The position numbers were made by a program, and so were the translations under genes. The notes beneath the pieces were generated by a model. It was given only the letters and a program-made list of their open reading frames with translations. It was not told the DNA's origin and ran no database searches. From the NCBI GenBank assembly GCA_038874135.1, contig JAVZCZ010000001.1:544001-608000 (forward strand): a stretch of 64,000 bases of DNA, given 5' to 3'. Below, piece by piece: positions 1-64,000 of the stretch (positions are counted from its first letter, which is position 1; each line of letters opens with the position of its first letter). Source of the stretch: Candidatus Woesearchaeota archaeon (lineage in GTDB: Archaea; Nanobdellota; Nanobdellia; Woesearchaeales; 0-14-0-80-44-23).

Positions 1-192
1 GCCATGAAATTTAGGAGATAATGCAACTTTAAAAAACTTACTGAAAAAAGTTCTCAAAATTTTAACGGCCGTCACTTCTATTCTTTAAAATATAAATTAA
101 AAAATTATAAAACTTATAAATTGAATCAGATTATGCAAGGCACATGTGGGGAAAAATCGTTTTAATTTCTCTATCAACTTTCGTGGAGGAAG

Positions 193-1062
193 ATGCAAAT
201 GAGTGCTGAAAGAAGATACAACCTTGAGGAGATAATAAGCGAGAACGACAAAAACAAGCTGCTTGCCCTTCTTAAAGAGAGAAAGATAAGTGCAGCACAG
301 TTTGATGCAATAATAGACCAGCTTCAGAATCATGACCCTGCGGTAAAGCATTACGAACACCACTGGGGACAAAACCATATAAAGATTGCACTGATGAGCG
401 ACCTTCACATAGGCAGCAAGTTTGCAAGCAAAGCCAACATAAATGACGCTTTCAAGAGGAGCAAGGATGAAGGCGTAGAAGCAATATATATTGCCGGCGA
501 TATAACTGAGGGCTACAACATGAGACCTGGGCACAGCTTTGAATGCGTACTACACGGAGCTGATGATCAGATTCAGGGAGTAGTTAACACGATACCTAAC
601 ATAGGCAAACCGATATACTTCATAACTGGAGATCATGATTACAGCCACTTTAAAAGGCAGAAGATTGAGGTTGGTAAGCATATTGAAGAATTAAGAAGTG
701 ACATGCACTATCTGGGAATGTTTGATGCGCATATTGAGTTCAGCAAGAACACTGTGCTCACTCTGAGCCACCCTGCAAAAGGAACTGCGTACGCAGTGAG
801 CTACCACCCGCAGAAGATGGTTGAGGCTTTCAGTGGAGGTGAAAAGCCTAACATACTCGCAATTGGGCACTATCACAAGATTGAATATCTGTTTTATAGG
901 AACATTCACGTATTCCAGACGGGATGCTTACAAAAGCAGACTGACTGGATGAGGAGAATGAACATAAGTGCTCACGAAGGATTCTGGATTCTCGACATCT
1001 ACATGAAAAAGAACGGGGAAATTGACAGAATAGATATGAAGATGTTCCCTTATTACAAGTAG
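193..1062 (+). CDS. Calcineurin-like metallophosphoesterase
   Basis: Motifs SDLHIG, AGDITEG, TGDHD, SHP, GHYH in canonical order. Confidence 0.85.
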   Translation: MQMSAERRYNLEEIISENDKNKLLALLKERKISAAQFDAIIDQLQNHDPAVKHYEHHWGQNHIKIALMSDLHIGSKFASKANINDAFKRSKDEGVEAIYIAGDITEGYNMRPGHSFECVLHGADDQIQGVVNTIPNIGKPIYFITGDHDYSHFKRQKIEVGKHIEELRSDMHYLGMFDAHIEFSKNTVLTLSHPAKGTAYAVSYHPQKMVEAFSGGEKPNILAIGHYHKIEYLFYRNIHVFQTGCLQKQTDWMRRMNISAHEGFWILDIYMKKNGEIDRIDMKMFPYYK

Positions 1063-1064
1063 TT

Positions 1065-1517
1065 TTAGTTGTTTTTTACCAAATTATTTATTTCCTCTTC
1101 ACTAATCTTGCCTACTGTGTCAAACATGCTTCTAAGCCCCTTAGCAAGGGACTTCTCATCTGAGATTAGTGTGTGAAGGTGAGGCGCCACGCTCCATTTA
1201 ATGTCCTCTGCATTCGGATTTATGAATATGAGTTTTAACCTAGGTATATCCTTCAAGGATTGCCACGCCTGAATAACTGCTTTAAGATTTGCTTCAGTAT
1301 TAAAGAACAGCGCAGTTATATCTGAATCTTGCAACCTCTGAATTTGGGATGGCTCGGGCTCAATTAAGAATGTACACTTCTTACCGCCAGCATAAAAGAC
1401 TTCTAAGCCGGATTCAGTATCACTAATTTTTAATATCTTCTTCTCTAAAGAGTCCCTGCTATACAGGTAGTTTTTAAGCCAGTTTTTCAGCCATTCAAAT
1501 CTTTCCTTGTCCTGCAT
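1065..1517 (-). CDS. Hypothetical protein
   Basis: 150-aa ORF filling the gap between two + strand genes; no recognised motif. Confidence 0.7.
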   Translation of the reverse strand: MQDKERFEWLKNWLKNYLYSRDSLEKKILKISDTESGLEVFYAGGKKCTFLIEPEPSQIQRLQDSDITALFFNTEANLKAVIQAWQSLKDIPRLKLIFINPNAEDIKWSVAPHLHTLISDEKSLAKGLRSMFDTVGKISEEEINNLVKNN

Positions 1518-1591
1518 TACTCCTGTTGGTAGGGGAGCAATATATAAAATTTGTCAAAGGTTTTAAAAGCAGAATTAGAAATCCTAAGATT

Positions 1592-3298
1592 ATGGATATG
1601 GTAGATGATTTGAGAGAAGCTGCAGTTGAGATTGCAGAAAAAATAATTCGTAAGAACGCTTGCACCGCAGATGAGATAAACAGTATAAAGAAGGAGATCT
1701 GCCAAAAGCACCACATAAAAAGATATCTTACAAATATTGAGCTTTTATCCTTAATCCCTGAAGACAAGAGAGAGCTTCTCAGAGATGTGCTTATGAAAAA
1801 GCCAATTAGAACTCTCTCAGGAGTTTCTGTAGTTTCAATAATGACTAAGCCGGCCCCATGCCCTCACGGAAGATGTTCCTACTGCCCCGGAGGCCCTAAT
1901 TCTTTCTTCGGGGATGTTCCTCAGAGCTACACTGGAAGGGAGCCGGCCGCCATGCGCGCCATAAACTGCAACTTTGACCCGTACCTTCAAGTGATGAACA
2001 GACTTGAGCAGTACTGCGCTGCTGGCCATTCCCCAGAAAAGATTGAGCTGATAATCATGGGAGGCACATTTCCCGCACTCGCAGAAGAGTATCAGCAAGA
2101 TTTTGTGACTTATGCTTTTAAGGCTATGAATGATTTTTCAAAAAATTTTTATGAAGGAAAAGAGTTCTCAAGCACTAAGTTCAACAGCTTCTTTGAGATG
2201 CCATCTCAAATAAAGGATAAGGATAGAACTGCGCGAGTTCAAAAGCGCCTTCTGGATTTGAAGGGGAGTTCCTCTCTTGAAGTAGAACAGGATTATAATG
2301 AGCACTTTTCAAGAATAAAATGCGTGGCAATGTGTATAGAAACAAGACCTGACTACTGCAGAGAGAAGCAAATAAATGAGATGTTGAAGCTGGGCACCAC
2401 AAGGGTTGAGCTTGGAGTTGAAAGCATATATGAGGATGTTTTGAAAAGGATTAAGCGGGGGCACAGCGTTTCGGATGTTATAGCTGCAACAAAACTGATG
2501 AAGGACGCATTTCTTAAGGTTGGATACCACATCATGCCTGGGCTTCCTGGAAGCAGTAAAGAATCGGATATTGTGATGTTTCGCGAAATCTTTGAAAATC
2601 CGGATTTCAGGCCTGACAATTTAAAAATATATCCGTGTATGGTTCTTAGAGGCACTGAGCTTTATGATGAGTGGAAGGCTGGGATTTTTACTCCTCTTAA
2701 TGCTGATGCTGCTGCAGAAATCATAGCTGAAGGCAAGAGGTTTGTTCCCGAATGGTGCAGGATCATGCGTGTTCAGAGGGACATTCCTACAAAGTTTACT
2801 GAGGCGGGTGTAGAGATGACAAACTTGAGACAGCTAGTTGCGCTCAAATTAAAAGAGAAGAGATTTTCTTGTAAATGTATAAGATGTAGGGAAGCTCGTG
2901 CTGTAAGTAGTGAAGGTTTTATTGTTAAAGTTTTGGAATATGAAGCTAGTGGTGGAACTGAGGTTTTCATACAGGCTGAGGATAAGTCAAATTCTGCACT
3001 ACTGGGATTTGCCCGTTTAAGGATTCCTGGAACTGCTTGGAGGAGTGAGATTCTTCCTGAAAGTGCGGGCATAAGGGAGTTGCATGTTTATGGAAGGTCA
3101 TTGCCTTTGGGAAAAAGGCGTGAGGGTGCTGTGCAGCACCTTGGCATTGGAAAAGCTCTCATGGCTGAGGCGGAGCATATTGCAAAAAACAAGTTTGGGA
3201 TTAAACACATTTATGTCATTTCAGGCATAGGGGTCAGGGAATATTACAGGAAGCTTGGCTACTTAAGAGCTGGTGCTTACATGAAGAAGGATTTATAA
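1592..3298 (+). CDS. elp3: Elp3 tRNA uridine(34) acetyltransferase (radical SAM + GNAT)
   Basis: CPHGRCSYCPGG, QSYTGxEP, ETRPD, RELHVYG, QHLGIG, ISGIGVREYY; start moved to ATG 1592. Confidence 0.95.
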   Translation: MDMVDDLREAAVEIAEKIIRKNACTADEINSIKKEICQKHHIKRYLTNIELLSLIPEDKRELLRDVLMKKPIRTLSGVSVVSIMTKPAPCPHGRCSYCPGGPNSFFGDVPQSYTGREPAAMRAINCNFDPYLQVMNRLEQYCAAGHSPEKIELIIMGGTFPALAEEYQQDFVTYAFKAMNDFSKNFYEGKEFSSTKFNSFFEMPSQIKDKDRTARVQKRLLDLKGSSSLEVEQDYNEHFSRIKCVAMCIETRPDYCREKQINEMLKLGTTRVELGVESIYEDVLKRIKRGHSVSDVIAATKLMKDAFLKVGYHIMPGLPGSSKESDIVMFREIFENPDFRPDNLKIYPCMVLRGTELYDEWKAGIFTPLNADAAAEIIAEGKRFVPEWCRIMRVQRDIPTKFTEAGVEMTNLRQLVALKLKEKRFSCKCIRCREARAVSSEGFIVKVLEYEASGGTEVFIQAEDKSNSALLGFARLRIPGTAWRSEILPESAGIRELHVYGRSLPLGKRREGAVQHLGIGKALMAEAEHIAKNKFGIKHIYVISGIGVREYYRKLGYLRAGAYMKKDL

Positions 3299-3332
3299 AG
3301 TTGAGATTTATACAAATGACTTTGGTGAAAAG

Positions 3333-3626
3333 ATGGGGAGAATAAGAAGAATTGTTTTAGATGTTGTGAAACCTCACGAGCCGAGAATAGATGTGCTGGC
3401 ATCTAAACTTAGTGACATTGAAGGTACTGACGGGGTAGATATTGTAGTTTATGGTATAGAAAAAGATGTTGAAAGTATAAAAATAACAATAGAGGGTTCT
3501 AATATAAATTTGGAAAAAACAGAAAGAATTATAGAAGACTTCGGGGCGCACGTGCACAGCATTGATAAGGTCACTTGCGGTGCAAGGGTAGTTGAAGAAG
3601 CTGAAACGCCTCAGGATGTTGACTAG
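3333..3626 (+). CDS. DUF211 family protein
   Basis: IRRIVLDVVKPH and GAHVHSIDKV signatures; adjacent to a VIT1-like gene. Confidence 0.85.
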   Translation: MGRIRRIVLDVVKPHEPRIDVLASKLSDIEGTDGVDIVVYGIEKDVESIKITIEGSNINLEKTERIIEDFGAHVHSIDKVTCGARVVEEAETPQDVD

Positions 3627-3639
3627 GATCTTTTAGAAA

Positions 3640-4245
3640 ATGGAGATAATACCTCTCAGGATTAAGATTAAGAACCTATTTTCAGAGCTGAGAGATTACA
3701 ATAGAATTGCTGAGATAGGTACTATTGCGAGAAGGTATTTCTTAATAAACACTTTTGACGGAGTTATGACTGTGCTGGGAATCATTCTTGGAAACTGGAT
3801 GGCGGGCTCCGACAATCCTGCTGTGATTCTTAAGATTGGATTTGCTACGAGCATCTCCATAGCAATCTCTGGAGTTTGGGGTGCGTATGCTGCTGAAACT
3901 TCAGAAAGAATTAGAGAGATAAAAAATATGAGCAGGGCGGTTATGAAGAATATAGGAAACACCAAGATTGGCAGGGCTCACAGGTTTGCAAGCTTTGTAA
4001 TTGCAATTGTAGATGGAATTGCTCCAATATTGACTGCAGTGTTACTGCTGCTCCCATTCTTTTTTACTCAGCTGAGTATAGGAAAGATGTACGCTGCAAG
4101 TATACTCCTATCATTTTTTGTCCTAGCAGTCCTTGGAGTTTTCAGCGCTGCAATCTCTAAGGAGAAAATATTCCCTTCTGTAATAAGAATGGTGCTGGCG
4201 GGTGTTACCTCTGCAGTTGTTGGACATCTCATACTTAATTCTTAA
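3640..4245 (+). CDS. VIT1/CCC1 family membrane transporter
   Basis: [21 protein letters not shown], about 5 hydrophobic segments. Confidence 0.8.
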
Positions 4246-5761
4246 GCTCGCTAAAATGCAGCTGGCTCTTTTGTAAATCTTTTTTTGCAAAGTCCTGAAA
4301 ATTTGGAATCTTAACAGGAATTGCAAACTTTGAGAAGTTGCTAGAAATTATGGCTTCGCCAACATCCAAAGATGCTATGCTTCTGGAATCGTCAGAGAGG
4401 TCTTGAGCAGCAGAGTCTATTATCGCTTGTCTCTCAGCCTGCATCTCCAACCCCAAGATAATCTTGGTGTTCATGTTTGCAAGAATATCCTTAGGAATTA
4501 GGGAGGGAAGCTGAGTTATTGCTAGAAGTCCCACATTAAACTTTCTTCCCTCACGCGCTATGGTTGAAAAGATGTTAGGCCCCCTTTCCAGAACGCTCTT
4601 ACCCAGAACTCTTAATGCTTCTTCTAGTATTATGAGAGCAACTGCTCCGCTCTCATCTCCCGAACTCTTGGCATGTCTATATCTTGAGTATAACTCTGAA
4701 GCCAGCAGTGAGCCTATCAGCAGTTCTGCATCACCTGAAAAGGAAGAAGTGTCAATTATGACTATCATGCCTTTCCTTATCTTCTCAACAATGTCCTTCA
4801 CTGTTGTAGTACCAACATTCAGATCAAAAACGCCTGAAGGAATTATCCTCTTATCATTATCTTCCTCTTCAATGTTTAAGTCCAGCAGCCCTGCTATTCT
4901 CCTTCGCACCACATTCAGCGTTTCCTCTCTAAATTCAAAGTCAAGTTTCCTTTCAAGAAGAAGGGCTTCAATCCAGTTCTCTCCGTACTTCTTGTAGTAT
5001 GCTGATATTGCCTCCTGCTGAGGATCGCTCCAAACCACAAATTGGAAGTGGGAAGGCTTAAGAGATGCTACATTTATCTTAAGAGTAAAGCATCCCGGCG
5101 GGGGATTTGCTGGCGTGAAGTAGGCAATTTTGCCCCGGTTCGGATGGTCTTTCAGTCCAAAAGAGTTTCTTCCATAGTATTCATCGTGAGGGTCAAGCAC
5201 TAGTGCGCCTGCATAGTCCTCTGAAGCTATGCTCCAGAGCATGCACTTTGTAAGATTTGACTTGCCCCTTCCAGTGGTTGCAGGTATCAGTATGTGGTGT
5301 TTAAGCACTTCCCTGCCATTGAGAAAAACTGGAGAGGAAAGCATCTTTGAACCTGAGCGCACATTCCCTATAAACAGCGGATTGACTGGTTTGTGCAGAA
5401 AGGACAAGTCGGATTCTCTAATTCTCCTAAGGTCTGAAAAGAAGTCCGGAAGGGCTTTTGAGATGAATATTCCATTATTATTTATCGTTATAAGCCCTTT
5501 AAGCATTAGAAGGTTGTAATTTCTTATCTGAGAATCAAAGAATTGCAGCCCTGCTGAGTGCTCAAGTGCAAGCCCGGATGCGAGTTCAAGATTCTGTTCA
5601 GAAAGCTGGCTTCCATAGTTTAAATCGTAAACTTGAAGTATCATCTTATAATCCTGCCCTTCTGCCACTAGGAGCTCTCCTAACTCCACGCCTGCCTTAG
5701 ATTTCTCTCTAGCTACAATCCTTCCAAACCCGCCTGAAATTATCTTCGCAACAGAGTCCAT
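4235..5761 (-). CDS. herA: HerA-family ATPase/helicase (HAS barrel + DUF87)
   Basis: Walker A variant [33 protein letters not shown]; start moved to MDSVAK. Confidence 0.8.
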
Positions 5762-5845
5762 ACAGAATGAGAGGGTAAGCATGTATAAAAGATTTAGCAT
5801 TTTTCCAAATAGAAAGATTTTAAAGCATTTTGAGAATAACACTCT

Positions 5846-6115
5846 TGAAGGCTAGGCCGGGGAATTAGTCCTTCCCTGTAACTGTAAACGGACTCATGAC
5901 AGGGCCGAATGCGGGGGGGCGGGGCATGCTCGGCATGCTGGCCTTGGGCTTTACTGTGAGGCCTTGTCCGTCAGGACTACTGGTTTGGGAATCGTGTCAG
6001 GTCCGGAAGGAAGCAGCACTAACCATTCCAGATGGTGCTTGGCGGGAAGCAGGGTTGAGGATGGCTCAAGAAAAACCAGCGTGTTCCTGCATTCTTCAAC
6101 CTCCCGATGCCTTCA
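5846..6115 (+). ncRNA. ffs: Archaeal SRP (7S) RNA
   Basis: Helix 8 motif GTCAGGTCCGGAAGGAAGCAGC; Alu UGUAA and AGUCC/GGACU loop-loop pair; terminal helix TGAAGGC/GCCTTCA; upstream TATA and downstream T-run. Confidence 0.93.
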
Positions 6116-6126
6116 CCTCTTTTAAC

Positions 6127-6894
6127 TTAGAATGTCACAAATTTTAAGGGAAATTTTGATTTTGAAATTTCTAATTGCATCTCATTTTTTATTGCGAATT
6201 CAGCCATCCCGTCCAGCACTACTACACTCTTATAAAGGTTTAGTTGGGGAATGATTATTACCTTGTTTGAGAAGCCTCTCAGCATCTTAGGCTTGAAGAG
6301 ACGTCCAAAGTATGGCTCTCTAACTATATATTGAAGGCGTGTTGAAGTGATAGGAAGTTCAAGCCCGCCTGCTGAGGATGCCCAGGCGTGAGAGCCGCTC
6401 GGAGTTGACACTATTACTCCTGAGGAGAGTTGAAATTCTTTATTGCGCCCTATTCTGAGATAATACCTAAATGGTCTGTAGGATTTTTCTGAGCCGACAA
6501 ATACCTCGTTAAGTGCTGGCGGGAGTTCTCTCCTGCCAATCTTGGCTGAAGCCCTGAGAAGCTTTAAAATTTTGAATTTTCCCTCTGCCAGGAGTGCTGC
6601 TGTTTTAGATATCTCGTTAAGATTCGCTCTGGCGTAGAATCCTTCGCTTTTATCATTATTTGGATTTATGCAGAGCATCGGCATTTTTATGTTCTTTCTC
6701 GCTGCTGAGAGAAATGTGCCATCTCCGCCTAGGACTATTGCAATGTCCGCTTCTGAGAAGGCTTTTGGTGTGAGTAGGTCTCTTTCTATGCATCTTGTGA
6801 GAATTCCACAATTCTTCAAAGCTTTGCAGGCAAAATTTATGCTACTCTTTGGAAGATCTCCTTTAAATATTAGAAGAGCTGATTGTACATTCAT
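6127..6894 (-). CDS. nadK: NAD(+) kinase
   Basis: GGDGTFL, ALNE, STPSGSHAW motifs. Confidence 0.85.
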   Translation of the reverse strand: MNVQSALLIFKGDLPKSSINFACKALKNCGILTRCIERDLLTPKAFSEADIAIVLGGDGTFLSAARKNIKMPMLCINPNNDKSEGFYARANLNEISKTAALLAEGKFKILKLLRASAKIGRRELPPALNEVFVGSEKSYRPFRYYLRIGRNKEFQLSSGVIVSTPSGSHAWASSAGGLELPITSTRLQYIVREPYFGRLFKPKMLRGFSNKVIIIPQLNLYKSVVVLDGMAEFAIKNEMQLEISKSKFPLKFVTF

Positions 6895-6927
6895 AAAATC
6901 CTGTTTGCAGTTGTACCTTAAATAGTT

Positions 6928-7677
6928 TTACCCTTTATTTTGAAAGAGTTCAGATATTGTAACCGGCTTGAGTCCCATCATCTGGATATATTCAAGGATT
7001 TCCGGAAGAGCCTTGAGCGTTGCCTTATTGTCCATTATGTTCTTTATGTAAGATTTTGAATCGTGCATAAGAATTATGTCTCCCGGCTTTATTTTTCTCA
7101 GAACTAATCCTTCTATCATCTTCTTTCGCATAAGCCCATAGGAAGAATCATATGTTCTGAGGCTCCACATCACCATCTTATAATTTGATTCTAAAACTGC
7201 CTTCTTCACAAACCTGTTGTAAAGCCCGTAGGGAGGTCTGAAATATTTTGTCCTTCTGCCTGTTGCTTTAAGTATGGCAAGTTCGCAGAGCTCAATTTCT
7301 CTCCTTATTGTTAATGGAATCACTGAAGTAAGTGCAAAGTGGCTGTAGGTGTGATTACCCAGCTCGTGCCCCTCTCTTACTATGCGCCGGCATATATCCG
7401 GATACCTTTGAACATTCTTTCCTGTTAGGAAAAAGGTTGCCTTAGCCTCGTGTTCTTTTAGAATATCCAGGATTTCAGGAGTAAAGCTGGGTGTGGGACC
7501 GTCATCAAATGTGAGTGCAATGTTATTTTTTGCGTGTGGGTTAAATCTAAGTATGCCAGCTTCCTGCTTTCTACTTTCTAGCACCAACCTTCCAGTGCGC
7601 AGGATCTTCAGTGGAATTTGAGCTGTTTCTTTAATAATGTGAACTGCCTTTTTTGGCTGTATGCTTATTCCTAACAT
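6928..7677 (-). CDS. Polysaccharide deacetylase (CE4/NodB)
   Basis: TFDDGP, GNHTYSH, FRPPYG, IILMHD. Confidence 0.92.
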   Translation of the reverse strand: MLGISIQPKKAVHIIKETAQIPLKILRTGRLVLESRKQEAGILRFNPHAKNNIALTFDDGPTPSFTPEILDILKEHEAKATFFLTGKNVQRYPDICRRIVREGHELGNHTYSHFALTSVIPLTIRREIELCELAILKATGRRTKYFRPPYGLYNRFVKKAVLESNYKMVMWSLRTYDSSYGLMRKKMIEGLVLRKIKPGDIILMHDSKSYIKNIMDNKATLKALPEILEYIQMMGLKPVTISELFQNKG

Positions 7678-7764
7678 TTTTCTTGAATTTTTTCAGGAGT
7701 ATTTAAAAGTTTTTGGATTAATTTTTCAGAAAGATTTATTATTAATTAAGAATTTTAAAAGGTT

Positions 7765-9042
7765 ATGAAAATATTTTCAGATCTGCACATACATGGTAGG
7801 TATTCCAGAGCAACTTCAAAGGAGCTTAGCATAGAAAATTTGGAGAGATATGCGCGCATAAAGGGGCTTAACCTTCTGGGAACTGGAGACTTCACGCACC
7901 CATTATGGCTTAAAGAGTTAAAAGAGCGCCTGCACGAGGATGGAAGCGGAATATTAAGCACTAGCAGCGGCTTTAAGTTCCTGCTGCAGGCAGAAGTTTC
8001 TCTTATGTACTCACAAGGGGATAAGGCGAGAAAGATTCACCTAGTGCTTTTTGCTCCTGAATTTGAAAGCGTTGAAAGAATAAACAAATGGCTCTCAACA
8101 AAGGGAAGGCTGGACTACGATGGAAGGCCAATATTTGGAATGAGCGCTCCGGAATTTACTGAAAGGATTAAAGACATTGATGAAAGAGTAGAAATTGTGC
8201 CAGCTCACGCCTGGACGCCCTGGTTTGGAATATTCGGATCGGCAACTGGCTTTGATTCTATAGAGGAATGCTTTCAGGATCAGAGCAGACACATTAAAAT
8301 GTTAGAAACTGGGCTTTCCAGTGATCCTGAGATGAATTGGAGAATCTCAAAATTGGACAAGTACTCGCTAATCTCAAACTCAGACAGCCACTCCTTCTGG
8401 CCATGGCGTATTGGCAGGGAGTTAAATGTGAATGAGCTTAAAGAATTAAGTTATGAGAACCTGATAAGAAGCTTTGTAACAAGGCACAACTTCATGGAGA
8501 CTATAGAGGTTGATCCGGCATATGGAAAATACCACTTTGATGGGCACAGGGGCTGCCGAGTTTCAATGAGTCCTCAGGAGGCGATGCGGCATAAGAATAT
8601 ATGCCCTGTTTGCGGAAGGCCTCTCACTATAGGCGTAATGCACCGCGTTGAAGAGTTGGCTGACAGGCCTCCTGGATTTGTTCCTGAAGGTGCGGTTCCC
8701 TTTAGAAGGATTATACCGCTTGCAGAGTTGATAAGTGCAGTGCTGGGAGGCGGGCTTTCGTCGCGCGCTGTCACTAATACTTACTACTCAATCATAAAAG
8801 AATTTGGCTCTGAACTTGAAGTGCTTCTTAATGCTGAAGAGGATAAATTAAAAAGAATCTGCGGAAGGGAACTTGCTGAGGTAATAATGCAGAACAGGGC
8901 TGGAAAGCTGAATGTGGTCCCGGGCTATGATGGCGTGTATGGAACTCTGAATCTTGGAAACAAAAAGGTTATTATCGGAGATGATGAGCCTCAGTCAAAA
9001 AGAGAGGGCAGGTATACTCAGAAAGGCTTGTTAGAATTCTAA
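7765..9042 (+). CDS. endoQ: Endonuclease Q (PHP domain + Zn finger)
   Basis: DLHIHGRYSRATS, GTGDFTHP, PAHAWTPWF, NSDSHS, GKYHFDGHRGC, CPVCG, PGYDGVYG; C-terminal PIP box QKGLLEF. Confidence 0.88.
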   Translation: MKIFSDLHIHGRYSRATSKELSIENLERYARIKGLNLLGTGDFTHPLWLKELKERLHEDGSGILSTSSGFKFLLQAEVSLMYSQGDKARKIHLVLFAPEFESVERINKWLSTKGRLDYDGRPIFGMSAPEFTERIKDIDERVEIVPAHAWTPWFGIFGSATGFDSIEECFQDQSRHIKMLETGLSSDPEMNWRISKLDKYSLISNSDSHSFWPWRIGRELNVNELKELSYENLIRSFVTRHNFMETIEVDPAYGKYHFDGHRGCRVSMSPQEAMRHKNICPVCGRPLTIGVMHRVEELADRPPGFVPEGAVPFRRIIPLAELISAVLGGGLSSRAVTNTYYSIIKEFGSELEVLLNAEEDKLKRICGRELAEVIMQNRAGKLNVVPGYDGVYGTLNLGNKKVIIGDDEPQSKREGRYTQKGLLEF

Positions 9043-9047
9043 CCTGT

Positions 9048-9536
9048 TTAAAAGTAGTCGTCATAATAATTAGGCCTGACTGCTCCTCCGCACATCTCTG
9101 CAACTTTTTGTATGAATGCGTCTGCCCTGTCATAGTATTCCTTAATCCTATCAATGTCTATGTTTAATGTTTCGCGAGGGCTAAACTGGACTATCATTGT
9201 AACATGCCTTCTGTACTCTTCAACCTTCTTGTATTCCGAGCGGAGTATTTTTCTCAGGAGCAGAAAGAATTCTATCTCGTTAAGAATGTCCGGTCTATCC
9301 TTGTAAAGTGCTTGGAGCTCCTTGCACTTTATGCCCACATTTTTTGAATATGACTGAATCTTCTTCTGATTCTTCGCTTCTTCAAGCAGCGCTGTTATTG
9401 CCTTTTCATACGCTGTTGCCAGGCGCTCCACGATGGATCTTATAACATCCACCGTCCTGGTATATTTCAGACTCACATAGATTAGGTGATCAGCCCTTTT
9501 CATCTCTTCAAATGCTTCTCCGAGAGCTTCATTCAT
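9048..9536 (-). CDS. Hypothetical helical protein, possibly HEPN-like
   Basis: 162-aa ORF coupled to upstream ORF; pattern A-x-E-E-M-K-R-A-D-H and EYRRH. Confidence 0.7.
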   Translation of the reverse strand: MNEALGEAFEEMKRADHLIYVSLKYTRTVDVIRSIVERLATAYEKAITALLEEAKNQKKIQSYSKNVGIKCKELQALYKDRPDILNEIEFFLLLRKILRSEYKKVEEYRRHVTMIVQFSPRETLNIDIDRIKEYYDRADAFIQKVAEMCGGAVRPNYYDDYF

Positions 9537-10002
9537 TTTGGTTCGTGATGGCAGAAAGTTCTTCTATAAATATTTTTGTTTTAAGCACATATCCCTTCAG
9601 CTGTTCATAACTGAGCATCCTGGTTTTAAACTTGTCATCGCAGATTATAAACTTTCCATCCCTTACAAACTCTACAGGACTTTTTTTGTGCTCTTCTATT
9701 ATATTAAACATTTCTAAAGCAACTGTAGCGTAAGAAAAGCTTAGGCCGTTTCTTTTTAACGATTCTTTAAATGCTGGAAGGCGATCTAAAAAAGAATCAT
9801 TTTTAGGAGGGTGCATCTTGAATTTTTTCAGCTCTTTTCTCAGCAGAGAGTTCAGTGCAGTGTACATTGCTAAGAAGGTGTTCTCCAGAGCGGGGAGGAA
9901 GAGCCGAGCGTTCTTGTTTTGAGGATAGATGAAGTTCAAGATGTTTTCTGCAGCAGCAAGATAGCTCCTGGCAGTACCCCTCAACTCGCCGGCCTCAGCC
10001 AT
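9529..10002 (-). CDS. Hypothetical helical protein, probable distant paralog of 9048-9536
   Basis: 157-aa ORF with TATA upstream; similar length and helix pattern to neighbour. Confidence 0.7.
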   Translation of the reverse strand: MAEAGELRGTARSYLAAAENILNFIYPQNKNARLFLPALENTFLAMYTALNSLLRKELKKFKMHPPKNDSFLDRLPAFKESLKRNGLSFSYATVALEMFNIIEEHKKSPVEFVRDGKFIICDDKFKTRMLSYEQLKGYVLKTKIFIEELSAITNQNE

Positions 10003-10053
10003 TTCTTATAAAATATTGTTTTGACATTTTTAAAAGTTTTCAAGAAGATGGAG

Positions 10054-10184
10054 TGCGGGGAGTAGGATTTGAACCCACGTAGGCACTAAGCCAGCAGATG
10101 GCTCACGCGGAATAGCTCATCGGCAGCTGCCTCGCCACTCAAGCAACTTGAGTCTGCCCCGTTTGGCCACTCCGGCATCCCCGC
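10054..10184 (-). tRNA. tRNA-Leu(CAA) with 47-nt intron at 37/38 (10100-10146)
   Basis: Acceptor GCGGGGA/TCCCCGC-A, anticodon arm GCAGA-CT-CAA-G[intron]A-TCTGC, long variable arm, GGTTCAAATCC; BHB CTCA/TGAG with bulges AG|T and CC|A. Confidence 0.95.
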
Positions 10185-10282
10185 ACGGCATTATGGCTGA
10201 GCTGCTGCTTTAAAAAGTTTTCTCAGGTTTCTAACCTTTTTTAAAGAAATATTTATAAAATGCAGGAGGCTCCTCTCTTCCG

Positions 10283-10360
10283 ATGAAAGCCCTGCTCAAG
10301 ATTGACGGATTTAAGAGTTCTGGAGCATTGTTTGACACAGTCAGCAGTTTTGGAAGATAG
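10283..10360 (+). CDS. Putative 25-aa leader peptide MKALLKIDGFKSSGALFDTVSSFGR
   Basis: ATG 24 nt after TTTATAAA (10252-10259); ends 58 nt before the dhs-like gene, which has its own GGAGG SD. Confidence 0.4.
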   Translation: MKALLKIDGFKSSGALFDTVSSFGR

Positions 10361-10418
10361 GGGCAATTCTTCTTACAATAGATTTATTTTGTTTTAAAAA
10401 GTTTGGGAGGTTGGTCTT

Positions 10419-11363
10419 ATGGAGTATGTTAGGGATTTCAGATGGGAAAGGGGTTTAAGTGTTAAAAGGTTTACTTCACACCTTTCCAAGGTTGGTTTTC
10501 AGAGTGTAAATCTTGGAAGGGCTTGCGAGATTGTTGCTAAGATGAAGAGGGAGGGCGCTAAGATATATTTAACATTCACCTCTAACATGGTAACCTCAGG
10601 TCTTAGAGGCTTCTTTGCTCAGCTGATTGAACTCGGAATGGTTGACATTGTAGTAACCACTGTAGGGGGCTTAGAAGAGGACATAATGCGCGCGCATAAC
10701 GAAAGATTTGCAATTGGAAGCTTCAGAGCTGATGATGTTGCACTTCACGAGAGGGGAATGAACAGGGTGGGTAACATTCTGATAAGGGATGAGAGCTATG
10801 CTAATTTTGAGGATACAATAACAGGAATGTTAAAGAAGATTTATGAAAAGAGGAAGAGAATGACAAGTGCAGAATTTTTCAGAGAGGTCGGCTTGCTAAT
10901 TCAGGATAAAAACTCAATACTTCACCAGGCGGCTGTGAAAAATGTTCCAATATTTTGTCCCGCGATAACTGACGGGGCTCTCGGCTTTCACCTGTTTATG
11001 TTTCAGGAGAAGCATCCTGACTTTGTTATTGACTGCGTTAGGGATTTTAAGGACATAGTGACATTTACAAGTCAGGACGATAAGAAGGGCATAATCTGCC
11101 TTGGCGGGGGGGTCTCAAAGCATTATGCTATACTTTCAACTCTCATAAGCGGGGGGATGGATTATGCGGTTTACATGACTACTGCTACACCTTACAGCGG
11201 GAGCATGAGCGGGGCTTCAACCGACGAAGCAAAGAGTTGGGGGAAGATAAAGGACGATGCCGATGCCGTTACAGTGATAGGAGATGTCAGCATAACATTT
11301 CCTCTCATGATGTGTAGCGTTTTAGAAAGGCTCTCTGAAGAGGGGCTGATCAGGGGTGCTTAG
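10419..11363 (+). CDS. dys: Deoxyhypusine synthase family protein
   Basis: GFQS, FTSNMVTSGLR, EEDIM, NRVGN, PAITDG, GGGVSKH, SGASTDEAKSWGK with catalytic Lys. Confidence 0.92.
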   Translation: MEYVRDFRWERGLSVKRFTSHLSKVGFQSVNLGRACEIVAKMKREGAKIYLTFTSNMVTSGLRGFFAQLIELGMVDIVVTTVGGLEEDIMRAHNERFAIGSFRADDVALHERGMNRVGNILIRDESYANFEDTITGMLKKIYEKRKRMTSAEFFREVGLLIQDKNSILHQAAVKNVPIFCPAITDGALGFHLFMFQEKHPDFVIDCVRDFKDIVTFTSQDDKKGIICLGGGVSKHYAILSTLISGGMDYAVYMTTATPYSGSMSGASTDEAKSWGKIKDDADAVTVIGDVSITFPLMMCSVLERLSEEGLIRGA

Positions 11364-11365
11364 CG

Positions 11366-12391
11366 ATGGCGCGCTTTCTACTTAGCAGGAGGAAGGTCTT
11401 AGAACAATACTCAATTGTTAAAGGGTGTACAGATTATGTTTCATACAGCTTCAAAACCAACCCTGAGGTCGGACAAGTTCTTGAGAGTTCCACTGATTGT
11501 TTTTTCAGCATCTCTGCTCGTGCACATCTTGAAAGGATAGCTGACAAGGGCAGGGTAATATTCTTTGCTCAGGGCTGGAGTGAGAGTGAAATCTCTGAAT
11601 TATTAGATGCAGGTGTAAAGCGATTTACGGTTGACAACATTCAAGATCTGGAAACATTGAAGAGATTTATGAAGGGAAAGAATGTTAAAGTTTGGCTATT
11701 CCTCAGGATGAAGCTCAAAGAAAACACAATACATACGGGAAAGTATTTTGTTTTCGGAATGGGTGCAGAGGAAATAAAAAGTGCAATTAGAGATTTAGCA
11801 GATGCCTGCTGGATTGAAAGGTTGGGACTCCACTTTCACAGGAAAACGCAAAACACTAGTGAGTGGAGTTTAAAGGAGGAGATTGTTGAGTCCTTAGGAG
11901 AAGAAGTTCTCGGCAGAATCTCAATAGTTAACATGGGCGGAGGCCTGCCTTCAATTTACAAAAATTCCAGACCTGAGATTGAAAGCATTATGAAGAGGAT
12001 TTCTGAGTTTGCTAAATGGCTCAGAAGCAGGGGCATTCAGCTCATCATAGAACCCGGCAGGTTTATAGCTGCGCCCGCTGTAAAACTGGAAGCTGAAGTT
12101 AAAAGTGTATATGAGGGAAACATAATAGTGGACTGCTCAGTGTATAACTGCGCTATGGATACATTCATAATGAACACTCGGCTACTTGTAGAGGGGGAAC
12201 TTGAAGAGGGACTGGGAAGAAGGTATCTGATAAAGGGATGCACTCCTGATTCCATAGACATTTTTAGGTATAATGTTTGGCTGAGAGAAGTCAAACCGGG
12301 TGACAAGATAGTTTTCATCAATGCAGGTGCGTACAACTTCTACTCCGATTTTGATGGTCTTGAGAAGATAAAAACAGAGGTGGTGGATTAG
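11366..12391 (+). CDS. Fold-type III PLP-dependent basic amino acid decarboxylase (Orn/DAP/Arg family)
   Basis: YSFKTN PLP lysine, HFH, NMGGG, IEPGRF, GCTPDSID, NAGAY. Confidence 0.88.
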   Translation: MARFLLSRRKVLEQYSIVKGCTDYVSYSFKTNPEVGQVLESSTDCFFSISARAHLERIADKGRVIFFAQGWSESEISELLDAGVKRFTVDNIQDLETLKRFMKGKNVKVWLFLRMKLKENTIHTGKYFVFGMGAEEIKSAIRDLADACWIERLGLHFHRKTQNTSEWSLKEEIVESLGEEVLGRISIVNMGGGLPSIYKNSRPEIESIMKRISEFAKWLRSRGIQLIIEPGRFIAAPAVKLEAEVKSVYEGNIIVDCSVYNCAMDTFIMNTRLLVEGELEEGLGRRYLIKGCTPDSIDIFRYNVWLREVKPGDKIVFINAGAYNFYSDFDGLEKIKTEVVD

Positions 12392-12392
12392 G

Positions 12393-13259
12393 ATGAAATT
12401 CATGAACCTGCCTGAAGAATATTCTGGTCCAAATTCCAGATTTTTAATAGTTCCAATACCCTATGAGGGAAGGGTAAGCTGGATGTCCGGAGCATCAAGG
12501 GCACCTGCTAATATAATAAGGGCCTCTGCAAATCTGGAGTATTATGACGAAGAGTTTGAAGTAGAACCATTCCTGAAGGGAATTGCTACTTTAAAGAGTA
12601 TAACGCCCGGCAGGGTTTCTGAGGAAGCTGCTGTAAGAAGTATTGAAAGGAAAGTTGCCCAACTTAAAATAGAAGGTTCATTTCCAGTATTTCTTGGAGG
12701 GGATCACTCTGTTACAATAGGCGTTGTAAAAGGTCTTGAAAAGAAGTTTTTTGATTTTGGTTTTATAAGTATTGATGCACATTCTGACCTTAGAGAATCC
12801 TGGAACAAGTCGCGGTTTAATCACGCCTGCACTTCTAGAAGGGTTTTAGAAAATCATCCTGTGCTGATTGTGGGGCTACGCTCGCAGGATTCTGAAGAGG
12901 CGGAGATTATAAGAGAAGGGAGAGCTTTAGCTATAAAAAGGTATGAATATTCACCTCAGTTTCTAAAGAGTGCCCTAGCTAAATTACCTCAGAGCGTGTT
13001 TCTTTCAATAGATGTTGACGCTTTTGATCCTTCGCTGGTAAGATATACTGGAACCCCTGAACCCGGAGGATTCTTCTGGAATGAGCTTATAGAAATTCTA
13101 AAGCTAATATTTGAACATAAAAAGGTAATCGCTGCAGACGTAGTAGAATTTGCTCCTGGGAAAGATGAAAAAATTACCAATGCTGAATCATTTACAATTG
13201 CAAAACTCATTTACAAGATTTTTGCCTTGAAAATGCTAAGTGAAAAATGGAAAGCTTAA
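12393..13259 (+). CDS. speB: Agmatinase (ureohydrolase)
   Basis: GGDHS, DAHSD, HAC, SIDVDAFDP, TGTPEPGG, DVVE. Confidence 0.9.
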   Translation: MKFMNLPEEYSGPNSRFLIVPIPYEGRVSWMSGASRAPANIIRASANLEYYDEEFEVEPFLKGIATLKSITPGRVSEEAAVRSIERKVAQLKIEGSFPVFLGGDHSVTIGVVKGLEKKFFDFGFISIDAHSDLRESWNKSRFNHACTSRRVLENHPVLIVGLRSQDSEEAEIIREGRALAIKRYEYSPQFLKSALAKLPQSVFLSIDVDAFDPSLVRYTGTPEPGGFFWNELIEILKLIFEHKKVIAADVVEFAPGKDEKITNAESFTIAKLIYKIFALKMLSEKWKA

Positions 13260-14266
13260 CCTTGCTGCACTGATTTTAAACGTTGAATTTCCAATTTGGG
13301 ATCTGGATCTGGATTAACATTTAGAGCACGAAATTCAATTCTGTCAAATCCGGGATTCTTTGAAACTCTTCCCTCTAAAAGAACTTGCATTCCTAATAAT
13401 GAATTTTTCAGCGCTGAGAGCTGTCCATCATTACTTTTAATGCTGAGAACCTCGTTCTCACCAAGTTTGAGAAGTTGAAGAACCTGCTCTTTAAAGCACA
13501 CCACTCTAACCGTGCCCGTGCCGTCATCTACAAAGAAATTCAAGACAAAGCTATAGCTTGGCGTTGAGGTTGGCCCGTGCACTTCACATATAAACCCTTC
13601 AGATCCCTGTTTCAATCTTCTTCTGCACTCTGGACAGGTCTCGTAAAAGTGAAGGTCAAAGACCTGAGTTATTGTCCCTAAAATTTGAACATAATCTCCT
13701 TCTTTAAGATCTGAAATCTGCCTGCGCGGCGTTGTTGGGATATTTGTTGGCTTCTTAGCCAGCTCGGGAACTCTCTCCTCTGGCGGGTTTAGTATGAGTT
13801 TTGAGCGGGAGTTGAGGTGAAGTTCCAGCTGGCCATTTCTCTCCCTAACATATCCAGACTTTATCTTTACGATGTCATTTTCTTTAAGATTTGCTGCAAG
13901 TTCTGCCTGCTCGTTCCAGAGCACCACTCTAATAGAGCCTGTTTCGTCAGAAAGTACGAAAGAGGAGACCTTTCCTGAAGAGTTCTGGGTTGAAAACTCT
14001 GTAGGTGGAAAGACCTTTTCTACGCGCCCAACAGTTTCAACATCTCTCATTCCCGAGAGTATGTTCTTGATTTGCACTCTGCCAGCTACTGAGTCAAACA
14101 GCTTTATGTTCAGCTCATGCGCGAGTATGTATGCTGCGCCCTCCCTGCTTATCATTCCTGAGAGTAGTTTTATCTTTTCATCCATCCTTTTTAGTATTTC
14201 ATCTTCAGAAAGGCCGCTCTTCTCCTTTATTCTGGCAATCACTTCTTCCATTGGTATTTTAAGCAT
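13256..14266 (-). CDS. rpa: Replication protein A large subunit (OB folds + Zn finger)
   Basis: DETGSIRVVLW and DDGTGTVRVVCF OB motifs; CPECRR...CEVH. Confidence 0.88.
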   Translation of the reverse strand: MLKIPMEEVIARIKEKSGLSEDEILKRMDEKIKLLSGMISREGAAYILAHELNIKLFDSVAGRVQIKNILSGMRDVETVGRVEKVFPPTEFSTQNSSGKVSSFVLSDETGSIRVVLWNEQAELAANLKENDIVKIKSGYVRERNGQLELHLNSRSKLILNPPEERVPELAKKPTNIPTTPRRQISDLKEGDYVQILGTITQVFDLHFYETCPECRRRLKQGSEGFICEVHGPTSTPSYSFVLNFFVDDGTGTVRVVCFKEQVLQLLKLGENEVLSIKSNDGQLSALKNSLLGMQVLLEGRVSKNPGFDRIEFRALNVNPDPDPKLEIQRLKSVQQG

Positions 14267-14314
14267 TTTAAGTGGTGTGCTTAATGGTTCTTATAAAAAT
14301 CTTTCTGAGAAAAA

Positions 14315-14407
14315 ACGAGTTTTGCATGCGCTCCCCAGTTACTACCGTTCTTCATTGCCGAACGGCTCAGCGGGTGTTCACTCGGTCACTGCGCATTCTG
14401 CACTCGC
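14315..14407 (-). ncRNA. BHB-enclosed C/D-box-like small RNA with two K-turns
   Basis: GC-rich intergenic island with TATA-like box ~25 nt upstream and T-run at the 3' end; perfect hBHBh'; D' CTGA and C' ATGAAGA. Confidence 0.75.
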
Positions 14408-14450
14408 AAGAATTGTGGTGTGTATTTTTAATATAAAAAAATATGCCTGA

Positions 14451-14888
14451 TTAGAGAGTGCCAAGCTTCTTTTCAATTTCGGCTAACTCCCTTTCTAGCT
14501 CTTCAAGCTCTGAGGATAGTTTTTTAGACGGCTTGTTGTCTACGATTTTTGTACTGCCAGATGGTTGAGCTGCTATTTGAGTTTCCTGCTCTGTTTTCGG
14601 GATTGAACCGCCTTGAAGTTCAGGTATCATTCTGCGTGTCATCTCAACTATCTTTGAGATCTCATTTACTGTATGAATAAGCTCTTGAATTAGCTTTTCT
14701 TTTGTTTCTCTTTCCCTGGTTAGAGTGGTTTCCATTTGAAGAAGCTTTACTGCCTGCTTAGAAGTTTCAAGAATCTTTTTTCTGACCTCTGAGGGATTTT
14801 CTATTGATACAAAAAGCTCTTCTGGCTTCGTTTGCGTTGGGGGGTTCCTCTTTGTTTTTTTCTCATTCTTTTTTACCTGTTTAGGCAT
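14451..14888 (-). CDS. Hypothetical coiled-coil protein (third of a related trio)
   Basis: LFVSIEN motif then heptads; C-terminal ELEELERELAEIEKKL. Confidence 0.75.
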   Translation of the reverse strand: MPKQVKKNEKKTKRNPPTQTKPEELFVSIENPSEVRKKILETSKQAVKLLQMETTLTRERETKEKLIQELIHTVNEISKIVEMTRRMIPELQGGSIPKTEQETQIAAQPSGSTKIVDNKPSKKLSSELEELERELAEIEKKLGTL

Positions 14889-15140
14889 CTATTCCACCCC
14901 CGGCTCAAGCAGTATGTCGTCCAACTCGTTTATTCTATTTTCAATGTCTGATAAGATTGCTTGCCAGTTTTCCAGCTCCGAAGCTTCCCTTGCTTTTATG
15001 TCTTCAAGTTCTGCCAGTATTGCCTTAGCGTCTTTGAGCTTTCTCTTTATCAGCTCAAATGCGTCCAGCAAGTCCTTGTACTCTTCAATTTTTATAAATA
15101 CTGGAAGCTTTTTATCCTTCTGCGCTTGGACTGCCGGCAT
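14889..15140 (-). CDS. Hypothetical coiled-coil protein (second of trio)
   Basis: PVFIKIEEYK...ELENWQAILSDIE; upstream SD; abuts next gene. Confidence 0.8.
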   Translation of the reverse strand: MPAVQAQKDKKLPVFIKIEEYKDLLDAFELIKRKLKDAKAILAELEDIKAREASELENWQAILSDIENRINELDDILLEPGVE

Positions 15141-15150
15141 CTCCTACCAC

Positions 15151-15828
15151 CTAAAGGTTTCCGAAAAGCTGATCATCTACATATATCAGCTTTCTTTCTA
15201 TGTCTTCCAGCTTTGCGCGCCAATTCTCTAGTTCTGCATCTTCATTCTCCTTTAAAGCTCTCAGCGATTGTAGGGAAGAATTTGCACTCTTAATTATGCT
15301 TTTAACAGTTGAAAGTTCGCGCAGTATCGCCTTATACTTGTCAACCTTGAGGAATATTGGCTTTGCAGTGTCCAGCTCCCTTTTTATCTGAGGGTTAATT
15401 TCTGAAGTTGCTGGCTCAACCGGATTAGATATTTGAGATTGCTGTGATAGATAAGCTGTTTGGCTCTTGACTCCTGATGGCATTTCCTGCCTATTATCCA
15501 ATGTGCCCGTTGGAAATGAAAATGGTTGAAAGCGTCTGCCCTGATTATCTGCGCCTGGAATACTTGAAAAGTCTGGCTCTTGAGGCTCTTGAGATGGGTA
15601 GTACTTCTTGAATAGGGCATCATACTCATCCGCTGAAGATTTAGTTTCAGTTTGCTTAGGCTCTGGAAATGGAGAAGGTGTGCTTTCAAATGGCTGCGAT
15701 GCGAATGGTTGTTCTGGCGGTTCAGGAATCTGCTGAAATTGCTGTCCAGCCTGCGGCACTTGCTGAGGCGTAGGCGACTGCATAGAAGATTGTTTATTAT
15801 CCTTTTTTCCGAAGAGTGAAAAAGCCAT
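15151..15828 (-). CDS. Hypothetical protein with P/Q-rich disordered N-terminus and coiled-coil domain (first of trio)
   Basis: PIFLKVDKYK...ELENWRAKLEDIE; GGGGTG SD. Confidence 0.8.
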   Translation of the reverse strand: MAFSLFGKKDNKQSSMQSPTPQQVPQAGQQFQQIPEPPEQPFASQPFESTPSPFPEPKQTETKSSADEYDALFKKYYPSQEPQEPDFSSIPGADNQGRRFQPFSFPTGTLDNRQEMPSGVKSQTAYLSQQSQISNPVEPATSEINPQIKRELDTAKPIFLKVDKYKAILRELSTVKSIIKSANSSLQSLRALKENEDAELENWRAKLEDIERKLIYVDDQLFGNL

Positions 15829-15907
15829 ATGTACACCCCTTTTTTGAGAGAAAACCTTTTGAAAAGTTAAAAAGTTTTATTAGCATTAAAAAATAGTAAC
15901 ACTTGCT

Positions 15908-17035
15908 TTATCCGAAAAACTTTCTGAGATGGGAGGTATCTTCCTCCTTTCTTTTTACCTTTTCAACTGCCTTGAAAAAGTCAGCTTGGCATATGAATGT
16001 TCTTCCATCTCTCAAAGCGAAGTAGCCGGCTTCTGTGCATAGAGCCCTCAGCTCAGCTCCTGAGAAGTTTTCAGTTCTTTTAACAATCTCTTCAAGATTA
16101 ACATCTTTAAGATTCATTTGCCTTGTATGTATTTTAAGTATTTCAAGCCTTCCTTCAGCGTCGGGATTTGGAATCTCTATCTTTCTATCAAGACGGCCAG
16201 GTCTGAGAATTGCCGGGTCCAGCAGGTCTGCCCTGTTGGTGCAACCTATAATTTTTACATTTCCAAGAGGCTTAAAACCGTCTATCTCCGCCAAAAGCTG
16301 CATGAAGGTGCGCTGCACTTCTCTCTCGCCAGAGGTTCCTATGTCAATTCTTATTGAAGCCAGAGCGTCCAGCTCATCTATGAATATTATTGACGGTGCT
16401 TTCTGCTTTGCAATTTCAAAAATTTCCCTGACCAGCTTTGCTCCTTCCCCTATGAATTTTTGGACCAATTCTGAAGAAACAACTTCTATGAAAGTAGCTT
16501 TGGTGGATGCTGCAACCGCCTTGGCCAGCAGCGTCTTTCCAGTCCCAGGAGGCCCATACAGCAATATTCCCTTTGGAGGAACTATGCCTATTTTCTGAAA
16601 TACCTCTGGCCTTTTAAGCGGCTCTTCAATAACTTCTCTTATTTCACGAATCTGCTCCCGAAGGCCGCCTATGTCGCTCCAGCTTACCTTTGGCTTTTCA
16701 ACTATTATGAAGTTTTCAACGCTGAACTCGCGAGAGGCTGGGATCTTGCGTACTATTGCCAGATTTTTCTGGTCAACAAGGACAGTATCTCCCGGCTCTG
16801 CAGATATGCTCTGCGGGCGTGAAACATAAAACATGCTACCGTTGGAAAGCTTAATTATAGCCCCATCATCAATTATGTTCTTAACTTCTGCAACAAGAAG
16901 AGGCTCTTTTCTGTAGGATTCAAGTTCTCGCTTCATAAGTTCAACTGTCTCTTTTAAAAGCATGTTTTCTTCTCTCACTCGCGATATTTCATCTACACTT
17001 ATTTTAGATTCATGCTCCTGCTGTTTTGCCTTCAT
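15908..17035 (-). CDS. pan: Proteasome-activating nucleotidase (AAA+)
   Basis: N-terminal coiled coil and OB fold, GPPGTGKT, KFIGEG, IFIDELD, RPGRLDR, C-terminal FFG; GTG 17044 is an alternative start. Confidence 0.93.
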   Translation of the reverse strand: MKAKQQEHESKISVDEISRVREENMLLKETVELMKRELESYRKEPLLVAEVKNIIDDGAIIKLSNGSMFYVSRPQSISAEPGDTVLVDQKNLAIVRKIPASREFSVENFIIVEKPKVSWSDIGGLREQIREIREVIEEPLKRPEVFQKIGIVPPKGILLYGPPGTGKTLLAKAVAASTKATFIEVVSSELVQKFIGEGAKLVREIFEIAKQKAPSIIFIDELDALASIRIDIGTSGEREVQRTFMQLLAEIDGFKPLGNVKIIGCTNRADLLDPAILRPGRLDRKIEIPNPDAEGRLEILKIHTRQMNLKDVNLEEIVKRTENFSGAELRALCTEAGYFALRDGRTFICQADFFKAVEKVKRKEEDTSHLRKFFG

Positions 17036-17040
17036 GGATT

Positions 17041-18390
17041 TCACTCTGGTCTGGTTATCCCAACTTGTCTTATTAATACTGGTGGAGTTTCTACTGGAGT
17101 TTCAACCTCCCAGCCAATTATCTTTTTGGAATTTTTTCCTATGCTTGAAACATTCTTAAGTATGTTTGGCATAGTATCTGAGATTCTTATTCTGCGAGCT
17201 TGTCCGATAATCCTGCCATTCTTAATATAAAACACTTGGTCTCTGGGAAGTGTTGAAAACTCTCCAGTCCGATAATTCTGAAACCTCGTATACCATAGAT
17301 TGGTGACTATTAGTCCTTTTTTTATTGAAGATATCATGTTGTCAATTTCTGATTTTCCTGGTTTTAATACTATGTTGAAAGGTGTCGGAATTATTAATCC
17401 AGCGTTTCCTGTACTCTCAATCCCATATCTTCTGGCTGTGGAAGTGTTATGTAGGTATGTCTTCAACACTCCATTTTCTATTAGTGCCTTCCTTTTAGCT
17501 GGAACTCCTTCATCATCAAAGAGCACTGAGCCTATACCGCCTTCCTGCGTAGGGTCATCCATAAGGGTAAAATCGCGTGAGGAAACCTGCTTTTCAAGCT
17601 TATTCTCCAGGAATGAGGAACCTGCTTCTACTTCAAATATTGAACACGAATATGCAGTCAGCTCAAGAAGCGATGCGAAGGGCAGTGGATAGAAAAGCAC
17701 ATCATACCTTCCAGGCTTTATCTTCACATCTGGAAAAATCTCGTTTGCAAGTTCTGCTGATTCCGAAGCACACTGCTCAGCATTAAATCCTTTGAGATTT
17801 CTTGAAACTGCCACTGAGTGGGCTGAATGCTCCTTATCAACTATGGCGCGAGTAGAAAGGTATATCTGAGTTGATTTGAATTCGCCTTCTACCCTGCTTG
17901 AAGTTATTATATATTCATATGATGAACTAGCTTCTAAATTTCCTGCTACTCTGGAGACCTTTCCCCTAGATGCTTCAGATACTGCAGATTCTGCATAATC
18001 TACTATTCCCTCTCCAAGATTTTCTACCTGCCTATCATAAAGTGATGGATCCTTCCTATATTTAAAAGGACCTTGTGCAATTCCCATGTAGTTTGGATTT
18101 GGCTTGAGCTTCCTGGCGAATCTGGCTATATCCTCGGCAGTCCGCCTTACTGATTTTTTTTCAATATCTCTTATTGATGTAGCAACTATCCTCTTTCCAA
18201 ATGATGCAAACACTGAAAGGCTAGATGGCTGATATGTCATCTGGTTGTTTATTCTGCTGTTAGAAAATTTAACCTGTGACTCCTCCTCAAACATAAAAGA
18301 GACTATAGCATCCTCTGCCCCGAGTTTAGTTATTCTCCTCAAAAGCTCCTGCGCTGCTCCTATCCCATTATCAATAATCTTCTCATTCAT
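17041..18390 (-). CDS. pmbA: TldD/PmbA family protein (PmbA/TldE-like, no HExxxH)
   Basis: FDDEGVP, STGNAG, VTNLWYTRFQN. Confidence 0.85.
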   Translation of the reverse strand: MNEKIIDNGIGAAQELLRRITKLGAEDAIVSFMFEEESQVKFSNSRINNQMTYQPSSLSVFASFGKRIVATSIRDIEKKSVRRTAEDIARFARKLKPNPNYMGIAQGPFKYRKDPSLYDRQVENLGEGIVDYAESAVSEASRGKVSRVAGNLEASSSYEYIITSSRVEGEFKSTQIYLSTRAIVDKEHSAHSVAVSRNLKGFNAEQCASESAELANEIFPDVKIKPGRYDVLFYPLPFASLLELTAYSCSIFEVEAGSSFLENKLEKQVSSRDFTLMDDPTQEGGIGSVLFDDEGVPAKRKALIENGVLKTYLHNTSTARRYGIESTGNAGLIIPTPFNIVLKPGKSEIDNMISSIKKGLIVTNLWYTRFQNYRTGEFSTLPRDQVFYIKNGRIIGQARRIRISDTMPNILKNVSSIGKNSKKIIGWEVETPVETPPVLIRQVGITRPE

Positions 18391-19808
18391 TTTCCCCTAC
18401 CCTTAGATACGTTGATGCCGTGAAGCTTGATAGAAGGGCCGCCAAACCAGACTGGTATTGCCTGCATCGGTTCGCCCTTTCCGCAGGTTCCTGCGTGGAA
18501 TTCAAGATTGTTGGCAACTGCCGTTACGCTGGAATAAAGCTTGGGTGTGGTAGTTTCTATTACTGGCTGAATAACAGGAGCAACTACTCTGCCATTCTTT
18601 ATCAGATAGGCTTCTGCCCCAACATACTTCTGATTAAGGCGAAGGTCATCTATATTCCACTCCATAAAGTTCCTGATATAAACACCAAGCCTGATGCTCT
18701 CAATGAGCTCTTCTTCACTCATTTTTTGTGGAACAAAATATGTGTTTGCCATCCTAACTATTGGCTCATAGTTATAATTAACTGCCCTAGCAGCCCCATT
18801 GCTGTGCGTTGAAAACTGAGATGCGGTCTCCCTATTGTTAAGGAACTCGTTTATCTTCCCATCCTTAAAAAGCATTCTTCTTCTAGCTTTTACTCCCTCA
18901 TCATCATAGAGGTAGTACCCAAAACTGTTAGGTATTGTTGGATCGTCAGCAATATTAACTAAAGGGGTGCCAATCTTTGAGCCCAACATGTTGGGGTTGA
19001 TAAAAGATTCGCCGGCCTGAGCGGCTTCTCTGCTTAGAATTCTGTCCGCTTCACTGGGGTGTCCGCAGCTTTCGTGCACAATGATTCCAACAACTTCGGG
19101 AGCGCACACAACATCAACCTTGCCTCTTGGCGGTTTTATTCCAAACTGCAGGTTCTTTTTCAGCGCGTTTGCCTCATCGCTAAGTTTCTGCTGAAGGTTC
19201 CATTTTTTAAATATCTCATAACCAGAAGAAGCTCCGTATAACCAAGAACGCTGGCTACTTCTGCCCAGATGCTTTATTGAGAAGTTATAATAAAGAGATA
19301 TTCGTGGAATTCTAGATTGTATCCTTGAACCTTCGCTGTTAATAAAATAGGTCTCAGAGACTTTGTCGTGAAGTGACAAATACCTCTCACTGGACTTATT
19401 ACTAATTGAAGTGTCAATGCTGCTGAGTAAATCTGTTTTTTGTTCTCCAGATACATCTAAAACTTTTTTTATTTCGCCAACAGAATATTTTGCCTTGCAT
19501 ACCGGCTCATCTGAGAGTGAAATCCTCTCAGCCTTTGAGGCTCTAAGTGATTTTCTGATTGCCTTCTCCGCAAGCTCAACAAGGTTGTCCTTTGAGAGGT
19601 TGTTTGTAGAAAAAAACCCCATGCTATCCTTAGCTGTGAAACGAGTGCTTATGCCCTTTTCAAAAGAGGAAGAAGAAGCTTCCAAGGCGCCGTTTTTAAG
19701 AATATAAGATGAGTGAAATGAAACTTCAGCTCTAACTTCAACATACTCAACCTGCTTTTTAATGTGGGAAAGCAGATAATCTGAAAGTGCAATAAGTTTT
19801 GAGTCCAT
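18387..19808 (-). CDS. tldD: TldD metalloprotease
   Basis: VHESCGHPSEAD, YDDEGV, RMANTY, GTCGKGEPMQ. Confidence 0.9.
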   Translation of the reverse strand: MDSKLIALSDYLLSHIKKQVEYVEVRAEVSFHSSYILKNGALEASSSSFEKGISTRFTAKDSMGFFSTNNLSKDNLVELAEKAIRKSLRASKAERISLSDEPVCKAKYSVGEIKKVLDVSGEQKTDLLSSIDTSISNKSSERYLSLHDKVSETYFINSEGSRIQSRIPRISLYYNFSIKHLGRSSQRSWLYGASSGYEIFKKWNLQQKLSDEANALKKNLQFGIKPPRGKVDVVCAPEVVGIIVHESCGHPSEADRILSREAAQAGESFINPNMLGSKIGTPLVNIADDPTIPNSFGYYLYDDEGVKARRRMLFKDGKINEFLNNRETASQFSTHSNGAARAVNYNYEPIVRMANTYFVPQKMSEEELIESIRLGVYIRNFMEWNIDDLRLNQKYVGAEAYLIKNGRVVAPVIQPVIETTTPKLYSSVTAVANNLEFHAGTCGKGEPMQAIPVWFGGPSIKLHGINVSKGRGK

Positions 19809-19910
19809 AACAATCCGAGAAAAACGGCTCATTTAAATATTTTACCCGAACACTGGACATTGGACATCTGCAGAAAAACTATTTAAACAAAATTAGAAAA
19901 ACAAAACTTA

Positions 19911-20006
19911 GGCCTGCCCAAAAAGGGCGGTCCATCCTGCCCTGGAAGGAGCCGCTCATGCGGTACCTTCATAATATAAGGGGCTTGAAACAAGATGCGA
20001 ATAGCA
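19911..20006 (+). promoter_or_regulatory. Putative structured 5' leader (six short hairpins) of the ssb-like/radA operon
   Basis: GC-rich island starting ~25 nt after TATTTAAA (19880-19887) with consecutive inverted repeats. Confidence 0.4.
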
Positions 20007-20020
20007 AGAGGATGGAGAAA

Positions 20021-20302
20021 ATGAAAGAGCAAAAAGAAAAAATTCTGCCGGAAAAGAAGATAAAGGCCGGCGCAATAACTGCCACAATTTGGAAAAATCG
20101 TTCTGAAGCTGGAGGCAACGAATTCAGAACAATATCTCTGAGCAGGAATTACAAAGACAAAGATGGAAACTGGCAGAGAACTCAAACCTTAAGAGTGAGC
20201 GACTTGCCTAAGGCTCAGCTTGTTCTTGCAAAAGCGTATGAATACCTCGTAATGGAGAGTCCCGAGGAATCTGAGGATATTGAAGTTGAAAATATTGAGT
20301 AG
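20021..20302 (+). CDS. Small putative ssDNA-binding protein (PC4/Whirly-like) with acidic tail
   Basis: GAITATIWKN, ISLSRNYKDKDGNW, LRVSDLPKA; acidic C-terminus; directly upstream of radA. Confidence 0.65.
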   Translation: MKEQKEKILPEKKIKAGAITATIWKNRSEAGGNEFRTISLSRNYKDKDGNWQRTQTLRVSDLPKAQLVLAKAYEYLVMESPEESEDIEVENIE

Positions 20303-20311
20303 GTGAACAAA

Positions 20312-21331
20312 ATGAAAAAGAGAGAAGAAATTGAAGAAACTGAAGAAGAATATGAGGAAGATTCTGAATTTAGTGCAGAATCTTTAGAAAAAAGTCCCGA
20401 AGGAATGACTCTGCTAGACATTCCAGGAATAGGTGCTGCGACTGCTGAAAAACTTGTAAATGCGGGTTACAGAAATATGATGAGCATAGCTGTTGCAACT
20501 CCTGGAGAGCTTATGGAAGTTGCAGGATTAACTGAACTTGCAGCCAAGAAGGCAATAAACTATGCCAGGGACAAGCTCAAAATGAGTTTTGAATCAGCAG
20601 ATGAAGTTCTGAAAAAGAGAGAAAGGGTTGAAAAGATAAAGACTCCGAGCGAAGAGCTTAACAGGCTGATGGGCGGCGGTTTTGAGACCTGTGCAATAAC
20701 AGAAGCATTCGGAGAGTTCGGATCGGGAAAAACACAGCTGGCTAATGTGCTTGCAGTTTATGTCCAGAAACTCAACCCCGAGTACAATGTCGTATACATA
20801 GACACTGAGAGCACATTCCGCCCTGAGAGAATTGTACAGATTGCAAAAGCTGCCGGGATGGATCCTGAAAAGGTTCTAAAGAACATAAAGGTTGCCCGCG
20901 CATACAACTCAGACCATCAGATGATACTTGCAGAGAAGGTAGAAGAGCTTATTGAGAAGAACCATCTTCCAGTAAAGCTCATAATCGTGGACTCCCTAAC
21001 AGCGCATTTCAGGGCGGAATTTATAGGGCGGGGAACCTTGGCTGATAGACAGCAGAAGCTCAACAAGCACATGCACACACTTATGAGAATTGCGGACAAG
21101 TACAACCTGGCAGTGTTTGTAACAAACCAGGTAATGGCAAAGCCAGACATCTTCTTCGGAGACCCAACCCAGGCAATAGGAGGCCACATAGTCGCACACG
21201 CTTCAACGTACAGGATATACCTGAGGAAGGGAAAGAAGGGAAGCAGGGTTGCCAAGCTTGTAGATAGTCCAAACCTGCCAGAAGCAGAAGCAATCTTCTA
21301 TGTGGATGAAACGGGCATAAGGGACAAGTGA
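20312..21331 (+). CDS. radA: DNA repair and recombination protein RadA
   Basis: HhH N-domain, [39 protein letters not shown]. Confidence 0.97.
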
Positions 21332-21333
21332 TG

Positions 21334-22341
21334 TCAATTCTTTTTTTCAAATTCTTCTATTATCCTATTTATCTTTGGAAGGTATTCTTCAGCATATCTC
21401 TCTCCAATAGAGATTCCCTCAGGCATTGCCAGAAGGTTAAAAGCGCTCAGCCGGTCTTTGCAGGCGTCTATAATCAGATCTGGAGGTTCACAGGGCTTTC
21501 TTCCAAGACTCTTATAGTAAAGCTTAACTGATTTTAAAAGCAGTGAGGAAAAAGAAGTGGAGCCTACAATACTTGAGATCCTTTCAGCTCTACCTCTTTT
21601 ATTATTATAAGCTAGGTATGTTTTTAATTTTTCAAAAGCTGGCATTATATATTCTGCCAACCTGCTGTTACTTCTGAGTTCTTTAAGTATCTTCTGCTCA
21701 TAATTCTCAATGAGTGTTAAAGAGTCTTTTCTGAGCTGGCGCATTCTTTCAGATATCTTATCTCCTGTTGTAAGAATTGCGTGACCTATCCTCTTATCAA
21801 AATTTGAATTTTCAAGATTTACACCTATCTTAATATCGACTTGGAGTAGGGCGTCAACGGGAAGATTATTAAGTACGCCTCCATCCACTAAAGACATCCC
21901 GGCATATGTTACGGGCTCAAAAACGAACGGTACTGAACAGCTGGCGTGAACGAGCCTGGACAGCGGGCCTCTTGTGAAGCATATGTCCCTCTCGCTTTTC
22001 AAATCAAAAGCAACTATGCCTAGGTAGATGCTTGAATCTTCAATCCTGTGCCTGCCAAGAATCTTTTCCAATCTTTCTTCAAAAAGCTTCCCTTTGAGAA
22101 TACCTTTTGAAAAAGACGGGTCCATGAGGCTCTTAAGCTCTTTTCTGTCAAAGGATAGAACATATTTTTCAAGGTTGTACAAGCGGCGAAATGCGTATGC
22201 AGATCCTACAATTGCTCCTGCACTGGTGCCTGTAATTGCAACTATCTTTAAATTTTCACGAGCTAATCTTTTAAGTATTCCAAGATGTATTGAACCGCGG
22301 GCGCCACCCCCACTCAGGGCAAATCCTATTTCTGGACGCAT
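21334..22341 (-). CDS. Patatin-like phospholipase
   Basis: SGGGARG, GTSAG, VDGG. Confidence 0.9.
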   Translation of the reverse strand: MRPEIGFALSGGGARGSIHLGILKRLARENLKIVAITGTSAGAIVGSAYAFRRLYNLEKYVLSFDRKELKSLMDPSFSKGILKGKLFEERLEKILGRHRIEDSSIYLGIVAFDLKSERDICFTRGPLSRLVHASCSVPFVFEPVTYAGMSLVDGGVLNNLPVDALLQVDIKIGVNLENSNFDKRIGHAILTTGDKISERMRQLRKDSLTLIENYEQKILKELRSNSRLAEYIMPAFEKLKTYLAYNNKRGRAERISSIVGSTSFSSLLLKSVKLYYKSLGRKPCEPPDLIIDACKDRLSAFNLLAMPEGISIGERYAEEYLPKINRIIEEFEKKN

Positions 22342-22343
22342 AT

Positions 22344-22493
22344 TCAAAGGCCTATGCACTTTAAGAAGGTGTTGCCACACTTCTCGCAGACATAACGCTC
22401 ATACTTTGCATTTCCACTCTGCAACATTCCTTTTTTAGTCATCTGAGCGCCGCACTTCTCACACTTCACAATTTTAACTGCTGTTGAAACCAT
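22344..22493 (-). CDS. Small Zn-ribbon protein (49 aa)
   Basis: Two CEKCG knuckles; start moved to ATG 22493. Confidence 0.7.
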   Translation of the reverse strand: MVSTAVKIVKCEKCGAQMTKKGMLQSGNAKYERYVCEKCGNTFLKCIGL

Positions 22494-22584
22494 GCTGAAA
22501 AATAATTTTGTGACCTTTATAATTTTTATGTTTTTCAAATTTCTTAGAAACATTTAAAAATCGAATTTGAATAGTTGGTTTGAC

Positions 22585-22709
22585 GCCGAGGTCGCATAGC
22601 CTGGTATTGCGAAGGATTGCTAATCCTTTGCCCGAAAGGGTCCAAGGGTTCAAAGCACTTTCATAAATGAGGCTTTTGCCTTATGTGTGTGAAAGTCCCT
22701 TCCTCGGCG
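22585..22709 (+). tRNA. tRNA-Ser(GCT) with 41-nt non-canonical intron at 59/60 (22655-22695)
   Basis: Acceptor GCCGAGG/CCTCGGC-G, AAGGA-TT-GCT-AA-TCCTT, long variable arm; T-arm AAGGG-TTCAAA[intron]T-CCCTT with perfect BHB. Confidence 0.93.
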
Positions 22710-22732
22710 TCTCTTACATTACCTGACAGAAA

Positions 22733-24715
22733 ATGCATAATTATATCAGAAAAATTGCGATTCTTATCTCCTTATTAGTTCTATTAAGCCAGCTCGCATT
22801 TGCCAGCGAATACTGGCCTGAACTTAGCTACCATGCGAAGATTAATGTTTCCATTATTGGAAAAATTAAACTAAAAGATGCTTATGGGGTCAGCTATGTG
22901 AAGGCGAATGTTTCAATGTTTCCTAGAAATGATTCTTGGCACAGAACACTCATCTCAGAAAGCCCTGTGGGAAAGCTAACTGAAGGTAACATAATTTTCA
23001 AATGGGAGTATCCTGAAGATGACATTCTGGAATATAAAGTTTCTGCACTTGTAGATTCCGAAAGGGAAATTCCGAAGATCAGTGAAGAAAATAAATTTCC
23101 AGTGATAAAACTGGAAGAGGGATATTCAAAATATCTGGCACCTTATGAAAAGGTTAAATTAGGAGTTGAATTCTCAGGTCTGGCTTCAGAAATAACTAAG
23201 GGAAGTTCATCTCTTTTTGAAGCTGCTTCAAGAATTAGCTATTGGGTTTCAAAGAATGTAAAGTATGATGCTGAATTTGGAAGCGCAGTTTACGATTCAA
23301 AATGGGTCTTAGAGAATAGAAGAGGCACTTGTGACGAATTCGCAACACTTTTCATAGCACTCTGCAGAGCAGTTGGAATTCCGGCAAGGTATGTGGCCGG
23401 GATTGCCTACTCAAACCTTGAAGGTGCGGACGGTTTTGAAAGTCATGCGTGGGCTGAGGTTTACTTCCCAACATACGGCTGGGTGCCTTTTGACCCGACT
23501 TATAATCAACACGGCTATGTAGATGTTTCACACATCCCATTCATATATTCTGAAGACTCTGCAATAATTCCTGCAGAATATGCTATGATGGCGAAGGCTG
23601 GAACTTTTTCTGCTGAAAGATTGAACATCTCTGCTTCAGTCGTGAATAGGGATAACTTCAGAGATGAGCTCCAGATAAACCTTTCTCCCGAGTGGGCAGA
23701 AGTTTGCCTAAGCTCATATGATGTCTTAGTTGCAGAGGTCTATAATCCGAATAATTACTATGTTGCTAGGGTTATTTCAATTTCTAGGAGCGATGCGCTA
23801 ATCCTTGAATCTGAACGTGAGGTTCTCGTAGTGCTGGCTCCTTTTGAAAAGAAAAAAATTTACTGGTTGGTTAGAACATATGGGCTTGAACGCCAGTTCA
23901 TATATTCAATTCCAGTAAGAGCTTATCTAATAAATGACGCAAATATTTCCACAGCCACTCTGATAAAGGCTCATGAGCATGCAGAGTGCATAAGTGAAGA
24001 AGCTGCTGTTGAGAGGATTAAGAAGATAAAAGATGAAGTACCGGAGAGATACGATTCTGAGATTATCCTAAACTGCCAACTTTCTAAAATTTATATTAAT
24101 GAGAATGCAACTGCCACTTGTTCAGTTAAGAATGTAGGAAATGCTCCTGCAAAGGGTGTTGTTGTCTGCTCGCTGGGAACCTGTCATACTTTAAATCTGT
24201 CAATAATGGAAGAATTTAGAGTTAAGTTTCCTCTGAATTCAAGCGGCTTAGGAAATTTTTCACAGTACATAACAATTACCAAAGAAAAATCATCCGCTAG
24301 ATACAGAATAGACTATGAAGTCGTAGAACGCCCTTCAGTTAAAATAAATATATCCAAATTATTCATTAATAAATCTGAAATTTTACTAAGGTTTGAGATA
24401 ATTCCTCAGGCGGGAATGCCAATAATCAAAAAAGTAGCTGTTTCAGACGGAAGCTCAGTTTTTTTCTCCGAATCATTTAATAGCACCGTTACAAATTATT
24501 CAAATTCAATAGGGGTCAGCAAAAAAATTATGCCGAAGGGAAACTCAACATTGAGTGTTGAAGTGTTCTATGAGGACTTGTATGGTTATGAATATTCTGA
24601 AAAGAACCATGTTGAAGTTTATATAGAGAAGAACTTTTTAGAAGAAGTATTTAACAAGATTGCTTCCTGCTATGAATATGTTAGAAAAATAATTTTTTAT
24701 TTCTCAAAGCTATGA
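22733..24715 (+). CDS. Secreted/surface transglutaminase-like domain protein
   Basis: Signal peptide; triad GTCDEFA, SHAWAEV, WVPFDPT; Ig-like C-terminal region with many NxS/T sequons. Confidence 0.88.
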   Translation: MHNYIRKIAILISLLVLLSQLAFASEYWPELSYHAKINVSIIGKIKLKDAYGVSYVKANVSMFPRNDSWHRTLISESPVGKLTEGNIIFKWEYPEDDILEYKVSALVDSEREIPKISEENKFPVIKLEEGYSKYLAPYEKVKLGVEFSGLASEITKGSSSLFEAASRISYWVSKNVKYDAEFGSAVYDSKWVLENRRGTCDEFATLFIALCRAVGIPARYVAGIAYSNLEGADGFESHAWAEVYFPTYGWVPFDPTYNQHGYVDVSHIPFIYSEDSAIIPAEYAMMAKAGTFSAERLNISASVVNRDNFRDELQINLSPEWAEVCLSSYDVLVAEVYNPNNYYVARVISISRSDALILESEREVLVVLAPFEKKKIYWLVRTYGLERQFIYSIPVRAYLINDANISTATLIKAHEHAECISEEAAVERIKKIKDEVPERYDSEIILNCQLSKIYINENATATCSVKNVGNAPAKGVVVCSLGTCHTLNLSIMEEFRVKFPLNSSGLGNFSQYITITKEKSSARYRIDYEVVERPSVKINISKLFINKSEILLRFEIIPQAGMPIIKKVAVSDGSSVFFSESFNSTVTNYSNSIGVSKKIMPKGNSTLSVEVFYEDLYGYEYSEKNHVEVYIEKNFLEEVFNKIASCYEYVRKIIFYFSKL

Positions 24716-25109
24716 ATTTGAGAACAAGCAGAGAGCTGGCTAAAAATAAAAACGAAAAAATTGCCACGCATATGAAAAATGCTTGAGATGCAGAGATGAC
24801 ATTCACAAATATTACGAGGAATGTGGATAATGTTGAAATAGAAACTGCTGCTATGAGCGTCTTATATGAATAATCAATAAAAAATGCTAAAAGAAAGGTC
24901 ATAATTGCAAAAACCAATTCAGTAAGAGTATTGTTTATTAAGAAGAAAAAGAGCGAAAGAAAAAATGTCAAAAATGTAAATCTTGCAGCGTGCGTTATAA
25001 AGGGTGTTATCTCATCTTTTTCAAAAAGACAGAACCGTCCCACAATTAGTCCTGCAGGAAATCCAGTAAGAGATACAACAAAAACTAAAAGAGTATTGAA
25101 GATCATCAT
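24681..25109 (-). CDS. Hypothetical membrane protein
   Basis: About 5 hydrophobic segments; coupled to upstream DHH gene. Confidence 0.7.
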   Translation of the reverse strand: MMIFNTLLVFVVSLTGFPAGLIVGRFCLFEKDEITPFITHAARFTFLTFFLSLFFFLINNTLTELVFAIMTFLLAFFIDYSYKTLIAAVSISTLSTFLVIFVNVISASQAFFICVAIFSFLFLASSLLVLKFIALRNKKLFF

Positions 25110-26266
25110 TCTGCCTCACTAATTAGTTGCCTAATATAGTTAATTATCTTATCAAGATGGCGTTTTGGAAATCTTATTGTACCGGCAGAAGGATGGCCGC
25201 CTCCTTCAATTCCGTCAAACCTTTGTTTAATTTTTGAAATTGTCTTATTTAAATCAAAACTTGGAAGGTTAGAGCGTACTATTATTGAATCTTCGCCAAC
25301 TGCTAATAGAATCACTTCTTTATTTTTCTTTTTCAATTCTTCAAAAACAATTCCTGCGAGCTTACCTGCAGGGGGATATTCTTGGGAGGAGTCAACACTG
25401 AAAAGTGCCAGGATTATTTCAGAACTTCCTCTCATGATTCTTTCCTCTTTCAACCTTGATAGAGCAGATTCAAGTGCTGTTTTGAGCTTATTCTCAATTT
25501 CGGGAGCTAATATGCCTAGAAGCTCAGCTCTATAGTTTGAGTCATTAAAGAAACGCTCAATTATGGCACGTCCTTCAACCTGCCCAAGATGATATGCTAA
25601 GAAGTCTATACTGGCTGCAATTTTTTTGATTGAATACTCATCCGCGCCTAAGAGGGAAATGTATGTTCTAAGCTCTTGAGAGCTGCTCTTATCTGCAACA
25701 CCTGCTAGGGCAGGTAATAGAAAATTTTCTTGAATACTCGGATTTACAATTAGAGAGAGCTCAAAAGCCAACATTCCTGTTGACAATGATCCATCAAAAC
25801 CTTGTTTGGTAGGGTTTATCTCTGCATCCAGAAGTTCAGAGCTTACTTCAACTGCGTGATGATCTATAACGACTAATCTGAGAGAGTTGAGCTTCATGTG
25901 CTGCACTATAAAATTTGACAGTGGACTAAGGTCTGCAAGTATTACCAAGGGTGGCTTAATCCAGGATTTTTCAGAATCAATGAAAAGCATGTCTTTTAGT
26001 GCGTCGGAGTAGGAATAGTACGGAGTTCTCATAGGGATTCTCTTATAGTACAACCTGCGTGTACTAAACTTATGAGCTTCATTTATGAATGGCAGAATTG
26101 CGGTTTCAAGCGCGAAGGCTGCACAATACCCGTCGCAATCCGCGTGGTGCCTTAATATAATGGGACGCCCCTCTCTTAATGCGTCCTTTATCTCAGAAGC
26201 TGCTTTTGCGAAATTCTGTTTCAGACTTTTTAACTGTTCAGAATCTATTGAAAATATTATTTCCAC
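25106..26266 (-). CDS. DHH/DHHA1 phosphoesterase (RecJ-like)
   Basis: HHADCDG, LAD, IDHH, GGGHPSAG. Confidence 0.85.
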   Translation of the reverse strand: MEIIFSIDSEQLKSLKQNFAKAASEIKDALREGRPIILRHHADCDGYCAAFALETAILPFINEAHKFSTRRLYYKRIPMRTPYYSYSDALKDMLFIDSEKSWIKPPLVILADLSPLSNFIVQHMKLNSLRLVVIDHHAVEVSSELLDAEINPTKQGFDGSLSTGMLAFELSLIVNPSIQENFLLPALAGVADKSSSQELRTYISLLGADEYSIKKIAASIDFLAYHLGQVEGRAIIERFFNDSNYRAELLGILAPEIENKLKTALESALSRLKEERIMRGSSEIILALFSVDSSQEYPPAGKLAGIVFEELKKKNKEVILLAVGEDSIIVRSNLPSFDLNKTISKIKQRFDGIEGGGHPSAGTIRFPKRHLDKIINYIRQLISEAE

Positions 26267-26505
26267 GCGCTATGCCCCCACTGCACCAAAAGTTTAATGC
26301 CTGTTCCTTGAAGGTTGGGAATGTCACAAGCTCCAAAGCATGAACCTGCCCAGAGAGCCACTTCGAAGTTTCCGTTTTTTTCAAGGAATTGCTGAATCTC
26401 TTTTGCCCTAGGTTTCAATCCTGACGGGAGCTGTAAACAAACCCTTTTTTCTCCACTTTTAAGGATATCTTTTAAAACCCGCTCAAGTTCCAAATCATAA
26501 TTCAT
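26257..26505 (-). CDS. dph2: Diphthamide synthesis protein Dph2, N-terminal domain only (82 aa)
   Basis: VCLQLPSGLK, SCFGACD, LVQWGHS. Confidence 0.8.
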   Translation of the reverse strand: MNYDLELERVLKDILKSGEKRVCLQLPSGLKPRAKEIQQFLEKNGNFEVALWAGSCFGACDIPNLQGTGIKLLVQWGHSAWK

Positions 26506-26588
26506 AAATGTAATATTCAGTTCGCATTATAAAAAATTTTCCACTAAAGAGAATGAGCAGCATTTTTTAAATTTAAAATTTGTAATAA

Positions 26589-27158
26589 CTATGTGATTTT
26601 TGTTAATGTTTGCTTTATTCTTTCAATCTCTCGTTTAAGCTCAGCTATTCTCTCCTGGTTATCCTCCCTGTCCATGAGCGCGCCGCATTCTGGACATTTG
26701 AAGTTGAAGCTCATTGCCTGTTCATAATCCACGCGCATGCACCTGTTAGGGCATGAAAAGAAGCTGTGTTTTTCCTCTCTCTCTAAGATGGAATTCAACT
26801 GCTCCAACCTTTTCTTCTGAATTGCCTTGTAGAGCAGCATCAGCCTGTCAGCGTCAAATGTCCAGTAGTAAATATACCACCCTTTTATTTTGTCCTTCTT
26901 CCTTACAGAAGTCACAAGGTTAAGCTTATGCAGTGCATAGAGTATGTTTCGCGTTTGATTGATATCTTTTTTTATTCTATCAGAAAGTTCGTACTCTGAA
27001 ACAGAGTCCTTCTTTAAAAGTATCTGAACTAGGGGAATCGCATCTGCTCCAACTATCTCTTTTACTGCATCCAAAACTAAAGAGCTCCTGCTTCTATTTT
27101 GCGTTGTAGCTTTTTGCTTATTTAAACTGGAATCGCTCCTATCTTTTTTCTTACTCAT
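26589..27158 (-). CDS. tfe: Transcription factor E alpha
   Basis: Winged helix with RNILYAL and GWYIYYW; Zn ribbon CPNRC...FKCPECG. Confidence 0.92.
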   Translation of the reverse strand: MSKKKDRSDSSLNKQKATTQNRSRSSLVLDAVKEIVGADAIPLVQILLKKDSVSEYELSDRIKKDINQTRNILYALHKLNLVTSVRKKDKIKGWYIYYWTFDADRLMLLYKAIQKKRLEQLNSILEREEKHSFFSCPNRCMRVDYEQAMSFNFKCPECGALMDREDNQERIAELKREIERIKQTLTKIT

Positions 27159-27163
27159 TTTTA

Positions 27164-27553
27164 TCAGGAAATTAATTCTTTAAACGAGAGGCCTCTTTGT
27201 CTCGCCAGTTGCAGAGATATCACAAAGTTTCCACTCTCAAGACGCTTAAGCTCTTCAGGAGAGATGAAAAACCATTCTAACTTATCAAACCGTATGCCTA
27301 TCCATGGCTCTGCGCCAAACCTTTCTGCAAAGGATACTACCTGTTCAACATCATCTTTTGAAAGATATTTTTTCAAGTCGTGAATACTTTTACATTCTAC
27401 AGCAATTCTTCTAACCTTATTTCCAGCTAATACATCAGGGTTGGGAAAACGGGCGCTGCCAGAACCTGCCACCCTTATCGCTGCCCAGCCGTGCTGCCAG
27501 AACATTTCCACGAGCTCCCGCTCCGCATTGCTCCCCTTAGCTTTCCTATTCAT
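27164..27553 (-). CDS. hjc: Holliday junction resolvase Hjc
   Basis: KGSNAEREL, RVAGSG, PDVLAG, VECKS. Confidence 0.95.
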   Translation of the reverse strand: MNRKAKGSNAERELVEMFWQHGWAAIRVAGSGSARFPNPDVLAGNKVRRIAVECKSIHDLKKYLSKDDVEQVVSFAERFGAEPWIGIRFDKLEWFFISPEELKRLESGNFVISLQLARQRGLSFKELIS

Positions 27554-27639
27554 AAAAGGGCAGGATAAATGGTGCTTTATTTTAATCTTTTCTATTGAAT
27601 ACAGAAAATATTTTAAAGAAACAGGTATAATTTAGATGC

Positions 27640-27924
27640 ATGCGTATAATAATAGACACTCAAAACGAGTCTAAAGAGGGAATCGCTGCTGCAATACGGA
27701 TGCTTAAAGCCCTTTTGGAAGAAATGCCTGAAATAAAATCCTCTGAAAAAAGTCAGAAAGCTCCTGAACTTAGCATAATGCCTCAGCAGGCTGAAGAAGA
27801 AAAAAGGCAGGAAGAGTTAAAGATTGAGAACGGATTCATAAACATACTTTCAGGAGAGGAGCTTGTGAGGGTTGGAAAGGAAGATAAGAAGGACGAAGAA
27901 GATTTAAACTTTGAAACATACTGA
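27640..27924 (+). CDS. Hypothetical protein
   Basis: 94-aa ORF with TATA upstream; acidic C-terminus. Confidence 0.65.
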   Translation: MRIIIDTQNESKEGIAAAIRMLKALLEEMPEIKSSEKSQKAPELSIMPQQAEEEKRQEELKIENGFINILSGEELVRVGKEDKKDEEDLNFETY

Positions 27925-27951
27925 AGAGTTCGTACAAAAAAGGGGTGACGG

Positions 27952-28815
27952 ATGGTTCTTGAATACATACTAGGTCCTAAAGGGGCTGAGAGGAGACCCT
28001 GGCTCATGATTCCTATAGGACTGATCTATACATTTCTAGCTTACTTCATTGCAAATGCGATATTCCCTGAGCACGCCGGCTTAGTTATGGTATTCCTGAT
28101 AACAATAGCTTCTGTTCCAGTAATATATGATGCTATAAAGATTGAGGAACGACAAGATTTAGAAGAAGAAAGCGAAGTAAACGCGCTAATACATCATTGG
28201 AGAGCTCTGCTCTTCTTCATATGCCTTTTCATCGGCTTCCTCTTAGGTTTCAGTATTCTGTATTCTGTTCTTCCGCTGGAAAGCGCTAAAAAGGCTTTTT
28301 CAATCCAAATAGAAGTGATAAATGCCATAAATACTCCTGTGTCTGGAAAGGCTGTAACTGACACTTCAAGCTCTCTTGCATATCTAATAACAATATTTGT
28401 AAATAATTTTAAGGTTGTACTTTTCTGTCTCCTCTTCTCTTTCGTTTACGGAATGGGCGCTATATTCATACTTGCCTGGAATGCCTCAACCATGGGGGTT
28501 GCGATTGGAAGCTTCATCAGGATAACGCAGGAGTATCTCAGAATGAAGGGCATGCCTGGACCTGTTGTTTATGCTGGCGCGAGCGTAATTGGCCTGCTCA
28601 GGTATTCCATTCACGGCATTCTTGAGATGCTTGCATACTTCATAGGCGGGCTTGCTGGCGGGATAATCTCAGTGGCGATAGTTAAACATGATTTCAGCAC
28701 TAAGGGTTTTGAAAGGATAATTTTGGATGCCTCAGATCTGCTAATAATTGCTGTTTTGGTTCTAGTGGTTGCTGCTCTCTTGGAAGTGTATGTTACTCCT
28801 CTACTTTTCTCCTAA
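27952..28815 (+). CDS. SpoIIM/DUF95 family membrane protein
   Basis: IFVNNFKV, LAWNAS, HGILEM, AALLEVYVTP. Confidence 0.85.
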   Translation: MVLEYILGPKGAERRPWLMIPIGLIYTFLAYFIANAIFPEHAGLVMVFLITIASVPVIYDAIKIEERQDLEEESEVNALIHHWRALLFFICLFIGFLLGFSILYSVLPLESAKKAFSIQIEVINAINTPVSGKAVTDTSSSLAYLITIFVNNFKVVLFCLLFSFVYGMGAIFILAWNASTMGVAIGSFIRITQEYLRMKGMPGPVVYAGASVIGLLRYSIHGILEMLAYFIGGLAGGIISVAIVKHDFSTKGFERIILDASDLLIIAVLVLVVAALLEVYVTPLLFS

Positions 28816-28849
28816 ACCTTTTTAAACTTGGTGAGAAATATAGGTGTTT

Positions 28850-29416
28850 ATGAGCAGAAAAAATATTTCAGAACAGACTGAGAAGCAAGGCAGGAAAATA
28901 AAGGTTGTTTATGCTAAAGAACAGATAATTAGTGAAAATTCTGATTATGCTAGAGAGCTCTGCAATTCGGGAAGCTACGGAGTACTTCTTGAGGATGGCA
29001 GGGTGCAATTCTCTGCGTTTGAGACGCTGTACCTTATGGAAAAAGGGAAGGTTGAGCTTATAGATTTTAGGGGTAGAACGCTTTCTAAAGAGGAGCTCAT
29101 AAAGAAAGCTAGCAGGAGTGATAAAGAGTTCCTGGCAAGATATGCCATCTTTAAGGATTTAAGAACTAGGGGTTATGTGGTTAAGACAGCTTTAAAGTTC
29201 GGAGCTGACTTCAGAGTCTATGACAGGGGTGTTAAGCCTGGAGAGGACCATGCTAAATGGATAGTGTACGCTGTGCACGAATCTGGAGGACTCACCTGGC
29301 ACGACTTCGCAGCTAAGAATAGAGTTGCTCACTCAACCAAGAAAAAGCTTCTCATCGGAATATTAGATGACGAGGGCGACATAACATATTACGAGATAAG
29401 ATGGATAAGGCCTTAG
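28850..29416 (+). CDS. endA: tRNA-intron lyase (splicing endonuclease, single catalytic unit)
   Basis: DLRTRGYVVKTALKFGADFRVY, H in GEDHA, RVAHSTKKK. Confidence 0.93.
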   Translation: MSRKNISEQTEKQGRKIKVVYAKEQIISENSDYARELCNSGSYGVLLEDGRVQFSAFETLYLMEKGKVELIDFRGRTLSKEELIKKASRSDKEFLARYAIFKDLRTRGYVVKTALKFGADFRVYDRGVKPGEDHAKWIVYAVHESGGLTWHDFAAKNRVAHSTKKKLLIGILDDEGDITYYEIRWIRP

Positions 29417-29826
29417 CCTAACATCTTATTGAGAAAATATTCAGCCGCTTCCAAAACCTCTACTGAGTTCTTATATGTCATTATTCTTCTTGCGTGCGAA
29501 AAGTCAAGCCATAAGAACTGTTCATGCTCCTCTGAAATCTTAACATCCTTAGAATGCGCTTCTGCCAGAAAAAAGACCACTTCCTTTTGCGAAGCCTGAT
29601 TGTTTTTAATATATTTATAAGAGATCATTTTTCTAAATCCGTTTAGGAGCGTAACTCTTAGCCCCGTCTCTTCAAGGATTTCTCTCAATGCAGTCTGCTC
29701 TTCCGACTCTCCAGCTTCAACATGCCCTTTTGGAAAGTCGAAGTGGCCCTTCCTATGTTTAAGAATTAGATAAAGCCTACTGTTTCCCTCTCTATAAAAA
29801 ACAACTGCCCCGCAGGATTTTTCCAT
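29413..29826 (-). CDS. NUDIX hydrolase (Ap4A hydrolase-like)
   Basis: EKSCGAVV, FPKGHVEAGESEEQTALREILEETG, SEEH. Confidence 0.9.
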   Translation of the reverse strand: MEKSCGAVVFYREGNSRLYLILKHRKGHFDFPKGHVEAGESEEQTALREILEETGLRVTLLNGFRKMISYKYIKNNQASQKEVVFFLAEAHSKDVKISEEHEQFLWLDFSHARRIMTYKNSVEVLEAAEYFLNKMLG

Positions 29827-29910
29827 AGAGCATTTGTTATAAGGACACACCTTTAATAATCTTATCTAAATGTGAAGTTTTTTATACTAAAAAAGCTTAA
29901 TTTGGCAGAT

Positions 29911-30753
29911 ATGAGAGAACCAATATTTGCAGGATTGTTCTATGAGGGAAGCCCTGCTGCACTTAGAAAGCAGATTAGGAGCTGTTTCTTAGGAAAGCTC
30001 GGGCCAGGAGTACTGCCTGCTAAGAGTGGAAGGAATAGCATTCTTGGTGCAGTTGTTCCTCACGCGGGCTATTCCTATTCAGGAATGTGCGCTGCCTGGG
30101 CTTATAAAGAGATTTCAGAAACTCACGGGTTGGAAACTGTGATAATTCTTGGAACTTCCCATTCTGGAATGGGTAGTGGACTGCTTCTCGATGACTGGAA
30201 AACTCCTCTCGGAATTGTAAAAACGGATGTTGAACTCGCAAAAGAGATAATAAGGGGTGGAGAGATTAGAGAGAATTTTCTAGCGCATCAAAGAGAACAC
30301 TCAATAGAAGTTCAGCTTCCCTTCTTAAAGTTTATCAGTCCAAAAGTTAAGATAGTGGGAATAGTTGCTGACAGGGACCTAGACTATAAAAAAGCTGGAG
30401 CAACTATTATGGATGCAATTAAGAATCTTAAAAGAAAAGCAGTGGTGCTTGCCAGCTCGGACTTCACGCACTATGGTCCTGAGTATGGTTATGTTCCATT
30501 CTTTGAAAATGTCAAAGAGAGAATGCGCGAGTTGGACATGAAAGCGGTAGAACTGATAATTAAGGGTGATGATGCGGGGCTTCTAGGATATGTTGTTAGG
30601 ACTGGCGCAACAATCTGCGGTGTCCTGCCAATAGTTACAATGCTGAAAACGATACAATTTAAAAAAGCAGAACTATTAAACTATTACACCTCAGGAGACC
30701 TCACTGGCTCTTATAGGAATGCCGTAGGCTACGCCAGCATAATTTTTAGGTGA
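29911..30753 (+). CDS. MEMO1 family protein (AmmeMemoRadiSam protein B)
   Basis: REPIFAGLFY, PHAGYSYSG, EHSIEVQLPF, SSDFTHYG, TICG, VGYA. Confidence 0.92.
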   Translation: MREPIFAGLFYEGSPAALRKQIRSCFLGKLGPGVLPAKSGRNSILGAVVPHAGYSYSGMCAAWAYKEISETHGLETVIILGTSHSGMGSGLLLDDWKTPLGIVKTDVELAKEIIRGGEIRENFLAHQREHSIEVQLPFLKFISPKVKIVGIVADRDLDYKKAGATIMDAIKNLKRKAVVLASSDFTHYGPEYGYVPFFENVKERMRELDMKAVELIIKGDDAGLLGYVVRTGATICGVLPIVTMLKTIQFKKAELLNYYTSGDLTGSYRNAVGYASIIFR

Positions 30754-30757
30754 TACA

Positions 30758-30868
30758 ATGGAGAGAACAACTGTTGAGACGATTGTAATTATAATCTTGC
30801 TGCTCCTTTTCATGTTTTTTGCCGCGAAGGCAATACTCAGCAGGGTTGGGCTGGTGTTGGGAAAATGA
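30758..30868 (+). CDS. Small pilin-like membrane peptide (36 aa; not in ORF track)
   Basis: MERTTVETIVIIILLLLFMFFAAKAILSRVGLVLGK; AGGTGA SD; ATGA overlap with next gene. Confidence 0.65.
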   Translation: MERTTVETIVIIILLLLFMFFAAKAILSRVGLVLGK

Positions 30869-31677
30869 GGGGAATCGCTCGGGATGAGATTGTGCTCATA
30901 ATTCTTGCACTCACCGCAGCAGCTGTTATAGCGTACATATTTATACAAAACAACTGGCTCTCAGAATCTGCTGAGAGAGAATTGTGCAGGGTTAGCGTAC
31001 TCTCGAGGTGGGCTAGCACAAAAATTGCTGCAGACAGCCTTTTTGACTTACAGTGTAAGAGCCATCTTAAGAGGATAAGCTATTCCGACATTGAAGAGAT
31101 AAAGGGCGAATCTGCACAAAAGGACGCTATAAAACAGATTATAGCTGACGAGATGTACGACTGCTGGTACAAATTCAACAGGGGCCAGCTAAAGCTGGAT
31201 AATGTGTTTAAAGTGATAACTGACCCAAACACTATGTTAGGAACGAGGGAAGTGTGCATGGTATGTTCGCAGATAGAATTTGACGATGAGATAAAAAACA
31301 AATTCCCGACAATAGACAAATTTACTGAATGGATGATGAACAACAAGGTGCCGGGGCAGGACTTTACATATTTCCAGTATTTCTCAAACGACCAGCAAGT
31401 TGATAGGAATGCAATAAAGGCAATTCCACCCGAGTATGACTCGATAAAGACAGATGAGACCTACCAAGTAATATTTAAGGTGTATGAGAGGTCTAAGGTT
31501 AATTATGCACTTGATATTCTAAGAGGGATTACACCGTCTGGAGTGCTTATGAACTTATATACACAGTCATACATTCAATCCTCTACAAAGGGGATCAGCA
31601 ACCCTGGAGGCGTAGTTCCAACTCTTTTAGTTATTCCCTTGAGCGGGGTGCCTGAAAGCTGCAAGAGGTTTTATTAA
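30865..31677 (+). CDS. Class III signal peptide (pilin-like) protein, Cys-rich
   Basis: MRG|IARDEIVLIIL; IADEMYDCW...CMVCS shared with next gene. Confidence 0.75.
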   Translation: MRGIARDEIVLIILALTAAAVIAYIFIQNNWLSESAERELCRVSVLSRWASTKIAADSLFDLQCKSHLKRISYSDIEEIKGESAQKDAIKQIIADEMYDCWYKFNRGQLKLDNVFKVITDPNTMLGTREVCMVCSQIEFDDEIKNKFPTIDKFTEWMMNNKVPGQDFTYFQYFSNDQQVDRNAIKAIPPEYDSIKTDETYQVIFKVYERSKVNYALDILRGITPSGVLMNLYTQSYIQSSTKGISNPGGVVPTLLVIPLSGVPESCKRFY

Positions 31678-31678
31678 G

Positions 31679-32524
31679 ATGAAAAGGCGCGGACTTGAGA
31701 AAAGAATTGTTGTTTATTCAGTTATAGGCGCTGCATTTCTCCTAATAATGATGCTAATCTATAGAGAAATATATTTAGCTAATGATGAAAATGCTGAAAA
31801 GGAGATATGCAAGGAAAGTGTTCTTTTATACTCAAAAACTGCAGTTGTTTCGGGAAAGCCGCTTTCTGACTCTTTGAGATGCCCCACGAAGTATTTAAAG
31901 TTAGACCCGAAAGATGCTGAGGTTAAAAACAAAATTGCAAACGAACTTTACGACTGCTGGGACAACTTTTATCGGGGGCAGCTGGAACTTTTTGACCCTC
32001 AAAATGGAAGGTTCTGCGTTGTGTGCTCGGTAATAAGCTTCTCCGAAAAAAACAAGAAGATTGATGGCTTTTCTTCATACCTAGCATCTACAAAGATTTA
32101 TGGAAAAAATGAGACATACCTGGAATTTCTTTCAAACGGGGTGGGCAGCAATTATGACTTGCAGGCAAAATATCTAGATTACAACTTTCAGATTGACACT
32201 TCAAACACTTACGCTGTAATTCTTCTTTACGATAAGATTTCAAGAATGAGTTATATGAAAAAAGCAGAAATTGGAGGAATAAGCGGCCTTGCAGCTGGCG
32301 GAGTGGTTGCCGGAGTGATAATCTCTCTAACTGGTGTTGGACTTGTTGCTGGAATTATTATCACTGCAACATCGCTCGTTGCTGGCGCTGCAAGTGGTGC
32401 AATAATTGGCACTCAGGCCGGTGCTTCTAAATCGGAGTGGACGGCTGCAGTCGCCCTCTTAGATGAGAAAGAACTGCAGAGCATAAACTGCGACTATCTT
32501 GTTAAGGCAAACAGCTTGAGGTGA
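31679..32524 (+). CDS. Class III signal peptide (pilin-like) protein with Gly-rich hydrophobic insert
   Basis: MKRRG|LE...; IANELYDCW...CVVCS; GxxxG-rich segment near C-terminus. Confidence 0.75.
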   Translation: MKRRGLEKRIVVYSVIGAAFLLIMMLIYREIYLANDENAEKEICKESVLLYSKTAVVSGKPLSDSLRCPTKYLKLDPKDAEVKNKIANELYDCWDNFYRGQLELFDPQNGRFCVVCSVISFSEKNKKIDGFSSYLASTKIYGKNETYLEFLSNGVGSNYDLQAKYLDYNFQIDTSNTYAVILLYDKISRMSYMKKAEIGGISGLAAGGVVAGVIISLTGVGLVAGIIITATSLVAGAASGAIIGTQAGASKSEWTAAVALLDEKELQSINCDYLVKANSLR

Positions 32525-32530
32525 TCTTTA

Positions 32531-32683
32531 ATGAAGAAGAAGGGCCTTATAGAATCGGAAGTCGGGCTTTGGATTCTCGCTGCAGTTGTATTGCTGATCC
32601 TTATAATAATAATAGGAATGTCCAGAGAAAAAATAGTTGAATGGATATCAAAAATAAAAACCGGATTGAGGTTTGGAGTATGA
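32531..32683 (+). CDS. Small pilin-like protein (50 aa; not in ORF track)
   Basis: MKKKG|LIESEVGLWILAAVVLLILIIIIG...; ATGA overlap with next gene. Confidence 0.75.
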   Translation: MKKKGLIESEVGLWILAAVVLLILIIIIGMSREKIVEWISKIKTGLRFGV

Positions 32684-32823
32684 AGCGCAGATCTGAAATA
32701 GCCTGGGACACCATAATAAAGTTCATAATAATTGCCGCTGCAGTGTTTGTAGCTATAATAATTGCAAGAGCCCTATTATATGGCGGTTTAAAGAATGTGC
32801 TGAACTTCACAGTTGGCGATTGA
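32680..32823 (+). CDS. Small pilin-like protein (47 aa)
   Basis: MKRRS|EIAWDTIIKFIIIAAAVFV... Confidence 0.75.
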   Translation: MKRRSEIAWDTIIKFIIIAAAVFVAIIIARALLYGGLKNVLNFTVGD

Positions 32824-32825
32824 AC

Positions 32826-33647
32826 ATGGTAAGGAGAAGGGGAATTGCCATTGAAATGATAATATATGGCATAATAGCAGTTACTGTGCTTCTGGTTGTT
32901 ATTGCTGTTGCTCCAAAGTTTTCAGCTCTTTTCAAAAAGATTGCTGGCTCAGAGATTGACAAGTACAAACCTAAAAAGCTGGATGTGCCCAACTCAGTAG
33001 AAACATGCCTTTACACTGATGGCATAGCAAACTTGGAAAGTGTCGGTGGAGAAAGTTTTGAGATAAGGCTGACAGCATTAAAGAAAGGGGAACAAAAGTT
33101 CAAGATTGAAGTTAACAGGCCAGGTCAAAGCGGCAGTATAATCTGTAAGCAGGGCGACTGGATTATGGTACCTAAGGAGTATTCCTGCTGTGAGGATAAG
33201 AGCACGAACCTGTGCATACAGCTTTTGGAAGTAAAGATGACGAATGATGGGGAATGCGTTCGGGCGCAGCTCTTTGGCAAGGGCGAATGGCTTCCGGCTT
33301 CTTATCCCTTGTGCATGCCTAATAGCCAAAAGTGTGCTGATTCTAACTCTCTCACTTTCTGGTGGGAAAACAATCAGAAGATTGAAATTAGCCTTGAAAA
33401 ACTGCACACCTGGTTTGGAAATATTTTTGTAAAGTGTGCTGAGTTTGAAATCTTAGCTGATGGCAAGACAATATGCAACAAGGGATCTGGACTTGTTGGT
33501 TTAGATGCGGGAGAGGAGGTTGTTTGTGATGTTGGCTCTCCAAGTTTTAAAGTACATTTAGACAAATGTGACACTGGAAACAATATGGTTCAAATTTCAG
33601 TTTATAAAGTTGATAGTAGTAGGGGTGGTGGAGGGAGTTCCAGGTGA
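32826..33647 (+). CDS. Class III signal peptide (pilin-like) protein, Cys-rich beta domains
   Basis: MVRRRG|IAIEMIIYGII; C-terminal SRGGGGSSR. Confidence 0.75.
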   Translation: MVRRRGIAIEMIIYGIIAVTVLLVVIAVAPKFSALFKKIAGSEIDKYKPKKLDVPNSVETCLYTDGIANLESVGGESFEIRLTALKKGEQKFKIEVNRPGQSGSIICKQGDWIMVPKEYSCCEDKSTNLCIQLLEVKMTNDGECVRAQLFGKGEWLPASYPLCMPNSQKCADSNSLTFWWENNQKIEISLEKLHTWFGNIFVKCAEFEILADGKTICNKGSGLVGLDAGEEVVCDVGSPSFKVHLDKCDTGNNMVQISVYKVDSSRGGGGSSR

Positions 33648-33658
33648 GGAGCGTTAAT

Positions 33659-34255
33659 ATGAAAAATTCAAAGGGTGCAATAACTATTGAGACGCTGCTC
33701 TGGGTTGTTCTGGCAGCGGCAGTTCTGGTTTTTGTGATAATTCCAGTTATGAGTAAGCTGCTCAACATGATTGGAAAAAAATCTCCCCTTAGTGTTTCAA
33801 ACTATTTTGGCTTAGCTAAGCAGACGCTCTCTGAGCTGAAGGAGAATCAGAAAACTCAGGCAGTAATCTATTTGAGAAAGGGTTACACCCTTGTTGGCTT
33901 TGATTACGGGAATTATCCTACATATTTCCACTGCGGCTGGACTAGAAATGGCGCTGTAGTTAAGCCTAAGCTGTGCGGAACAGATGCCTGCATATGCATC
34001 TGCGATAAGAATGGAAAATGCGATTTTCCGTATGAGTGCATAAAATTCAAAGATGTAAAAAACATATACTTTTCTCCCTCAAAGGGCTTTGAATACAACG
34101 GCGGTAAGGAGAAGCAGAACAACCTCTTTTACTTATACATACAGACTAGCTGCATACTGCATGCTCAGGGCTTTGAAAAGGCAATAGATTTTGAATTTGA
34201 AAAGAAAAAAGATGGCGGAGAAGTAAATCTTTATGTGAGAGATGTGACCAAATGA
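33659..34255 (+). CDS. Class III signal peptide (pilin-like) protein
   Basis: MKNSKG|AITIETLLWVVL; CGTDACICIC motif. Confidence 0.75.
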   Translation: MKNSKGAITIETLLWVVLAAAVLVFVIIPVMSKLLNMIGKKSPLSVSNYFGLAKQTLSELKENQKTQAVIYLRKGYTLVGFDYGNYPTYFHCGWTRNGAVVKPKLCGTDACICICDKNGKCDFPYECIKFKDVKNIYFSPSKGFEYNGGKEKQNNLFYLYIQTSCILHAQGFEKAIDFEFEKKKDGGEVNLYVRDVTK

Positions 34256-34686
34256 TTACGAAGAGTAAACTTTTCTTTGGAAGGAAGGGTGACGGGCAGA
34301 CGAGCACTATGCTAACCCTGTTTTATCTTATGATGTTTGCAACCCTTCTGCTTTTAGGAATTAAATATGTGTATTCTGCTGCTAGCGGCAGGGAGCTTGA
34401 AAGGACATATACTGCCAGGGATGTCGCGTTAGTGATGTCTACACTTCAAGCGGCACCTTCCGAGCTTGTATATTATAAGTATCCTGCAAACCTCTCCAAA
34501 AACGGTCTAACCGTGCTGATACATAAAGACAATGTGACTGTCCTTGAAGAATCTGGCTTGCAATCTGTTTTCTTCTTTCCAAACACTTTAGGCATTAGTG
34601 TTGAAGAGATGGAATTTAAAGAGGAAATCAAGTTGAAAAAGAATGAAAACAAGATCTTAGAGGATGAAAATGGGAAGAAGAGGTGA
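34252..34686 (+). CDS. Class III signal peptide (pilin-like) protein
   Basis: GRKG|DGQ followed by hydrophobic helix; ARDVALVMSTL. Confidence 0.72.
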   Translation: MITKSKLFFGRKGDGQTSTMLTLFYLMMFATLLLLGIKYVYSAASGRELERTYTARDVALVMSTLQAAPSELVYYKYPANLSKNGLTVLIHKDNVTVLEESGLQSVFFFPNTLGISVEEMEFKEEIKLKKNENKILEDENGKKR

Positions 34687-35179
34687 AAGTTTAACTTTTG
34701 ATTTCATAATAATGATACCTGTAGTTATGTTTATTACTCTTGTTTTTTTAACATATGTTTTCGCAACAAGTGCATTTGTTAAAAGCAGAACTCAATCCTC
34801 ATTGGCAGAAGCAGTGATCTACGCTAACAAGTTCATATTTCAGAAAGAATGCTTGGCATATTATTCCCCCGCCATAAACAGGGCTTATCCCGGAATAGTT
34901 GATATCACAAAGTTCAATCAGGATAGGATTGAGAAGTGCATGAACTTTCCAAGAGAAGAGATGGCTGCAGCCATATTGAACCTAACTTATAATGGTGTGG
35001 AACATATCGTCTACTACAATGAGGATAGAGCGCGTATCTGGAACTCCCTCTCAAGGTATGGGGGCGGCGGCTCATATCTGAGGTATGAGCTTAGAAGTCC
35101 TGTGCTGGTTTATGAAGGGTCTGGTGAAAAGTTTTTAAACGGTGAACTGACAACAATAATGCTGGTGCCTTTAAGATGA
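34664..35179 (+). CDS. Class III signal peptide (pilin-like) protein
   Basis: MGRRG|ESLTFDFIIMIP; CLAY, PGIVD. Confidence 0.72.
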   Translation: MKMGRRGESLTFDFIIMIPVVMFITLVFLTYVFATSAFVKSRTQSSLAEAVIYANKFIFQKECLAYYSPAINRAYPGIVDITKFNQDRIEKCMNFPREEMAAAILNLTYNGVEHIVYYNEDRARIWNSLSRYGGGGSYLRYELRSPVLVYEGSGEKFLNGELTTIMLVPLR

Positions 35180-35721
35180 TTAAAAAGAGCTGCAGAAGGG
35201 GAGCTGGTCCTTCAGACACAATAACTCTTGTTTTCTCCCTTATTTTGTATGTTGTGATGGTATTAGTGTTTTCTCTTCTACTTTTTGGAAAGGGCTGCGA
35301 AAATGAGGAAGAACTTAAGTCAACCTCTACCTGGATTGCAATAGAAAACTTTTTGAGGGGATATCTGCGGTCAAATGTTATCGTAGATGGAAGGGAGATA
35401 AGCGTTGCTGAATTGATAAGTTATTACTACCACTCCCCAAAAGATTACAAACAAATACTGGAAAAAATAAGTAGGGAAAAAATGAATGAAAGTTCAGTAT
35501 CGTGTCTCGTAATTAAGATAACCTTCTCTGATGATCCTGACGAGCAAAAGACTTTTAGAAGTTGGAAAATGGATCGTGCAGAATGCACAACTGAAGAGAC
35601 AACAGTAGATCCGAGTACCGGTCTTCTAATGCCCTCTTTTGCAGGCAGAAGGCAGCCCATTCCAATAATGAATTCAAGTGCAGTTGCTCTTGTTGAAGTG
35701 GGGGTGCTGAGAAGTGGCTAA
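35176..35721 (+). CDS. Class III signal peptide (pilin-like) protein
   Basis: CRRG|AGPSDTITLVFSLIL. Confidence 0.72.
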   Translation: MIKKSCRRGAGPSDTITLVFSLILYVVMVLVFSLLLFGKGCENEEELKSTSTWIAIENFLRGYLRSNVIVDGREISVAELISYYYHSPKDYKQILEKISREKMNESSVSCLVIKITFSDDPDEQKTFRSWKMDRAECTTEETTVDPSTGLLMPSFAGRRQPIPIMNSSAVALVEVGVLRSG

Positions 35722-35875
35722 ATGTGAAATCTGCGGAAAGAGGGTTGAGGAAACATTTTTGGGAAAAGTTGCTGGAACTTATGTGAAAGATAACAAAGGT
35801 GTTATTCGCCTTATCTGTTTTGAGTGCCAGAAGAAGTTTAGAACTAAGGATAAGATTCTAAAAAATTTGAAGTAA
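35714..35875 (+). CDS. Small Zn-finger protein (53 aa; not in ORF track)
   Basis: GTG start after GGGGTG SD: MAKCEICGKRVEETFLGKVAGTYVKDNKGVIRLICFECQKKF... Confidence 0.75.
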   Translation: MAKCEICGKRVEETFLGKVAGTYVKDNKGVIRLICFECQKKFRTKDKILKNLK

Positions 35876-35919
35876 ATGGATAAATTAAAAAACTAAGTTT
35901 AACTCCTTAAAAAACTGAT

Positions 35920-35992
35920 GCCCCAGTAGCATAGTAGCTAATGCGTCGCTCTCGTAAAGCGAAGATCGGGGGTGCAACTCCCTCCTGGGGCT
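35920..35992 (+). tRNA. tRNA-Thr(CGT)
   Basis: GCCCCAG/CTGGGGC-T, TCGCT-CT-CGT-AA-AGCGA; atypical D-loop AG and T-loop TGCAACT. Confidence 0.9.
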
Positions 35993-36082
35993 TAAATATA
36001 TTCTTTTAAATAATAATTAAAAAAACATCTTTGTAAAATATACTTTTGACAATTATTTTTTTAGCCATTAAAAAGCCAAAAT

Positions 36083-36183
36083 TTCCAAATGAAATGAAGG
36101 GGTGTCCTAATATAAAAAAGCAGACTCTTAGATATCGTCAATAAAAATTATACATTCCACGCGCCAAATGAAATGATGGGGGT
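36083..36183 (+). promoter_or_regulatory. Pair of ORB-like (Orc1/Cdc6) boxes in direct orientation
   Basis: TTCCAAATGAAATGAAGGGGT (36083-36103) and GCCAAATGAAATGATGGGGGT (36163-36183). Confidence 0.7.
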
Positions 36184-36234
36184 AACAGCTCTCAAAAGGT
36201 TATTTTTCAAACAAAATATTAATGAATAAAAGAG

Positions 36235-36264
36235 TTTATAAACACTTTATAAATACTTTATAAA
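36235..36264 (+). promoter_or_regulatory. Three phased TTTATAAA boxes (11-bp period) upstream of tbp
   Basis: TTTATAAA at 36235, 36246 and 36257. Confidence 0.7.
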
Positions 36265-36295
36265 TAAAGCAAAAATTTCAAAGGAGGTAACTCAA

Positions 36296-36844
36296 ATGGA
36301 AAAACGAGAGATTGAAGTTGTAAACATTGTGGTGAGCAGCTCACTTAAACACGAAATTCCACTAGAAAAGATGGCTGCAACACTCAGCAATACAGAATAT
36401 AACCCTGAGCAGTTCCCAGGTCTAGTAATAAGGATAAAAGAGCCGAAAACATCTGCACTAATCTTTAGCTCGGGAAACATAGTATGCACTGGCGCAAAAT
36501 CCATGGATAAAGTGGACGCTGCAATTGGAAAGATAATAAAGAGCTTAGAAAAAATAGGAATAAAAATAACAATAACACCTGAAGTTACAATCCAAAACAT
36601 AGTTGCTTCTGGAAACATCGGCATGAATCTGAACCTTAACGACTTAGCGATGAAGCTAAAGAATACGGAATACGAGCCTGAACAATTCCCAGGACTGGTA
36701 TATAAACTGCCTGAAGCAAAAGCCACATTCCTACTATTCAGCAATGGAAAGATTGTATGCACTGGAACCAAGTCCGAAGAAGAAGTTCATAAGGCACTGG
36801 ACAAGCTCGTGGAAAATTTAAAAGCAGTAACAAAAAAGAAATAG
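36296..36844 (+). CDS. tbp: TATA-box binding protein
   Basis: Two repeats NIV...Y[NE]PEQFPGLV...F[S]xGxIVCTG. Confidence 0.98.
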   Translation: MEKREIEVVNIVVSSSLKHEIPLEKMAATLSNTEYNPEQFPGLVIRIKEPKTSALIFSSGNIVCTGAKSMDKVDAAIGKIIKSLEKIGIKITITPEVTIQNIVASGNIGMNLNLNDLAMKLKNTEYEPEQFPGLVYKLPEAKATFLLFSNGKIVCTGTKSEEEVHKALDKLVENLKAVTKKK

Positions 36845-36873
36845 AATGCCTGAATTAGCCAGGGGCTGAAATT

Positions 36874-38907
36874 ATGGAAGCTTCAGAACAGGTCAAGATT
36901 TGGTACGAGCTCTTAGACCGATTCTACCAGATACAGCTGTTCGAAGCAAGTGCTAAAGGGCTTCCATCCGTACAGATAGACTTTAATGAAGTAGTAAAAT
37001 TCAGCCCCGCTCTTGCAGAAGACCTTTTAGAAAGGCCGGAAGACACAATAAAAGCCTGCGAACTTGCAATGGCTCAGTTTGAGCAGTTTGACAGGGGAAA
37101 GAAGCCGCGGGTCAGATTCGTAAACCTGCCGCAGTCTCAAACTATACTAATAAGGAACATTAGAAGCGAACATCTGGGCAAGTTTCTAAGAATAGAGGGC
37201 GTAGTTAGAAAAAAGGGCGATGTCAGGCCTAAGATAACTTCTGCAACATTTGAATGCCCAAGCTGCGGTCAGACGATAAAGGTTATACAAACAGGACAGG
37301 TTTTTAAGGAACCGACAAGGTGCAGCTGCGGCAGGCAGGGTAACTTTCGCCTAGTTGGCAAGGAGCTCATAGATGCGCAGGGGCTTGTAATTGAAGAAAT
37401 CCCAGAACAGTTGGAAGGAGGAGAACAGCCGAAGCGTATAAATGTTTTACTCCAAGACGATTTGGTCAGCCCCGTAACCGAAAAGAAGACAAACCCGGGA
37501 AGCAAGATTGAGATAATAGGCTGGGTTAAGGAGATTCCCCACCTCACAAAGTCTGGAAAAAAGTCAATTGATTATGACTTGGTTGTTGAGGCAAATAATA
37601 TTTTTTCTAAAGAGAGCTCTTTCTTTGAGATGAGCATAAGCAAAGAAGATGAAGAGAAAATAATTGAATTCTCAAAAGACCCGAAGATATATGAAAAACT
37701 CATAAACTCAATTGCCCCTTCCATATTCGGATATGAAGAGATAAAAGAAGCGCTGCTCCTGCAACTCTTCGGCGGAATTCAAAAAGTTAGAAAGGACGGA
37801 GTTGTCTCTAGGGGAGACATACATATTCTCTTAGTAGGAGATCCCGGAGCTGGAAAATCTCAGCTTTTAAAAAGAATAGGTGTTGTTGCTCCGAGAGGCA
37901 GATATGTTTCTGGAAAGGGAGTTAGCGGTGCTGGACTTACAGCCGCAGTAGTTAAGGACGAATTCTTAGGAGGATACAGCCTTGAAGCAGGAGCGTTAGT
38001 GCTTGCTAACAAGGGAATATGTTGTATAGATGAGCTAGACAAAATGAGCAATGAGGACAGGAGTGCAATGCATGAGGCACTGGAGCAACAGACTGTTTCA
38101 ATATCCAAAGCAAATATACAGGCAACTTTGGTTGCTCAGACAACTGTGCTAGCGGCTGCTAATCCCAAGTTTGGAAGGTTTGACCCTTATGAGACTATGA
38201 TAGTTAAACAGATTGACCTTCCACCTGCACTAATAAACAGGTTTGATCTGATATTTCCAATAAAAGACATGCCGGATAAAAAGAGAGATGAAAAAATGGC
38301 AAAACACATTCTTCAACTTCACCAAAATCCTGACATGTTAGTTGAAGAGATCCCAACGGAGTTTATAAGAAAATACATAGCCTATGCTAAGCAAAAGATT
38401 TTTCCAAAATTGACAGACCAGGCAGTAGATGAAATAGAAAGTTACTATGTGGAGCTGAGAAGCACTGCGAGCAGCTCAGAAGAAGCGGCAAGGGCAATAC
38501 CCATATCGCCCAGACAGCTAGAAGCGATAGTTAGGCTTGCTGAGGCATCAGCCAGAGTTAGACTTTCTGACAAGGTCACAAGAAAAGATGCAAGAAGAGC
38601 CATAGACCTGCTGAACTTCAGCCTCGGACAGGTAGCCAGAGATCGAGAAACTGGAAGAATAGATATAGACGTGATAAGCACTGGAATAAGCACGAGTGAG
38701 CGCGACAAAATCATGAAGGTAAGAGAAATAATAAATGAGCTGGATTTGAAGTTTGCCTCAGCTGGAAAAAACATACCTACTGAAGAAATAATAGCCGCTG
38801 CTGAAGAGCAGGGTATAAAAAAACCTGAAGTTGAAGAGATAATCCAAAAGCTGAGGCGCTCTGGAGACATATTTGAGCCCAGACACGGATTTATACAGAA
38901 GATGTAA
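36874..38907 (+). CDS. mcm: MCM replicative helicase
   Basis: Zn finger CPSC...CSC, GDPGAGKSQ, IDELDKM, AAANP, SPRQLE, C-terminal winged helix. Confidence 0.97.
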   Translation: MEASEQVKIWYELLDRFYQIQLFEASAKGLPSVQIDFNEVVKFSPALAEDLLERPEDTIKACELAMAQFEQFDRGKKPRVRFVNLPQSQTILIRNIRSEHLGKFLRIEGVVRKKGDVRPKITSATFECPSCGQTIKVIQTGQVFKEPTRCSCGRQGNFRLVGKELIDAQGLVIEEIPEQLEGGEQPKRINVLLQDDLVSPVTEKKTNPGSKIEIIGWVKEIPHLTKSGKKSIDYDLVVEANNIFSKESSFFEMSISKEDEEKIIEFSKDPKIYEKLINSIAPSIFGYEEIKEALLLQLFGGIQKVRKDGVVSRGDIHILLVGDPGAGKSQLLKRIGVVAPRGRYVSGKGVSGAGLTAAVVKDEFLGGYSLEAGALVLANKGICCIDELDKMSNEDRSAMHEALEQQTVSISKANIQATLVAQTTVLAAANPKFGRFDPYETMIVKQIDLPPALINRFDLIFPIKDMPDKKRDEKMAKHILQLHQNPDMLVEEIPTEFIRKYIAYAKQKIFPKLTDQAVDEIESYYVELRSTASSSEEAARAIPISPRQLEAIVRLAEASARVRLSDKVTRKDARRAIDLLNFSLGQVARDRETGRIDIDVISTGISTSERDKIMKVREIINELDLKFASAGKNIPTEEIIAAAEEQGIKKPEVEEIIQKLRRSGDIFEPRHGFIQKM

Positions 38908-38909
38908 AG

Positions 38910-39566
38910 ATGGAACCTGAAAAGAAGCTGGAAAGGCCTATTGCCTTCAAGATTTCAATTAGTGAATTTTTAAATGGAGAGTATGTAAAAAGTGACGGCT
39001 GGGACCCGAATTATCTTGTAACCGAGTTCTATCCTAGAGTTTCAAAAGTAAATATTATAGGCGTTGTGATTTCAAACGAGCTTGAACAGTTTGGGGAGAT
39101 AGCATATAGGAATATACTTTTGGATGATGGAACGGGCTCTGTGCATCTTAGAAATTTTGAAAATCCAGAAGCATTCTCAAACATAAACATTTCGGACACG
39201 GTTTTAGTGCTTGGAAAGCCGCGAGAGTACAATAATGAGAGGTATGTTCTAGCTGAAATTGTGAGGAAGGTTGATCCAAAATGGCTGGAGGTACGAAAGG
39301 TTGAACTATCCCTTAGAAAAAAAGCTGTGGAAGGGGAAAAAGAGGTTGTAGAAGAGTCCATTTCTGAAAGCGAGAGCGGAAAAAGTGAGATGAGTGGGCT
39401 AGAAAAGGTTTATCGCCTAGTGCAAGAACTTGATTCTGGGGATGGAGCGCCTTATGATGAAGTGATTAAAAGGGCAGGAATTTCCGATGCTGAGGAAGTT
39501 ATAAGAAAGCTTCTGGAAAGGGGAGACATCTTTGAAATACGAACTGGAAGGTTGAAAGTGTTATAA
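38910..39566 (+). CDS. RPA32/RPA2-like OB-fold + winged helix protein
   Basis: KVNIIGVV, LDDGTGSV, GKPREYN; C-terminal LERGDIFE. Confidence 0.8.
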   Translation: MEPEKKLERPIAFKISISEFLNGEYVKSDGWDPNYLVTEFYPRVSKVNIIGVVISNELEQFGEIAYRNILLDDGTGSVHLRNFENPEAFSNINISDTVLVLGKPREYNNERYVLAEIVRKVDPKWLEVRKVELSLRKKAVEGEKEVVEESISESESGKSEMSGLEKVYRLVQELDSGDGAPYDEVIKRAGISDAEEVIRKLLERGDIFEIRTGRLKVL

Positions 39567-39574
39567 TACCTGTG

Positions 39575-39604
39575 TTATTATTATCAATTTTATTATTATC
39601 AATT
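39575..39604. repeat. Perfect 15-bp tandem duplication spanning the trmB stop
   Basis: TTATTATTATCAATT twice. Confidence 0.85.
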
Positions 39605-40435
39605 CTTGTTTTTAATGCTTGCCTTCTCTGTTGCTTTTAATGTGTTTTCAAAATCTTTTGTTTTAGCATCAAACATTTTTTCAACAGCGCTGGCAAACAA
39701 TCCTGTATCAACCCATATTCCTGCATCATATGCTGGATGTATCTCCTTATCATCCATCATCATGAAAAAGATACTTCTCCCGTCCACAACTACAAACCTT
39801 GCCCTGTCACTTGTGTGCCTTATCTCCGCAACTTCAGCCAGCTCTTTCAAAATATTTTCAGTCTCTTTTGTTACTGGCGCTGCAATAGTTATTTTTACAC
39901 CCTTTTGAGATATCTTTCTAAAAAGTTCTAAAAACTTAGAGGCATCCCTCTGCAGTTCAGTGTCTGTCGTGTGAATTAGAATTCTCTTCTCAGCATTCTT
40001 TATTAAAGCTTCCAGCTGGTCCTCTATGCTTCTTCTTCCCTTTATGGCGCCGCATCGGTCTGTTGCATCAACTAGCTCTGAACCACCCTTATATATTGAA
40101 TTGAGCTCTTTTAATAGCTCGCTGGATTTTGCTTCTTCAAGCAGAGCTGTTTTTTCTTCCATCTCCAGCAGCACCTTCTTTTTAACTCTGTCCACAACCT
40201 CTTCAGGAGGCACTGCCAAATACTTTATCGGCTTTCCGAGCTTTACTATTATAAATCCCTTTTTTTCAAGAGATTCAAGAACATCATAAGTTCTGGAACG
40301 GGGCACATTTGCAATGTCTGAAAGTTCACCTGCAGTTGAGACCCCTCTTGAAAGAAGTGCCACCCAGAGTTTGGCTTCATAGCTGTTAAGCCCAAATGCT
40401 TTAAGCTTCATCAAAAAGTTTTTCTGAACTATCAT
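39599..40435 (-). CDS. trmB: TrmB family transcriptional regulator
   Basis: FGLNSYEAK, VPRSRTYDVLESLEKKG, KPIKY; effector-binding domain. Confidence 0.9.
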   Translation of the reverse strand: MIVQKNFLMKLKAFGLNSYEAKLWVALLSRGVSTAGELSDIANVPRSRTYDVLESLEKKGFIIVKLGKPIKYLAVPPEEVVDRVKKKVLLEMEEKTALLEEAKSSELLKELNSIYKGGSELVDATDRCGAIKGRRSIEDQLEALIKNAEKRILIHTTDTELQRDASKFLELFRKISQKGVKITIAAPVTKETENILKELAEVAEIRHTSDRARFVVVDGRSIFFMMMDDKEIHPAYDAGIWVDTGLFASAVEKMFDAKTKDFENTLKATEKASIKNKN

Positions 40436-40449
40436 CTTACTCCCCTTGA

Positions 40450-40468
40450 TTTACTATTGTTTAGTAAA
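40450..40468. promoter_or_regulatory. Putative TrmB operator palindrome
   Basis: TTTACTA-N5-TAGTAAA between the trmB TATA box and start codon. Confidence 0.6.
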
Positions 40469-40572
40469 AACTAATTGATATTTAAATCTTTCTATTTTTT
40501 TGCTATTATTCAGTGATAAAAAAATAGATTTTTAGTAAAATTTATATTTTTAATTAAAAGAAAAGTAAAAAC

Positions 40573-41520
40573 ATGGATATCTTAGACTTAAATGCGAAAA
40601 GAGGAAAGTTTTTACTTCTGGTTGGCCCGATGAATTCTGGAAAAACAGAAACTGCAATACGCTGGGCTGAAAACATCGCTAATCACACCGATTGTAACTT
40701 GCTCTTCTTCAAGCCGGACATAGATGTAAGAAGTCCAAAAGATCGTGTGATTTCAAACAGCTCTTTGGGAAAACTAGAGTTCCCTGCAATAACAATAAGC
40801 TCTCAAAACCCTGAGGAAGCACTGGAAATTATAAAAAATGAAAAAAAATTTGTTGACGCAATCTTCTTTGACGAATTAAACTTTTTCAATAAAAAGATAG
40901 TTGAAGTTATTGAAGAACTTAGAAAGGGAGATGGAAGACAAAGAATAATTGTTGGAACTGGTTTAGACAAAACATTCAGAGGAGAACCTTTTGAACCTGT
41001 AGACCTGCTCATCCTAAGCGCAGATGAGGTTGAATTTCACCATGCCTACTGCAAACATATTTTAAAAGATGAAAACGGATTCAAACAGTGCAAAAAACCG
41101 GCTTCCTACACCATGCGGCTCGTCCTAAGCGAAGGAAAAGAGAAGGAAACTTATGATTTTTTTGATAAGGAGAACAGGCCTGTATTGGGAAAATACTTGC
41201 CAGTAAAATATTATGATCCCACTATAGTTGTTGAAAGAAAAGAAAGTGGAGAATTTCCCAGAGTGTATTATATTTCTGTTTGCAGAGATTGTTTTAAAAT
41301 TGATGGAAAAAGAAGGGTTGTTGAAGTTTATGATTTCATAAGAAAAAAGAAAGGAGCGTCTTTAGAAGAAATAGTTAAAAAATTCTCTGAAGAAGAAGAT
41401 GGTGAAATAATCACTTTCCTAAAAGAGGAAAAAAAGATTTATGAAAGGAACGGAAAATTTTTTGCGACTTCTTATGAATATGATTATCAATTAAAAACTT
41501 ATCTTCCAAAAGAAGTTTAG
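40573..41520 (+). CDS. tdk: Thymidine kinase with insertion and C-terminal extension
   Basis: GPMNSGKT, FKPDIDVR, DELNFF, GLDKTFRGEPF, YISVCRDCF. Confidence 0.8.
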   Translation: MDILDLNAKRGKFLLLVGPMNSGKTETAIRWAENIANHTDCNLLFFKPDIDVRSPKDRVISNSSLGKLEFPAITISSQNPEEALEIIKNEKKFVDAIFFDELNFFNKKIVEVIEELRKGDGRQRIIVGTGLDKTFRGEPFEPVDLLILSADEVEFHHAYCKHILKDENGFKQCKKPASYTMRLVLSEGKEKETYDFFDKENRPVLGKYLPVKYYDPTIVVERKESGEFPRVYYISVCRDCFKIDGKRRVVEVYDFIRKKKGASLEEIVKKFSEEEDGEIITFLKEEKKIYERNGKFFATSYEYDYQLKTYLPKEV

Positions 41521-41573
41521 AAAACTTTTTATAGTGCATTTCAATTTAGGAAAGGAAAAAGGAGGTGTTAGTT

Positions 41574-41810
41574 ATGGCTGTTGAGCCTGTCATTTATGTA
41601 ATTCTGGCAATATTATTTGGAATAGTTGCTGCAATATTATATAGTCTAAGAATTGTAGTAATAATGGAAAGAAGAATTGCTCGTATGGACTTCAACCTCA
41701 TGCGTCTAACTGAAAAGATCGCTAGGGAAGAGGAAGAAGTAATAAAAGAAGAGAAAAAAATAGAAGAGGAAGAAAAGAAGATGGAGAAAAAGGTAAGAGC
41801 GAAAAAGTAG
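41574..41810 (+). CDS. Small membrane-anchored coiled-coil protein
   Basis: GGAGGTG SD; one TM helix then MERRIARMD and E/K-rich tail. Confidence 0.75.
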   Translation: MAVEPVIYVILAILFGIVAAILYSLRIVVIMERRIARMDFNLMRLTEKIAREEEEVIKEEKKIEEEEKKMEKKVRAKK

Positions 41811-41820
41811 GATTTCTAAA

Positions 41821-42732
41821 ATGGAAATTGAAGAGGCTGTTAGACAGATAAAAGAGTTGAAAGTTCAAGGCGCAGAAAACATAGCTAGATTCGCAGTTAA
41901 AACTCTGATGGAAGTCGTTAAAAATTCTGAAGCGCAGACTGTCAGCAGCCTCTACACTGAATTAAGTGATGCAGCCAGACGTCTCTCCCAGGCTAGACCT
42001 ACTGAGCCTTGCATGTTCAACTCCTTCAGATATGTTTTTGTAGGGCTCAAAAAGGGTTCTGCAGTTGAGCTTTACAAGAGTGCTCTGGAAAGGATGGAGG
42101 CTGTTCTGAAACATTTTGACGAAGCGCAAGAGACAATAGCTGAAATTGGTGCAAAAAAGATAAAAAATGGCAGTGTTGTTTTTACACACTGCCACTCTTC
42201 AACTGTAATAAAGATTTTAGAGAAGGCAAAGAAGCAGGGAAAGAGATTTGAAGTATATAATACTGAAACAAGACCACTATATCAGGGAAGAAAAACTGCT
42301 GAAGAGCTTAATGCTTTAGGAATTCCAGTAACTCATTTTGTAGACGCAGCTGCAAGATATGCAATAAAAAAATGCGACATAGCACTAATAGGAGCAGATG
42401 CGATCACCAGCGATGGAAAGGTGATAAACAAGATAGGCTCAGAGCTTTTTGCAGAGGTGGCAAAGAAGTTTGAAGTGCCATTCTATTCCTGCACAGACTC
42501 CTGGAAGTTTGATGTGGAGAGCATTTTTGGATATGAAAAAAATCTTGAAATAAGAAGTCCAAATGAAATCTGGCCTGAAGCGCCTTCTGGAATCAAAATA
42601 AATAATTACGCCTTTGAAAAGGTAGATGCAGAGCTCATAACAGGTCTCATTTCTGAGTTAGGAATTTACCACCCTGATGTGTTTGTCCAAGAGATTAGAA
42701 GAACATACCCTGAATTATTCAAAAAATATTAA
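41821..42732 (+). CDS. Ribose-1,5-bisphosphate isomerase (eIF-2B alpha/beta/delta family)
   Basis: KVQGA, RPTEP, THCHSS, ETRP, GADAI, NKIGS. Confidence 0.8.
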   Translation: MEIEEAVRQIKELKVQGAENIARFAVKTLMEVVKNSEAQTVSSLYTELSDAARRLSQARPTEPCMFNSFRYVFVGLKKGSAVELYKSALERMEAVLKHFDEAQETIAEIGAKKIKNGSVVFTHCHSSTVIKILEKAKKQGKRFEVYNTETRPLYQGRKTAEELNALGIPVTHFVDAAARYAIKKCDIALIGADAITSDGKVINKIGSELFAEVAKKFEVPFYSCTDSWKFDVESIFGYEKNLEIRSPNEIWPEAPSGIKINNYAFEKVDAELITGLISELGIYHPDVFVQEIRRTYPELFKKY

Positions 42733-42799
42733 GCTTTTGCAAATAAAAAGTAGTTAAGGCGTGGCAAAAATTTTAAGTTCAAATTTTTAAGTTGAAGTC

Positions 42800-43731
42800 C
42801 CTCTCAGACCTTAATTTCGCGTGGAAGCTTTTTTTATCATCATAGAAATAAAAATCAGGAAATAATAAAAGCGAGAGATGATAAAAAGCGAAAGTGATAG
42901 GATTCCAAGAAAAGAAATAATAAAGAAAAAGAACAGAAGAATAAGATAAGATTAAGGAATAATAAGATAAGATGAAAATGCTAATAAAAAAATCAAATGG
43001 TTCTGAAAGAAATTTTAGAAAATGAAGTTTTAATAGATTGTTTTTAAAAATATTTTTTTAAAATATATTTTTCAAAATATATTTAAAAATTATATTAAGA
43101 ATTATGTTTAAAAATATAAAAACTAAAAACAAAAAAGACAGAATAATAAAAAATATTTAATTTCAATATTGAAAAAAATAAAAAATAATTATTCTTACTA
43201 TATTTATTATTTTATTATGAATATTTTATAATAGATATTTAAAAACATGTTTTATATGATATATTTTTCAATATATTCTTTATTTCTTAAATTTTTGACT
43301 AATCATTTAGAATATGTTTTTCTTTAATATATTCTTTATTTTTTGTATTTTATGTTTTATATTTTCAATCATATATTTTTGTCTTTCGTATTTCTGCCTT
43401 ATTTTTTATTTCTATTTTGATACTAAATTTTTTAATCTTTAAATTTTAACATCTCCTTTTAATTCTTTAATCTTTTATTTTTTTAGTCTGTTCCAAAAGA
43501 AACAAAGGTGTCAGAGTGTTGCAATGCATTTGCACGCAGAAAATTTGGCATTAACTTGTATTTTTTTTCAGATACTAAACTTGTTCTGAAAGCAAATCAG
43601 AAGATTATCGTCTAAAAAATTTTATCTAATTAAAACTGCACTATCTTTTCAGACAATCTAATGCTTGTTTTTGTTAATATATCTTTCAAAACATAAACCT
43701 TTAAATACCTTTGTTTCACTTGGAACTTTTT
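42800..43731. other. Probable chromosomal replication origin (oriC)
   Basis: ~1 kb non-coding, extremely AT-rich gap before cdc6; ORB-like boxes at 42809-42826 (-), 43490-43511 (+) and 43707-43726 (-). Confidence 0.8.
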
Positions 43732-44949
43732 ATGACTCAGAACAACAACATTTCTAAAAATCTTTTTGAAAAGTTCCTTACAAAGAACTCAATATTCCTA
43801 AACAAGAGCGTACTGCAGGCAAACTACCTTCCGGACTCAATACCCCACAGAGAAGAACAGATACGGCAGATTAGGGATGTAGTAGGACCTGCGCTTCGCA
43901 TGGAAAAGCCTTCTAACCTTTTCATATACGGACAAACTGGAACTGGAAAGACTGTTACTGTCAAATACATTGCAGATGCAATGCTCAACTTTGCCAAAGC
44001 AAACAACATTCCCTTACGAATAATATACCTAAATTGCAAGATGAAAAAGGTTGCAGATACAGAATACAGGCTTGTCGCCCAGCTAGCAAGGGAGTTTGGA
44101 AAAGAAATACCTGCCACAGGCCTTCCCACAGACGAGGTTTACAAGATATTCTTCTCAGTTTTAGACAGGGAAAGGCAGATAGTTCTTCTCATCCTGGACG
44201 AGATAGACCAGCTCATAGACAAGTCTGGAGAGGAGCTACTTTACAATTTGACCAGGATAAATGAGGAGCTAAAAAACGCTCAGGTTTCAATAATTGGGAT
44301 AACCAACAGGGTTAGCTTCGGAGAAAACCTTGACCCGCGAATAAAAAGCTCGCTTTCAGAAGAAGAAATCCTCTTTCCACCATATAATGCATTACAGATA
44401 CAGAACATACTCTACCAAAGGGCAAAATACGCATTCAAGCCAGGCGTTCTAGCTGAGGGCGTAATTGAAAAATGCTCGGCATACGCAGCTAAGGAGCACG
44501 GAGATGCGAGGCGCGCTTTGGAACTACTCCGAGTTGCAGGCGAAATCGCTGAGCGAAGGGACAGCACCCAGATAACAATAGCTGACGTTGACGAAGCTGA
44601 TAGCAAGATTGAGAAAGACCGCGTTATTGACATAGTTGAAGTCCAGCCGAAAGAGTTCCAAGCTACCTTGTACGCAATAATGCGGCTTGCAAAGAACAGA
44701 AAAAACAGTGCAATCTACACTGGAGATGTTTACGAGCTGTACAGGGGCATATGCGCGGAAGCAAACTTAAGGCCGCTTACTCAGAGGCGTATTTCAGACA
44801 TCATAGGCGAGCTAGATATGGAAGGAATAATTAATGCTAAAGTGATTTCAAAAGGACGGCAGGGAAGAACTCGCGAAATATCTTTCAACCTTCCGCAAGA
44901 AATTGCAGAAAGGGTTGAGAGAATAATTAGGGATTCTTTAGGAATATGA
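43732..44949 (+). CDS. cdc6: Orc1/Cdc6 replication initiator
   Basis: PHREEQI, GQTGTGKT, LDEIDQL, FPPYNA, HGDARRAL, GRQGRTR. Confidence 0.97.
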   Translation: MTQNNNISKNLFEKFLTKNSIFLNKSVLQANYLPDSIPHREEQIRQIRDVVGPALRMEKPSNLFIYGQTGTGKTVTVKYIADAMLNFAKANNIPLRIIYLNCKMKKVADTEYRLVAQLAREFGKEIPATGLPTDEVYKIFFSVLDRERQIVLLILDEIDQLIDKSGEELLYNLTRINEELKNAQVSIIGITNRVSFGENLDPRIKSSLSEEEILFPPYNALQIQNILYQRAKYAFKPGVLAEGVIEKCSAYAAKEHGDARRALELLRVAGEIAERRDSTQITIADVDEADSKIEKDRVIDIVEVQPKEFQATLYAIMRLAKNRKNSAIYTGDVYELYRGICAEANLRPLTQRRISDIIGELDMEGIINAKVISKGRQGRTREISFNLPQEIAERVERIIRDSLGI

Positions 44950-44976
44950 ACTGCTCGTGTTAAAAAGGAATCTGCT

Positions 44977-46623
44977 ATGAATGAGGAAGAGAAAAAACAA
45001 AAGATAAAGGAAATTGTAAGAAGGCTGGCTGAACAAGGCCTGCTTGCAAGTCCCGAGCTTATTGAGCAGGAGTTGAGTCGAGCAGGCAGTCCAGATGAAG
45101 GTTTTCTTTCCAAAAAGATTGAAGATTCTGCGAGAAGGGAAATGCTGGTGTTAGATAAAACTTCAGTTCAGATTGCCAGCCGGGGTCGCGATGTGAATTG
45201 GACTGAGCTGGAAAGGGTGAAAGCTGCTAAGGAGATGGGCAAAGAATCGCGCGCTTACGAATCTTTTGTCAAGATGGCTGAATCAGCACCATCTGAACAG
45301 GAGCAGCAGGCAGATTCGTGCAGAGTGATTGTTGAAAACTTTGAAGTGGAAAATAGAAGTAGGACAGTTCAGGATTTTGTTGACTATTTTAACGCGAGAT
45401 ATGCGATGCTGGAATCAATGCTGAGAAGCAGACAGGAGCTTACTAACATTGTTTCAATAAGCAGGATATCTAAGAAGAGGGATAGGGAAGAGGTTTCCCT
45501 AATTGGAATGGTTTTTGATAAGAGTGTTACCAAGAACGGAAATATAATTCTTACCTTGGAAGACACTACTGGAAGAATAAATGTTCTTTTTAATAAGGGA
45601 AAAAAAGAGCTCTATCAAGCTGCCAAGGACACTGTACTGGATGAGGTCGTAGGAATTAATGGAGTAACATCTGATAATATCGTTTTTGCAAATGCTCTGA
45701 TAAGGCCAGACATTCCTGTGATTGAAAAGAAGAGCTCTCCTGAGGAGGGTTACGCAGTTTTTCTTTCAGACCTTCATGTAGGTTCAAAAAAGTTTTTGCT
45801 AGAAGAGTTCAATAAGTTTTTAGAATGGATAAACGGCAACGCGGGAAACCCTTCACAGAGGGAGATAGCATCCAAGGTTAAATACATATTCATTGTAGGG
45901 GACTTGATTGATGGAGTGGGGATATATGCAGAGCAGGACAAGGATCTAACCACGAAGGATGTAAAAGAGCAGTATGATGAATGTGCTGCTCTTCTCTCAA
46001 AAATCCCCAAGCATATTAAGCTAATAATTTCTCCTGGAAACCACGATGCAATGCGAATAGCCGAGCCTCAGCCAAAGCTTTATGATGATTTTGCAGAATC
46101 TATTTGGAAGCTTCCGAACGCTATTTTAGTAACTAATCCAGCTCTAGTGAATATTGACTCCTCAGAAAATTTTTCAGGATTTAATGTGCTGATTTATCAC
46201 GGCTACAGCTTTGACTACTATGTTTCAGAAGTTGAATCCATCCGCGCCAAGGGCGGCTATGACAAGGCAGATCTGATAATGAAGTTTCTTCTAGAGCGGA
46301 GACACCTTGCTCCAGCAACATCTTCAACACTTTTCATTCCAGAAACGACAAAGGATCCGCTGGTAATAAGCAAGATTCCAGACATCTTTGTAACAGGGCA
46401 CATACATAAGTGCTCTGCTTCCATCTACAAAAACATAGTGCTTATAGGCGGAAGCTGCTGGCAGGCAAAAACAGAGTTTCAAGAAAGGGTTGGACATCAT
46501 CCACTCCCTGCAAGGGTTCCAATAATGAATCTGAAAACGAGGGAGATAAAGATACTTAATTTTGAAAAACAGCAGAAGGAGGAAAAGGTTGATGGACGAG
46601 CCGAGCAAGAGAGAAGCCAGTGA
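44977..46623 (+). CDS. polB: DNA polymerase D small subunit DP1
   Basis: OB fold; SDLHVGS, GDLIDG, PGNHDA, YHG, RHLAP, GHIH. Confidence 0.95.
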   Translation: MNEEEKKQKIKEIVRRLAEQGLLASPELIEQELSRAGSPDEGFLSKKIEDSARREMLVLDKTSVQIASRGRDVNWTELERVKAAKEMGKESRAYESFVKMAESAPSEQEQQADSCRVIVENFEVENRSRTVQDFVDYFNARYAMLESMLRSRQELTNIVSISRISKKRDREEVSLIGMVFDKSVTKNGNIILTLEDTTGRINVLFNKGKKELYQAAKDTVLDEVVGINGVTSDNIVFANALIRPDIPVIEKKSSPEEGYAVFLSDLHVGSKKFLLEEFNKFLEWINGNAGNPSQREIASKVKYIFIVGDLIDGVGIYAEQDKDLTTKDVKEQYDECAALLSKIPKHIKLIISPGNHDAMRIAEPQPKLYDDFAESIWKLPNAILVTNPALVNIDSSENFSGFNVLIYHGYSFDYYVSEVESIRAKGGYDKADLIMKFLLERRHLAPATSSTLFIPETTKDPLVISKIPDIFVTGHIHKCSASIYKNIVLIGGSCWQAKTEFQERVGHHPLPARVPIMNLKTREIKILNFEKQQKEEKVDGRAEQERSQ

Positions 46624-49600
46624 AGAGATGCAGGAATATTTTAAGAGTATAGAAAGAGAGCTCCTGAGAGCGTACGAGGTGGCGGGCCGCGCAAGAGCAA
46701 AAGGACTTGATCCTGAAAGGAAGGTGGACATACCTTTAGCAAGAAACATGGCTGAAAGGGTTAACGGCATAATCTCAGCAGCAGCCCCCTTTCTAGATGG
46801 AAATGCTCTCATTCTCAGAATAAAAGAGTTGGAAGCACAATACGGCGCATTGGACTGGAGAGTCGCCTTAACAATATCCTTAGAGGTAGCACAAGAAAAG
46901 TTTGGCAAGTTTTCCAGCAAGAAAGAAGCAATGGAAGTTGGCATCAGGACCGGATTTACATATCACACCCTGGGCATAGTTTCAGCCCCGCTAGAAGGAT
47001 TTACTGAGCTTAAGATAAAAAAGAGGCGCGACAACAAAGAGTACCTCGCAGCATGCTTTGCAGGCCCCATAAGAGGCGCTGGAGGAACTGCAGCAGCATT
47101 CTCGCTTATCCTTACCGACTATGTCAGGCAGAAGATGGGCTACCTTCCATATGATCCGGATCCAACTGAAGTTGAGAGATACATAATAGAATTAGAAGAT
47201 TATCATGAAAGGGTAACTAACCTGCAATACCACGCAACACCTGAAGAGTTAGAATTCTTAGTTAAGAACCTTCCAGTTGAAATCGACGGGGAGCCGACAG
47301 AGACCTTAGAAGTGAGCAAGAATAAAGACCTGCCGAGGGTTGAAACTAATAGGATAAGAGGCGGAGTTGCCCTAGTACTTTCAATGCTAGCGCTAAAAGC
47401 TCCAAAACTATGGAAGGAGCTATCCAAATGGGGCTCAGAGTTTGGTCTGGACGATTGGAACTTCCTTAAACAGTTCCTAGAAATACAGAAGAAAGCAAAA
47501 GCAGGCAGCTCCACCTCTGAAAAGAGCGAAGCTAAAATACTTCCAAACTACACCTTCATCTCAGACCTCGTGGCTGGAAGGCCCGTACTCACATACCCGA
47601 TGGCTTTCGGAGGTCTCAGACTCAGATACGGCAGATCCCGCCTCAGCGGCTATTCTGCAGCTGCAATTCATCCAGCCACAATGATCGTGCTTAAAAAATA
47701 TATTGCAACTGGAACCCAGCTCAAACTTGAACGCCCAGGAAAGGCAGCTTCAATAACTCCTTGCGATACGATTGAAGGACCCATAGTCAAGCTGGAAAAT
47801 GAGGATGTGATAAAGTTAAATTCTGTAGCCGAAGCAAATGCAGTTTCAGGACAGATTAAAGAAATATTGTTCTTAGGAGATATCCTCATCTCGTATGGTG
47901 ACTTCTTAGACAGAAATCATGTCCTTGTGCCAGCAGGATACACTGAGGAACAGTACGCGCGCGAGCTGGAAAAGAAAACTGTAGGGCTGTTCGGCACCAT
48001 GGACTTCAAAAAGCTGAGCGAACTCTGCGAGGTGAGTGCAGACAAGCTCCAAGCAATCTGCCAAAACCCGACATCCCAACTGGATGTAATTTCAGCATTC
48101 AAATTGTGCGCTTCAATCCAAATGCCGCTGCATCCTGCATATACTTGCTATTGGAAAGGAATTGGACCTGAGCAATTAAAACTTTTAATCCTGGCTTTCA
48201 GCGAAGCTGAAATATTTGAGGATTCCAGCTCAACTGAAAAGAATGAAACAAACCTAAAGGTTGTTCTCAAAAAGAAAAGAGGGGAGAAGCGCGCGCTTGA
48301 GCTTATAGGCCTGCCTCACAGAACTGCCCCAGAGAACATAGTGATAAGCGGTGCAGAAGCATTAGTGCTACTAAGGCTGTTTCCAGTGCTAGAAATGTTA
48401 AGAGCAGGTTTCTCGCAAGAGAGAATCGTTGAAGAAGTGAAAAGAGAAATTGGAATTGCATCAGAAAATGAAGTTCTTGAAGCTATTAGAAAGATTAGTG
48501 GGATTGAAGTGAGAGATAAAGCTGGAACATTTATTGGAGCCAGAATGGGGAGGCCAGAAAAGGCTAAAATGCGCGAGCTTACAGGAAGTCCGCACGTGCT
48601 GTTCCCGGTTGGGGAGGAAGGGGGAAAAATGCGTAGTTTCCAAGCAGCAGATTCAGCAGGGAAGGTCACTGCTGATTTTCCCCTCTACTTCTGCGAAAAA
48701 TGCAACTCTAGAACAATATATCCCGTCTGCGAAAACTGCGGTTCTGAAACCAAACAAAAATTCTTTTGTAGTGAGTGCGGCGAGCTCTCAACACCGCGCT
48801 GCAAACACGGAAATGCACGCCCATACTCTACAAGGTCAATAGACATATCCTACTATCTTAAGAAGAGCCAAGAGCATCTGCAGTTTAAAACAATTCCCGA
48901 CCTTATAAAAGGAGTCAGGGGAATGAGCAGCAAGGATAAAATTCCAGAGAATCTGGCAAAAGGAATACTTAGGGCGAAGCACAAAATCTATGTTAATAAA
49001 GACGGAACAACAAGGTATGACATGACCGAGCTGCCAATAACCCATTTTAGGCCATCTGAGATAGGTACGAGCATTCAAAAGCTTAGAGAATTAGGTTACA
49101 CTAAAGATGTTTACGGAGAAGAATTAACTAGACCAGACCAGCTGTTGGAGTTGAAGCCGCAGGACATAATTCTTCCAGGAGGGCGCTATTCTATGGATGA
49201 ATCTGCAGCAGAGGTTCTCTTACGCGTGGGAAACTTTGTAGATGAGCTGCTTCAAAGCTTTTATAAGTTGCCACCATACTACAATTTTAAGTCCAGAGAA
49301 GACCTAGTAGGACAGCTGGTTATAGGATTGGCACCTCACATATCAGCAGGAATAGTCGGCCGTATAATTGGCTTTTCTGACACTCAAGGGTGCTTTGCGC
49401 ATCCTTTGATGCATGCAGCTCACAGGAGGGACTGCGATGGTGATGAAAATTGTGTGATTCTCTTGATGGATGCGCTGCTCAACTTTTCAAGACAGTACCT
49501 TCCGGACAAGCGCGGTTCCAGAACAATGGACTCTCCACTAGTGCTTACATCAAAGCTGGTGCCGGCTGAAGTTGATGACATGGTGCAAAAGTTAGATGTC

Positions 49601-50185
49601 TGCTGGAACTATCCTCTTGAATTTTATGAAGCGTGTTCAAACTTTCAGCCGCCGGGTGCTGTTAAAATGGACATCTTAGGTTCAAGAATAGGTACAGAGC
49701 TTCAGTATGAAGGGATGGGCTTCACTCATGATGTGCGCGATATGAACGAGGGGGTAAACTGCTCGGCATATAAAACAATAATATCTATGGAAGACAAGCT
49801 AAAAGGGCAGATGGAGCTTGCAGAGCTCATACGCGCCGTGGACGAAGCAGATGTAGCGCGTTTAGTAATAGAAAAGCACTTCATAAAGGACATAAAGGGA
49901 AATCTTAGAAAGTTCTCAATACAGCAGTTCAGGTGTGTGGACTGCAACGAGAAGTACAGGCGCGTTCCTCTGGCTGGAAAATGCACCAGGTGTGGCGGAA
50001 AACTCATCTTTACCGTTTCAAAGGGTTTCGTCTTAAAGTATTTGGAGCCGAGCATAAGCATCGCTGAGAAGTATAAGGTTCCACAATACCTAAAACACTC
50101 TCTGGAATTAGTTAAGAGAAGGGTGGAAGGAGTTTTTGGAAAAGATAGGGAGAAGCAGGAGGGTCTTGGAAGGTGGTTCAGCTAA
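46592..50185 (+). CDS. polC: DNA polymerase D large subunit DP2
   Basis: GPIRGAGGT, RLRYGR, RMGRPEKA, GLAPH, RRDCDGDE, Zn fingers, C-terminal PIP box. Confidence 0.97.
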   Translation: MDEPSKREASEEMQEYFKSIERELLRAYEVAGRARAKGLDPERKVDIPLARNMAERVNGIISAAAPFLDGNALILRIKELEAQYGALDWRVALTISLEVAQEKFGKFSSKKEAMEVGIRTGFTYHTLGIVSAPLEGFTELKIKKRRDNKEYLAACFAGPIRGAGGTAAAFSLILTDYVRQKMGYLPYDPDPTEVERYIIELEDYHERVTNLQYHATPEELEFLVKNLPVEIDGEPTETLEVSKNKDLPRVETNRIRGGVALVLSMLALKAPKLWKELSKWGSEFGLDDWNFLKQFLEIQKKAKAGSSTSEKSEAKILPNYTFISDLVAGRPVLTYPMAFGGLRLRYGRSRLSGYSAAAIHPATMIVLKKYIATGTQLKLERPGKAASITPCDTIEGPIVKLENEDVIKLNSVAEANAVSGQIKEILFLGDILISYGDFLDRNHVLVPAGYTEEQYARELEKKTVGLFGTMDFKKLSELCEVSADKLQAICQNPTSQLDVISAFKLCASIQMPLHPAYTCYWKGIGPEQLKLLILAFSEAEIFEDSSSTEKNETNLKVVLKKKRGEKRALELIGLPHRTAPENIVISGAEALVLLRLFPVLEMLRAGFSQERIVEEVKREIGIASENEVLEAIRKISGIEVRDKAGTFIGARMGRPEKAKMRELTGSPHVLFPVGEEGGKMRSFQAADSAGKVTADFPLYFCEKCNSRTIYPVCENCGSETKQKFFCSECGELSTPRCKHGNARPYSTRSIDISYYLKKSQEHLQFKTIPDLIKGVRGMSSKDKIPENLAKGILRAKHKIYVNKDGTTRYDMTELPITHFRPSEIGTSIQKLRELGYTKDVYGEELTRPDQLLELKPQDIILPGGRYSMDESAAEVLLRVGNFVDELLQSFYKLPPYYNFKSREDLVGQLVIGLAPHISAGIVGRIIGFSDTQGCFAHPLMHAAHRRDCDGDENCVILLMDALLNFSRQYLPDKRGSRTMDSPLVLTSKLVPAEVDDMVQKLDVCWNYPLEFYEACSNFQPPGAVKMDILGSRIGTELQYEGMGFTHDVRDMNEGVNCSAYKTIISMEDKLKGQMELAELIRAVDEADVARLVIEKHFIKDIKGNLRKFSIQQFRCVDCNEKYRRVPLAGKCTRCGGKLIFTVSKGFVLKYLEPSISIAEKYKVPQYLKHSLELVKRRVEGVFGKDREKQEGLGRWFS

Positions 50186-50232
50186 AAGTTAAATACCAAG
50201 ATTTAAATATCTAACCCTAATTCACTTCTTAC

Positions 50233-50640
50233 ATGGATTATGAACAAATGCTGGAGCGGGGAAGAATTAAGATTCCCGAATATTTACTGAAAAGCGAGCG
50301 GTTTGAAATTCCGAAAGTAATGGGTCATATTCAGGGAAACAAAACTGTTATTAGCAACTTTAACCAGATTGCTTCAACACTAAGGAGGGATCCTCAGCAT
50401 CTATTAAAGTTTGTTCTCAGAGAATTGGCAACTCCTGGAGAATTCAATAAGACCTTACTAATTTTCGGCAGGAAGCTTTCAGCTCAGATGATAAACGAAA
50501 AGATAGAACAGTACGCAAAAACCTTTGTGATATGCAAAGAATGTAAGAGGCCGGACACCCAGCTCATTAAAGAGAAAGATATTACTTTCTTAAAGTGCCA
50601 GGCGTGTGGAGCTAAGTATCCTGTTGAAACATTGAAGTGA
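50233..50640 (+). CDS. eif2b: Translation initiation factor aIF-2 beta
   Basis: ERFEIP, GNKTVISNF, RELATPG, CKECKRPDT...CQACGA. Confidence 0.95.
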   Translation: MDYEQMLERGRIKIPEYLLKSERFEIPKVMGHIQGNKTVISNFNQIASTLRRDPQHLLKFVLRELATPGEFNKTLLIFGRKLSAQMINEKIEQYAKTFVICKECKRPDTQLIKEKDITFLKCQACGAKYPVETLK

Positions 50641-50641
50641 G

Positions 50642-50938
50642 ATGTTTATAAAAAAACACTTTACGGACAGGGGAATACTTCTTGCAGTAGCTGATGAAAA
50701 CCTAATTGGCAGAAGATTTTCTGAAGGTAAATTTGAGCTGGAAGTTTCAGAGGATTTTTATAAGGGCGAGCTGGTTTCTGAAAAAGAACTTGAAAAACAC
50801 ATGAAGCAGGCGTATCTTCTGAACATAGTTGGAAGCAGTTCAATAAGTGTAGCTCTAAAACTTGGGCTAATTAGCAAAGAAGACATTCTACTTATTGAAG
50901 GGGTTCCTCACGCTCAGTCCATTCTTATTTATGAGTAG
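50642..50938 (+). CDS. DUF424 family protein
   Basis: LAVADENLIG, FYKG, NIVG, GVPHAQ. Confidence 0.88.
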   Translation: MFIKKHFTDRGILLAVADENLIGRRFSEGKFELEVSEDFYKGELVSEKELEKHMKQAYLLNIVGSSSISVALKLGLISKEDILLIEGVPHAQSILIYE

Positions 50939-50941
50939 ATA

Positions 50942-50974
50942 AAAGAATAAGCCCGCATTTCTGCGGGCAAAAAA
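50942..50974 (-). terminator. GC hairpin between convergent genes
   Basis: GCCCGCA-N4-TGCGGGC at 50951-50968, followed by TTATTCTTTT on the minus strand. Confidence 0.55.
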
Positions 50975-51003
50975 TTCCACCCCCAAATTTTCTCGCCAAT
51001 TCC

Positions 51004-51450
51004 TCAAAAGCTGCTGAGGGCTATCATTGTAACAACCTTTTCAACGCCCTCAATACTTCTCAGCTTTTTGAGTATAAAATTGTTAAGCTGGCTTATGTTC
51101 TTGGTTCTGACTTTAATTATCATATCCTTTTCTCCCGTAATGATTGATACTTCAGAGACATTTTCCAAAGCCCTAATTTTTTCTGCAATTTTCTCTTGAT
51201 CTATCAAATGTCCCGACTCGCGCGCTGAGCCAATGTTTACAAGCACATAAGCCAATACGCCAAATCCCAATTTTTCATAGTCGAGCACTGCGGAATATCC
51301 TTTTATAATTCCAGCTTCTTCTAAATTTTTAATTCTGTGATGAACTGTAGTTATAGGCATTCGCGTCTTTCTGGCAATCTCACGGAGACCAGCCCTTGCT
51401 TCCCTCTCCAAAACAGCCAGAATTTTGAAATCTTTTTCATCTATCTGCAT
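51004..51450 (-). CDS. Lrp/AsnC family transcriptional regulator
   Basis: IDEKDFKIL HTH, RIKNLEEAGIIKGY, ITGEKD, IEGVEKVVT. Confidence 0.93.
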   Translation of the reverse strand: MQIDEKDFKILAVLEREARAGLREIARKTRMPITTVHHRIKNLEEAGIIKGYSAVLDYEKLGFGVLAYVLVNIGSARESGHLIDQEKIAEKIRALENVSEVSIITGEKDMIIKVRTKNISQLNNFILKKLRSIEGVEKVVTMIALSSF

Positions 51451-51497
51451 TTTAATTAAAAAATTTTTCATTATTATTTAAATTTTTTGTATTTTTT

Positions 51498-51515
51498 GAA
51501 TATTTTTTAATATTC
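51498..51515. promoter_or_regulatory. Candidate Lrp operator
   Basis: GAATATT-TTTT-AATATTC palindrome between divergent TATA boxes; AT-rich context lowers significance. Confidence 0.35.
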
Positions 51516-51558
51516 TTAAAAAAAGATTTTTATATTTCTCTTTACTTCTTAATTTCTG

Positions 51559-51639
51559 ATGACGCAGCGCCCGTTAATCTGGAGAGGGGTTATGAAAAAG
51601 AGTTCTATAAAAGTTAATGCTGCGTGCATTAATAACTAA
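51559..51639 (+). CDS. Putative 26-aa leader peptide ending Asn-Asn
   Basis: MTQRPLIWRGVMKKSSIKVNAACINN; ATG ~25 nt after TTTATATT; stop codon inside hairpin TAAAGCC-N6-GGCTTTA. Confidence 0.35.
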   Translation: MTQRPLIWRGVMKKSSIKVNAACINN

Positions 51640-51668
51640 AGCCAACCTCGGCTTTACCACATTTTCTA

Positions 51669-52079
51669 TTGCGCGGGGTGAGGAACATCCAAAAACCATA
51701 TCCTTTGGAAGGAGAATATTATGGAATAATATGCAGTGAAGGAAAACAGGTTAGCCTGGTGCAATTGGATTGTGCAACAGATTCTGAAGCAATGATTCAA
51801 GCAGAAATTCTGCTCAGTAAGGTTAGGAATCTTGAACAGATTATTAAATTTCCAAAGCTCAGTTATGCCCACGCGCTCAGATTACTAAACGAAAATTTAG
51901 GTGTTGAAGAGGAAGACTTCTTTACAGAAGGACTGATGCAGCTTAGCAAACTTTTCCAGCAGCCCTTTTTTATATGTGACATTCCGGATACGACCCAGTT
52001 TAATCTGCTCCTAGTCTTAGAAGATGCAACGCCGCTATTCATTTCATACACGACTGTAAGGAAAAATCAAAACATTTAA
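51669..52079 (+). CDS. Degenerate AsnRS-related fragment (possible pseudogene)
   Basis: FPKLSYAHALRLLNE...LSKLFQQPFFICDIP aligns by eye with FPRMRYDEAIKLLNE...LTSLFDTPIIVTHYP of the adjacent AsnRS; start uncertain. Confidence 0.5.
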   Translation: MRGVRNIQKPYPLEGEYYGIICSEGKQVSLVQLDCATDSEAMIQAEILLSKVRNLEQIIKFPKLSYAHALRLLNENLGVEEEDFFTEGLMQLSKLFQQPFFICDIPDTTQFNLLLVLEDATPLFISYTTVRKNQNI

Positions 52080-52132
52080 AACATTACAAGTTTAAATTAA
52101 ACAGAATTCCAATATTAAATGGGTGAAGCTGC

Positions 52133-53428
52133 ATGTCTTTCATTTCAATAAAAGAAGCAATGAACAAGGGAGAGGGCGTTGTTGAACTTAGAGGCTGGGT
52201 TTATAGGGAGAGAAAGAGCAACAGGTTTGCATTCATAGTGCTAAGAGATTCAAGTAACATAATTCAGTGTGTTGTTGAAAAGGACAAGGTCAGTCCAGAA
52301 GTTTGGGCTTCTGCCGAAGCGATAACAGTTGAGTCTTCCTGTGAGGTTAGAGGCAATATTCAGAAAGAGCCAAGAGCACCCACTGGATTTGAAGTTCACG
52401 TTTCAGATTTGAAGGTTGTACAGATTGCAGAACCCTTCCCAATAACCAAGGATAAAAGCCCGGAATTCCTAATGGATAAGCGACACCTCTGGCTGAGAAG
52501 CAGATACCTAACATCCGTGCTTAAAATAAGGAGTACGGTTTTCAAAGCAATACGAGAATACTTCTACTCCAAGGGTTTTTATGAATACCATTCACCCATA
52601 TTCACTTCAGTACAATGCGAGGGCGGTTCAACCCTTTTCAAAGTTGACTATTTCGGCCGTACAGCGTACCTAACCCAAAGCTGGCAGCTCTATGCAGAAG
52701 CTGGAATCTTTTCCTTGGAAAAAATATTTACAATAGCTCCATCTTTCAGGGCGGAAAAGTCAAAAACTTCTAGGCACCTGACAGAGTATTGGCATGCGGA
52801 GATGGAAGCTGCCTGGTGCGATTTTGAAGAATTAATAGGGCATGGAGAAGCTCTTATTAAGCATGTTGTCAAGAGGGTCTTAGAAGAAAATTCAGAGGAA
52901 CTAAAGATTCTTAACAGGGATCCTAAGCTTCTGATTCCCACCCTGGAAAAACCATTTCCGCGCATGAGATATGATGAAGCGATAAAACTCTTGAACGAGA
53001 AATTTAAGCTTAATATTCCCTGGGGTAAGGATTTGAGAACCATAGAAGAGGACAAACTAACATCCTTGTTTGACACGCCAATAATAGTAACTCATTATCC
53101 AAAGAAGATAAAGGCTTTTTACATGAAAGAAAGCCCTGACAATCCCGAAGTGGTTCTCGGCACAGACTTCCTTCTTCCAGAGGGTCACGGCGAAGTTATT
53201 GGCGGTTCCGAGCGTGAGTCTAACCTTGAAAAAATAAAAGAGCGCCTAATAGAGCAGGGCGAAGCGGTTGAACACTACCAATTCTATCTTGACACCAGAA
53301 GATATGGAAGCGTTCCCCACTCCGGCTTCGGGTTAGGTGTTGAGCGGCTGATAAGTTGGATATGCGGTTTGGAAAACATTAAGGATGCGATACCATTCCC
53401 AAGGACAATGCTCAGGTGGACGCCATAA
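52133..53428 (+). CDS. asnS: Asparagine--tRNA ligase
   Basis: OB anticodon domain, RHLWLRS, CEGGSTLF, YLTQSWQLY, FRAEKSKTSRHLTEY, GEVIGGSERE, HSGFGLGVER. Confidence 0.93.
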   Translation: MSFISIKEAMNKGEGVVELRGWVYRERKSNRFAFIVLRDSSNIIQCVVEKDKVSPEVWASAEAITVESSCEVRGNIQKEPRAPTGFEVHVSDLKVVQIAEPFPITKDKSPEFLMDKRHLWLRSRYLTSVLKIRSTVFKAIREYFYSKGFYEYHSPIFTSVQCEGGSTLFKVDYFGRTAYLTQSWQLYAEAGIFSLEKIFTIAPSFRAEKSKTSRHLTEYWHAEMEAAWCDFEELIGHGEALIKHVVKRVLEENSEELKILNRDPKLLIPTLEKPFPRMRYDEAIKLLNEKFKLNIPWGKDLRTIEEDKLTSLFDTPIIVTHYPKKIKAFYMKESPDNPEVVLGTDFLLPEGHGEVIGGSERESNLEKIKERLIEQGEAVEHYQFYLDTRRYGSVPHSGFGLGVERLISWICGLENIKDAIPFPRTMLRWTP

Positions 53429-53470
53429 ACCAAAAATTTAAATATGCCCCTCTTCCCCACAAGAACTAAT

Positions 53471-53543
53471 GGCTTCGTAGCTCAGTCGGTAGAGCGCCTG
53501 ACTGTTAATCAGGAGGTCGGCAGTCCGAGTCTGCCCGAAGCCG
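53471..53543 (+). tRNA. tRNA-Asn(GTT)
   Basis: GGCTTCG/CGAAGCC-G, CCTGA-CT-GTT-AA-TCAGG; T-loop TCCGAGT. Confidence 0.93.
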
Positions 53544-53643
53544 TCCTATTATTAACTTCTGACAGCCTATCTGAGTATAATTGAAAAGATTAATAAATGC
53601 CGCTTAAATTTAATGCTAATAACAAATAAAAGGAGGTTTTCAT

Positions 53644-54237
53644 ATGGAAAGCAAACTTTCAAACGAGTTTGTACTATCAGAAATCTTTCAATCATCTTAC
53701 GAGACAAAAAACAAATTCTATGAAGTTGCGGAGTTATTCGTAATAATTTTAGGATCCTTCCTGATTCCATTCGTATTAGGGCATCCTCAGCTGCTGGTTG
53801 GAACGCTAGTTAACTCTCTTTTAATAATATCTGCAGTGCGCATAAAGGATTATAAGATAATTTTTCCAATAATACTACCCAGCATAGCCGCACTTTCAAG
53901 GGCACTCCTGTTTGGTCCATTCACAAAGTATTTGTTGTTTATGCTGCCATTCATATGGTTGGGAAATCTGCTTCTAGTAATTTTCATAAAACTTATTGGT
54001 TTATATCTTGAAAAAGGAATTATAGCTGCAGGATCATTCGGTTCAGCAGTCAAAGCAGGATTTCTATTCAGCTCAGCATTTTTACTTTTCAAAACAGGGC
54101 TGGTTCCTAAAGCGTTCTTAACAGCATTCGGGATAACTCAGTTTGCCACTGCTCTGGCAGGGCTTGCAGTAGCATATCCCATAGTAAAGATTACTAGCAC
54201 AAGAAGGCGCTTTGTGAAGGGTCATGCAAGAAGATAA
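53644..54237 (+). CDS. Membrane protein, ECF S-component-like, first gene of hydrogenase operon
   Basis: About 6 TM segments; QLLVGTLVN, PFIWLGN, QFATALAG; overlaps hydC start. Confidence 0.65.
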   Translation: MESKLSNEFVLSEIFQSSYETKNKFYEVAELFVIILGSFLIPFVLGHPQLLVGTLVNSLLIISAVRIKDYKIIFPIILPSIAALSRALLFGPFTKYLLFMLPFIWLGNLLLVIFIKLIGLYLEKGIIAAGSFGSAVKAGFLFSSAFLLFKTGLVPKAFLTAFGITQFATALAGLAVAYPIVKITSTRRRFVKGHARR

Positions 54238-54709
54238 CAATCCGGATTTAATCAGGAACATAATCTTAAAATATAAGGACGAGCCAGGAGCACTTCTGCC
54301 GATACTCAAAGAAGTCCAAGATACACACGGATATATTCCGAGACAAGCAATGCTGCGTATAAGTGAAGAGCTTAAAGTTCCACTAAGCAAGGTCTATTCC
54401 GCCGTGACATTCTATAACCAGTTCAAAGAGAAAAAATCTGGAAAGCACACGATAAGAGTATGTCTTGGAACTGCCTGCTGCGTTAGGCGCTCAGAAGAAA
54501 TACTTAAAGCTCTTGAATCAACTCTTGGAATAAAAGAGGGGGAAACTGATGAGAAAGGCCTTTTTACTCTTGAGAGGGTAAACTGCGTAGGCGCCTGCAG
54601 TTTAGGCCCCATAGTGGAGATTGACGGCAAGATCTACTCTAAGATGAACCCCAAGCTGGCAAACAGGCTTATTCAGGAGCTGATAAAGAAAGAGGACTTT
54701 AAAAAATGA
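54224..54709 (+). CDS. hydC: [FeFe]-hydrogenase gamma subunit (NuoE-like, 2Fe-2S)
   Basis: VTFYNQF, CLGTAC, CVGACSLGP. Confidence 0.9.
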   Translation: MQEDNNPDLIRNIILKYKDEPGALLPILKEVQDTHGYIPRQAMLRISEELKVPLSKVYSAVTFYNQFKEKKSGKHTIRVCLGTACCVRRSEEILKALESTLGIKEGETDEKGLFTLERVNCVGACSLGPIVEIDGKIYSKMNPKLANRLIQELIKKEDFKK

Positions 54710-56538
54710 GAGTTCGCGTAGGTTTGGGATCTGCAGGAGTCTCCTCAGGAGCTCTTGAAGTTTATAAACAGTTTTCCCAGCTGGGGCGCGACTTCATTTT
54801 ATCTAAAACTGGAGAGATGGGCGCATCCTTCCTAGCTCCCGTGGTTGAACTTAAAGCTGGCGAATATGAAACATTAATATTTGCTAATGTCAAGCCAGAA
54901 CAATGTGAGAGGATACTCTCTATAGGAGAGCGGCTTGAAAAATCCGGAAGAGAAGTTTGGGAAAGGTTAGTATATGCCAAAAGGCGCGACGGAACACAAA
55001 TCTTCAAGAAAAAGCCGTATGTCGAAGAGCTGGACTTTTTTAAAGGCCAAGTAAAAAATGTTTCAGCAAGGTGCGGCATCATAGATCCTGAGAGCATAGA
55101 AGAATATTACAATGCTGGAGGATTCTCAGCTCTGGCACGAGCACTTCTTATGAATCAGGAGGACATAATTGCAGAGGTAAAACGCTCAGGTCTTAGAGGT
55201 AGAGGAGGTAGTGGCTTCTTTACAGGAGAGAAATGGGAAGCAGTTTTCAAACAAAAATCAGACATAAAGTACCTAATCTGCAACTTTGATGAGGGCGACC
55301 CCGGCGCATTTATGAATAGGGCTCTGGTTGAATCAGATCCCTTCTCGGTTTTGGAAGGAGTAATAATAGCAGCATATGCTGTGGGCGCATCCGAGGCATT
55401 CATATACACCAGGTCTGAGTACCCACTAGCAATCAGCAGGCTTCAAAATGCAATTGAGGAAGCTCAAGCAGCAGAGCTTCTAGGCAGGAACATTCTCAAC
55501 TCTGGCTTCTCGCTTAAGCTCAAACTCAAAACAGGAGCCGGCGCATTTGTTTGCGGAGAAGAAACAGGACTCATAAGCTCGATAGAAGGAGGTGCCGGAA
55601 GGCCTAGGCCTAAGCCACCCTACCCTTCAGAATCAGGGCTTTTCGGAATGCCAACTCTGATAAACAATGTGGAAACATTAGCCAACATTCCCCTAATTAT
55701 AAACAACGGAGCAGAGTGGTTTAGGCAGTTCGGTTCGGAATCTTCTCCCGGGACTAAGATGTTCTCGATAAGTGGAGATGCTCCACGCTCGGGATATGTA
55801 GAGGTGCCCCTAGGAATTCAGCTAAGAAGAATATGCGAGATGGCAGGCCTTAAAGAGTCAGAAGTCAAAGCAGTACAGTTAGGAGGGCCCTCAGGAGGGC
55901 TTGTAAGTAGGGCTCACCTTTCAATTAATTTAGACTATGAGGGGGTGCAGCAGGCAGAAGCCATTATAGGCTCGGGAGGAGTTGTTTTTGTTGGCAATAA
56001 TAGAAAAATTCTGGAGACGATTCAGCACGGGCTGAAATTCCTCATTTCAGAGAGCTGTGGAAGGTGCACTCCTTGCAGGGAAGGCATATTTAGAATGAAC
56101 GAACTTGTTGAAAGGATACAAAGAGGAGAAGGCACGCCCCAAGATGTTCTTAACTTATACCTCCTCTCCAATACGATAAGAGATACATCTCTCTGCGGTC
56201 TTGGAAAAACCGCACCCAACCTTGTGATTTCCAGCATCAGAAACTTCTTTGCAGAGTACGAATCCCTAATTCGCGAGTGGAAGGGAAAACTTCAGAATGT
56301 TTTATCCTACACGATTGATAGCAAGCGCTGTAATGGCTGTCACATATGCGCAACAGTATGTCCCAAAAAAGCGATAAATGGTAGAGCTTTAGAAATACAT
56401 GAGATAAATCAGGAGCTGTGTGTAAAATGCGGCTTGTGTTATAAGAGCTGTCCATACTCTGCAATATTTCAGAATCTTGCTGAGAGAGATAAAAACCTTA
56501 AGATAGAAATTGATAATAGCAACGAAAATGGACTCTGA
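54706..56538 (+). CDS. hydB: [FeFe]-hydrogenase beta subunit (NuoF-like FMN/NAD-binding)
   Basis: GLRGRGGSGF, DEGDPGAFM, CGEETGL, NNVET, GGPSGG, ESCGRCTPCREG...LC, C-terminal 2x[4Fe-4S]. Confidence 0.92.
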   Translation: MRVRVGLGSAGVSSGALEVYKQFSQLGRDFILSKTGEMGASFLAPVVELKAGEYETLIFANVKPEQCERILSIGERLEKSGREVWERLVYAKRRDGTQIFKKKPYVEELDFFKGQVKNVSARCGIIDPESIEEYYNAGGFSALARALLMNQEDIIAEVKRSGLRGRGGSGFFTGEKWEAVFKQKSDIKYLICNFDEGDPGAFMNRALVESDPFSVLEGVIIAAYAVGASEAFIYTRSEYPLAISRLQNAIEEAQAAELLGRNILNSGFSLKLKLKTGAGAFVCGEETGLISSIEGGAGRPRPKPPYPSESGLFGMPTLINNVETLANIPLIINNGAEWFRQFGSESSPGTKMFSISGDAPRSGYVEVPLGIQLRRICEMAGLKESEVKAVQLGGPSGGLVSRAHLSINLDYEGVQQAEAIIGSGGVVFVGNNRKILETIQHGLKFLISESCGRCTPCREGIFRMNELVERIQRGEGTPQDVLNLYLLSNTIRDTSLCGLGKTAPNLVISSIRNFFAEYESLIREWKGKLQNVLSYTIDSKRCNGCHICATVCPKKAINGRALEIHEINQELCVKCGLCYKSCPYSAIFQNLAERDKNLKIEIDNSNENGL

Positions 56539-58261
56539 AAAAACAATTGAAGTGAATGGAAGAGAAATAAAAACAAAGCAGAAGTATCTTTTACAGGCAT
56601 TGGAAGAGGCAGGTTATAATATTCCTAAACTATGTAGCCATCCGGACTTTGAGCCGTTAGCCAACTGCAGGCTTTGCATAGTTGAAGTTGATGGCAGGAT
56701 TAGAACTTCCTGCAACACTATTGTGGAAGACGGCATGACGGTGAATATTGACACTCCTGCTGTGATTGAGGAGAGGCGTCACAACCTTGAACTGATACTT
56801 TCAAATCACCCGTTGGATTGTGATTACTGCTATAAGAACATGAGGTGTGAGCTTCAAGCACTTGCAGAGCGTATAACCAAAACTACGCGCTATGTTGGTC
56901 TTCAGAGAAGAACTGGAGTGGATGAATCTTCTGCATCAATAGTTAGAAATATGGATCAATGCATCCTCTGCGGCAGGTGTATCCTGGCCTGTCAGAGGGC
57001 AGGAGTTTCCCTTTTAGACTATGTAGGCAGAGGCTTTAGCACAGCCATACTTCCCCCTTTCAGACTTAAGCTTTCAGAAACTACTTGCACGAGCTGCGGG
57101 CAGTGCAGCCTGGTTTGCCCTACAGCAGCCATAACTGAGAAGGATGACAGGGCACTAGCATATTCTCTAATAAATGATAAGGACAAGTTTGTAATAGCAC
57201 AGATAGCCCCAGCAGTTAGAGTGAGCATAGGTGAGGAGTTCGGACTCAAACCCGGAACAATTGTAACTGGAAAGTTAGTTGCAGCACTTAAAGAGGTGGG
57301 CTTTGACGCAGTTTGTGACACTTCTCTCGGAGCAGATTTCACAATAGTTGAAGAGGCAGCTGAGCTTATCTCTCGCTTAAAAGCCAGACAGAATGGAGAA
57401 CGAGCAGCACTTCCGATGTTTACGAGCTGCTGCCCGTCCTGGGTGTTCTATGTTGAAGAATTTCTGCCTGAGCTTATTCCGAACCTTTCCACAACAAAAA
57501 GCCCGCACGAGATAATGGCAACACTTCTAAAAACATATTATTCTGAGAAGAAAAAAATTCCAATTGAGAAAATTTCAGTTGTTTCAATAATGCCCTGCAC
57601 TTCAAAAAAAGAGGAAGCGCGCAGGGTGGAACACAGAATAATGGGCTTCCCAGCAGTGGATACAGTTCTCACAGTGAGAGAAGCTTCAAGGATGATACGG
57701 GAGGCGGGCATAAACCTTCCCAACCTGCAGGATGCAGAGTTTGACGACTTGTTGAGAGACGCTTCGGGCGCAGGTCAGATTTTCGGAGCCAGTGGAGGGG
57801 TAATGGAGGCAGTTCTTAGAACAGCCAGCTCAATCTTAAACCACGAAAATTCTAATTCAAAAATAGAATTCAAGGAGGTCAGAGGCCTTTCAGGGGTTAA
57901 GGAGGCTGAATACGAGCTCGGAAGAGAAAGGTTAAGAGTTGCAGTAGTCAATGGTCTTGGAAAAATAAACTCCATTCTTGAAAAGGCAGGAAAAGGCGAG
58001 CTGGACTTTATAGAAGTAATGGCTTGTCCAGGCGGGTGTTCTGGAGGCGGCGGGCAGCCCATCCCAACTACTTCGCACATAGTTTCGGAGAGAATAAAAG
58101 GGCTATACTCCGCTGATGAGCGCGCCCAATTCAGGGAGAGCTTCCATAACCCTATAGTTCAAAAGGTGTACTCTGAATTTTTGGAATGTCCGAATTCAAG
58201 CACAGCTGAAAACCTGCTGCACACCAGGTTTATTCCGAGAAAGCCGTATGGCAACATATGA
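56528..58261 (+). CDS. hydA: [FeFe]-hydrogenase catalytic subunit, group A (A3-type)
   Basis: H-cluster motifs TSCCPSW, MPCTSKKEE, EVMACPGGCSGGGGQP; N-terminal 2Fe-2S, His-ligated 4Fe-4S and 2x4Fe-4S. Confidence 0.95.
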   Translation: MDSEKTIEVNGREIKTKQKYLLQALEEAGYNIPKLCSHPDFEPLANCRLCIVEVDGRIRTSCNTIVEDGMTVNIDTPAVIEERRHNLELILSNHPLDCDYCYKNMRCELQALAERITKTTRYVGLQRRTGVDESSASIVRNMDQCILCGRCILACQRAGVSLLDYVGRGFSTAILPPFRLKLSETTCTSCGQCSLVCPTAAITEKDDRALAYSLINDKDKFVIAQIAPAVRVSIGEEFGLKPGTIVTGKLVAALKEVGFDAVCDTSLGADFTIVEEAAELISRLKARQNGERAALPMFTSCCPSWVFYVEEFLPELIPNLSTTKSPHEIMATLLKTYYSEKKKIPIEKISVVSIMPCTSKKEEARRVEHRIMGFPAVDTVLTVREASRMIREAGINLPNLQDAEFDDLLRDASGAGQIFGASGGVMEAVLRTASSILNHENSNSKIEFKEVRGLSGVKEAEYELGRERLRVAVVNGLGKINSILEKAGKGELDFIEVMACPGGCSGGGGQPIPTTSHIVSERIKGLYSADERAQFRESFHNPIVQKVYSEFLECPNSSTAENLLHTRFIPRKPYGNI

Positions 58262-58262
58262 T

Positions 58263-59219
58263 TTAGCTGAGGCTCTTAACTACGAAATTCTTAAAAGTGG
58301 TTTCCAGCATTTTAGACGCCTTCTTAGTGAGCTGTCCATCAGTTAGAAGTATGCAGGGAAGGCCTCTCATCTGGGCTTGGACGTATGCTGAGCTCAGGTC
58401 ATCCTCATTTATAAGTTTCTTGTCCTTCGCTCTGCAAAAGTATTCAAAGCTTCCCAGATCGTTTTTAACCCTTATTTTGAAGTCATACTGACTTTTCTTA
58501 TTTGATGGAAACTCTTCTAGAACTTCCACACCCCTTTCTGAGAAGAATTTCTTCACTCTCTCCAAGAAATCTGAAGTGGTAATTCTGAGCGTTTTTCTCT
58601 CTTCACTACCCTCACTTTTTGATATGTTTTCAAGCACCTTCTTATGCGCCCTGCTCTTTTTCTTCAGCTCATCTTCCAGGATTATTGCTTTTCCACTCCC
58701 ACTTATCGCAGATTCTATGCTTTCCGCTATTGTTATTCTCGGCTTTGAAGGCGCAGCTTTAATTACCATTTCACTCTCGGCAGCTTTCTGTGATAATCCT
58801 TGCAAAATGCTTAAAGCATCCTGCTCAGACAGCAGGTGCCACCTCCAGAAAGTTTTTCCATCGTGATTAAAAGAGACTGCAAAGTCCGGAATCGACTTAA
58901 GAGATACCCTTGTAAGAGGATCGGCTTCCTCTTCTCTTATAACGCCTCTCTCTTTAAGCATGAAGCAGGTTTGTCTGTCTTTCTCGTTCATAGCAGGAAG
59001 GAGCCTCTCAAGTTTTTCCTCCTGACCCTCAACATAATATAATGGAGAACCGCCTATTTTTGCCTTGGTAATTCTGACGAGCTTTCGCGAGGCAAGTTCT
59101 GAGAGCAGGGCTGATGCGATAAGCAAGTCCTTACCTAAGAACCTTGCGAGCTCTGATGGCAGAACTGGCCCGTTCTGCTTAACAAATTCCAATGCTTGTT
59201 CTGAAATCTGGCTTCCCAT
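58263..59219 (-). CDS. Hypothetical protein: N-terminal winged helix, C-terminal restriction-endonuclease-like fold
   Basis: GPVLPSELA...GGSPLYY; YDF...FCRAKDKK...CILLTDG. Confidence 0.65.
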   Translation of the reverse strand: MGSQISEQALEFVKQNGPVLPSELARFLGKDLLIASALLSELASRKLVRITKAKIGGSPLYYVEGQEEKLERLLPAMNEKDRQTCFMLKERGVIREEEADPLTRVSLKSIPDFAVSFNHDGKTFWRWHLLSEQDALSILQGLSQKAAESEMVIKAAPSKPRITIAESIESAISGSGKAIILEDELKKKSRAHKKVLENISKSEGSEERKTLRITTSDFLERVKKFFSERGVEVLEEFPSNKKSQYDFKIRVKNDLGSFEYFCRAKDKKLINEDDLSSAYVQAQMRGLPCILLTDGQLTKKASKMLETTFKNFVVKSLS

Positions 59220-59225
59220 CTTTTT

Positions 59226-60098
59226 TTACTTCTTGTTCTTTTCTTTATTAATTTTACCCTTACTAGTTATCTTGAAATCTATACATACTCTAAACCTTCC
59301 GGGAGCGTAGTGTCCGCACTTGTTCCAGCCGAGAATTTTAACAGATACGCCGAGCTTATTAGCTTCCTCTCTTATTAATGATACTGCTGGTTTTGGGATC
59401 TCTTCTTCTTTCATGAAGGAGTAGAAATGTACAATCGTTCCAGGCTTTGCAACTGCGAAGCACGCGTCCAGAAAGCTTCCTGAATCTTTGGGAAGGGGCA
59501 TTATGATCCTATCAAATTTAAGTCCTTCCCCTGCAAGCCTAAAAGCCTCATCTCTTGCATCCCCTAATATTAGGAACACATTCTTAGCCTTGTTAATTTC
59601 AACATTCTTTAGAGCATACCTGTGCGCCGTAGGATTTTTTTCAATTCCATAAATTGATTCTGCTTTTGAATTCTTAGATATGATTAAAGGGTAGGGTGCG
59701 CATCCAGAGAACATCACCAAAACTTTTTCTCCCTCAGTTACGAGCCCAGCAATTCTCTTACGCTCTTCAGCTAGTCTGGGTGAGAAGTATACTTTTTCTA
59801 CATCTAACTTAAAAGTGCATCCGTTTTCCTTATATGTTGTCTCCTTTCTCTTTTCACCAGCAATTATCTTGAGTTTAGGAGTGCGATATTCGCCAGAGTA
59901 TTCTCTTACCTTTTTTGCAACAACCCTTATATTTTTAAAATTTTCAAGCATTGTAGATCCTATAATTTTTTCTTTGTTCTTTAATTCTTCAGGCATATCT
60001 GAGAATATCGCTATATCTCCTACAATGTCAAAAGAGGAAGGTACGAGGGCAAGCTCCTTCTCATCAAGTTTTCCCCTGAGCAGCTCCTTAAGCTTCAA
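59226..60098 (-). CDS. Trm5/Tyw2-family tRNA methyltransferase
   Basis: SFDIVGDIA, YKENG, KVYFSPRLAEER, MFSGCAPY, DRIIMPLP. Confidence 0.88.
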   Translation of the reverse strand: MKLKELLRGKLDEKELALVPSSFDIVGDIAIFSDMPEELKNKEKIIGSTMLENFKNIRVVAKKVREYSGEYRTPKLKIIAGEKRKETTYKENGCTFKLDVEKVYFSPRLAEERKRIAGLVTEGEKVLVMFSGCAPYPLIISKNSKAESIYGIEKNPTAHRYALKNVEINKAKNVFLILGDARDEAFRLAGEGLKFDRIIMPLPKDSGSFLDACFAVAKPGTIVHFYSFMKEEEIPKPAVSLIREEANKLGVSVKILGWNKCGHYAPGRFRVCIDFKITSKGKINKEKNKK

Positions 60099-60104
60099 AA
60101 CGCC

Positions 60105-61142
60105 TCACCTAAAAAACTCAGAAAGTCCCTTCTGGGCATTATTCTCAGAAGTTTCCTCTATCTGAGAGAGTAGCTTCTCAACACGCTCCCTGGAAAATTG
60201 GTGTTTCTCACACAAAATTTCTAATACCTTTTCACGCGAGATCCTGCCCATTCTGATATTATAATCGTCAGTTGTTGGCATATTCTTTATCAATTCAAAA
60301 ACCTCCTTCCAGTCAAATTCAAAAAAGTTTCTCCAGCCTACTGAATTAAACAGCGCATCAAAATTTTCACCATGTTTTTTTACAAGCTTCAGCGCATTCT
60401 TAGGGCCTATGCCTCTTATGCCTCCTGGGTTGAAGTCGGTTCCGACCAGCATTGCCAGGGCAATTAGCTGATCCCTGCATAGTCCCAGTGTGGAGAGCAC
60501 TTCTTCAAGTTCTATTAGCTCAATTGGAACCTGCTTGTAAGCCAAAGTTCCAGGAATCTTCTTTTTGGAAGTTATGTTTAGATTTCTAACCAGTCTAGGG
60601 GTTCCAAAAAGCAGGCAGTCGGCATCTTGAGAAGCAGCTGCAAACGCATCACCCTTTTTTACAATGTATGCTGCTTGTGCTTCTCCTTCAGAAGGTGCAT
60701 TCACTACTGGTATTCCCATCGCCCTGAGAAGCTCTTTAGATTCTTCAATCATCTCAGGAGTTAGCCTTGCAGTTCTGGAAGCGTACTTTTTCATCTCTTC
60801 AACCAATCCGAGCTCTCTTGCTTCTTCATACATCTTCTGAGCTTCCAGCTTGCTCCTCTTTCTTTCCTCCAAAGTTTTCATTTTTAGTTCAGGTGGCTTT
60901 CCGTCAAAAACATAAACAGGGAATATCTCTTTTGACAGGAGGTTGGCATTTCTAGTTATAATTCCCATAAGATGGCTTGTTACACTCCCGTCAGCATCAG
61001 TTAGCAAAGATCCATCCTGCTGTCTTATTGTTGTGAGAAACTGATAAAGAGTAAGGTGTGCGTCCACTGCTAAAACCTTTTTCTTAAGAAATGCGTAGTC
61101 AATCTCTCTCTTTGGAAGAATCTCCGAAATCTGTACTCCCAT
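60105..61142 (-). CDS. fen: Flap endonuclease 1
   Basis: MGV, YQFLTTIRQ, VFDG, SEGEAQAA, SQDAD, GTDFN, GIGPKNA; PIP box QKGLSEFF. Confidence 0.97.
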   Translation of the reverse strand: MGVQISEILPKREIDYAFLKKKVLAVDAHLTLYQFLTTIRQQDGSLLTDADGSVTSHLMGIITRNANLLSKEIFPVYVFDGKPPELKMKTLEERKRSKLEAQKMYEEARELGLVEEMKKYASRTARLTPEMIEESKELLRAMGIPVVNAPSEGEAQAAYIVKKGDAFAAASQDADCLLFGTPRLVRNLNITSKKKIPGTLAYKQVPIELIELEEVLSTLGLCRDQLIALAMLVGTDFNPGGIRGIGPKNALKLVKKHGENFDALFNSVGWRNFFEFDWKEVFELIKNMPTTDDYNIRMGRISREKVLEILCEKHQFSRERVEKLLSQIEETSENNAQKGLSEFFR

Positions 61143-61184
61143 AATGCAAATTCATTAATAGCATTATAAAAATCTTGCCAAAAT

Positions 61185-62129
61185 TCATATCAGCCAAGAA
61201 GCGAGAGCTCCCATGAGGCATCCCGCGCTTATGAAAGGCATTGCGGGGTAGAACTTTCCCTTCTCACTTTTAATTAGCAATATTGTAAGAGCAATTGTCG
61301 CCCCGACAGATATTATTGACGCTTTTATAAATGATAGGAAAACTCCCAAGCCGCTTCTTATAAATCCTTCCAGCATGACCCCTGCAAAAATCATCGGATA
61401 AACTATGTCACCCCCTCCGAGAACAGCATTTTGAGGGCCATTGGCAATCTTAGCAGGCTTGGCAGCCGAAGCAGCATTCCTGCTAGCAATCCTCTTTTTA
61501 ACTTCGCTACTGCTCAACTCTTTAGAAGGATTCTGCGGGTAGGGAATGAATAGCCCGCTGAACAGTTTAGTTCCCATCTGAAACTTTGCCAAGGTTATCA
61601 TGTGGCCGCTTCTCCAAACAGCGATCATATCGTATATGGATATTATTATCAGGAGTAGAATAGCCCACGCTGGAGTAAGTAGTGGCACTATTATTAGTGC
61701 GACTCCAGAGTAAACCATTATTTCAGTTATGTTGTGAACTATTGGATTTGGCTTCAAGACCTTCAAGAGAGCGAGCACTACTGCAATAGCCAATACAACT
61801 TCTGACTTTATGAACACGCCAAGGGTTATTGCAATTGCTCCCCACACAGCCATGAAGTACATTCCCTTCCAAATCGTCGGCTGCTTAAACCTGGCAAGAA
61901 TCAATATTAAAAAGGTTCCAATCAGCATCATGCCAATTAAGAAGAGCACAAGCTCGCCATTTTTAATGTTCGGCCTCGGACCCATAACGCTTTCAGGGTG
62001 ACTTATCTGTACTTCTCCCGAGGGCACTCTCTCAATCTTAGCATCTTTTAGGATTAGGAAAAGGCCGAAGAGTTGAGCAGTTGTAAATGTCAGAATTAGT
62101 ATTATTGTTATTGGCACGCTGTGTTTCAT
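61185..62129 (-). CDS. Presenilin/SPP-family intramembrane aspartyl protease
   Basis: YDMIAV, LGGGD, PAMP; multiple TM segments. Confidence 0.9.
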   Translation of the reverse strand: MKHSVPITIILILTFTTAQLFGLFLILKDAKIERVPSGEVQISHPESVMGPRPNIKNGELVLFLIGMMLIGTFLILILARFKQPTIWKGMYFMAVWGAIAITLGVFIKSEVVLAIAVVLALLKVLKPNPIVHNITEIMVYSGVALIIVPLLTPAWAILLLIIISIYDMIAVWRSGHMITLAKFQMGTKLFSGLFIPYPQNPSKELSSSEVKKRIASRNAASAAKPAKIANGPQNAVLGGGDIVYPMIFAGVMLEGFIRSGLGVFLSFIKASIISVGATIALTILLIKSEKGKFYPAMPFISAGCLMGALASWLI

Positions 62130-62181
62130 GAGAGTTTTGAAATCGCAAAACTTATATAAATTTACCCTTTTGAAAATTTTT

Positions 62182-62646
62182 ATGAAGGTAGCCCACTCTG
62201 TTGAGGTGAGTGTTTTCTGTAAGGATTATGAATCTGCCGAGCAGGTGAAGGATGGCTTGAGAAAGCTCTTTCCCTTTCGCCTTGAAGACGCCGGGTTAAA
62301 GATGGCTGAGAGTGAAGCGGAAGGCCTTTTGGGCAACAAGATTTTGATATTTTCAGTTCATCTGACTAATCCAAAGCATGTTCGTCTATTCCTGGACAAC
62401 TTGCTCAACCTGTTGGGAAAAGAAGGGGTTAGAACTCTGCTTGCTCAGGCTGAAAGCAGGCTGGATGAGGAGCTGTTCTTCTTTATAAGGATATCTAAAC
62501 CGGAGTGGCTGAGTGAGGGGCGCGCAGTACTTACAGATTCTGGAAACTGTTATCATATGAGGATTCTCATAGCAGCATATCCTAAGGAGAGAAGTGCAGG
62601 CTTAAAAACAATCAAGGAGTATCTTGGCAGGCGGGAAACCTTTTAA
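62182..62646 (+). CDS. Putative RNA-binding protein (DUF54/UPF0201-like)
   Basis: AEGLLGNKI, SRLDEELFFFIRISK, IAAYP. Confidence 0.75.
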   Translation: MKVAHSVEVSVFCKDYESAEQVKDGLRKLFPFRLEDAGLKMAESEAEGLLGNKILIFSVHLTNPKHVRLFLDNLLNLLGKEGVRTLLAQAESRLDEELFFFIRISKPEWLSEGRAVLTDSGNCYHMRILIAAYPKERSAGLKTIKEYLGRRETF

Positions 62647-62683
62647 TATTAGGACGCTATAAACTTATTGAGGTGATGTGAAA

Positions 62684-62923
62684 ATGGATAAGTTTTCAGT
62701 AGCCCCTCTTCCAGCAGGATTTACCCTCACTGCAATCATAGGCCTGATGCTCTCCCTAATCTGGGTTCTTCCGCAGAGCCCAAGCTGGGGAATAGGAATG
62801 TCAATAATCTTCTTGGTGATGCTGATATCTTCAATAGTTTCAATGACATATGGGCCTACTGAGGTTGAGCTGGAATACTATCAGAGAGTAATAGACAGGG
62901 CTAAGAAAAAGAAGCAGAAGTGA
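62684..62923 (+). CDS. Small two-TM membrane protein
   Basis: GAGGTGA SD; APLPAGF, SWG, SMTYGP. Confidence 0.75.
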   Translation: MDKFSVAPLPAGFTLTAIIGLMLSLIWVLPQSPSWGIGMSIIFLVMLISSIVSMTYGPTEVELEYYQRVIDRAKKKKQK

Positions 62924-62924
62924 T

Positions 62925-63419
62925 TCATTCTATCTTTATCAGCCCGCTCAGCCTGCTAAAAGCGTAGGGGGCTGTAAATAGTAAGGCGTACACTATTGAA
63001 ATTACCAGCGGGTTTGGAATCTGTTTCCCAGCAGCAAGAACTTCAGTTGCCTTTATCACATAGTACATGTTCACAACACCTATTGCTGGGATGAAGATCG
63101 GCGTTATTATTTTCTTTCCCTCAATGCTCTCCAAGTCTGAGAGTACCACGCTGAACATGGTTCCAAAGGAGTATGCTACAACCACCATTATGGAGTATAC
63201 TGCAAGCATGTTGAGTGTCAATATTAAAGGAATCAGCACTATTGAAACTACGAGCATTCCAACAATCATAAGAACGAGTGCAACCCAGTAGAGCCAGCCG
63301 CTCTTCTTCTTTCTTTCAGCATCAGCTTCTTCCATTATCTTTATAGTTTCTACGATGTCCCGATTGCTCCAGCCCTTCCTTCTGAGCTTTTCAATAAGCT
63401 TCTCGTAAGCCATGCTCAT
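62925..63419 (-). CDS. Hypothetical membrane protein
   Basis: EKLRRKGWS N-terminal helix then 4 TM segments. Confidence 0.75.
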   Translation of the reverse strand: MSMAYEKLIEKLRRKGWSNRDIVETIKIMEEADAERKKKSGWLYWVALVLMIVGMLVVSIVLIPLILTLNMLAVYSIMVVVAYSFGTMFSVVLSDLESIEGKKIITPIFIPAIGVVNMYYVIKATEVLAAGKQIPNPLVISIVYALLFTAPYAFSRLSGLIKIE

Positions 63420-63466
63420 TATAATTGGAATATTATTTAAATATTTTAGCTTCACTACCCATTCTT

Positions 63467-64000
63467 ATGGAGCACTATTTTTCTGAAATGCCAAACTCAT
63501 CTAAACATGTGCAGAGGCGCTTCTCTGAGGTTCTCAGGGGAAATAGAATAATGTTTTTTACTCTTCCAGGAGTTTTCTCAAAGTCTAAAGTTGATGAAGG
63601 CTCTAAGCTTCTAATTGAGAAGTGCATAGTTAACCACGGCTGGAATGTCTTGGACCTGGGCTGCGGGTACGGCGCAGTTGGAATCTCTATTGCTAAGGCG
63701 TTTAAAGTGTCTCTGGTCATGGCAGATGTTAATGAGCGCGCTTTAGAATTGGCAAGAATGAATGCTGAAGCAAACGATGTAAAAGCGCAGATTGTTAAAA
63801 GCAATATTTACGAAGGGCTTATCGGAATGGAAGGCTCTTTTGACACAATACTTATAAACCCGCCTCAGAAGGCTGGCCTTCATATTTGCCTTGCAATGAT
63901 TGATAAAGCGCCAGAATTTCTTAAAAAGGGAGGATTCTTACAGGTTGTTGTGCGGCCAAGAAGGGGTGGTTTTAAAATAGTTGAGCGCATGAATTCGGTT
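63467..64000 (+). CDS. RsmC-like class I SAM methyltransferase (runs off window end; not in ORF track)
   Basis: MEHYFS, GVFSKSKVDEGSKLL, LDLGCGYG, DVNERA, NPP. Confidence 0.88.
   Translation, partial: MEHYFSEMPNSSKHVQRRFSEVLRGNRIMFFTLPGVFSKSKVDEGSKLLIEKCIVNHGWNVLDLGCGYGAVGISIAKAFKVSLVMADVNERALELARMNAEANDVKAQIVKSNIYEGLIGMEGSFDTILINPPQKAGLHICLAMIDKAPEFLKKGGFLQVVVRPRRGGFKIVERMNSV

What the first reader, a model, noticed from the sequence alone, without database searches (positions are those of the whole stretch)
14315..14407. Free-standing 'intron without a tRNA': BHB-enclosed dual K-turn C/D-like RNA predicted to be spliced into a 76-nt circle
Seen: the minus strand reads GCGAG-UGCA-GAA-UGCGC ... 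GCGCA-UGCA-AAA-CUCGU. This is a perfect helix/3-nt bulge/4-bp helix/3-nt bulge/helix, the substrate of the archaeal splicing endonuclease encoded at 28850-29416. Inside are two canonical K-turns: GCGC-AGU-GA-CC / GG-GA-GCGC (C/D-like) and CUGA-GCC-GUUC-GGC-AAU-GA-AG (D'/C'). They are joined by 12- and 13-nt guide-length spacers. The unit has its own TATA-like box (~14429-14437) and a 3' T-run, and rpa downstream has a separate TATA. Known: BHB cleavage plus ligation circularises tRNA introns (including the C/D-containing tRNA-Trp intron) and rRNA precursors. Inference: cuts at 14397/14396 and 14321/14320 release a 76-nt circular guide RNA and leave a 17-nt vestigial exon hairpin. That would be a dedicated splicing route to circular sRNAs.
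Basis: partly seen in the sequence, partly recalled or inferred. Interest (0 to 1): 0.9.

Follow-up and report, generated by a model that had tools for sequence, protein, structure and literature searches.

The report
Ribosome guide RNA inside splice-site stem
This is a small guide RNA, kept by most Woesearchaeota, that aims two sugar methylations at the catalytic centre of the large ribosomal RNA; in about a fifth of lineages, this one included, it is wrapped in a conserved copy of the tRNA-intron cut signal, so the tRNA-splicing enzymes probably cut it out and close it into a ring.

Summary
The RNA is a box C/D sRNA found in about 84 of 101 genomes of the order (Woesearchaeota by record names), one copy each, mostly near a pan-like gene. 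Its D' guide points by the N+5 rule at 23S U2552 (A-loop). Its D guide points at U2438, and guide and target change together in another order. Genomes with the U2552 enzyme RlmE mostly lack it (6/7 versus 11/94). Most homologues have a plain terminal stem. However, 25 of 133 carry a strict 3-4-3 bulge-helix-bulge (shuffle mean 0.34) with freely covarying helices, purine 3' bulges and a TATA box about 9 nt further upstream, scattered over the species tree. EndA, RtcB, fibrillarin, Nop5 and L7Ae are present. Rnl3, the known sRNA circulariser, was found in none of 101 genomes. Splicing and circularity are inferred, not shown; no RNA run was listed. The BHB is an optional wrapper on an ordinary guide, not a general route. 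This scan noted the same architecture before in Asgard and vent archaea, and BHB-linked sRNAs were proposed computationally in 2015. New variant of a known kind.

The parts
14429..14437 (-). TATA-like box; predicted start at or just before the first base of the outer helix (about 14407-14411)
   Evidence: Sequence. In homologues the TATA sits a median 45 nt before the K-turn with a BHB and 36 nt without. Start site inferred.
14403..14407 (-). BHB outer helix, 5' arm
   Evidence: Pairs with 14315-14319; compensatory changes in the two family relatives and across the order
14399..14402 (-). BHB central 4-bp helix, 5' arm
   Evidence: 18 central-helix sequence pairs among 39 homologues; 4 bp fits 25 of 27 with 3/3 bulges
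14396..14398 (-). 5' 3-nt bulge; predicted EndA cut between 14397 and 14396
   Evidence: Geometry from sequence; a 3-nt offset in 39 of 133 homologues versus 0-8 for other offsets
14391..14395 (-). Inner helix = C-stem of the terminal K-turn, 5' arm
   Evidence: 94% of cells paired, all 5 pairs with two-sided changes
14383..14390 (-). Terminal K-turn 5' strand (degenerate box C: 3-nt bulge, GA, CC)
   Evidence: G and A invariant in 65 homologues; many read the canonical box C
14371..14382 (-). D' guide, 10-nt antisense to the 23S A-loop; A14375 is the fifth base and pairs with U2552 (G000 128336)
   Evidence: Best antisense match in the rRNA operon; 9-nt target core present in all 49 genomes with a 23S match
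14367..14370 (-). Box D' (CUGA)
   Evidence: Canonical; last three bases invariant in the pattern-selected set
14357..14366 (-). Internal 3-bp hairpin between D' and C'
   Evidence: Variable length, covarying
14349..14355 (-). Box C' (one mismatch to consensus)
14336..14348 (-). D guide: 7 bp + bulged U14344 + 3 bp antisense to 23S 2435-2444; A14340 is the fifth base and pairs with U2438 (G000 128222)
   Evidence: some homologues lack the bulged base and pair 9-10 bp perfectly; guide and target both change at 2437 in family f138 of another order
14332..14335 (-). Degenerate box D (GGGA) pairing with the CC of box C
   Evidence: The stem-II pair covaries G-C / U-A / C-G; canonical CUGA in 41 of 133 homologues
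14327..14331 (-). Inner helix, 3' arm
14323..14326 (-). BHB central helix, 3' arm
14320..14322 (-). 3' 3-nt bulge (AAA); predicted cut between 14321 and 14320
   Evidence: AAA or AGA in 34 of 39 homologues
14315..14319 (-). BHB outer helix, 3' arm
14310..14315 (-). T6 run, probable terminator
   Evidence: Sequence; inferred
28844..29416 (+). tRNA splicing endonuclease EndA, single 190-aa subunit, only copy in the genome; Tyr/His/Lys triad visible; alpha4 type inferred from size
15908..17044 (-). pan (proteasome ATPase), conserved neighbour that marks the locus
   Evidence: A tblastn hit to this protein in 104 of 133 homologous loci, 32/39 with BHB and 72/94 without; some hits may be other AAA ATPases

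Best explanation
A stand-alone dual-guide box C/D sRNA gene. It is transcribed from its own promoter as a ~95-100-nt precursor whose leader and trailer fold into a canonical BHB. EndA cuts both bulges and RtcB joins the ends of the 76-nt insert, giving a circular sRNA; the 17-nt exon hairpin is waste. L7Ae binds both K-turns, and Nop5 and fibrillarin assemble. The RNP 2'-O-methylates 23S U2552 in the A-loop (replacing RlmE) and probably U2438, and may also help fold the peptidyl-transferase region. Shown here: sequence, conservation, covariation, guide complementarity, gene content. Inferred: transcription, cleavage, ligation, methylation. My odds by step: C/D guide for U2552 about 0.92; U2438 pairing real about 0.85; EndA cleavage in vivo about 0.8; stable circle about 0.68.
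For: Family: 149/401 genomes by strict pattern, one copy each, reversed control 0; 87/101 by covariance model, 3 of them non-orthologous hits. Targets; guide-target compensatory change in 3/3 f138 genomes. RlmE-like gene in 7/101 relatives, 6 lacking the U2552 guide versus 11/94 others, Fisher p 6e-5, one genome per family and not corrected for phylogeny; G000's weak FtsJ hits are NOL1/NOP2 methylases. BHB: strict in 25/133, central helix plus bulges in 39/133; flank-shuffle null mean 0.34 (max 3) and 4.45 (max 9); cross-pairing between homologues works in only 87/600; every helix column has 3-5 pair types. RNAalifold on 12 BHB-selected rows recovers two 3-nt bulges with 14/21 pairs covarying. 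TATA moved out by about 9 nt (45 vs 36, p 2e-9). Fibrillarin, Nop5, L7Ae, RtcB and EndA present. Rnl3 (TIGR01209) in 0/101; it is the ligase shown to circularise C/D sRNAs in Thermococcus (PMC9014305). Circularly permuted genomic copies exist in two other Woesearchaeota types. EndA cuts BHBs outside tRNA and the products circularise (PMC7714728, PMC4731332).
Against: No RNA evidence of any kind. About 80% of orthologues do without the BHB (16/86 have it in a one-per-family sample), so splicing is not needed for function. In G000 the BHB is 1.7 kcal/mol above an internal-loop alternative with central-pair probability about 0.1; across homologues the gap is 0-2.6, one 6.6. Registers are ambiguous: 3-bp and 5-bp centres fit 24 and 18 of the same set, and RNAalifold's consensus has a 3-bp centre. 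The D guide has a bulge and a non-consensus box D, and I found no paper reporting Um2438. Permuted genes can also arise by tandem duplication.
Confidence: 0.68

Rival explanations
1. EndA uses the BHB only to trim both ends; the mature guide stays linear (5'-OH, cyclic phosphate) or is a linear/circular mixture.
For: The geometry selects for cleavage, not necessarily ligation. Linear and circular C/D sRNAs co-exist in thermophiles (PMC7994747). Plain orthologues must work as linear RNAs because Rnl3 was not found.
Against: RtcB is present. Excised BHB inserts are generally found as circles in archaea (PMC7714728, PMC12558985). The inner helix holds the two ends together.
Confidence: 0.14
2. 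The extension is only a longer, imperfect terminal stem that protects the ends; EndA never cuts it.
For: The internal-loop fold is slightly more stable in G000; 42 chance BHBs occur in the genome.
Against: The 3-nt offset is specific (39 versus 0-8 for other offsets). With outer helix >=4 bp the 3/3 cell has 21 cases and any other cell at most 3. The 3' bulge is AAA/AGA in 34/39. A protective stem would not need offset pairing kept through two-sided changes.
Confidence: 0.1
3. The RNP is mainly a folding chaperone that bridges H74 (2435-2444) and H92 (2550-2558) of 23S rRNA; one or both guides do not methylate.
For: Short 7-10 bp duplexes, bulged D guide, degenerate C/D boxes. The same D guide recurs in a paralogue. 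A chaperone role is proposed for dual guides (PMC4644070).
Against: Fixed N+5 spacing for both guides across 133 homologues. Near mutual exclusion with RlmE. U2552 is a known guided site in five of seven archaea. This rival does not exclude splicing.
Confidence: 0.06
4. Chance structure in an intergenic gap or part of the rpa leader.
For: Folding z -1.2; no Rfam hit.
Against: Order-wide conservation and covariation; rpa is adjacent in only 3 of 133 loci.
Confidence: 0.02

Closest known systems
[quoted passage not shown]
   Same: C/D guide released by EndA at a BHB and circularised by RtcB
   Different: There the BHB belongs to a functional tRNA and the guide targets that tRNA. Here there is no tRNA body, the exon is 17 nt, the gene has its own promoter and the targets are in 23S rRNA.
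Free-standing circular C/D sRNAs of Thermococcales and other thermophiles (PMC9014305, PMC7994747)
   Same: Stand-alone C/D guides that end up circular
   Different: [quoted passage not shown] Here a canonical BHB predicts one exact junction, and Rnl3 was not found in the order sample.
Permuted circular SRP RNA of Thermoproteus (PMC4731332) and the BHB circle in the 5' UTR of Haloferax HVO_1309 (PMC7714728)
   Same: Leader and trailer form a BHB outside tRNA and the splicing machinery makes a circle
   Different: Different RNA classes. SRP circularisation is obligatory because the gene is permuted; here the gene is colinear and the BHB optional.
Archaeal C/D sRNAs guiding Um2552 (PMC4644070) and the RlmE/RrmJ enzyme
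   Same: Same A-loop target nucleotide
   Different: No Rfam family matches this RNA; pairing with a U2438 guide and the BHB wrapper were not found described.
Berkemer et al. [quoted passage not shown] 1:e18)
   Same: From memory: proposed computationally that many archaeal C/D sRNAs lie in BHB-like elements. Only the citation was verified (reference list); the paper is not held.
   Different: As I recall, relaxed motifs in a few model genomes without comparative support; later Rnl3 genetics pointed elsewhere. Here strict motifs with covariation in one orthologous family.

Membership tests
Archaeal box C/D sRNA | Internal D'/C' motif close to consensus forming a K-turn or K-loop | tested here: met
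   Canonical D', C' with one mismatch; conserved and covarying
Archaeal box C/D sRNA | Terminal boxes C and D at consensus sequence | tested here: not met
   In this copy both boxes deviate but keep tandem G-A and a 2-bp stem. Orthologues span all grades, 41/133 with canonical D, so the family is canonical and this copy degenerate.
Archaeal box C/D sRNA | Terminal K-turn geometry (stem, 3-nt bulge, tandem G-A) | tested here: met
Archaeal box C/D sRNA | Two ~12-nt guides antisense to rRNA/tRNA with a Watson-Crick pair at N+5 | tested here: met
   D': 10 bp, U2552. D: 7+3 bp with a bulge, U2438; guide-target covariation
Archaeal box C/D sRNA | L7Ae, Nop5 and fibrillarin encoded | tested here: met
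Archaeal box C/D sRNA | Expression, RNP assembly and methylation of the target | not testable with these tools
   No RNA run listed; needs bench work
BHB (EndA/RtcB) intron | Canonical helix, 3-nt bulge, 4-bp helix, 3-nt bulge, helix in the right polarity | tested here: met
BHB (EndA/RtcB) intron | EndA and RtcB encoded | tested here: met
BHB (EndA/RtcB) intron | Cleavage at both bulges and circular product | not testable with these tools
   No reads available
tRNA intron-encoded C/D sRNA | Flanking exons form a tRNA | tested here: not met
   ARAGORN and Rfam find no tRNA here; flanks are promoter and T-run in all homologues inspected
Rnl3-circularised C/D sRNA | Rnl3 (Pab1020 family) ligase in the genome | tested here: not met
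   TIGR01209 0/101; the PF09414 hit is a 597-aa protein with a DNA-ligase-like size and motif
Archaeal H/ACA sRNA | ACA box after the basal stem and a bipartite pocket flanking one uridine | tested here: not met
   No ACA after the stem in this copy; the two guides hit sites about 110 nt apart

The most novel reading that the evidence does not exclude
Archaea have a third, previously undemonstrated route to circular C/D sRNAs: host-less introns, in which a disposable leader and trailer mimic a tRNA splice site so that EndA/RtcB mature and close the guide at one exact junction. In Woesearchaeota, which appear to lack Rnl3, this wrapper is switched on and off many times on the guide for the A-loop methylation. 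Covalent closure may relax selection on the terminal K-turn (second G of box D lost in 18/38 BHB copies and 0/95 plain ones) and seed permuted gene copies.
Probability: 0.55. Interest if true: 0.72.

Novelty: new variant of a known kind. Interest (0 to 1): 0.6.

Why it matters
How archaeal C/D sRNAs get their ends, and why some are circular, is an open question; a 2021 review says their termini usually lack canonical BHBs and the route is unclear (PMC7994747). This family is a natural experiment: the same guide, at the same locus, with and without a splice-site wrapper in many lineages, with an exact predicted junction and a small enzyme set that can be rebuilt in vitro. It also identifies the likely source of the near-universal A-loop methylation Um2552 in a large uncultured group that mostly lacks RlmE, and predicts a little-known site, Um2438. 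It adds a substrate class to the tRNA splicing endonuclease and parallels the intron-encoded snoRNAs of non-coding host genes in eukaryotes.

Tried and rejected
Rfam at gathering and E-value thresholds: no meaningful match. The look-up of sequencing runs: no RNA holder listed; no evidence either way, and read laying was not usable. A family-specific metagenome pattern found nothing. A junction-spanning pattern in metagenome and genome contigs found no spliced junction; the archaeal hits are genomic permuted genes with promoter and downstream ORF, present in DNA assemblies. tRNA targets for either guide: nothing better than 7-8 bp with wobbles. The bacterial promoter/terminator scan does not apply. 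Other BHB-wrapped sRNAs: none in G000 by my scan and none among 11 second hits or 5 clear hits in other orders. The ORF at 13872-14450 (+) is the antisense shadow of rpa and was set aside. The central helix plus next base often reads like a GNA anticodon loop, hinting at a tRNA relic, but position 32 would be G and no tRNA arms remain; unresolved. The link between BHB and loss of the box D G is absolute in counts but not significant over 6 independent pairs (median p 0.25). The careful EF-2 tree did not finish; quick trees were used. Berkemer 2015 and Starostina 2004 could not be read. G001 (same genus, 93% complete, 80 contigs) has no hit, perhaps an assembly gap.

Full report
Observation. 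It has a 5-bp outer helix, a 4-bp central helix, two 3-nt bulges in the polarity of a tRNA intron, and a 5-bp inner helix that is also the C-stem of a K-turn. Inside are a D'/C' K-turn with a short hairpin and two spacers. Cuts after the second base of each bulge would release 14396-14321 (76 nt) and leave 17 nt of exon. No tRNA or Rfam family covers it. Taken alone the motif proves little: the 0.91-Mb genome holds 42 BHBs of the same strictness, the fold has z = -1.2, and the nearest-neighbour model prefers an internal loop by 1.7 kcal/mol. The case rests on comparison.

What the RNA is. A DNA search of 100 relatives hit the core in about 35 genomes. A strict two-guide pattern matched 149 of 401 genomes of the order, once each, with no match for the reversed control. 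The named archaeal records are mostly Woesearchaeota or Nanoarchaeota. A covariance model of the core found 87 of 101 relatives; three of these hits are a paralogue or another sRNA. The family also occurs in two families of other orders in the class. The C-stem and the short stem under the tandem G-A pairs covary freely, and many homologues carry textbook C and D boxes. It is therefore a box C/D sRNA whose terminal boxes are degenerate in this copy. A pan-like gene lies in 104 of 133 homologous loci, with or without BHB, so these are orthologues at one locus.

Targets. The D' guide is the best antisense match to the genome's own rRNA operon: 10 bp against the 23S A-loop, with the fifth base before box D' pairing with U2552 (E. 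coli numbering counted from my own knowledge of the E. coli sequence). The 9-nt target core is identical in all 49 genomes where the 23S segment matched. U2552 is a predicted guided site in five of seven archaea studied by RNA-seq (PMC4644070). G000 has no RlmE; its weak FtsJ hits are m5C methylases. Among 101 relatives seven encode an RlmE-like protein; six of these lack the U2552 guide, against 11 of the other 94 (Fisher p = 6e-5, one genome per family, no phylogenetic correction). The D guide pairs with 23S 2435-2444 as 7 bp, one bulged base and 3 bp; several lineages lack the bulged base and pair perfectly. N+5 gives U2438. In family f138 of another order the guide has a G where Woesearchaeota have A, and the 23S has the matching C at 2437 in all three genomes with an assembled target. 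I found no paper reporting Um2438, so methylation there is less certain than pairing. Fibrillarin and Nop5 are adjacent genes and L7Ae is present.

The BHB is under selection, but optional. Of 133 distinct homologues, 25 have a strict 3-4-3 BHB with an outer helix of at least 3 bp, and 39 have the central helix at a 3-nt offset. Shuffling the distal flanks gives means of 0.34 and 4.45, maxima 3 and 9. Other offsets give 0-8 cases. With an outer helix of at least 4 bp, the 3/3 bulge cell holds 21 cases and no other cell more than 3. A 4-bp centre fits 25 of the 27 homologues with 3/3 bulges; 3 bp fits 24 and 5 bp fits 18, because repeats blur the register. The central helix occurs as 18 sequence pairs, arms from different homologues pair in only 87 of 600 swaps, and the 3' bulge is AAA or AGA in 34 of 39. 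Both relatives from the same family keep the BHB with changed, compensated helices. RNAalifold on 12 BHB-selected rows recovers both bulges, with 14 of 21 pairs covarying and a 3-bp consensus centre because rows of two registers are mixed. The TATA box sits a median 45 nt before the K-turn in BHB copies and 36 nt in plain ones (p = 2e-9), as expected if the precursor includes the wrapper. In a one-genome-per-family sample 16 of 86 have it. On an EF-2 tree of 29 BHB and 29 plain genomes the state changes 10-11 times, at least 5 forced by well-supported branches, and a single BHB clade is rejected (AU p = 6.5e-7). Whether this is ancestral presence with many losses or repeated gain is unresolved: shared central sequences in distant clades favour the first, while five clear hits from other orders have plain stems. 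The second G of box D is replaced in 18 of 38 BHB copies and none of 95 plain ones, which would fit closure relaxing the terminal K-turn, but six independent pairs cannot make this significant.

Mechanism. The genome has one 190-aa EndA and an RtcB. EndA is known to cut BHBs outside tRNA, and the inserts are recovered as circles: a Haloferax 5' UTR, rRNA precursors, Thermoproteus SRP RNA (PMC7714728, PMC4731332). The ligase shown to circularise free C/D sRNAs, Rnl3 (PMC9014305), was found in none of 101 genomes. So I infer a ~95-100-nt precursor from the TATA box to the T-run, cleavage at both bulges, ligation to a 76-nt circle in which a 5-7-nt loop caps the terminal K-turn stem, assembly with L7Ae, Nop5 and fibrillarin, and methylation of U2552 and probably U2438. 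Circularly permuted genomic copies of this same sRNA in two other Woesearchaeota types fit a circular intermediate, as was hypothesised for a Pyrobaculum family (PMC6009581), but tandem duplication explains them too. No step at RNA level is shown; no RNA run was listed, which is no evidence either way. Rivals are end-trimming without ligation (0.14), a merely protective stem (0.10), a chaperone-only RNP (0.06) and chance (0.02).

Comparison and novelty. It works like the C/D sRNA in the tRNA-Trp intron but is not a tRNA intron: no tRNA flanks it. It is not an Rnl3-type circle. [quoted passage not shown] Berkemer et al. 2015 did, by my memory, propose BHB association for many archaeal C/D sRNAs computationally; I could confirm only the citation. 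This scan's earlier notes report the same architecture in Asgard archaea and a vent archaeon (e1-5459248, e1-5303545); I did not test them and do not count them as support. All parts are known and the combination is a new variant.

Verdict. Observation confirmed; interpretation partly supported and sharpened. A real, order-wide guide RNA for the peptidyl-transferase centre, with a selected, optional splice-site wrapper that most likely yields a circle. Interest 0.6.

Noticed in passing
L408-L414 (e.g. L413:40-125, record named Candidatus Woesearchaeota AMR_MDS_1807; L414): Circularly permuted genomic version of the same sRNA in two sequence types: the U2438 guide comes first, the old terminal C/D motif is internal, and the old internal hairpin forms the terminal stem. 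Similar permutations were ascribed to circle re-insertion in Pyrobaculum (PMC6009581).
   Followed up: partly
G000:C1:99892-99956 (-), L194; paralogues L367, L371, L376, L379-L384, L398: Second C/D sRNA family with canonical boxes and a plain stem. Its D' guide is antisense to 23S 2443-2452, N+5 at G2446 (my reading). In many relatives it carries the same U2438 D guide as the main family; in G000 it has a different D guide.
   Followed up: partly
window 10054-10184 (-); G000 237803-237926 (-) and 869767-869884 (+): Introns of tRNA-Leu(CAA), the tRNA called Ser(cga) by ARAGORN (its sequence looks like tRNA-Met CAU) and tRNA-Trp each hold a single K-turn module; the Trp intron has a short guide antisense to its own anticodon arm.
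   Followed up: no
window 22585-22709 (+): Rfam tRNA hit of 125 nt missed by ARAGORN; the insert appears to lie in the T-loop.
   Followed up: no
window 14451-15828 (-): Three genes without a Pfam family over the cut-off between pan and the sRNA; next to the sRNA only in the three family-f1 genomes.
   Followed up: no
genomes G005, G016, G043, G049, G087, G090, G099; family f44: RlmE-like genes occur in 7/101 relatives. Family f44 has almost no hit to the sRNA model (2/16, both weak); how it methylates U2552, if at all, was not checked.
   Followed up: partly
L364, L366, L370, L372, L374, L392-L394, L396: Several orthologues have lost the D'/C' boxes yet keep both guide sequences and the terminal K-turn, some with a BHB: single-K-turn versions of the guide.
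   Followed up: no
records L042-L161: Many records labelled 'uncultured Methanosarcinales archaeon' carry this sRNA and match contigs of genomes placed in the window's order (e.g. L063 = G071), so the labels look wrong.
   Followed up: partly

Follow-up and report, generated by a model that had tools for sequence, protein, structure and literature searches.

The window, that is, the whole stretch of 64,000 nucleotides analysed here, belongs to contig JAVZCZ010000001.1 of a Candidatus Woesearchaeota archaeon (genome G000, 0.91 Mb; the other genomes are labelled G001, G003 and so on). Between positions 51004 and 53546 it carries, in order, a minus-strand gene of an Lrp/AsnC-family regulator, a divergent TATA box, a short ORF ending in two Asn codons, a hairpin, an ORF related to asparaginyl-tRNA synthetase (AsnRS), asnS, and the gene of tRNA-Asn. 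All of these features had been listed in a first-pass annotation of the sequence and were found in the places it gave. The only runs listed as carrying this stretch are three DNA runs, all from one hot-spring study; it is identical in one other run, and a second run shows 4 SNPs, none of which lies within 51472-52132. In an Rfam scan of 50800-53800 with E values up to 5, the tRNA was the only hit above the threshold.

The regulator gene (51004-51471, minus strand; Pfam PF01037 2e-17, PF13412 2e-14, and PF13404) encodes PF13412 and PF13404 over residues 10-57, an AsnC-type wHTH, and PF01037 over residues 87-153, a RAM domain. A TATA box read directly from the minus strand (TTTAAATA, 51482-51475) is located 24 nt from Met8 and 3 nt from Met1 of the 155-aa ORF. 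The real start is thus likely to be Met8 at 51450, which would give a 148-aa product from a leaderless mRNA. A perfect palindrome, GAATATT-tttt-AATATTC (51498-51515), lies between the two divergent TATA boxes and was considered as an Lrp operator. It occurs once in the genome, yet perfect 7-bp inverted repeats are found about once per 1.3 kb, so that it argues only faintly for an operator. Because the palindrome is statistically uncompelling and shows no visible conservation in relatives, it was set aside as an Lrp site.

On the plus strand, a putative BRE/TATA promoter (AAAAAAAG, then TTTTTATATT; 51518-51536) was assigned from its spacing to the ATG at 51559. Its TATA element (TTTTTATA/TTTATATT, 51527-51536) is located 22-24 nt upstream of this ATG, which begins a 26-codon ORF (MTQRPLIWRGVMKKSSIKVNAACINN, 51559-51639, plus strand) that we label asnL in this work. 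The ORF ends with the Asn codons AAT (51631-51633) and AAC (51634-51636) and the stop codon TAA (51637-51639). Two hairpins are predicted around its end. Hairpin 1 (TTAATGC-tgcgt-GCATTAA, 51614-51632, plus strand; RNAfold) has its 3' end inside the first Asn codon, whereas hairpin 2 (TAAAGCC-aacctc-GGCTTTA, 7 bp, 51637-51656, plus strand) starts at the stop codon, with CCACATTTTCT (51657-51667) behind it. The predicted MFE of hairpin 2 is -8.0 kcal/mol, with z = -4.95 against dinucleotide shuffles, the strongest value of the set. The pairing of the two ends of the leader that the same annotation had proposed is present as a 7-nt complement, ACGCAGC at the 5' end of the mRNA (51562-51568) and GCTGCGT at 51618-51624. 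In RNAfold this alternative pairing takes up the 5' arm and loop of hairpin 1, with which it competes.

The first ORF behind the leader (51669-52079, plus strand; 136 aa) showed 31% identity over 49 aa to residues 275-323 of the AsnRS of the window (E 5e-5) and 35% identity over 83 aa to a syntenic 268-aa paralog in G003. It had no Pfam match, and it has neither a clear start codon nor an SD. The alignment shows neither the GGxERE segment nor any of the class II motifs 1, 2, and 3, and the only homologue of similar length is the ORF itself. A permissive tblastn search gave no alignment between the frame starting from the ATG at 51617 and motif 2 of AsnRS. The 136-aa ORF is what remains of an AsnRS-like paralog and is catalytically dead. 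The G003 paralog is also degenerate, since motif 2 and the motif 3 Arg are missing. Both ORFs occupy the slot held by a true archaeal AsnA in G150, G101, and G022, and both are still similar to the part of the AsnRS/AS-AR core that separates motif 2 from motif 3. AS-AR proteins (PDB 1nnh, 3p8t), on the other hand, have a complete class II core with motifs 1-3 and about 290-310 aa, and the missing motifs mean that neither ORF can be counted as an active member of AS-AR.

asnS (52133-53428, plus strand) encodes a 431-aa asparaginyl-tRNA synthetase, the sole AsnRS in the genome, with an anticodon-binding OB-fold (PF01336, 3e-13) and a class IIb core (PF00152, 9e-74). Direct reading placed an SD, GGGTGA, at 52121-52126 and a TATA-like sequence, TTTAAATT, at 52091-52098 (plus strand), 34 nt upstream of the asnS ATG. 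TATA-like boxes and SD-bearing leaders also precede asnS in G003 and G001; asnS appears to have its own promoter. The tRNA-Asn(GTT) gene (53470-53546, plus strand; ARAGORN and Rfam) likewise appears to have its own promoter, as judged from a directly read TATA box (TTTAAATA, 53437-53444, plus strand) 25 nt upstream, and tRNA-Asn adjoins asnS in only 2 of 16 asnS loci checked. The AsnRS-related ORF, asnS, and the cognate tRNA do stand downstream of the leader as first described, but asnS is not a proven target of it, given the dead first ORF and the TATA-like box of asnS.

The occurrence of short Asn-ending ORFs in relatives, a check proposed together with the first description, was then a matter of direct comparison. 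Besides that of the window, eleven short ORFs with a [D/N]-Asn tail were found in Woesearchaeota-type DPANN, adjoining orthologous Lrp/AsnC genes in the same gene order, so that the class spans 7 GTDB families, and each copy heads a gene for asparagine supply. The tails are ...ICMNFDN (G003), MAKQHIIKKSEPCLAKALVSNN (G150), ...VSAISNNQ (G219), ...CLANVFFNN (G023), ...CLANAFFNN (G316), ...LFLDQNLLNNN (G042), ...VFFDFNNC (G139), ...VNSNSNNC (G361), ...INFNNGV (G299), and ...LFLDN (G035 and G225). With the window counted, NN or NNN is present at 9 of the 12 loci and DN at the other 3. Among 35 loci with an asparagine-supply neighbour (window excluded), 8 had NN within the last 5 residues, compared with 0.97 expected from shuffles, and a count of 8 was reached in 0 of 200,000 simulations; the 12 leader loci are mutually related, however, and these statistics overstate their independence. 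The count of such tails was 0 on the reverse strand and 0 at 36 loci with other neighbours. Genomes flagged as unpublished (G114, G123, G184, G245, and G315) enter into two tallies only and support no claim.

The Asn codons of these ORFs are either AAT or AAC, their stop codons are TAA, TGA, or TAG, and their frames remain open for 17-38 codons in AT-rich DNA. To judge from these varying codons and long open frames, the conserved element is a coding ORF and not a DNA motif. A TATA-like 8-mer was located 22-25 nt upstream of the leader ATG at 11 of the 12 loci, compared with 1.9% of genomic ATGs. This spacing argues that the leader ORF is a leaderless first cistron, leaderless being defined here by promoter geometry alone. 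A genome-wide scan of G000 yielded 36 short ORFs anchored by a TATA box 21-24 nt upstream; the leader of the window was the only one with an Asn-Asn tail, and none of the others was a convincing case of tandem residues beside cognate genes.

Four kinds of enzyme are encoded behind the leaders, namely AsnA (PF03590), archaeal AsnA (1nnh, 1e-67), AsnB (PF00733), and AsnRS. What mainly follows the leader is a gene for an asparagine synthetase, be it AsnA, archaeal AsnA, or AsnB; asnS either comes after this gene or stands by itself. The Lrp orthologues adjoin genes of asparagine metabolism in most of 77 loci, and the position of this regulator beside such genes is strongly conserved in itself; many Lrp-Asn gene pairs of the same order have short spacers and lack a leader. 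Relatives of the regulator in Thermococcus, Flavobacteriales, and metagenome contigs have divergent neighbours unrelated to asparagine, and no leader. Across many phyla, about 68 of 80 archaeal-AsnA loci have a divergent Lrp gene 85-390 nt away, and a search of the 80 loci for an Asn-Asn-tailed short ORF in other phyla gave no archaeal case and a single marginal one, in a Pontibacter. The leader-bearing loci cluster on a tree of the Lrp proteins (7 changes compared with 11.4 in shuffles, a value as low being obtained in 1 of 500), although this was a quick tree with weak support, and the neighbouring gene varies within the cluster. In all, the Asn tail and the leaderless spacing define a class of ORFs linked exclusively to asparagine-supply genes and to this lineage of Lrp genes.

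The RNA structures are less uniform than the ORF. Post-stop hairpins lie in the same place, with other stem sequences, in G003, G150, G219, G023, and G316, and a stretch rich in C and A comes after each of them; a helix burying the 5' AUG is predicted also in G150 and G219. The stop-adjacent hairpin is, however, confined to the families f1 and f21 and absent from the five other families; its score is significant in the window only, and weak in G003 and f21. The T-runs behind it are T3-T6 or missing and no commoner than expected, and no conserved pair of mutually exclusive antiterminator and terminator hairpins with a U-run was detected across the 12 leader loci. A terminator-type attenuator like that of trpL was rejected because the hairpin is lineage-restricted and the T-runs are inconsistent. 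A terminator made up of the hairpin and a T-run is not a common property of the leader loci. Unmasking of the downstream SD by a ribosome stalled on the last Asn codon, as in mycobacteria, gained no support from folding, which freed the SD inconsistently: with the ribosome footprint masked, partition-function folding, a thermodynamic model only, altered SD accessibility at only 2 of the 12 loci. Of the proposal of an Asn-sensing attenuator combined with Lrp control, a conserved, leaderless, Asn-tailed ORF beside the Lrp gene stands, whereas the terminator is not shared.

We consider it probable that the 26-codon ORF is the gene of a leader peptide whose terminal Asn codons sense asparagine, alongside control by Lrp. 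In the mechanism that we propose, transcription from the TATA box at 51527-51536 would start at or beside the AUG of the ORF, and in that case the ORF would be a leaderless first cistron translated on every transcript. The two sense codons before its stop both specify Asn, and the single tRNA-Asn(GUU) would read AAU by wobble. When Asn-tRNA(Asn) is scarce, the ribosome would pause on these codons, where it covers the stop codon together with the 5' arm of hairpin 2, and the pause would alter the fate of the downstream mRNA such that expression of the asparagine-supply gene is increased. Candidates for the output step are read-through dependent on the hairpin or on a termination factor, and shielding of the leaderless mRNA against 5' decay by ribosomes that stall and queue on it. 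In addition, the divergent Lrp/AsnC protein would regulate initiation in the promoter region that the two genes share, with the free amino acid as its probable signal. We infer the translation of the leader, the pausing, and the direction of the response from the arrangement of the loci. In the window genome, the original target may have been the AsnRS-like paralog of the asparagine synthetase type, now decayed to the 136-aa fragment; the cassette would at present head this fragment, and asnS would be reached only if read-through extends to 52133. A wider reading, to which we give an even chance, is that the Lrp/AsnC gene, the divergent promoter, and the leaderless Asn-tailed leader form a portable cassette of Woesearchaeota-type DPANN in which pausing reports the charging of tRNA-Asn, and which has persisted through exchanges of the downstream gene among the four kinds of asparagine-supply enzyme.

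Since the first downstream ORF is dead and asnS appears to have its own promoter, the leader of the window could be a relic of a class that is functional elsewhere. In that case, the promoter near 52091-52098 would be the sole source of asnS transcripts, and the decaying paralog fragment would be all that the leader drives. We regard this as possible but rather unlikely. The missing motifs 1-3 and unclear start of the 136-aa ORF, its lack of any homologue of its own length other than itself, and the degenerate G003 paralog, in which motif 2 and the motif 3 Arg are gone, all fit such decay, as do the TATA-like boxes and SD-bearing leaders in front of asnS in the window, G003, and G001. G001, labelled as the same genus and the closest relative, has asnS without the Lrp gene, the leader, or the paralog; it has lost the whole cassette but kept asnS. 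Against a relic, the leader, its TATA spacing, its Asn codons, and the Lrp gene are all intact, and the hairpin is the strongest of the set. In addition, despite the AT-rich DNA, the remnant still has an uninterrupted frame of 136 codons, which points to a recent loss or to ongoing use, and the 53-nt spacer before asnS resembles the 32-46 nt spacers found in relatives where asnS directly follows a synthetase gene. That the ORF has arisen by chance, without function, in the AT-rich promoter region or in the 5' part of the decayed paralog is strongly disfavoured: AAT and TAA are frequent in AT-rich DNA, but the enrichment of 8 against about 1, with none on the reverse strand or at the control loci, the TATA spacing at 11 of 12 loci against a background of 1.9%, and the status of the ORF as the sole one of its kind in the genome make this reading highly improbable. 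Its origin as an out-of-frame by-product of the decayed paralog was rejected, since the leader recurs at other loci.

Two further readings accept a functional peptide and differ in what it does. The nascent peptide might sense free asparagine instead of tRNA charging and arrest the ribosome at the stop codon in the style of TnaC with tryptophan or of the fungal arginine attenuator peptide, so that high asparagine shuts the operon. At every locus the Asn residues lie at the stop or at most 2 residues from it, and the peptides have further elements in common, namely a start rich in Lys, a Cys, the sequence C-L-A-x-A (in f21 and f40), and a subsequent hydrophobic run; the next start codon is only 6 nt (G299) or 28 nt (G139) from the stop, where a held ribosome would cover the start or the SD. 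At most loci, however, this distance is 45-153 nt, beyond the range of occlusion. Arrest peptides that sense free amino acids (TnaC, AAP, SpeFL) need a conserved motif for arrest at or near the stop codon. In the leaders studied here, a Cys, hydrophobic residues, and the terminal Asn come back from locus to locus, but the peptides as a whole are poorly conserved, lengths vary from 17 to 38 residues, one or two extra residues follow NN at four loci, and the peptide of the window has little in common with the others except the Cys and the tail. We therefore hold arrest by the peptide to be improbable. Slightly less probable still is a small trans-acting protein of asparagine metabolism, such as a partner of Lrp or of the synthetase, in place of a cis sensor. 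The ORF is conserved with recurring Cys and hydrophobic positions, and trans functions of bacterial leader peptides are known, peTrpL being one example (PMC7298713). The terminal Asn codon or codons are nevertheless the only invariant feature, length and sequence are poorly conserved, and the partner enzymes come from unrelated families, for which a metabolic signal in common is a better fit than a common protein contact.

That ribosomes translating leader peptides sense amino-acid supply is textbook knowledge for Bacteria. As far as we know, such sensing is undescribed in Archaea and, for asparagine, in any organism. Searches of Rfam and of the literature found no asparagine leader, and full-text searches of the literature found no published case of an archaeal amino-acid leader peptide. 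Archaea couple transcription with translation and frequently have leaderless mRNAs, and the ingredients for attenuation are therefore present. The leaders described here resemble trpL, pheL, hisL, leuL, and thrL in being short ORFs with tandem cognate codons that precede the stop by one to a few codons, upstream of biosynthetic genes, and those of the window, f1, and f21 also share with the trpL type the hairpins overlapping the end of the ORF and the alternative pairings. They differ from that type in the lack of a conserved terminator/antiterminator pair with a U-run and in the start of the ORF, which is leaderless here and directed by an SD there. Archaeal termination is, to our knowledge, not hairpin-dependent. 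The E. coli asnC-asnA locus is similar in that an Lrp/AsnC regulator is divergent from the gene of an asparagine synthetase that depends on ammonia and is a relative of class II aaRS, whereas the synthetase-like partner is decayed in the window; we know of no leader peptide for E. coli asnA.

A precedent is found in mycobacteria, whose cysteine operons are attenuated by leaderless short ORFs in which two Cys codons in a row can be enough (Canestrari et al., bioRxiv 10.1101/834739). In that 'Cys ribulon', as here, the operon supplies a single amino acid and has a leaderless short ORF as its first cistron, at least 2 consecutive cognate codons lie near its end, a classical terminator is not required, and one kind of sensor is present at several loci with different downstream genes. 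The mycobacterial system, in contrast, belongs to Actinobacteria and cysteine and forms a multi-locus regulon, whereas in Archaea we find one asparagine locus per genome, always paired with a divergent Lrp/AsnC gene, and nothing at these loci consistently matches the RNA duplex by which the downstream SD is hidden in Ms5788.

On sequence and comparative grounds, the leader ORF is a strong candidate for an amino-acid-sensing leader peptide, which would be the first one described in Archaea. If the proposal is true, it would be the first ribosome-mediated amino-acid sensor in this domain and the first for asparagine in any domain, and its output step would work without a terminator of the bacterial type. 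The leader loci offer a concrete object for the question of archaeal attenuation: their signal, two Asn codons, is clear, the promoter geometry is defined, natural variants are at hand, and the leader could be moved into genetically tractable archaea. The full paralog in G003, the fragment in the window genome, and its absence from G001 would represent reductive evolution in progress, and the layered design of an Lrp/AsnC regulator and a leader peptide would have been kept in genomes of less than 1 Mb.

The elements listed for this locus by the first-pass annotation were all found in the window, which covers bases 544001-608000 of a genome assembled as a single contig of 909,956 bp (40.8% G+C) from hot-spring metagenomes. 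An Lrp/AsnC gene (51004-51471, minus strand; PF01037, PF13412 and PF13404) diverges from a 26-codon ORF ending in AAT AAC TAA (51559-51639, plus strand), here called the leader ORF. The stop codon of the leader ORF begins a 7-bp hairpin (hairpin 2, 51637-51656), which is followed by CCACATTTTCT and is far more stable than its dinucleotide shuffles (z = -4.95). Downstream are a 136-aa ORF (51669-52079), which has no Pfam match but is 31% identical to the adjoining AsnRS over AsnRS residues 275-323, then asnS (52133-53428) and tRNA-Asn(GTT) (53470-53546), the last with its own TATA 25 nt upstream (from 53437). A TATA-like box (52091-52098) and an SD precede asnS, and comparable boxes precede asnS in G003, a relative of the same family, and in G001, a relative labelled as the same genus. 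The claimed complementarity between the two ends of the leader ORF is real (7 nt, the 5' end with 51618-51624), though it competes with a local hairpin (hairpin 1, 51614-51632). The arrangement is no assembly artefact, since the stretch is covered by a single contig in each of two DNA runs, which belong to one study and may include the source sample; one contig was identical, and the other carried four SNPs, all within Lrp or asnS.

Several further features were observed around these genes. Met8 (51450, within 51448-51482) is the probable start of the Lrp gene: orthologue alignments begin near residue 8, and a minus-strand TATA, TTTAAATA, ends 24 nt before Met8 and just 3 nt before the annotated Met1. 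With this start the Lrp mRNA would be leaderless as well. Inside the leader ORF (51580-51594), an SD-like GGAGAGGGG lies ahead of the in-frame ATG of Met12. Translation might also start there, led by this SD, and would yield MKKSSIKVNAACINN, similar to the Lys-rich starts of the other leaders. tRNA-Asn adjoins asnS in 2 of 16 loci checked and is absent from the other 14; in the relative G163 (L019) it lies about 70-90 nt from asnS on the opposite strand. Beyond tRNA-Asn, the window carries a gene for a 197-aa membrane protein and an operon of NuoE/NuoF-like (HydC/HydB-type) genes (53644-58261), and the same NuoE/NuoF-like genes directly follow asnS in G001.

Conservation of a short Asn-ending ORF in relatives, the check proposed for the leader, was borne out. 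Besides the window, 11 loci had a short ATG ORF between Lrp and the Asn gene, ending in Asn-Asn (alone or with one or two further residues), Asn-Asn-Asn or Asp-Asn. The downstream gene was AsnA in G219 (family f21, ...ISNNQ), G139 (f2, ...DFNNC), G361 (f68, ...NSNNC), G299 (f99, ...NFNNGV) and G225 (f33, ...LFLDN), and AsnA followed by asnS in G023 (...VFFNN) and G316 (...AFFNN), both of f21. Archaeal AsnA and then asnS followed in G150 (f21, ...LVSNN), AsnB in G035 (f33, ...LFLDN), asnS directly in G042 (f40, ...NLLNNN), and a degenerate paralog and then asnS in G003 (f1, ...NFDN). The leader-bearing loci thus come from seven GTDB families, and their Lrp proteins are just 36-54% identical. 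Enrichment was evaluated with the window left out, by counting ORFs of 6-60 codons that have NN among their last five residues, against mononucleotide shuffles. Such ORFs were found in 8 of the 35 loci with an Asn-supply neighbour (0.97 expected; none of 200,000 simulations reached 8), although the tested loci are related to one another and these figures overstate independence. None occurred on the reverse strand of the same 35 spacers or in the 36 loci with other neighbours (0.66 expected), and among spacers of at least 150 nt the frequency was 7/17. In G035 (L102), AAACGGAGGAA occurs twice between the leader and asnB. After the first occurrence comes another short ORF, which extends into the start of asnB in a different frame, and the leader stop is followed by an 8-bp hairpin that includes the first of the two SDs.

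A TATA-like 8-mer, usually with an A-rich BRE ahead, ends 22-25 nt before the leader ATG in 11 of the 12 loci, compared with 1.9% of ATGs in the window's genome. Because this spacing fits transcription start at the A of the ATG, the promoter geometry indicates that the leader ORF would be a 5'-terminal leaderless cistron. Genome-wide, a TATA at this position precedes just 36 ORFs of 8-45 codons; among these, an Asn-Asn ending is unique to the window's leader, and no other adjoins a gene cognate to its own tail. It was also considered that AATAAT serves as a TATA-like DNA element and not as codons. This is countered by the use of AAT or AAC for Asn, by stops that may be TAA, TGA or TAG, by frames that stay open for 17-38 codons from the TATA-anchored ATG in AT-rich DNA, and by a distance to the next gene that varies from 6 to 153 nt while that to the upstream TATA is fixed. 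When G023 and G316 were compared by eye, the leader ORF and the following hairpin looked best conserved within the spacer.

The sensor part, namely cognate codons at the end of the first leaderless cistron, is well supported, and the leader ORFs are probably a selected, asparagine-related cis element. That they sense Asn-tRNA charging by ribosome pausing is the reading we favour, with somewhat less confidence. Alternatively, the nascent peptide may arrest the ribosome in response to free asparagine, which is consistent with the Lys-rich start, Cys and hydrophobic run shared by the leader peptides. If charging is sensed, a ribosome paused on AAU-AAC in the window would occupy the stop codon, the upstream arm of hairpin 2 and also 51618-51624, the strand that could otherwise base-pair around the 5' AUG; in G150 and G219, too, the 5' AUG is predicted to be buried in a helix. 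Any particular output is doubtful. The hairpin-plus-T-run terminator originally suggested was not supported. A hairpin starting 0-6 nt after the leader stop is present in the window, G003, G150, G219, G023 and G316, with differing stem sequences and each followed by a C/A-rich stretch, but taken one by one those outside the window are weak (z from -1.2 to -1.8), five families lack the hairpin, and the T-runs are T3-T6 or missing. Unmasking of the next SD was modelled by folding each leader while blocking the positions that a ribosome would occupy at the last Asn codon; this altered SD accessibility in just 2 of 12 loci. The paused ribosome might allow read-through of a termination or cleavage signal, for which the stalled ribosome at tnaC is a precedent; stalled and queued ribosomes might shield the short leaderless mRNA from 5' decay; or the 5' AUG might be re-opened. 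In G042 (L066), the 143-nt spacer between the leader and asnS contains two strong nested hairpins (region MFE -35 to -48 kcal/mol), T5/T6 runs and a TATA-like TTTATATA 35 nt before the asnS ATG, and is the best candidate in the set for a true terminator-type attenuator.

The closest experimentally studied system is the leaderless polycysteine short ORFs of mycobacteria, in which a pair of adjacent Cys codons is enough and a stalled ribosome exposes the next SD by opening the duplex that covers it (Canestrari et al., bioRxiv 10.1101/834739); these most resemble the Asn leader, but a change in SD accessibility was predicted here only in the 2 foldings mentioned. Classical bacterial leaders show a looser likeness, their defining terminator feature being missing here. 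No Rfam family matched the leader, and a full-text literature search of incomplete coverage returned neither a leader-peptide attenuator from Archaea nor a leader peptide for asparagine, which is absence of evidence and not proof of novelty.

The 136-aa ORF is related to a larger protein in G003, where the gene order is identical (Lrp, a 268-aa ORF and asnS). The 268-aa product resembles AsnRS but has no anticodon-binding domain; its matches are PF00152 (9e-8), PDB AsnRS 1x54 (1.5e-14) and archaeal asparagine synthetase A, both 1nnh and 3p8t (about 1e-8). The 136-aa ORF aligns to the middle of this protein (35% identity over 83 residues). In an alignment of both paralogs with AsnRS and two true archaeal AsnA proteins, motif 2 and the arginine of motif 3 are missing from the G003 protein, and motifs 1, 2 and 3 and the GGxERE segment from the window ORF; a search for homologues of similar length to the latter found only itself. 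A permissive tblastn gave no match to motif 2 in the frame that begins at 51617. In G001, aspS is directly followed by asnS, with no Lrp, paralog or tRNA-Asn. A degenerate full-length gene, a fragment and nothing therefore represent three stages of paralog loss within one family. AsnRS and AspRS are the only PF00152 proteins of the window's genome, in which PF03590 AsnA was not found. A 303-aa frame outside the window (G000:C1:478807-479520), matching only the PF00733 (Asn_synthase) synthetase domain and lacking the glutaminase domain, is the sole remaining asparagine synthetase candidate, if it is one at all. To the right of Lrp in G004 (L054), which has no leader ORF, one frame of 462+ aa fuses a 115-aa N-terminal piece, resembling the motif 1 region of archaeal AsnA, to full asnS, another route of paralog loss or merger. 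Three tandem archaeal-AsnA-like ORFs (320, 241 and 130 aa) after Lrp in G197 (G197:C3:96500-104500, L047) suggest duplication and then decay.

In the window itself, the cassette is intact, yet the first ORF downstream is a dead fragment, and an effect of the leader on asnS would require read-through across 51640-52132. The local copy may be a relic of a mechanism functional elsewhere, as the TATA-like box and SD of asnS and the fragment directly behind the leader suggest, but we consider this unlikely. The proposal of an Asn-codon leader combined with Lrp control gains strong comparative support, while the terminator mechanism and asnS as the target are not established.

When 77 loci with orthologues of the window's Lrp were gathered within the order and their first divergent genes classified, 36 (about half) had an asparagine-supply gene: bacterial-type AsnA (PF03590, 9e-96 for G139), archaeal AsnA (1nnh at 1e-67 for G150), AsnB (PF00733 plus GATase) or asnS itself. 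Genes for asparaginase-like or GatD-like proteins or for GatE were found at many of the remaining loci. Of 80 archaeal-AsnA loci outside the order (L223-L302), about 68 are preceded at 85-390 nt by a divergent Lrp/AsnC gene; they belong to Micrarchaeota, Diapherotrites, Thermoplasmatota, Thorarchaeota, Undinarchaeota and some bacteria (Pontibacter, Clostridium). This spread over many phyla indicates that the regulator-synthetase pair, which resembles E. coli asnC-asnA, is very old or often co-transferred. These roughly 68 pairs contain no Asn-Asn-tailed ORF, save one marginal bacterial case, so the leader was added within the order. In a quick ML tree of the Lrp proteins, whose support values are weak, leader-bearing loci cluster (7 state changes versus 11.4 in shuffles; 1 of 500 shuffles as low), and 8 of the 12 fall inside one 13-row group whose downstream gene is AsnA, archaeal AsnA, AsnB or asnS. 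The picture is one in which the cassette of Lrp, divergent promoters and leader would be inherited while the gene behind it is swapped.
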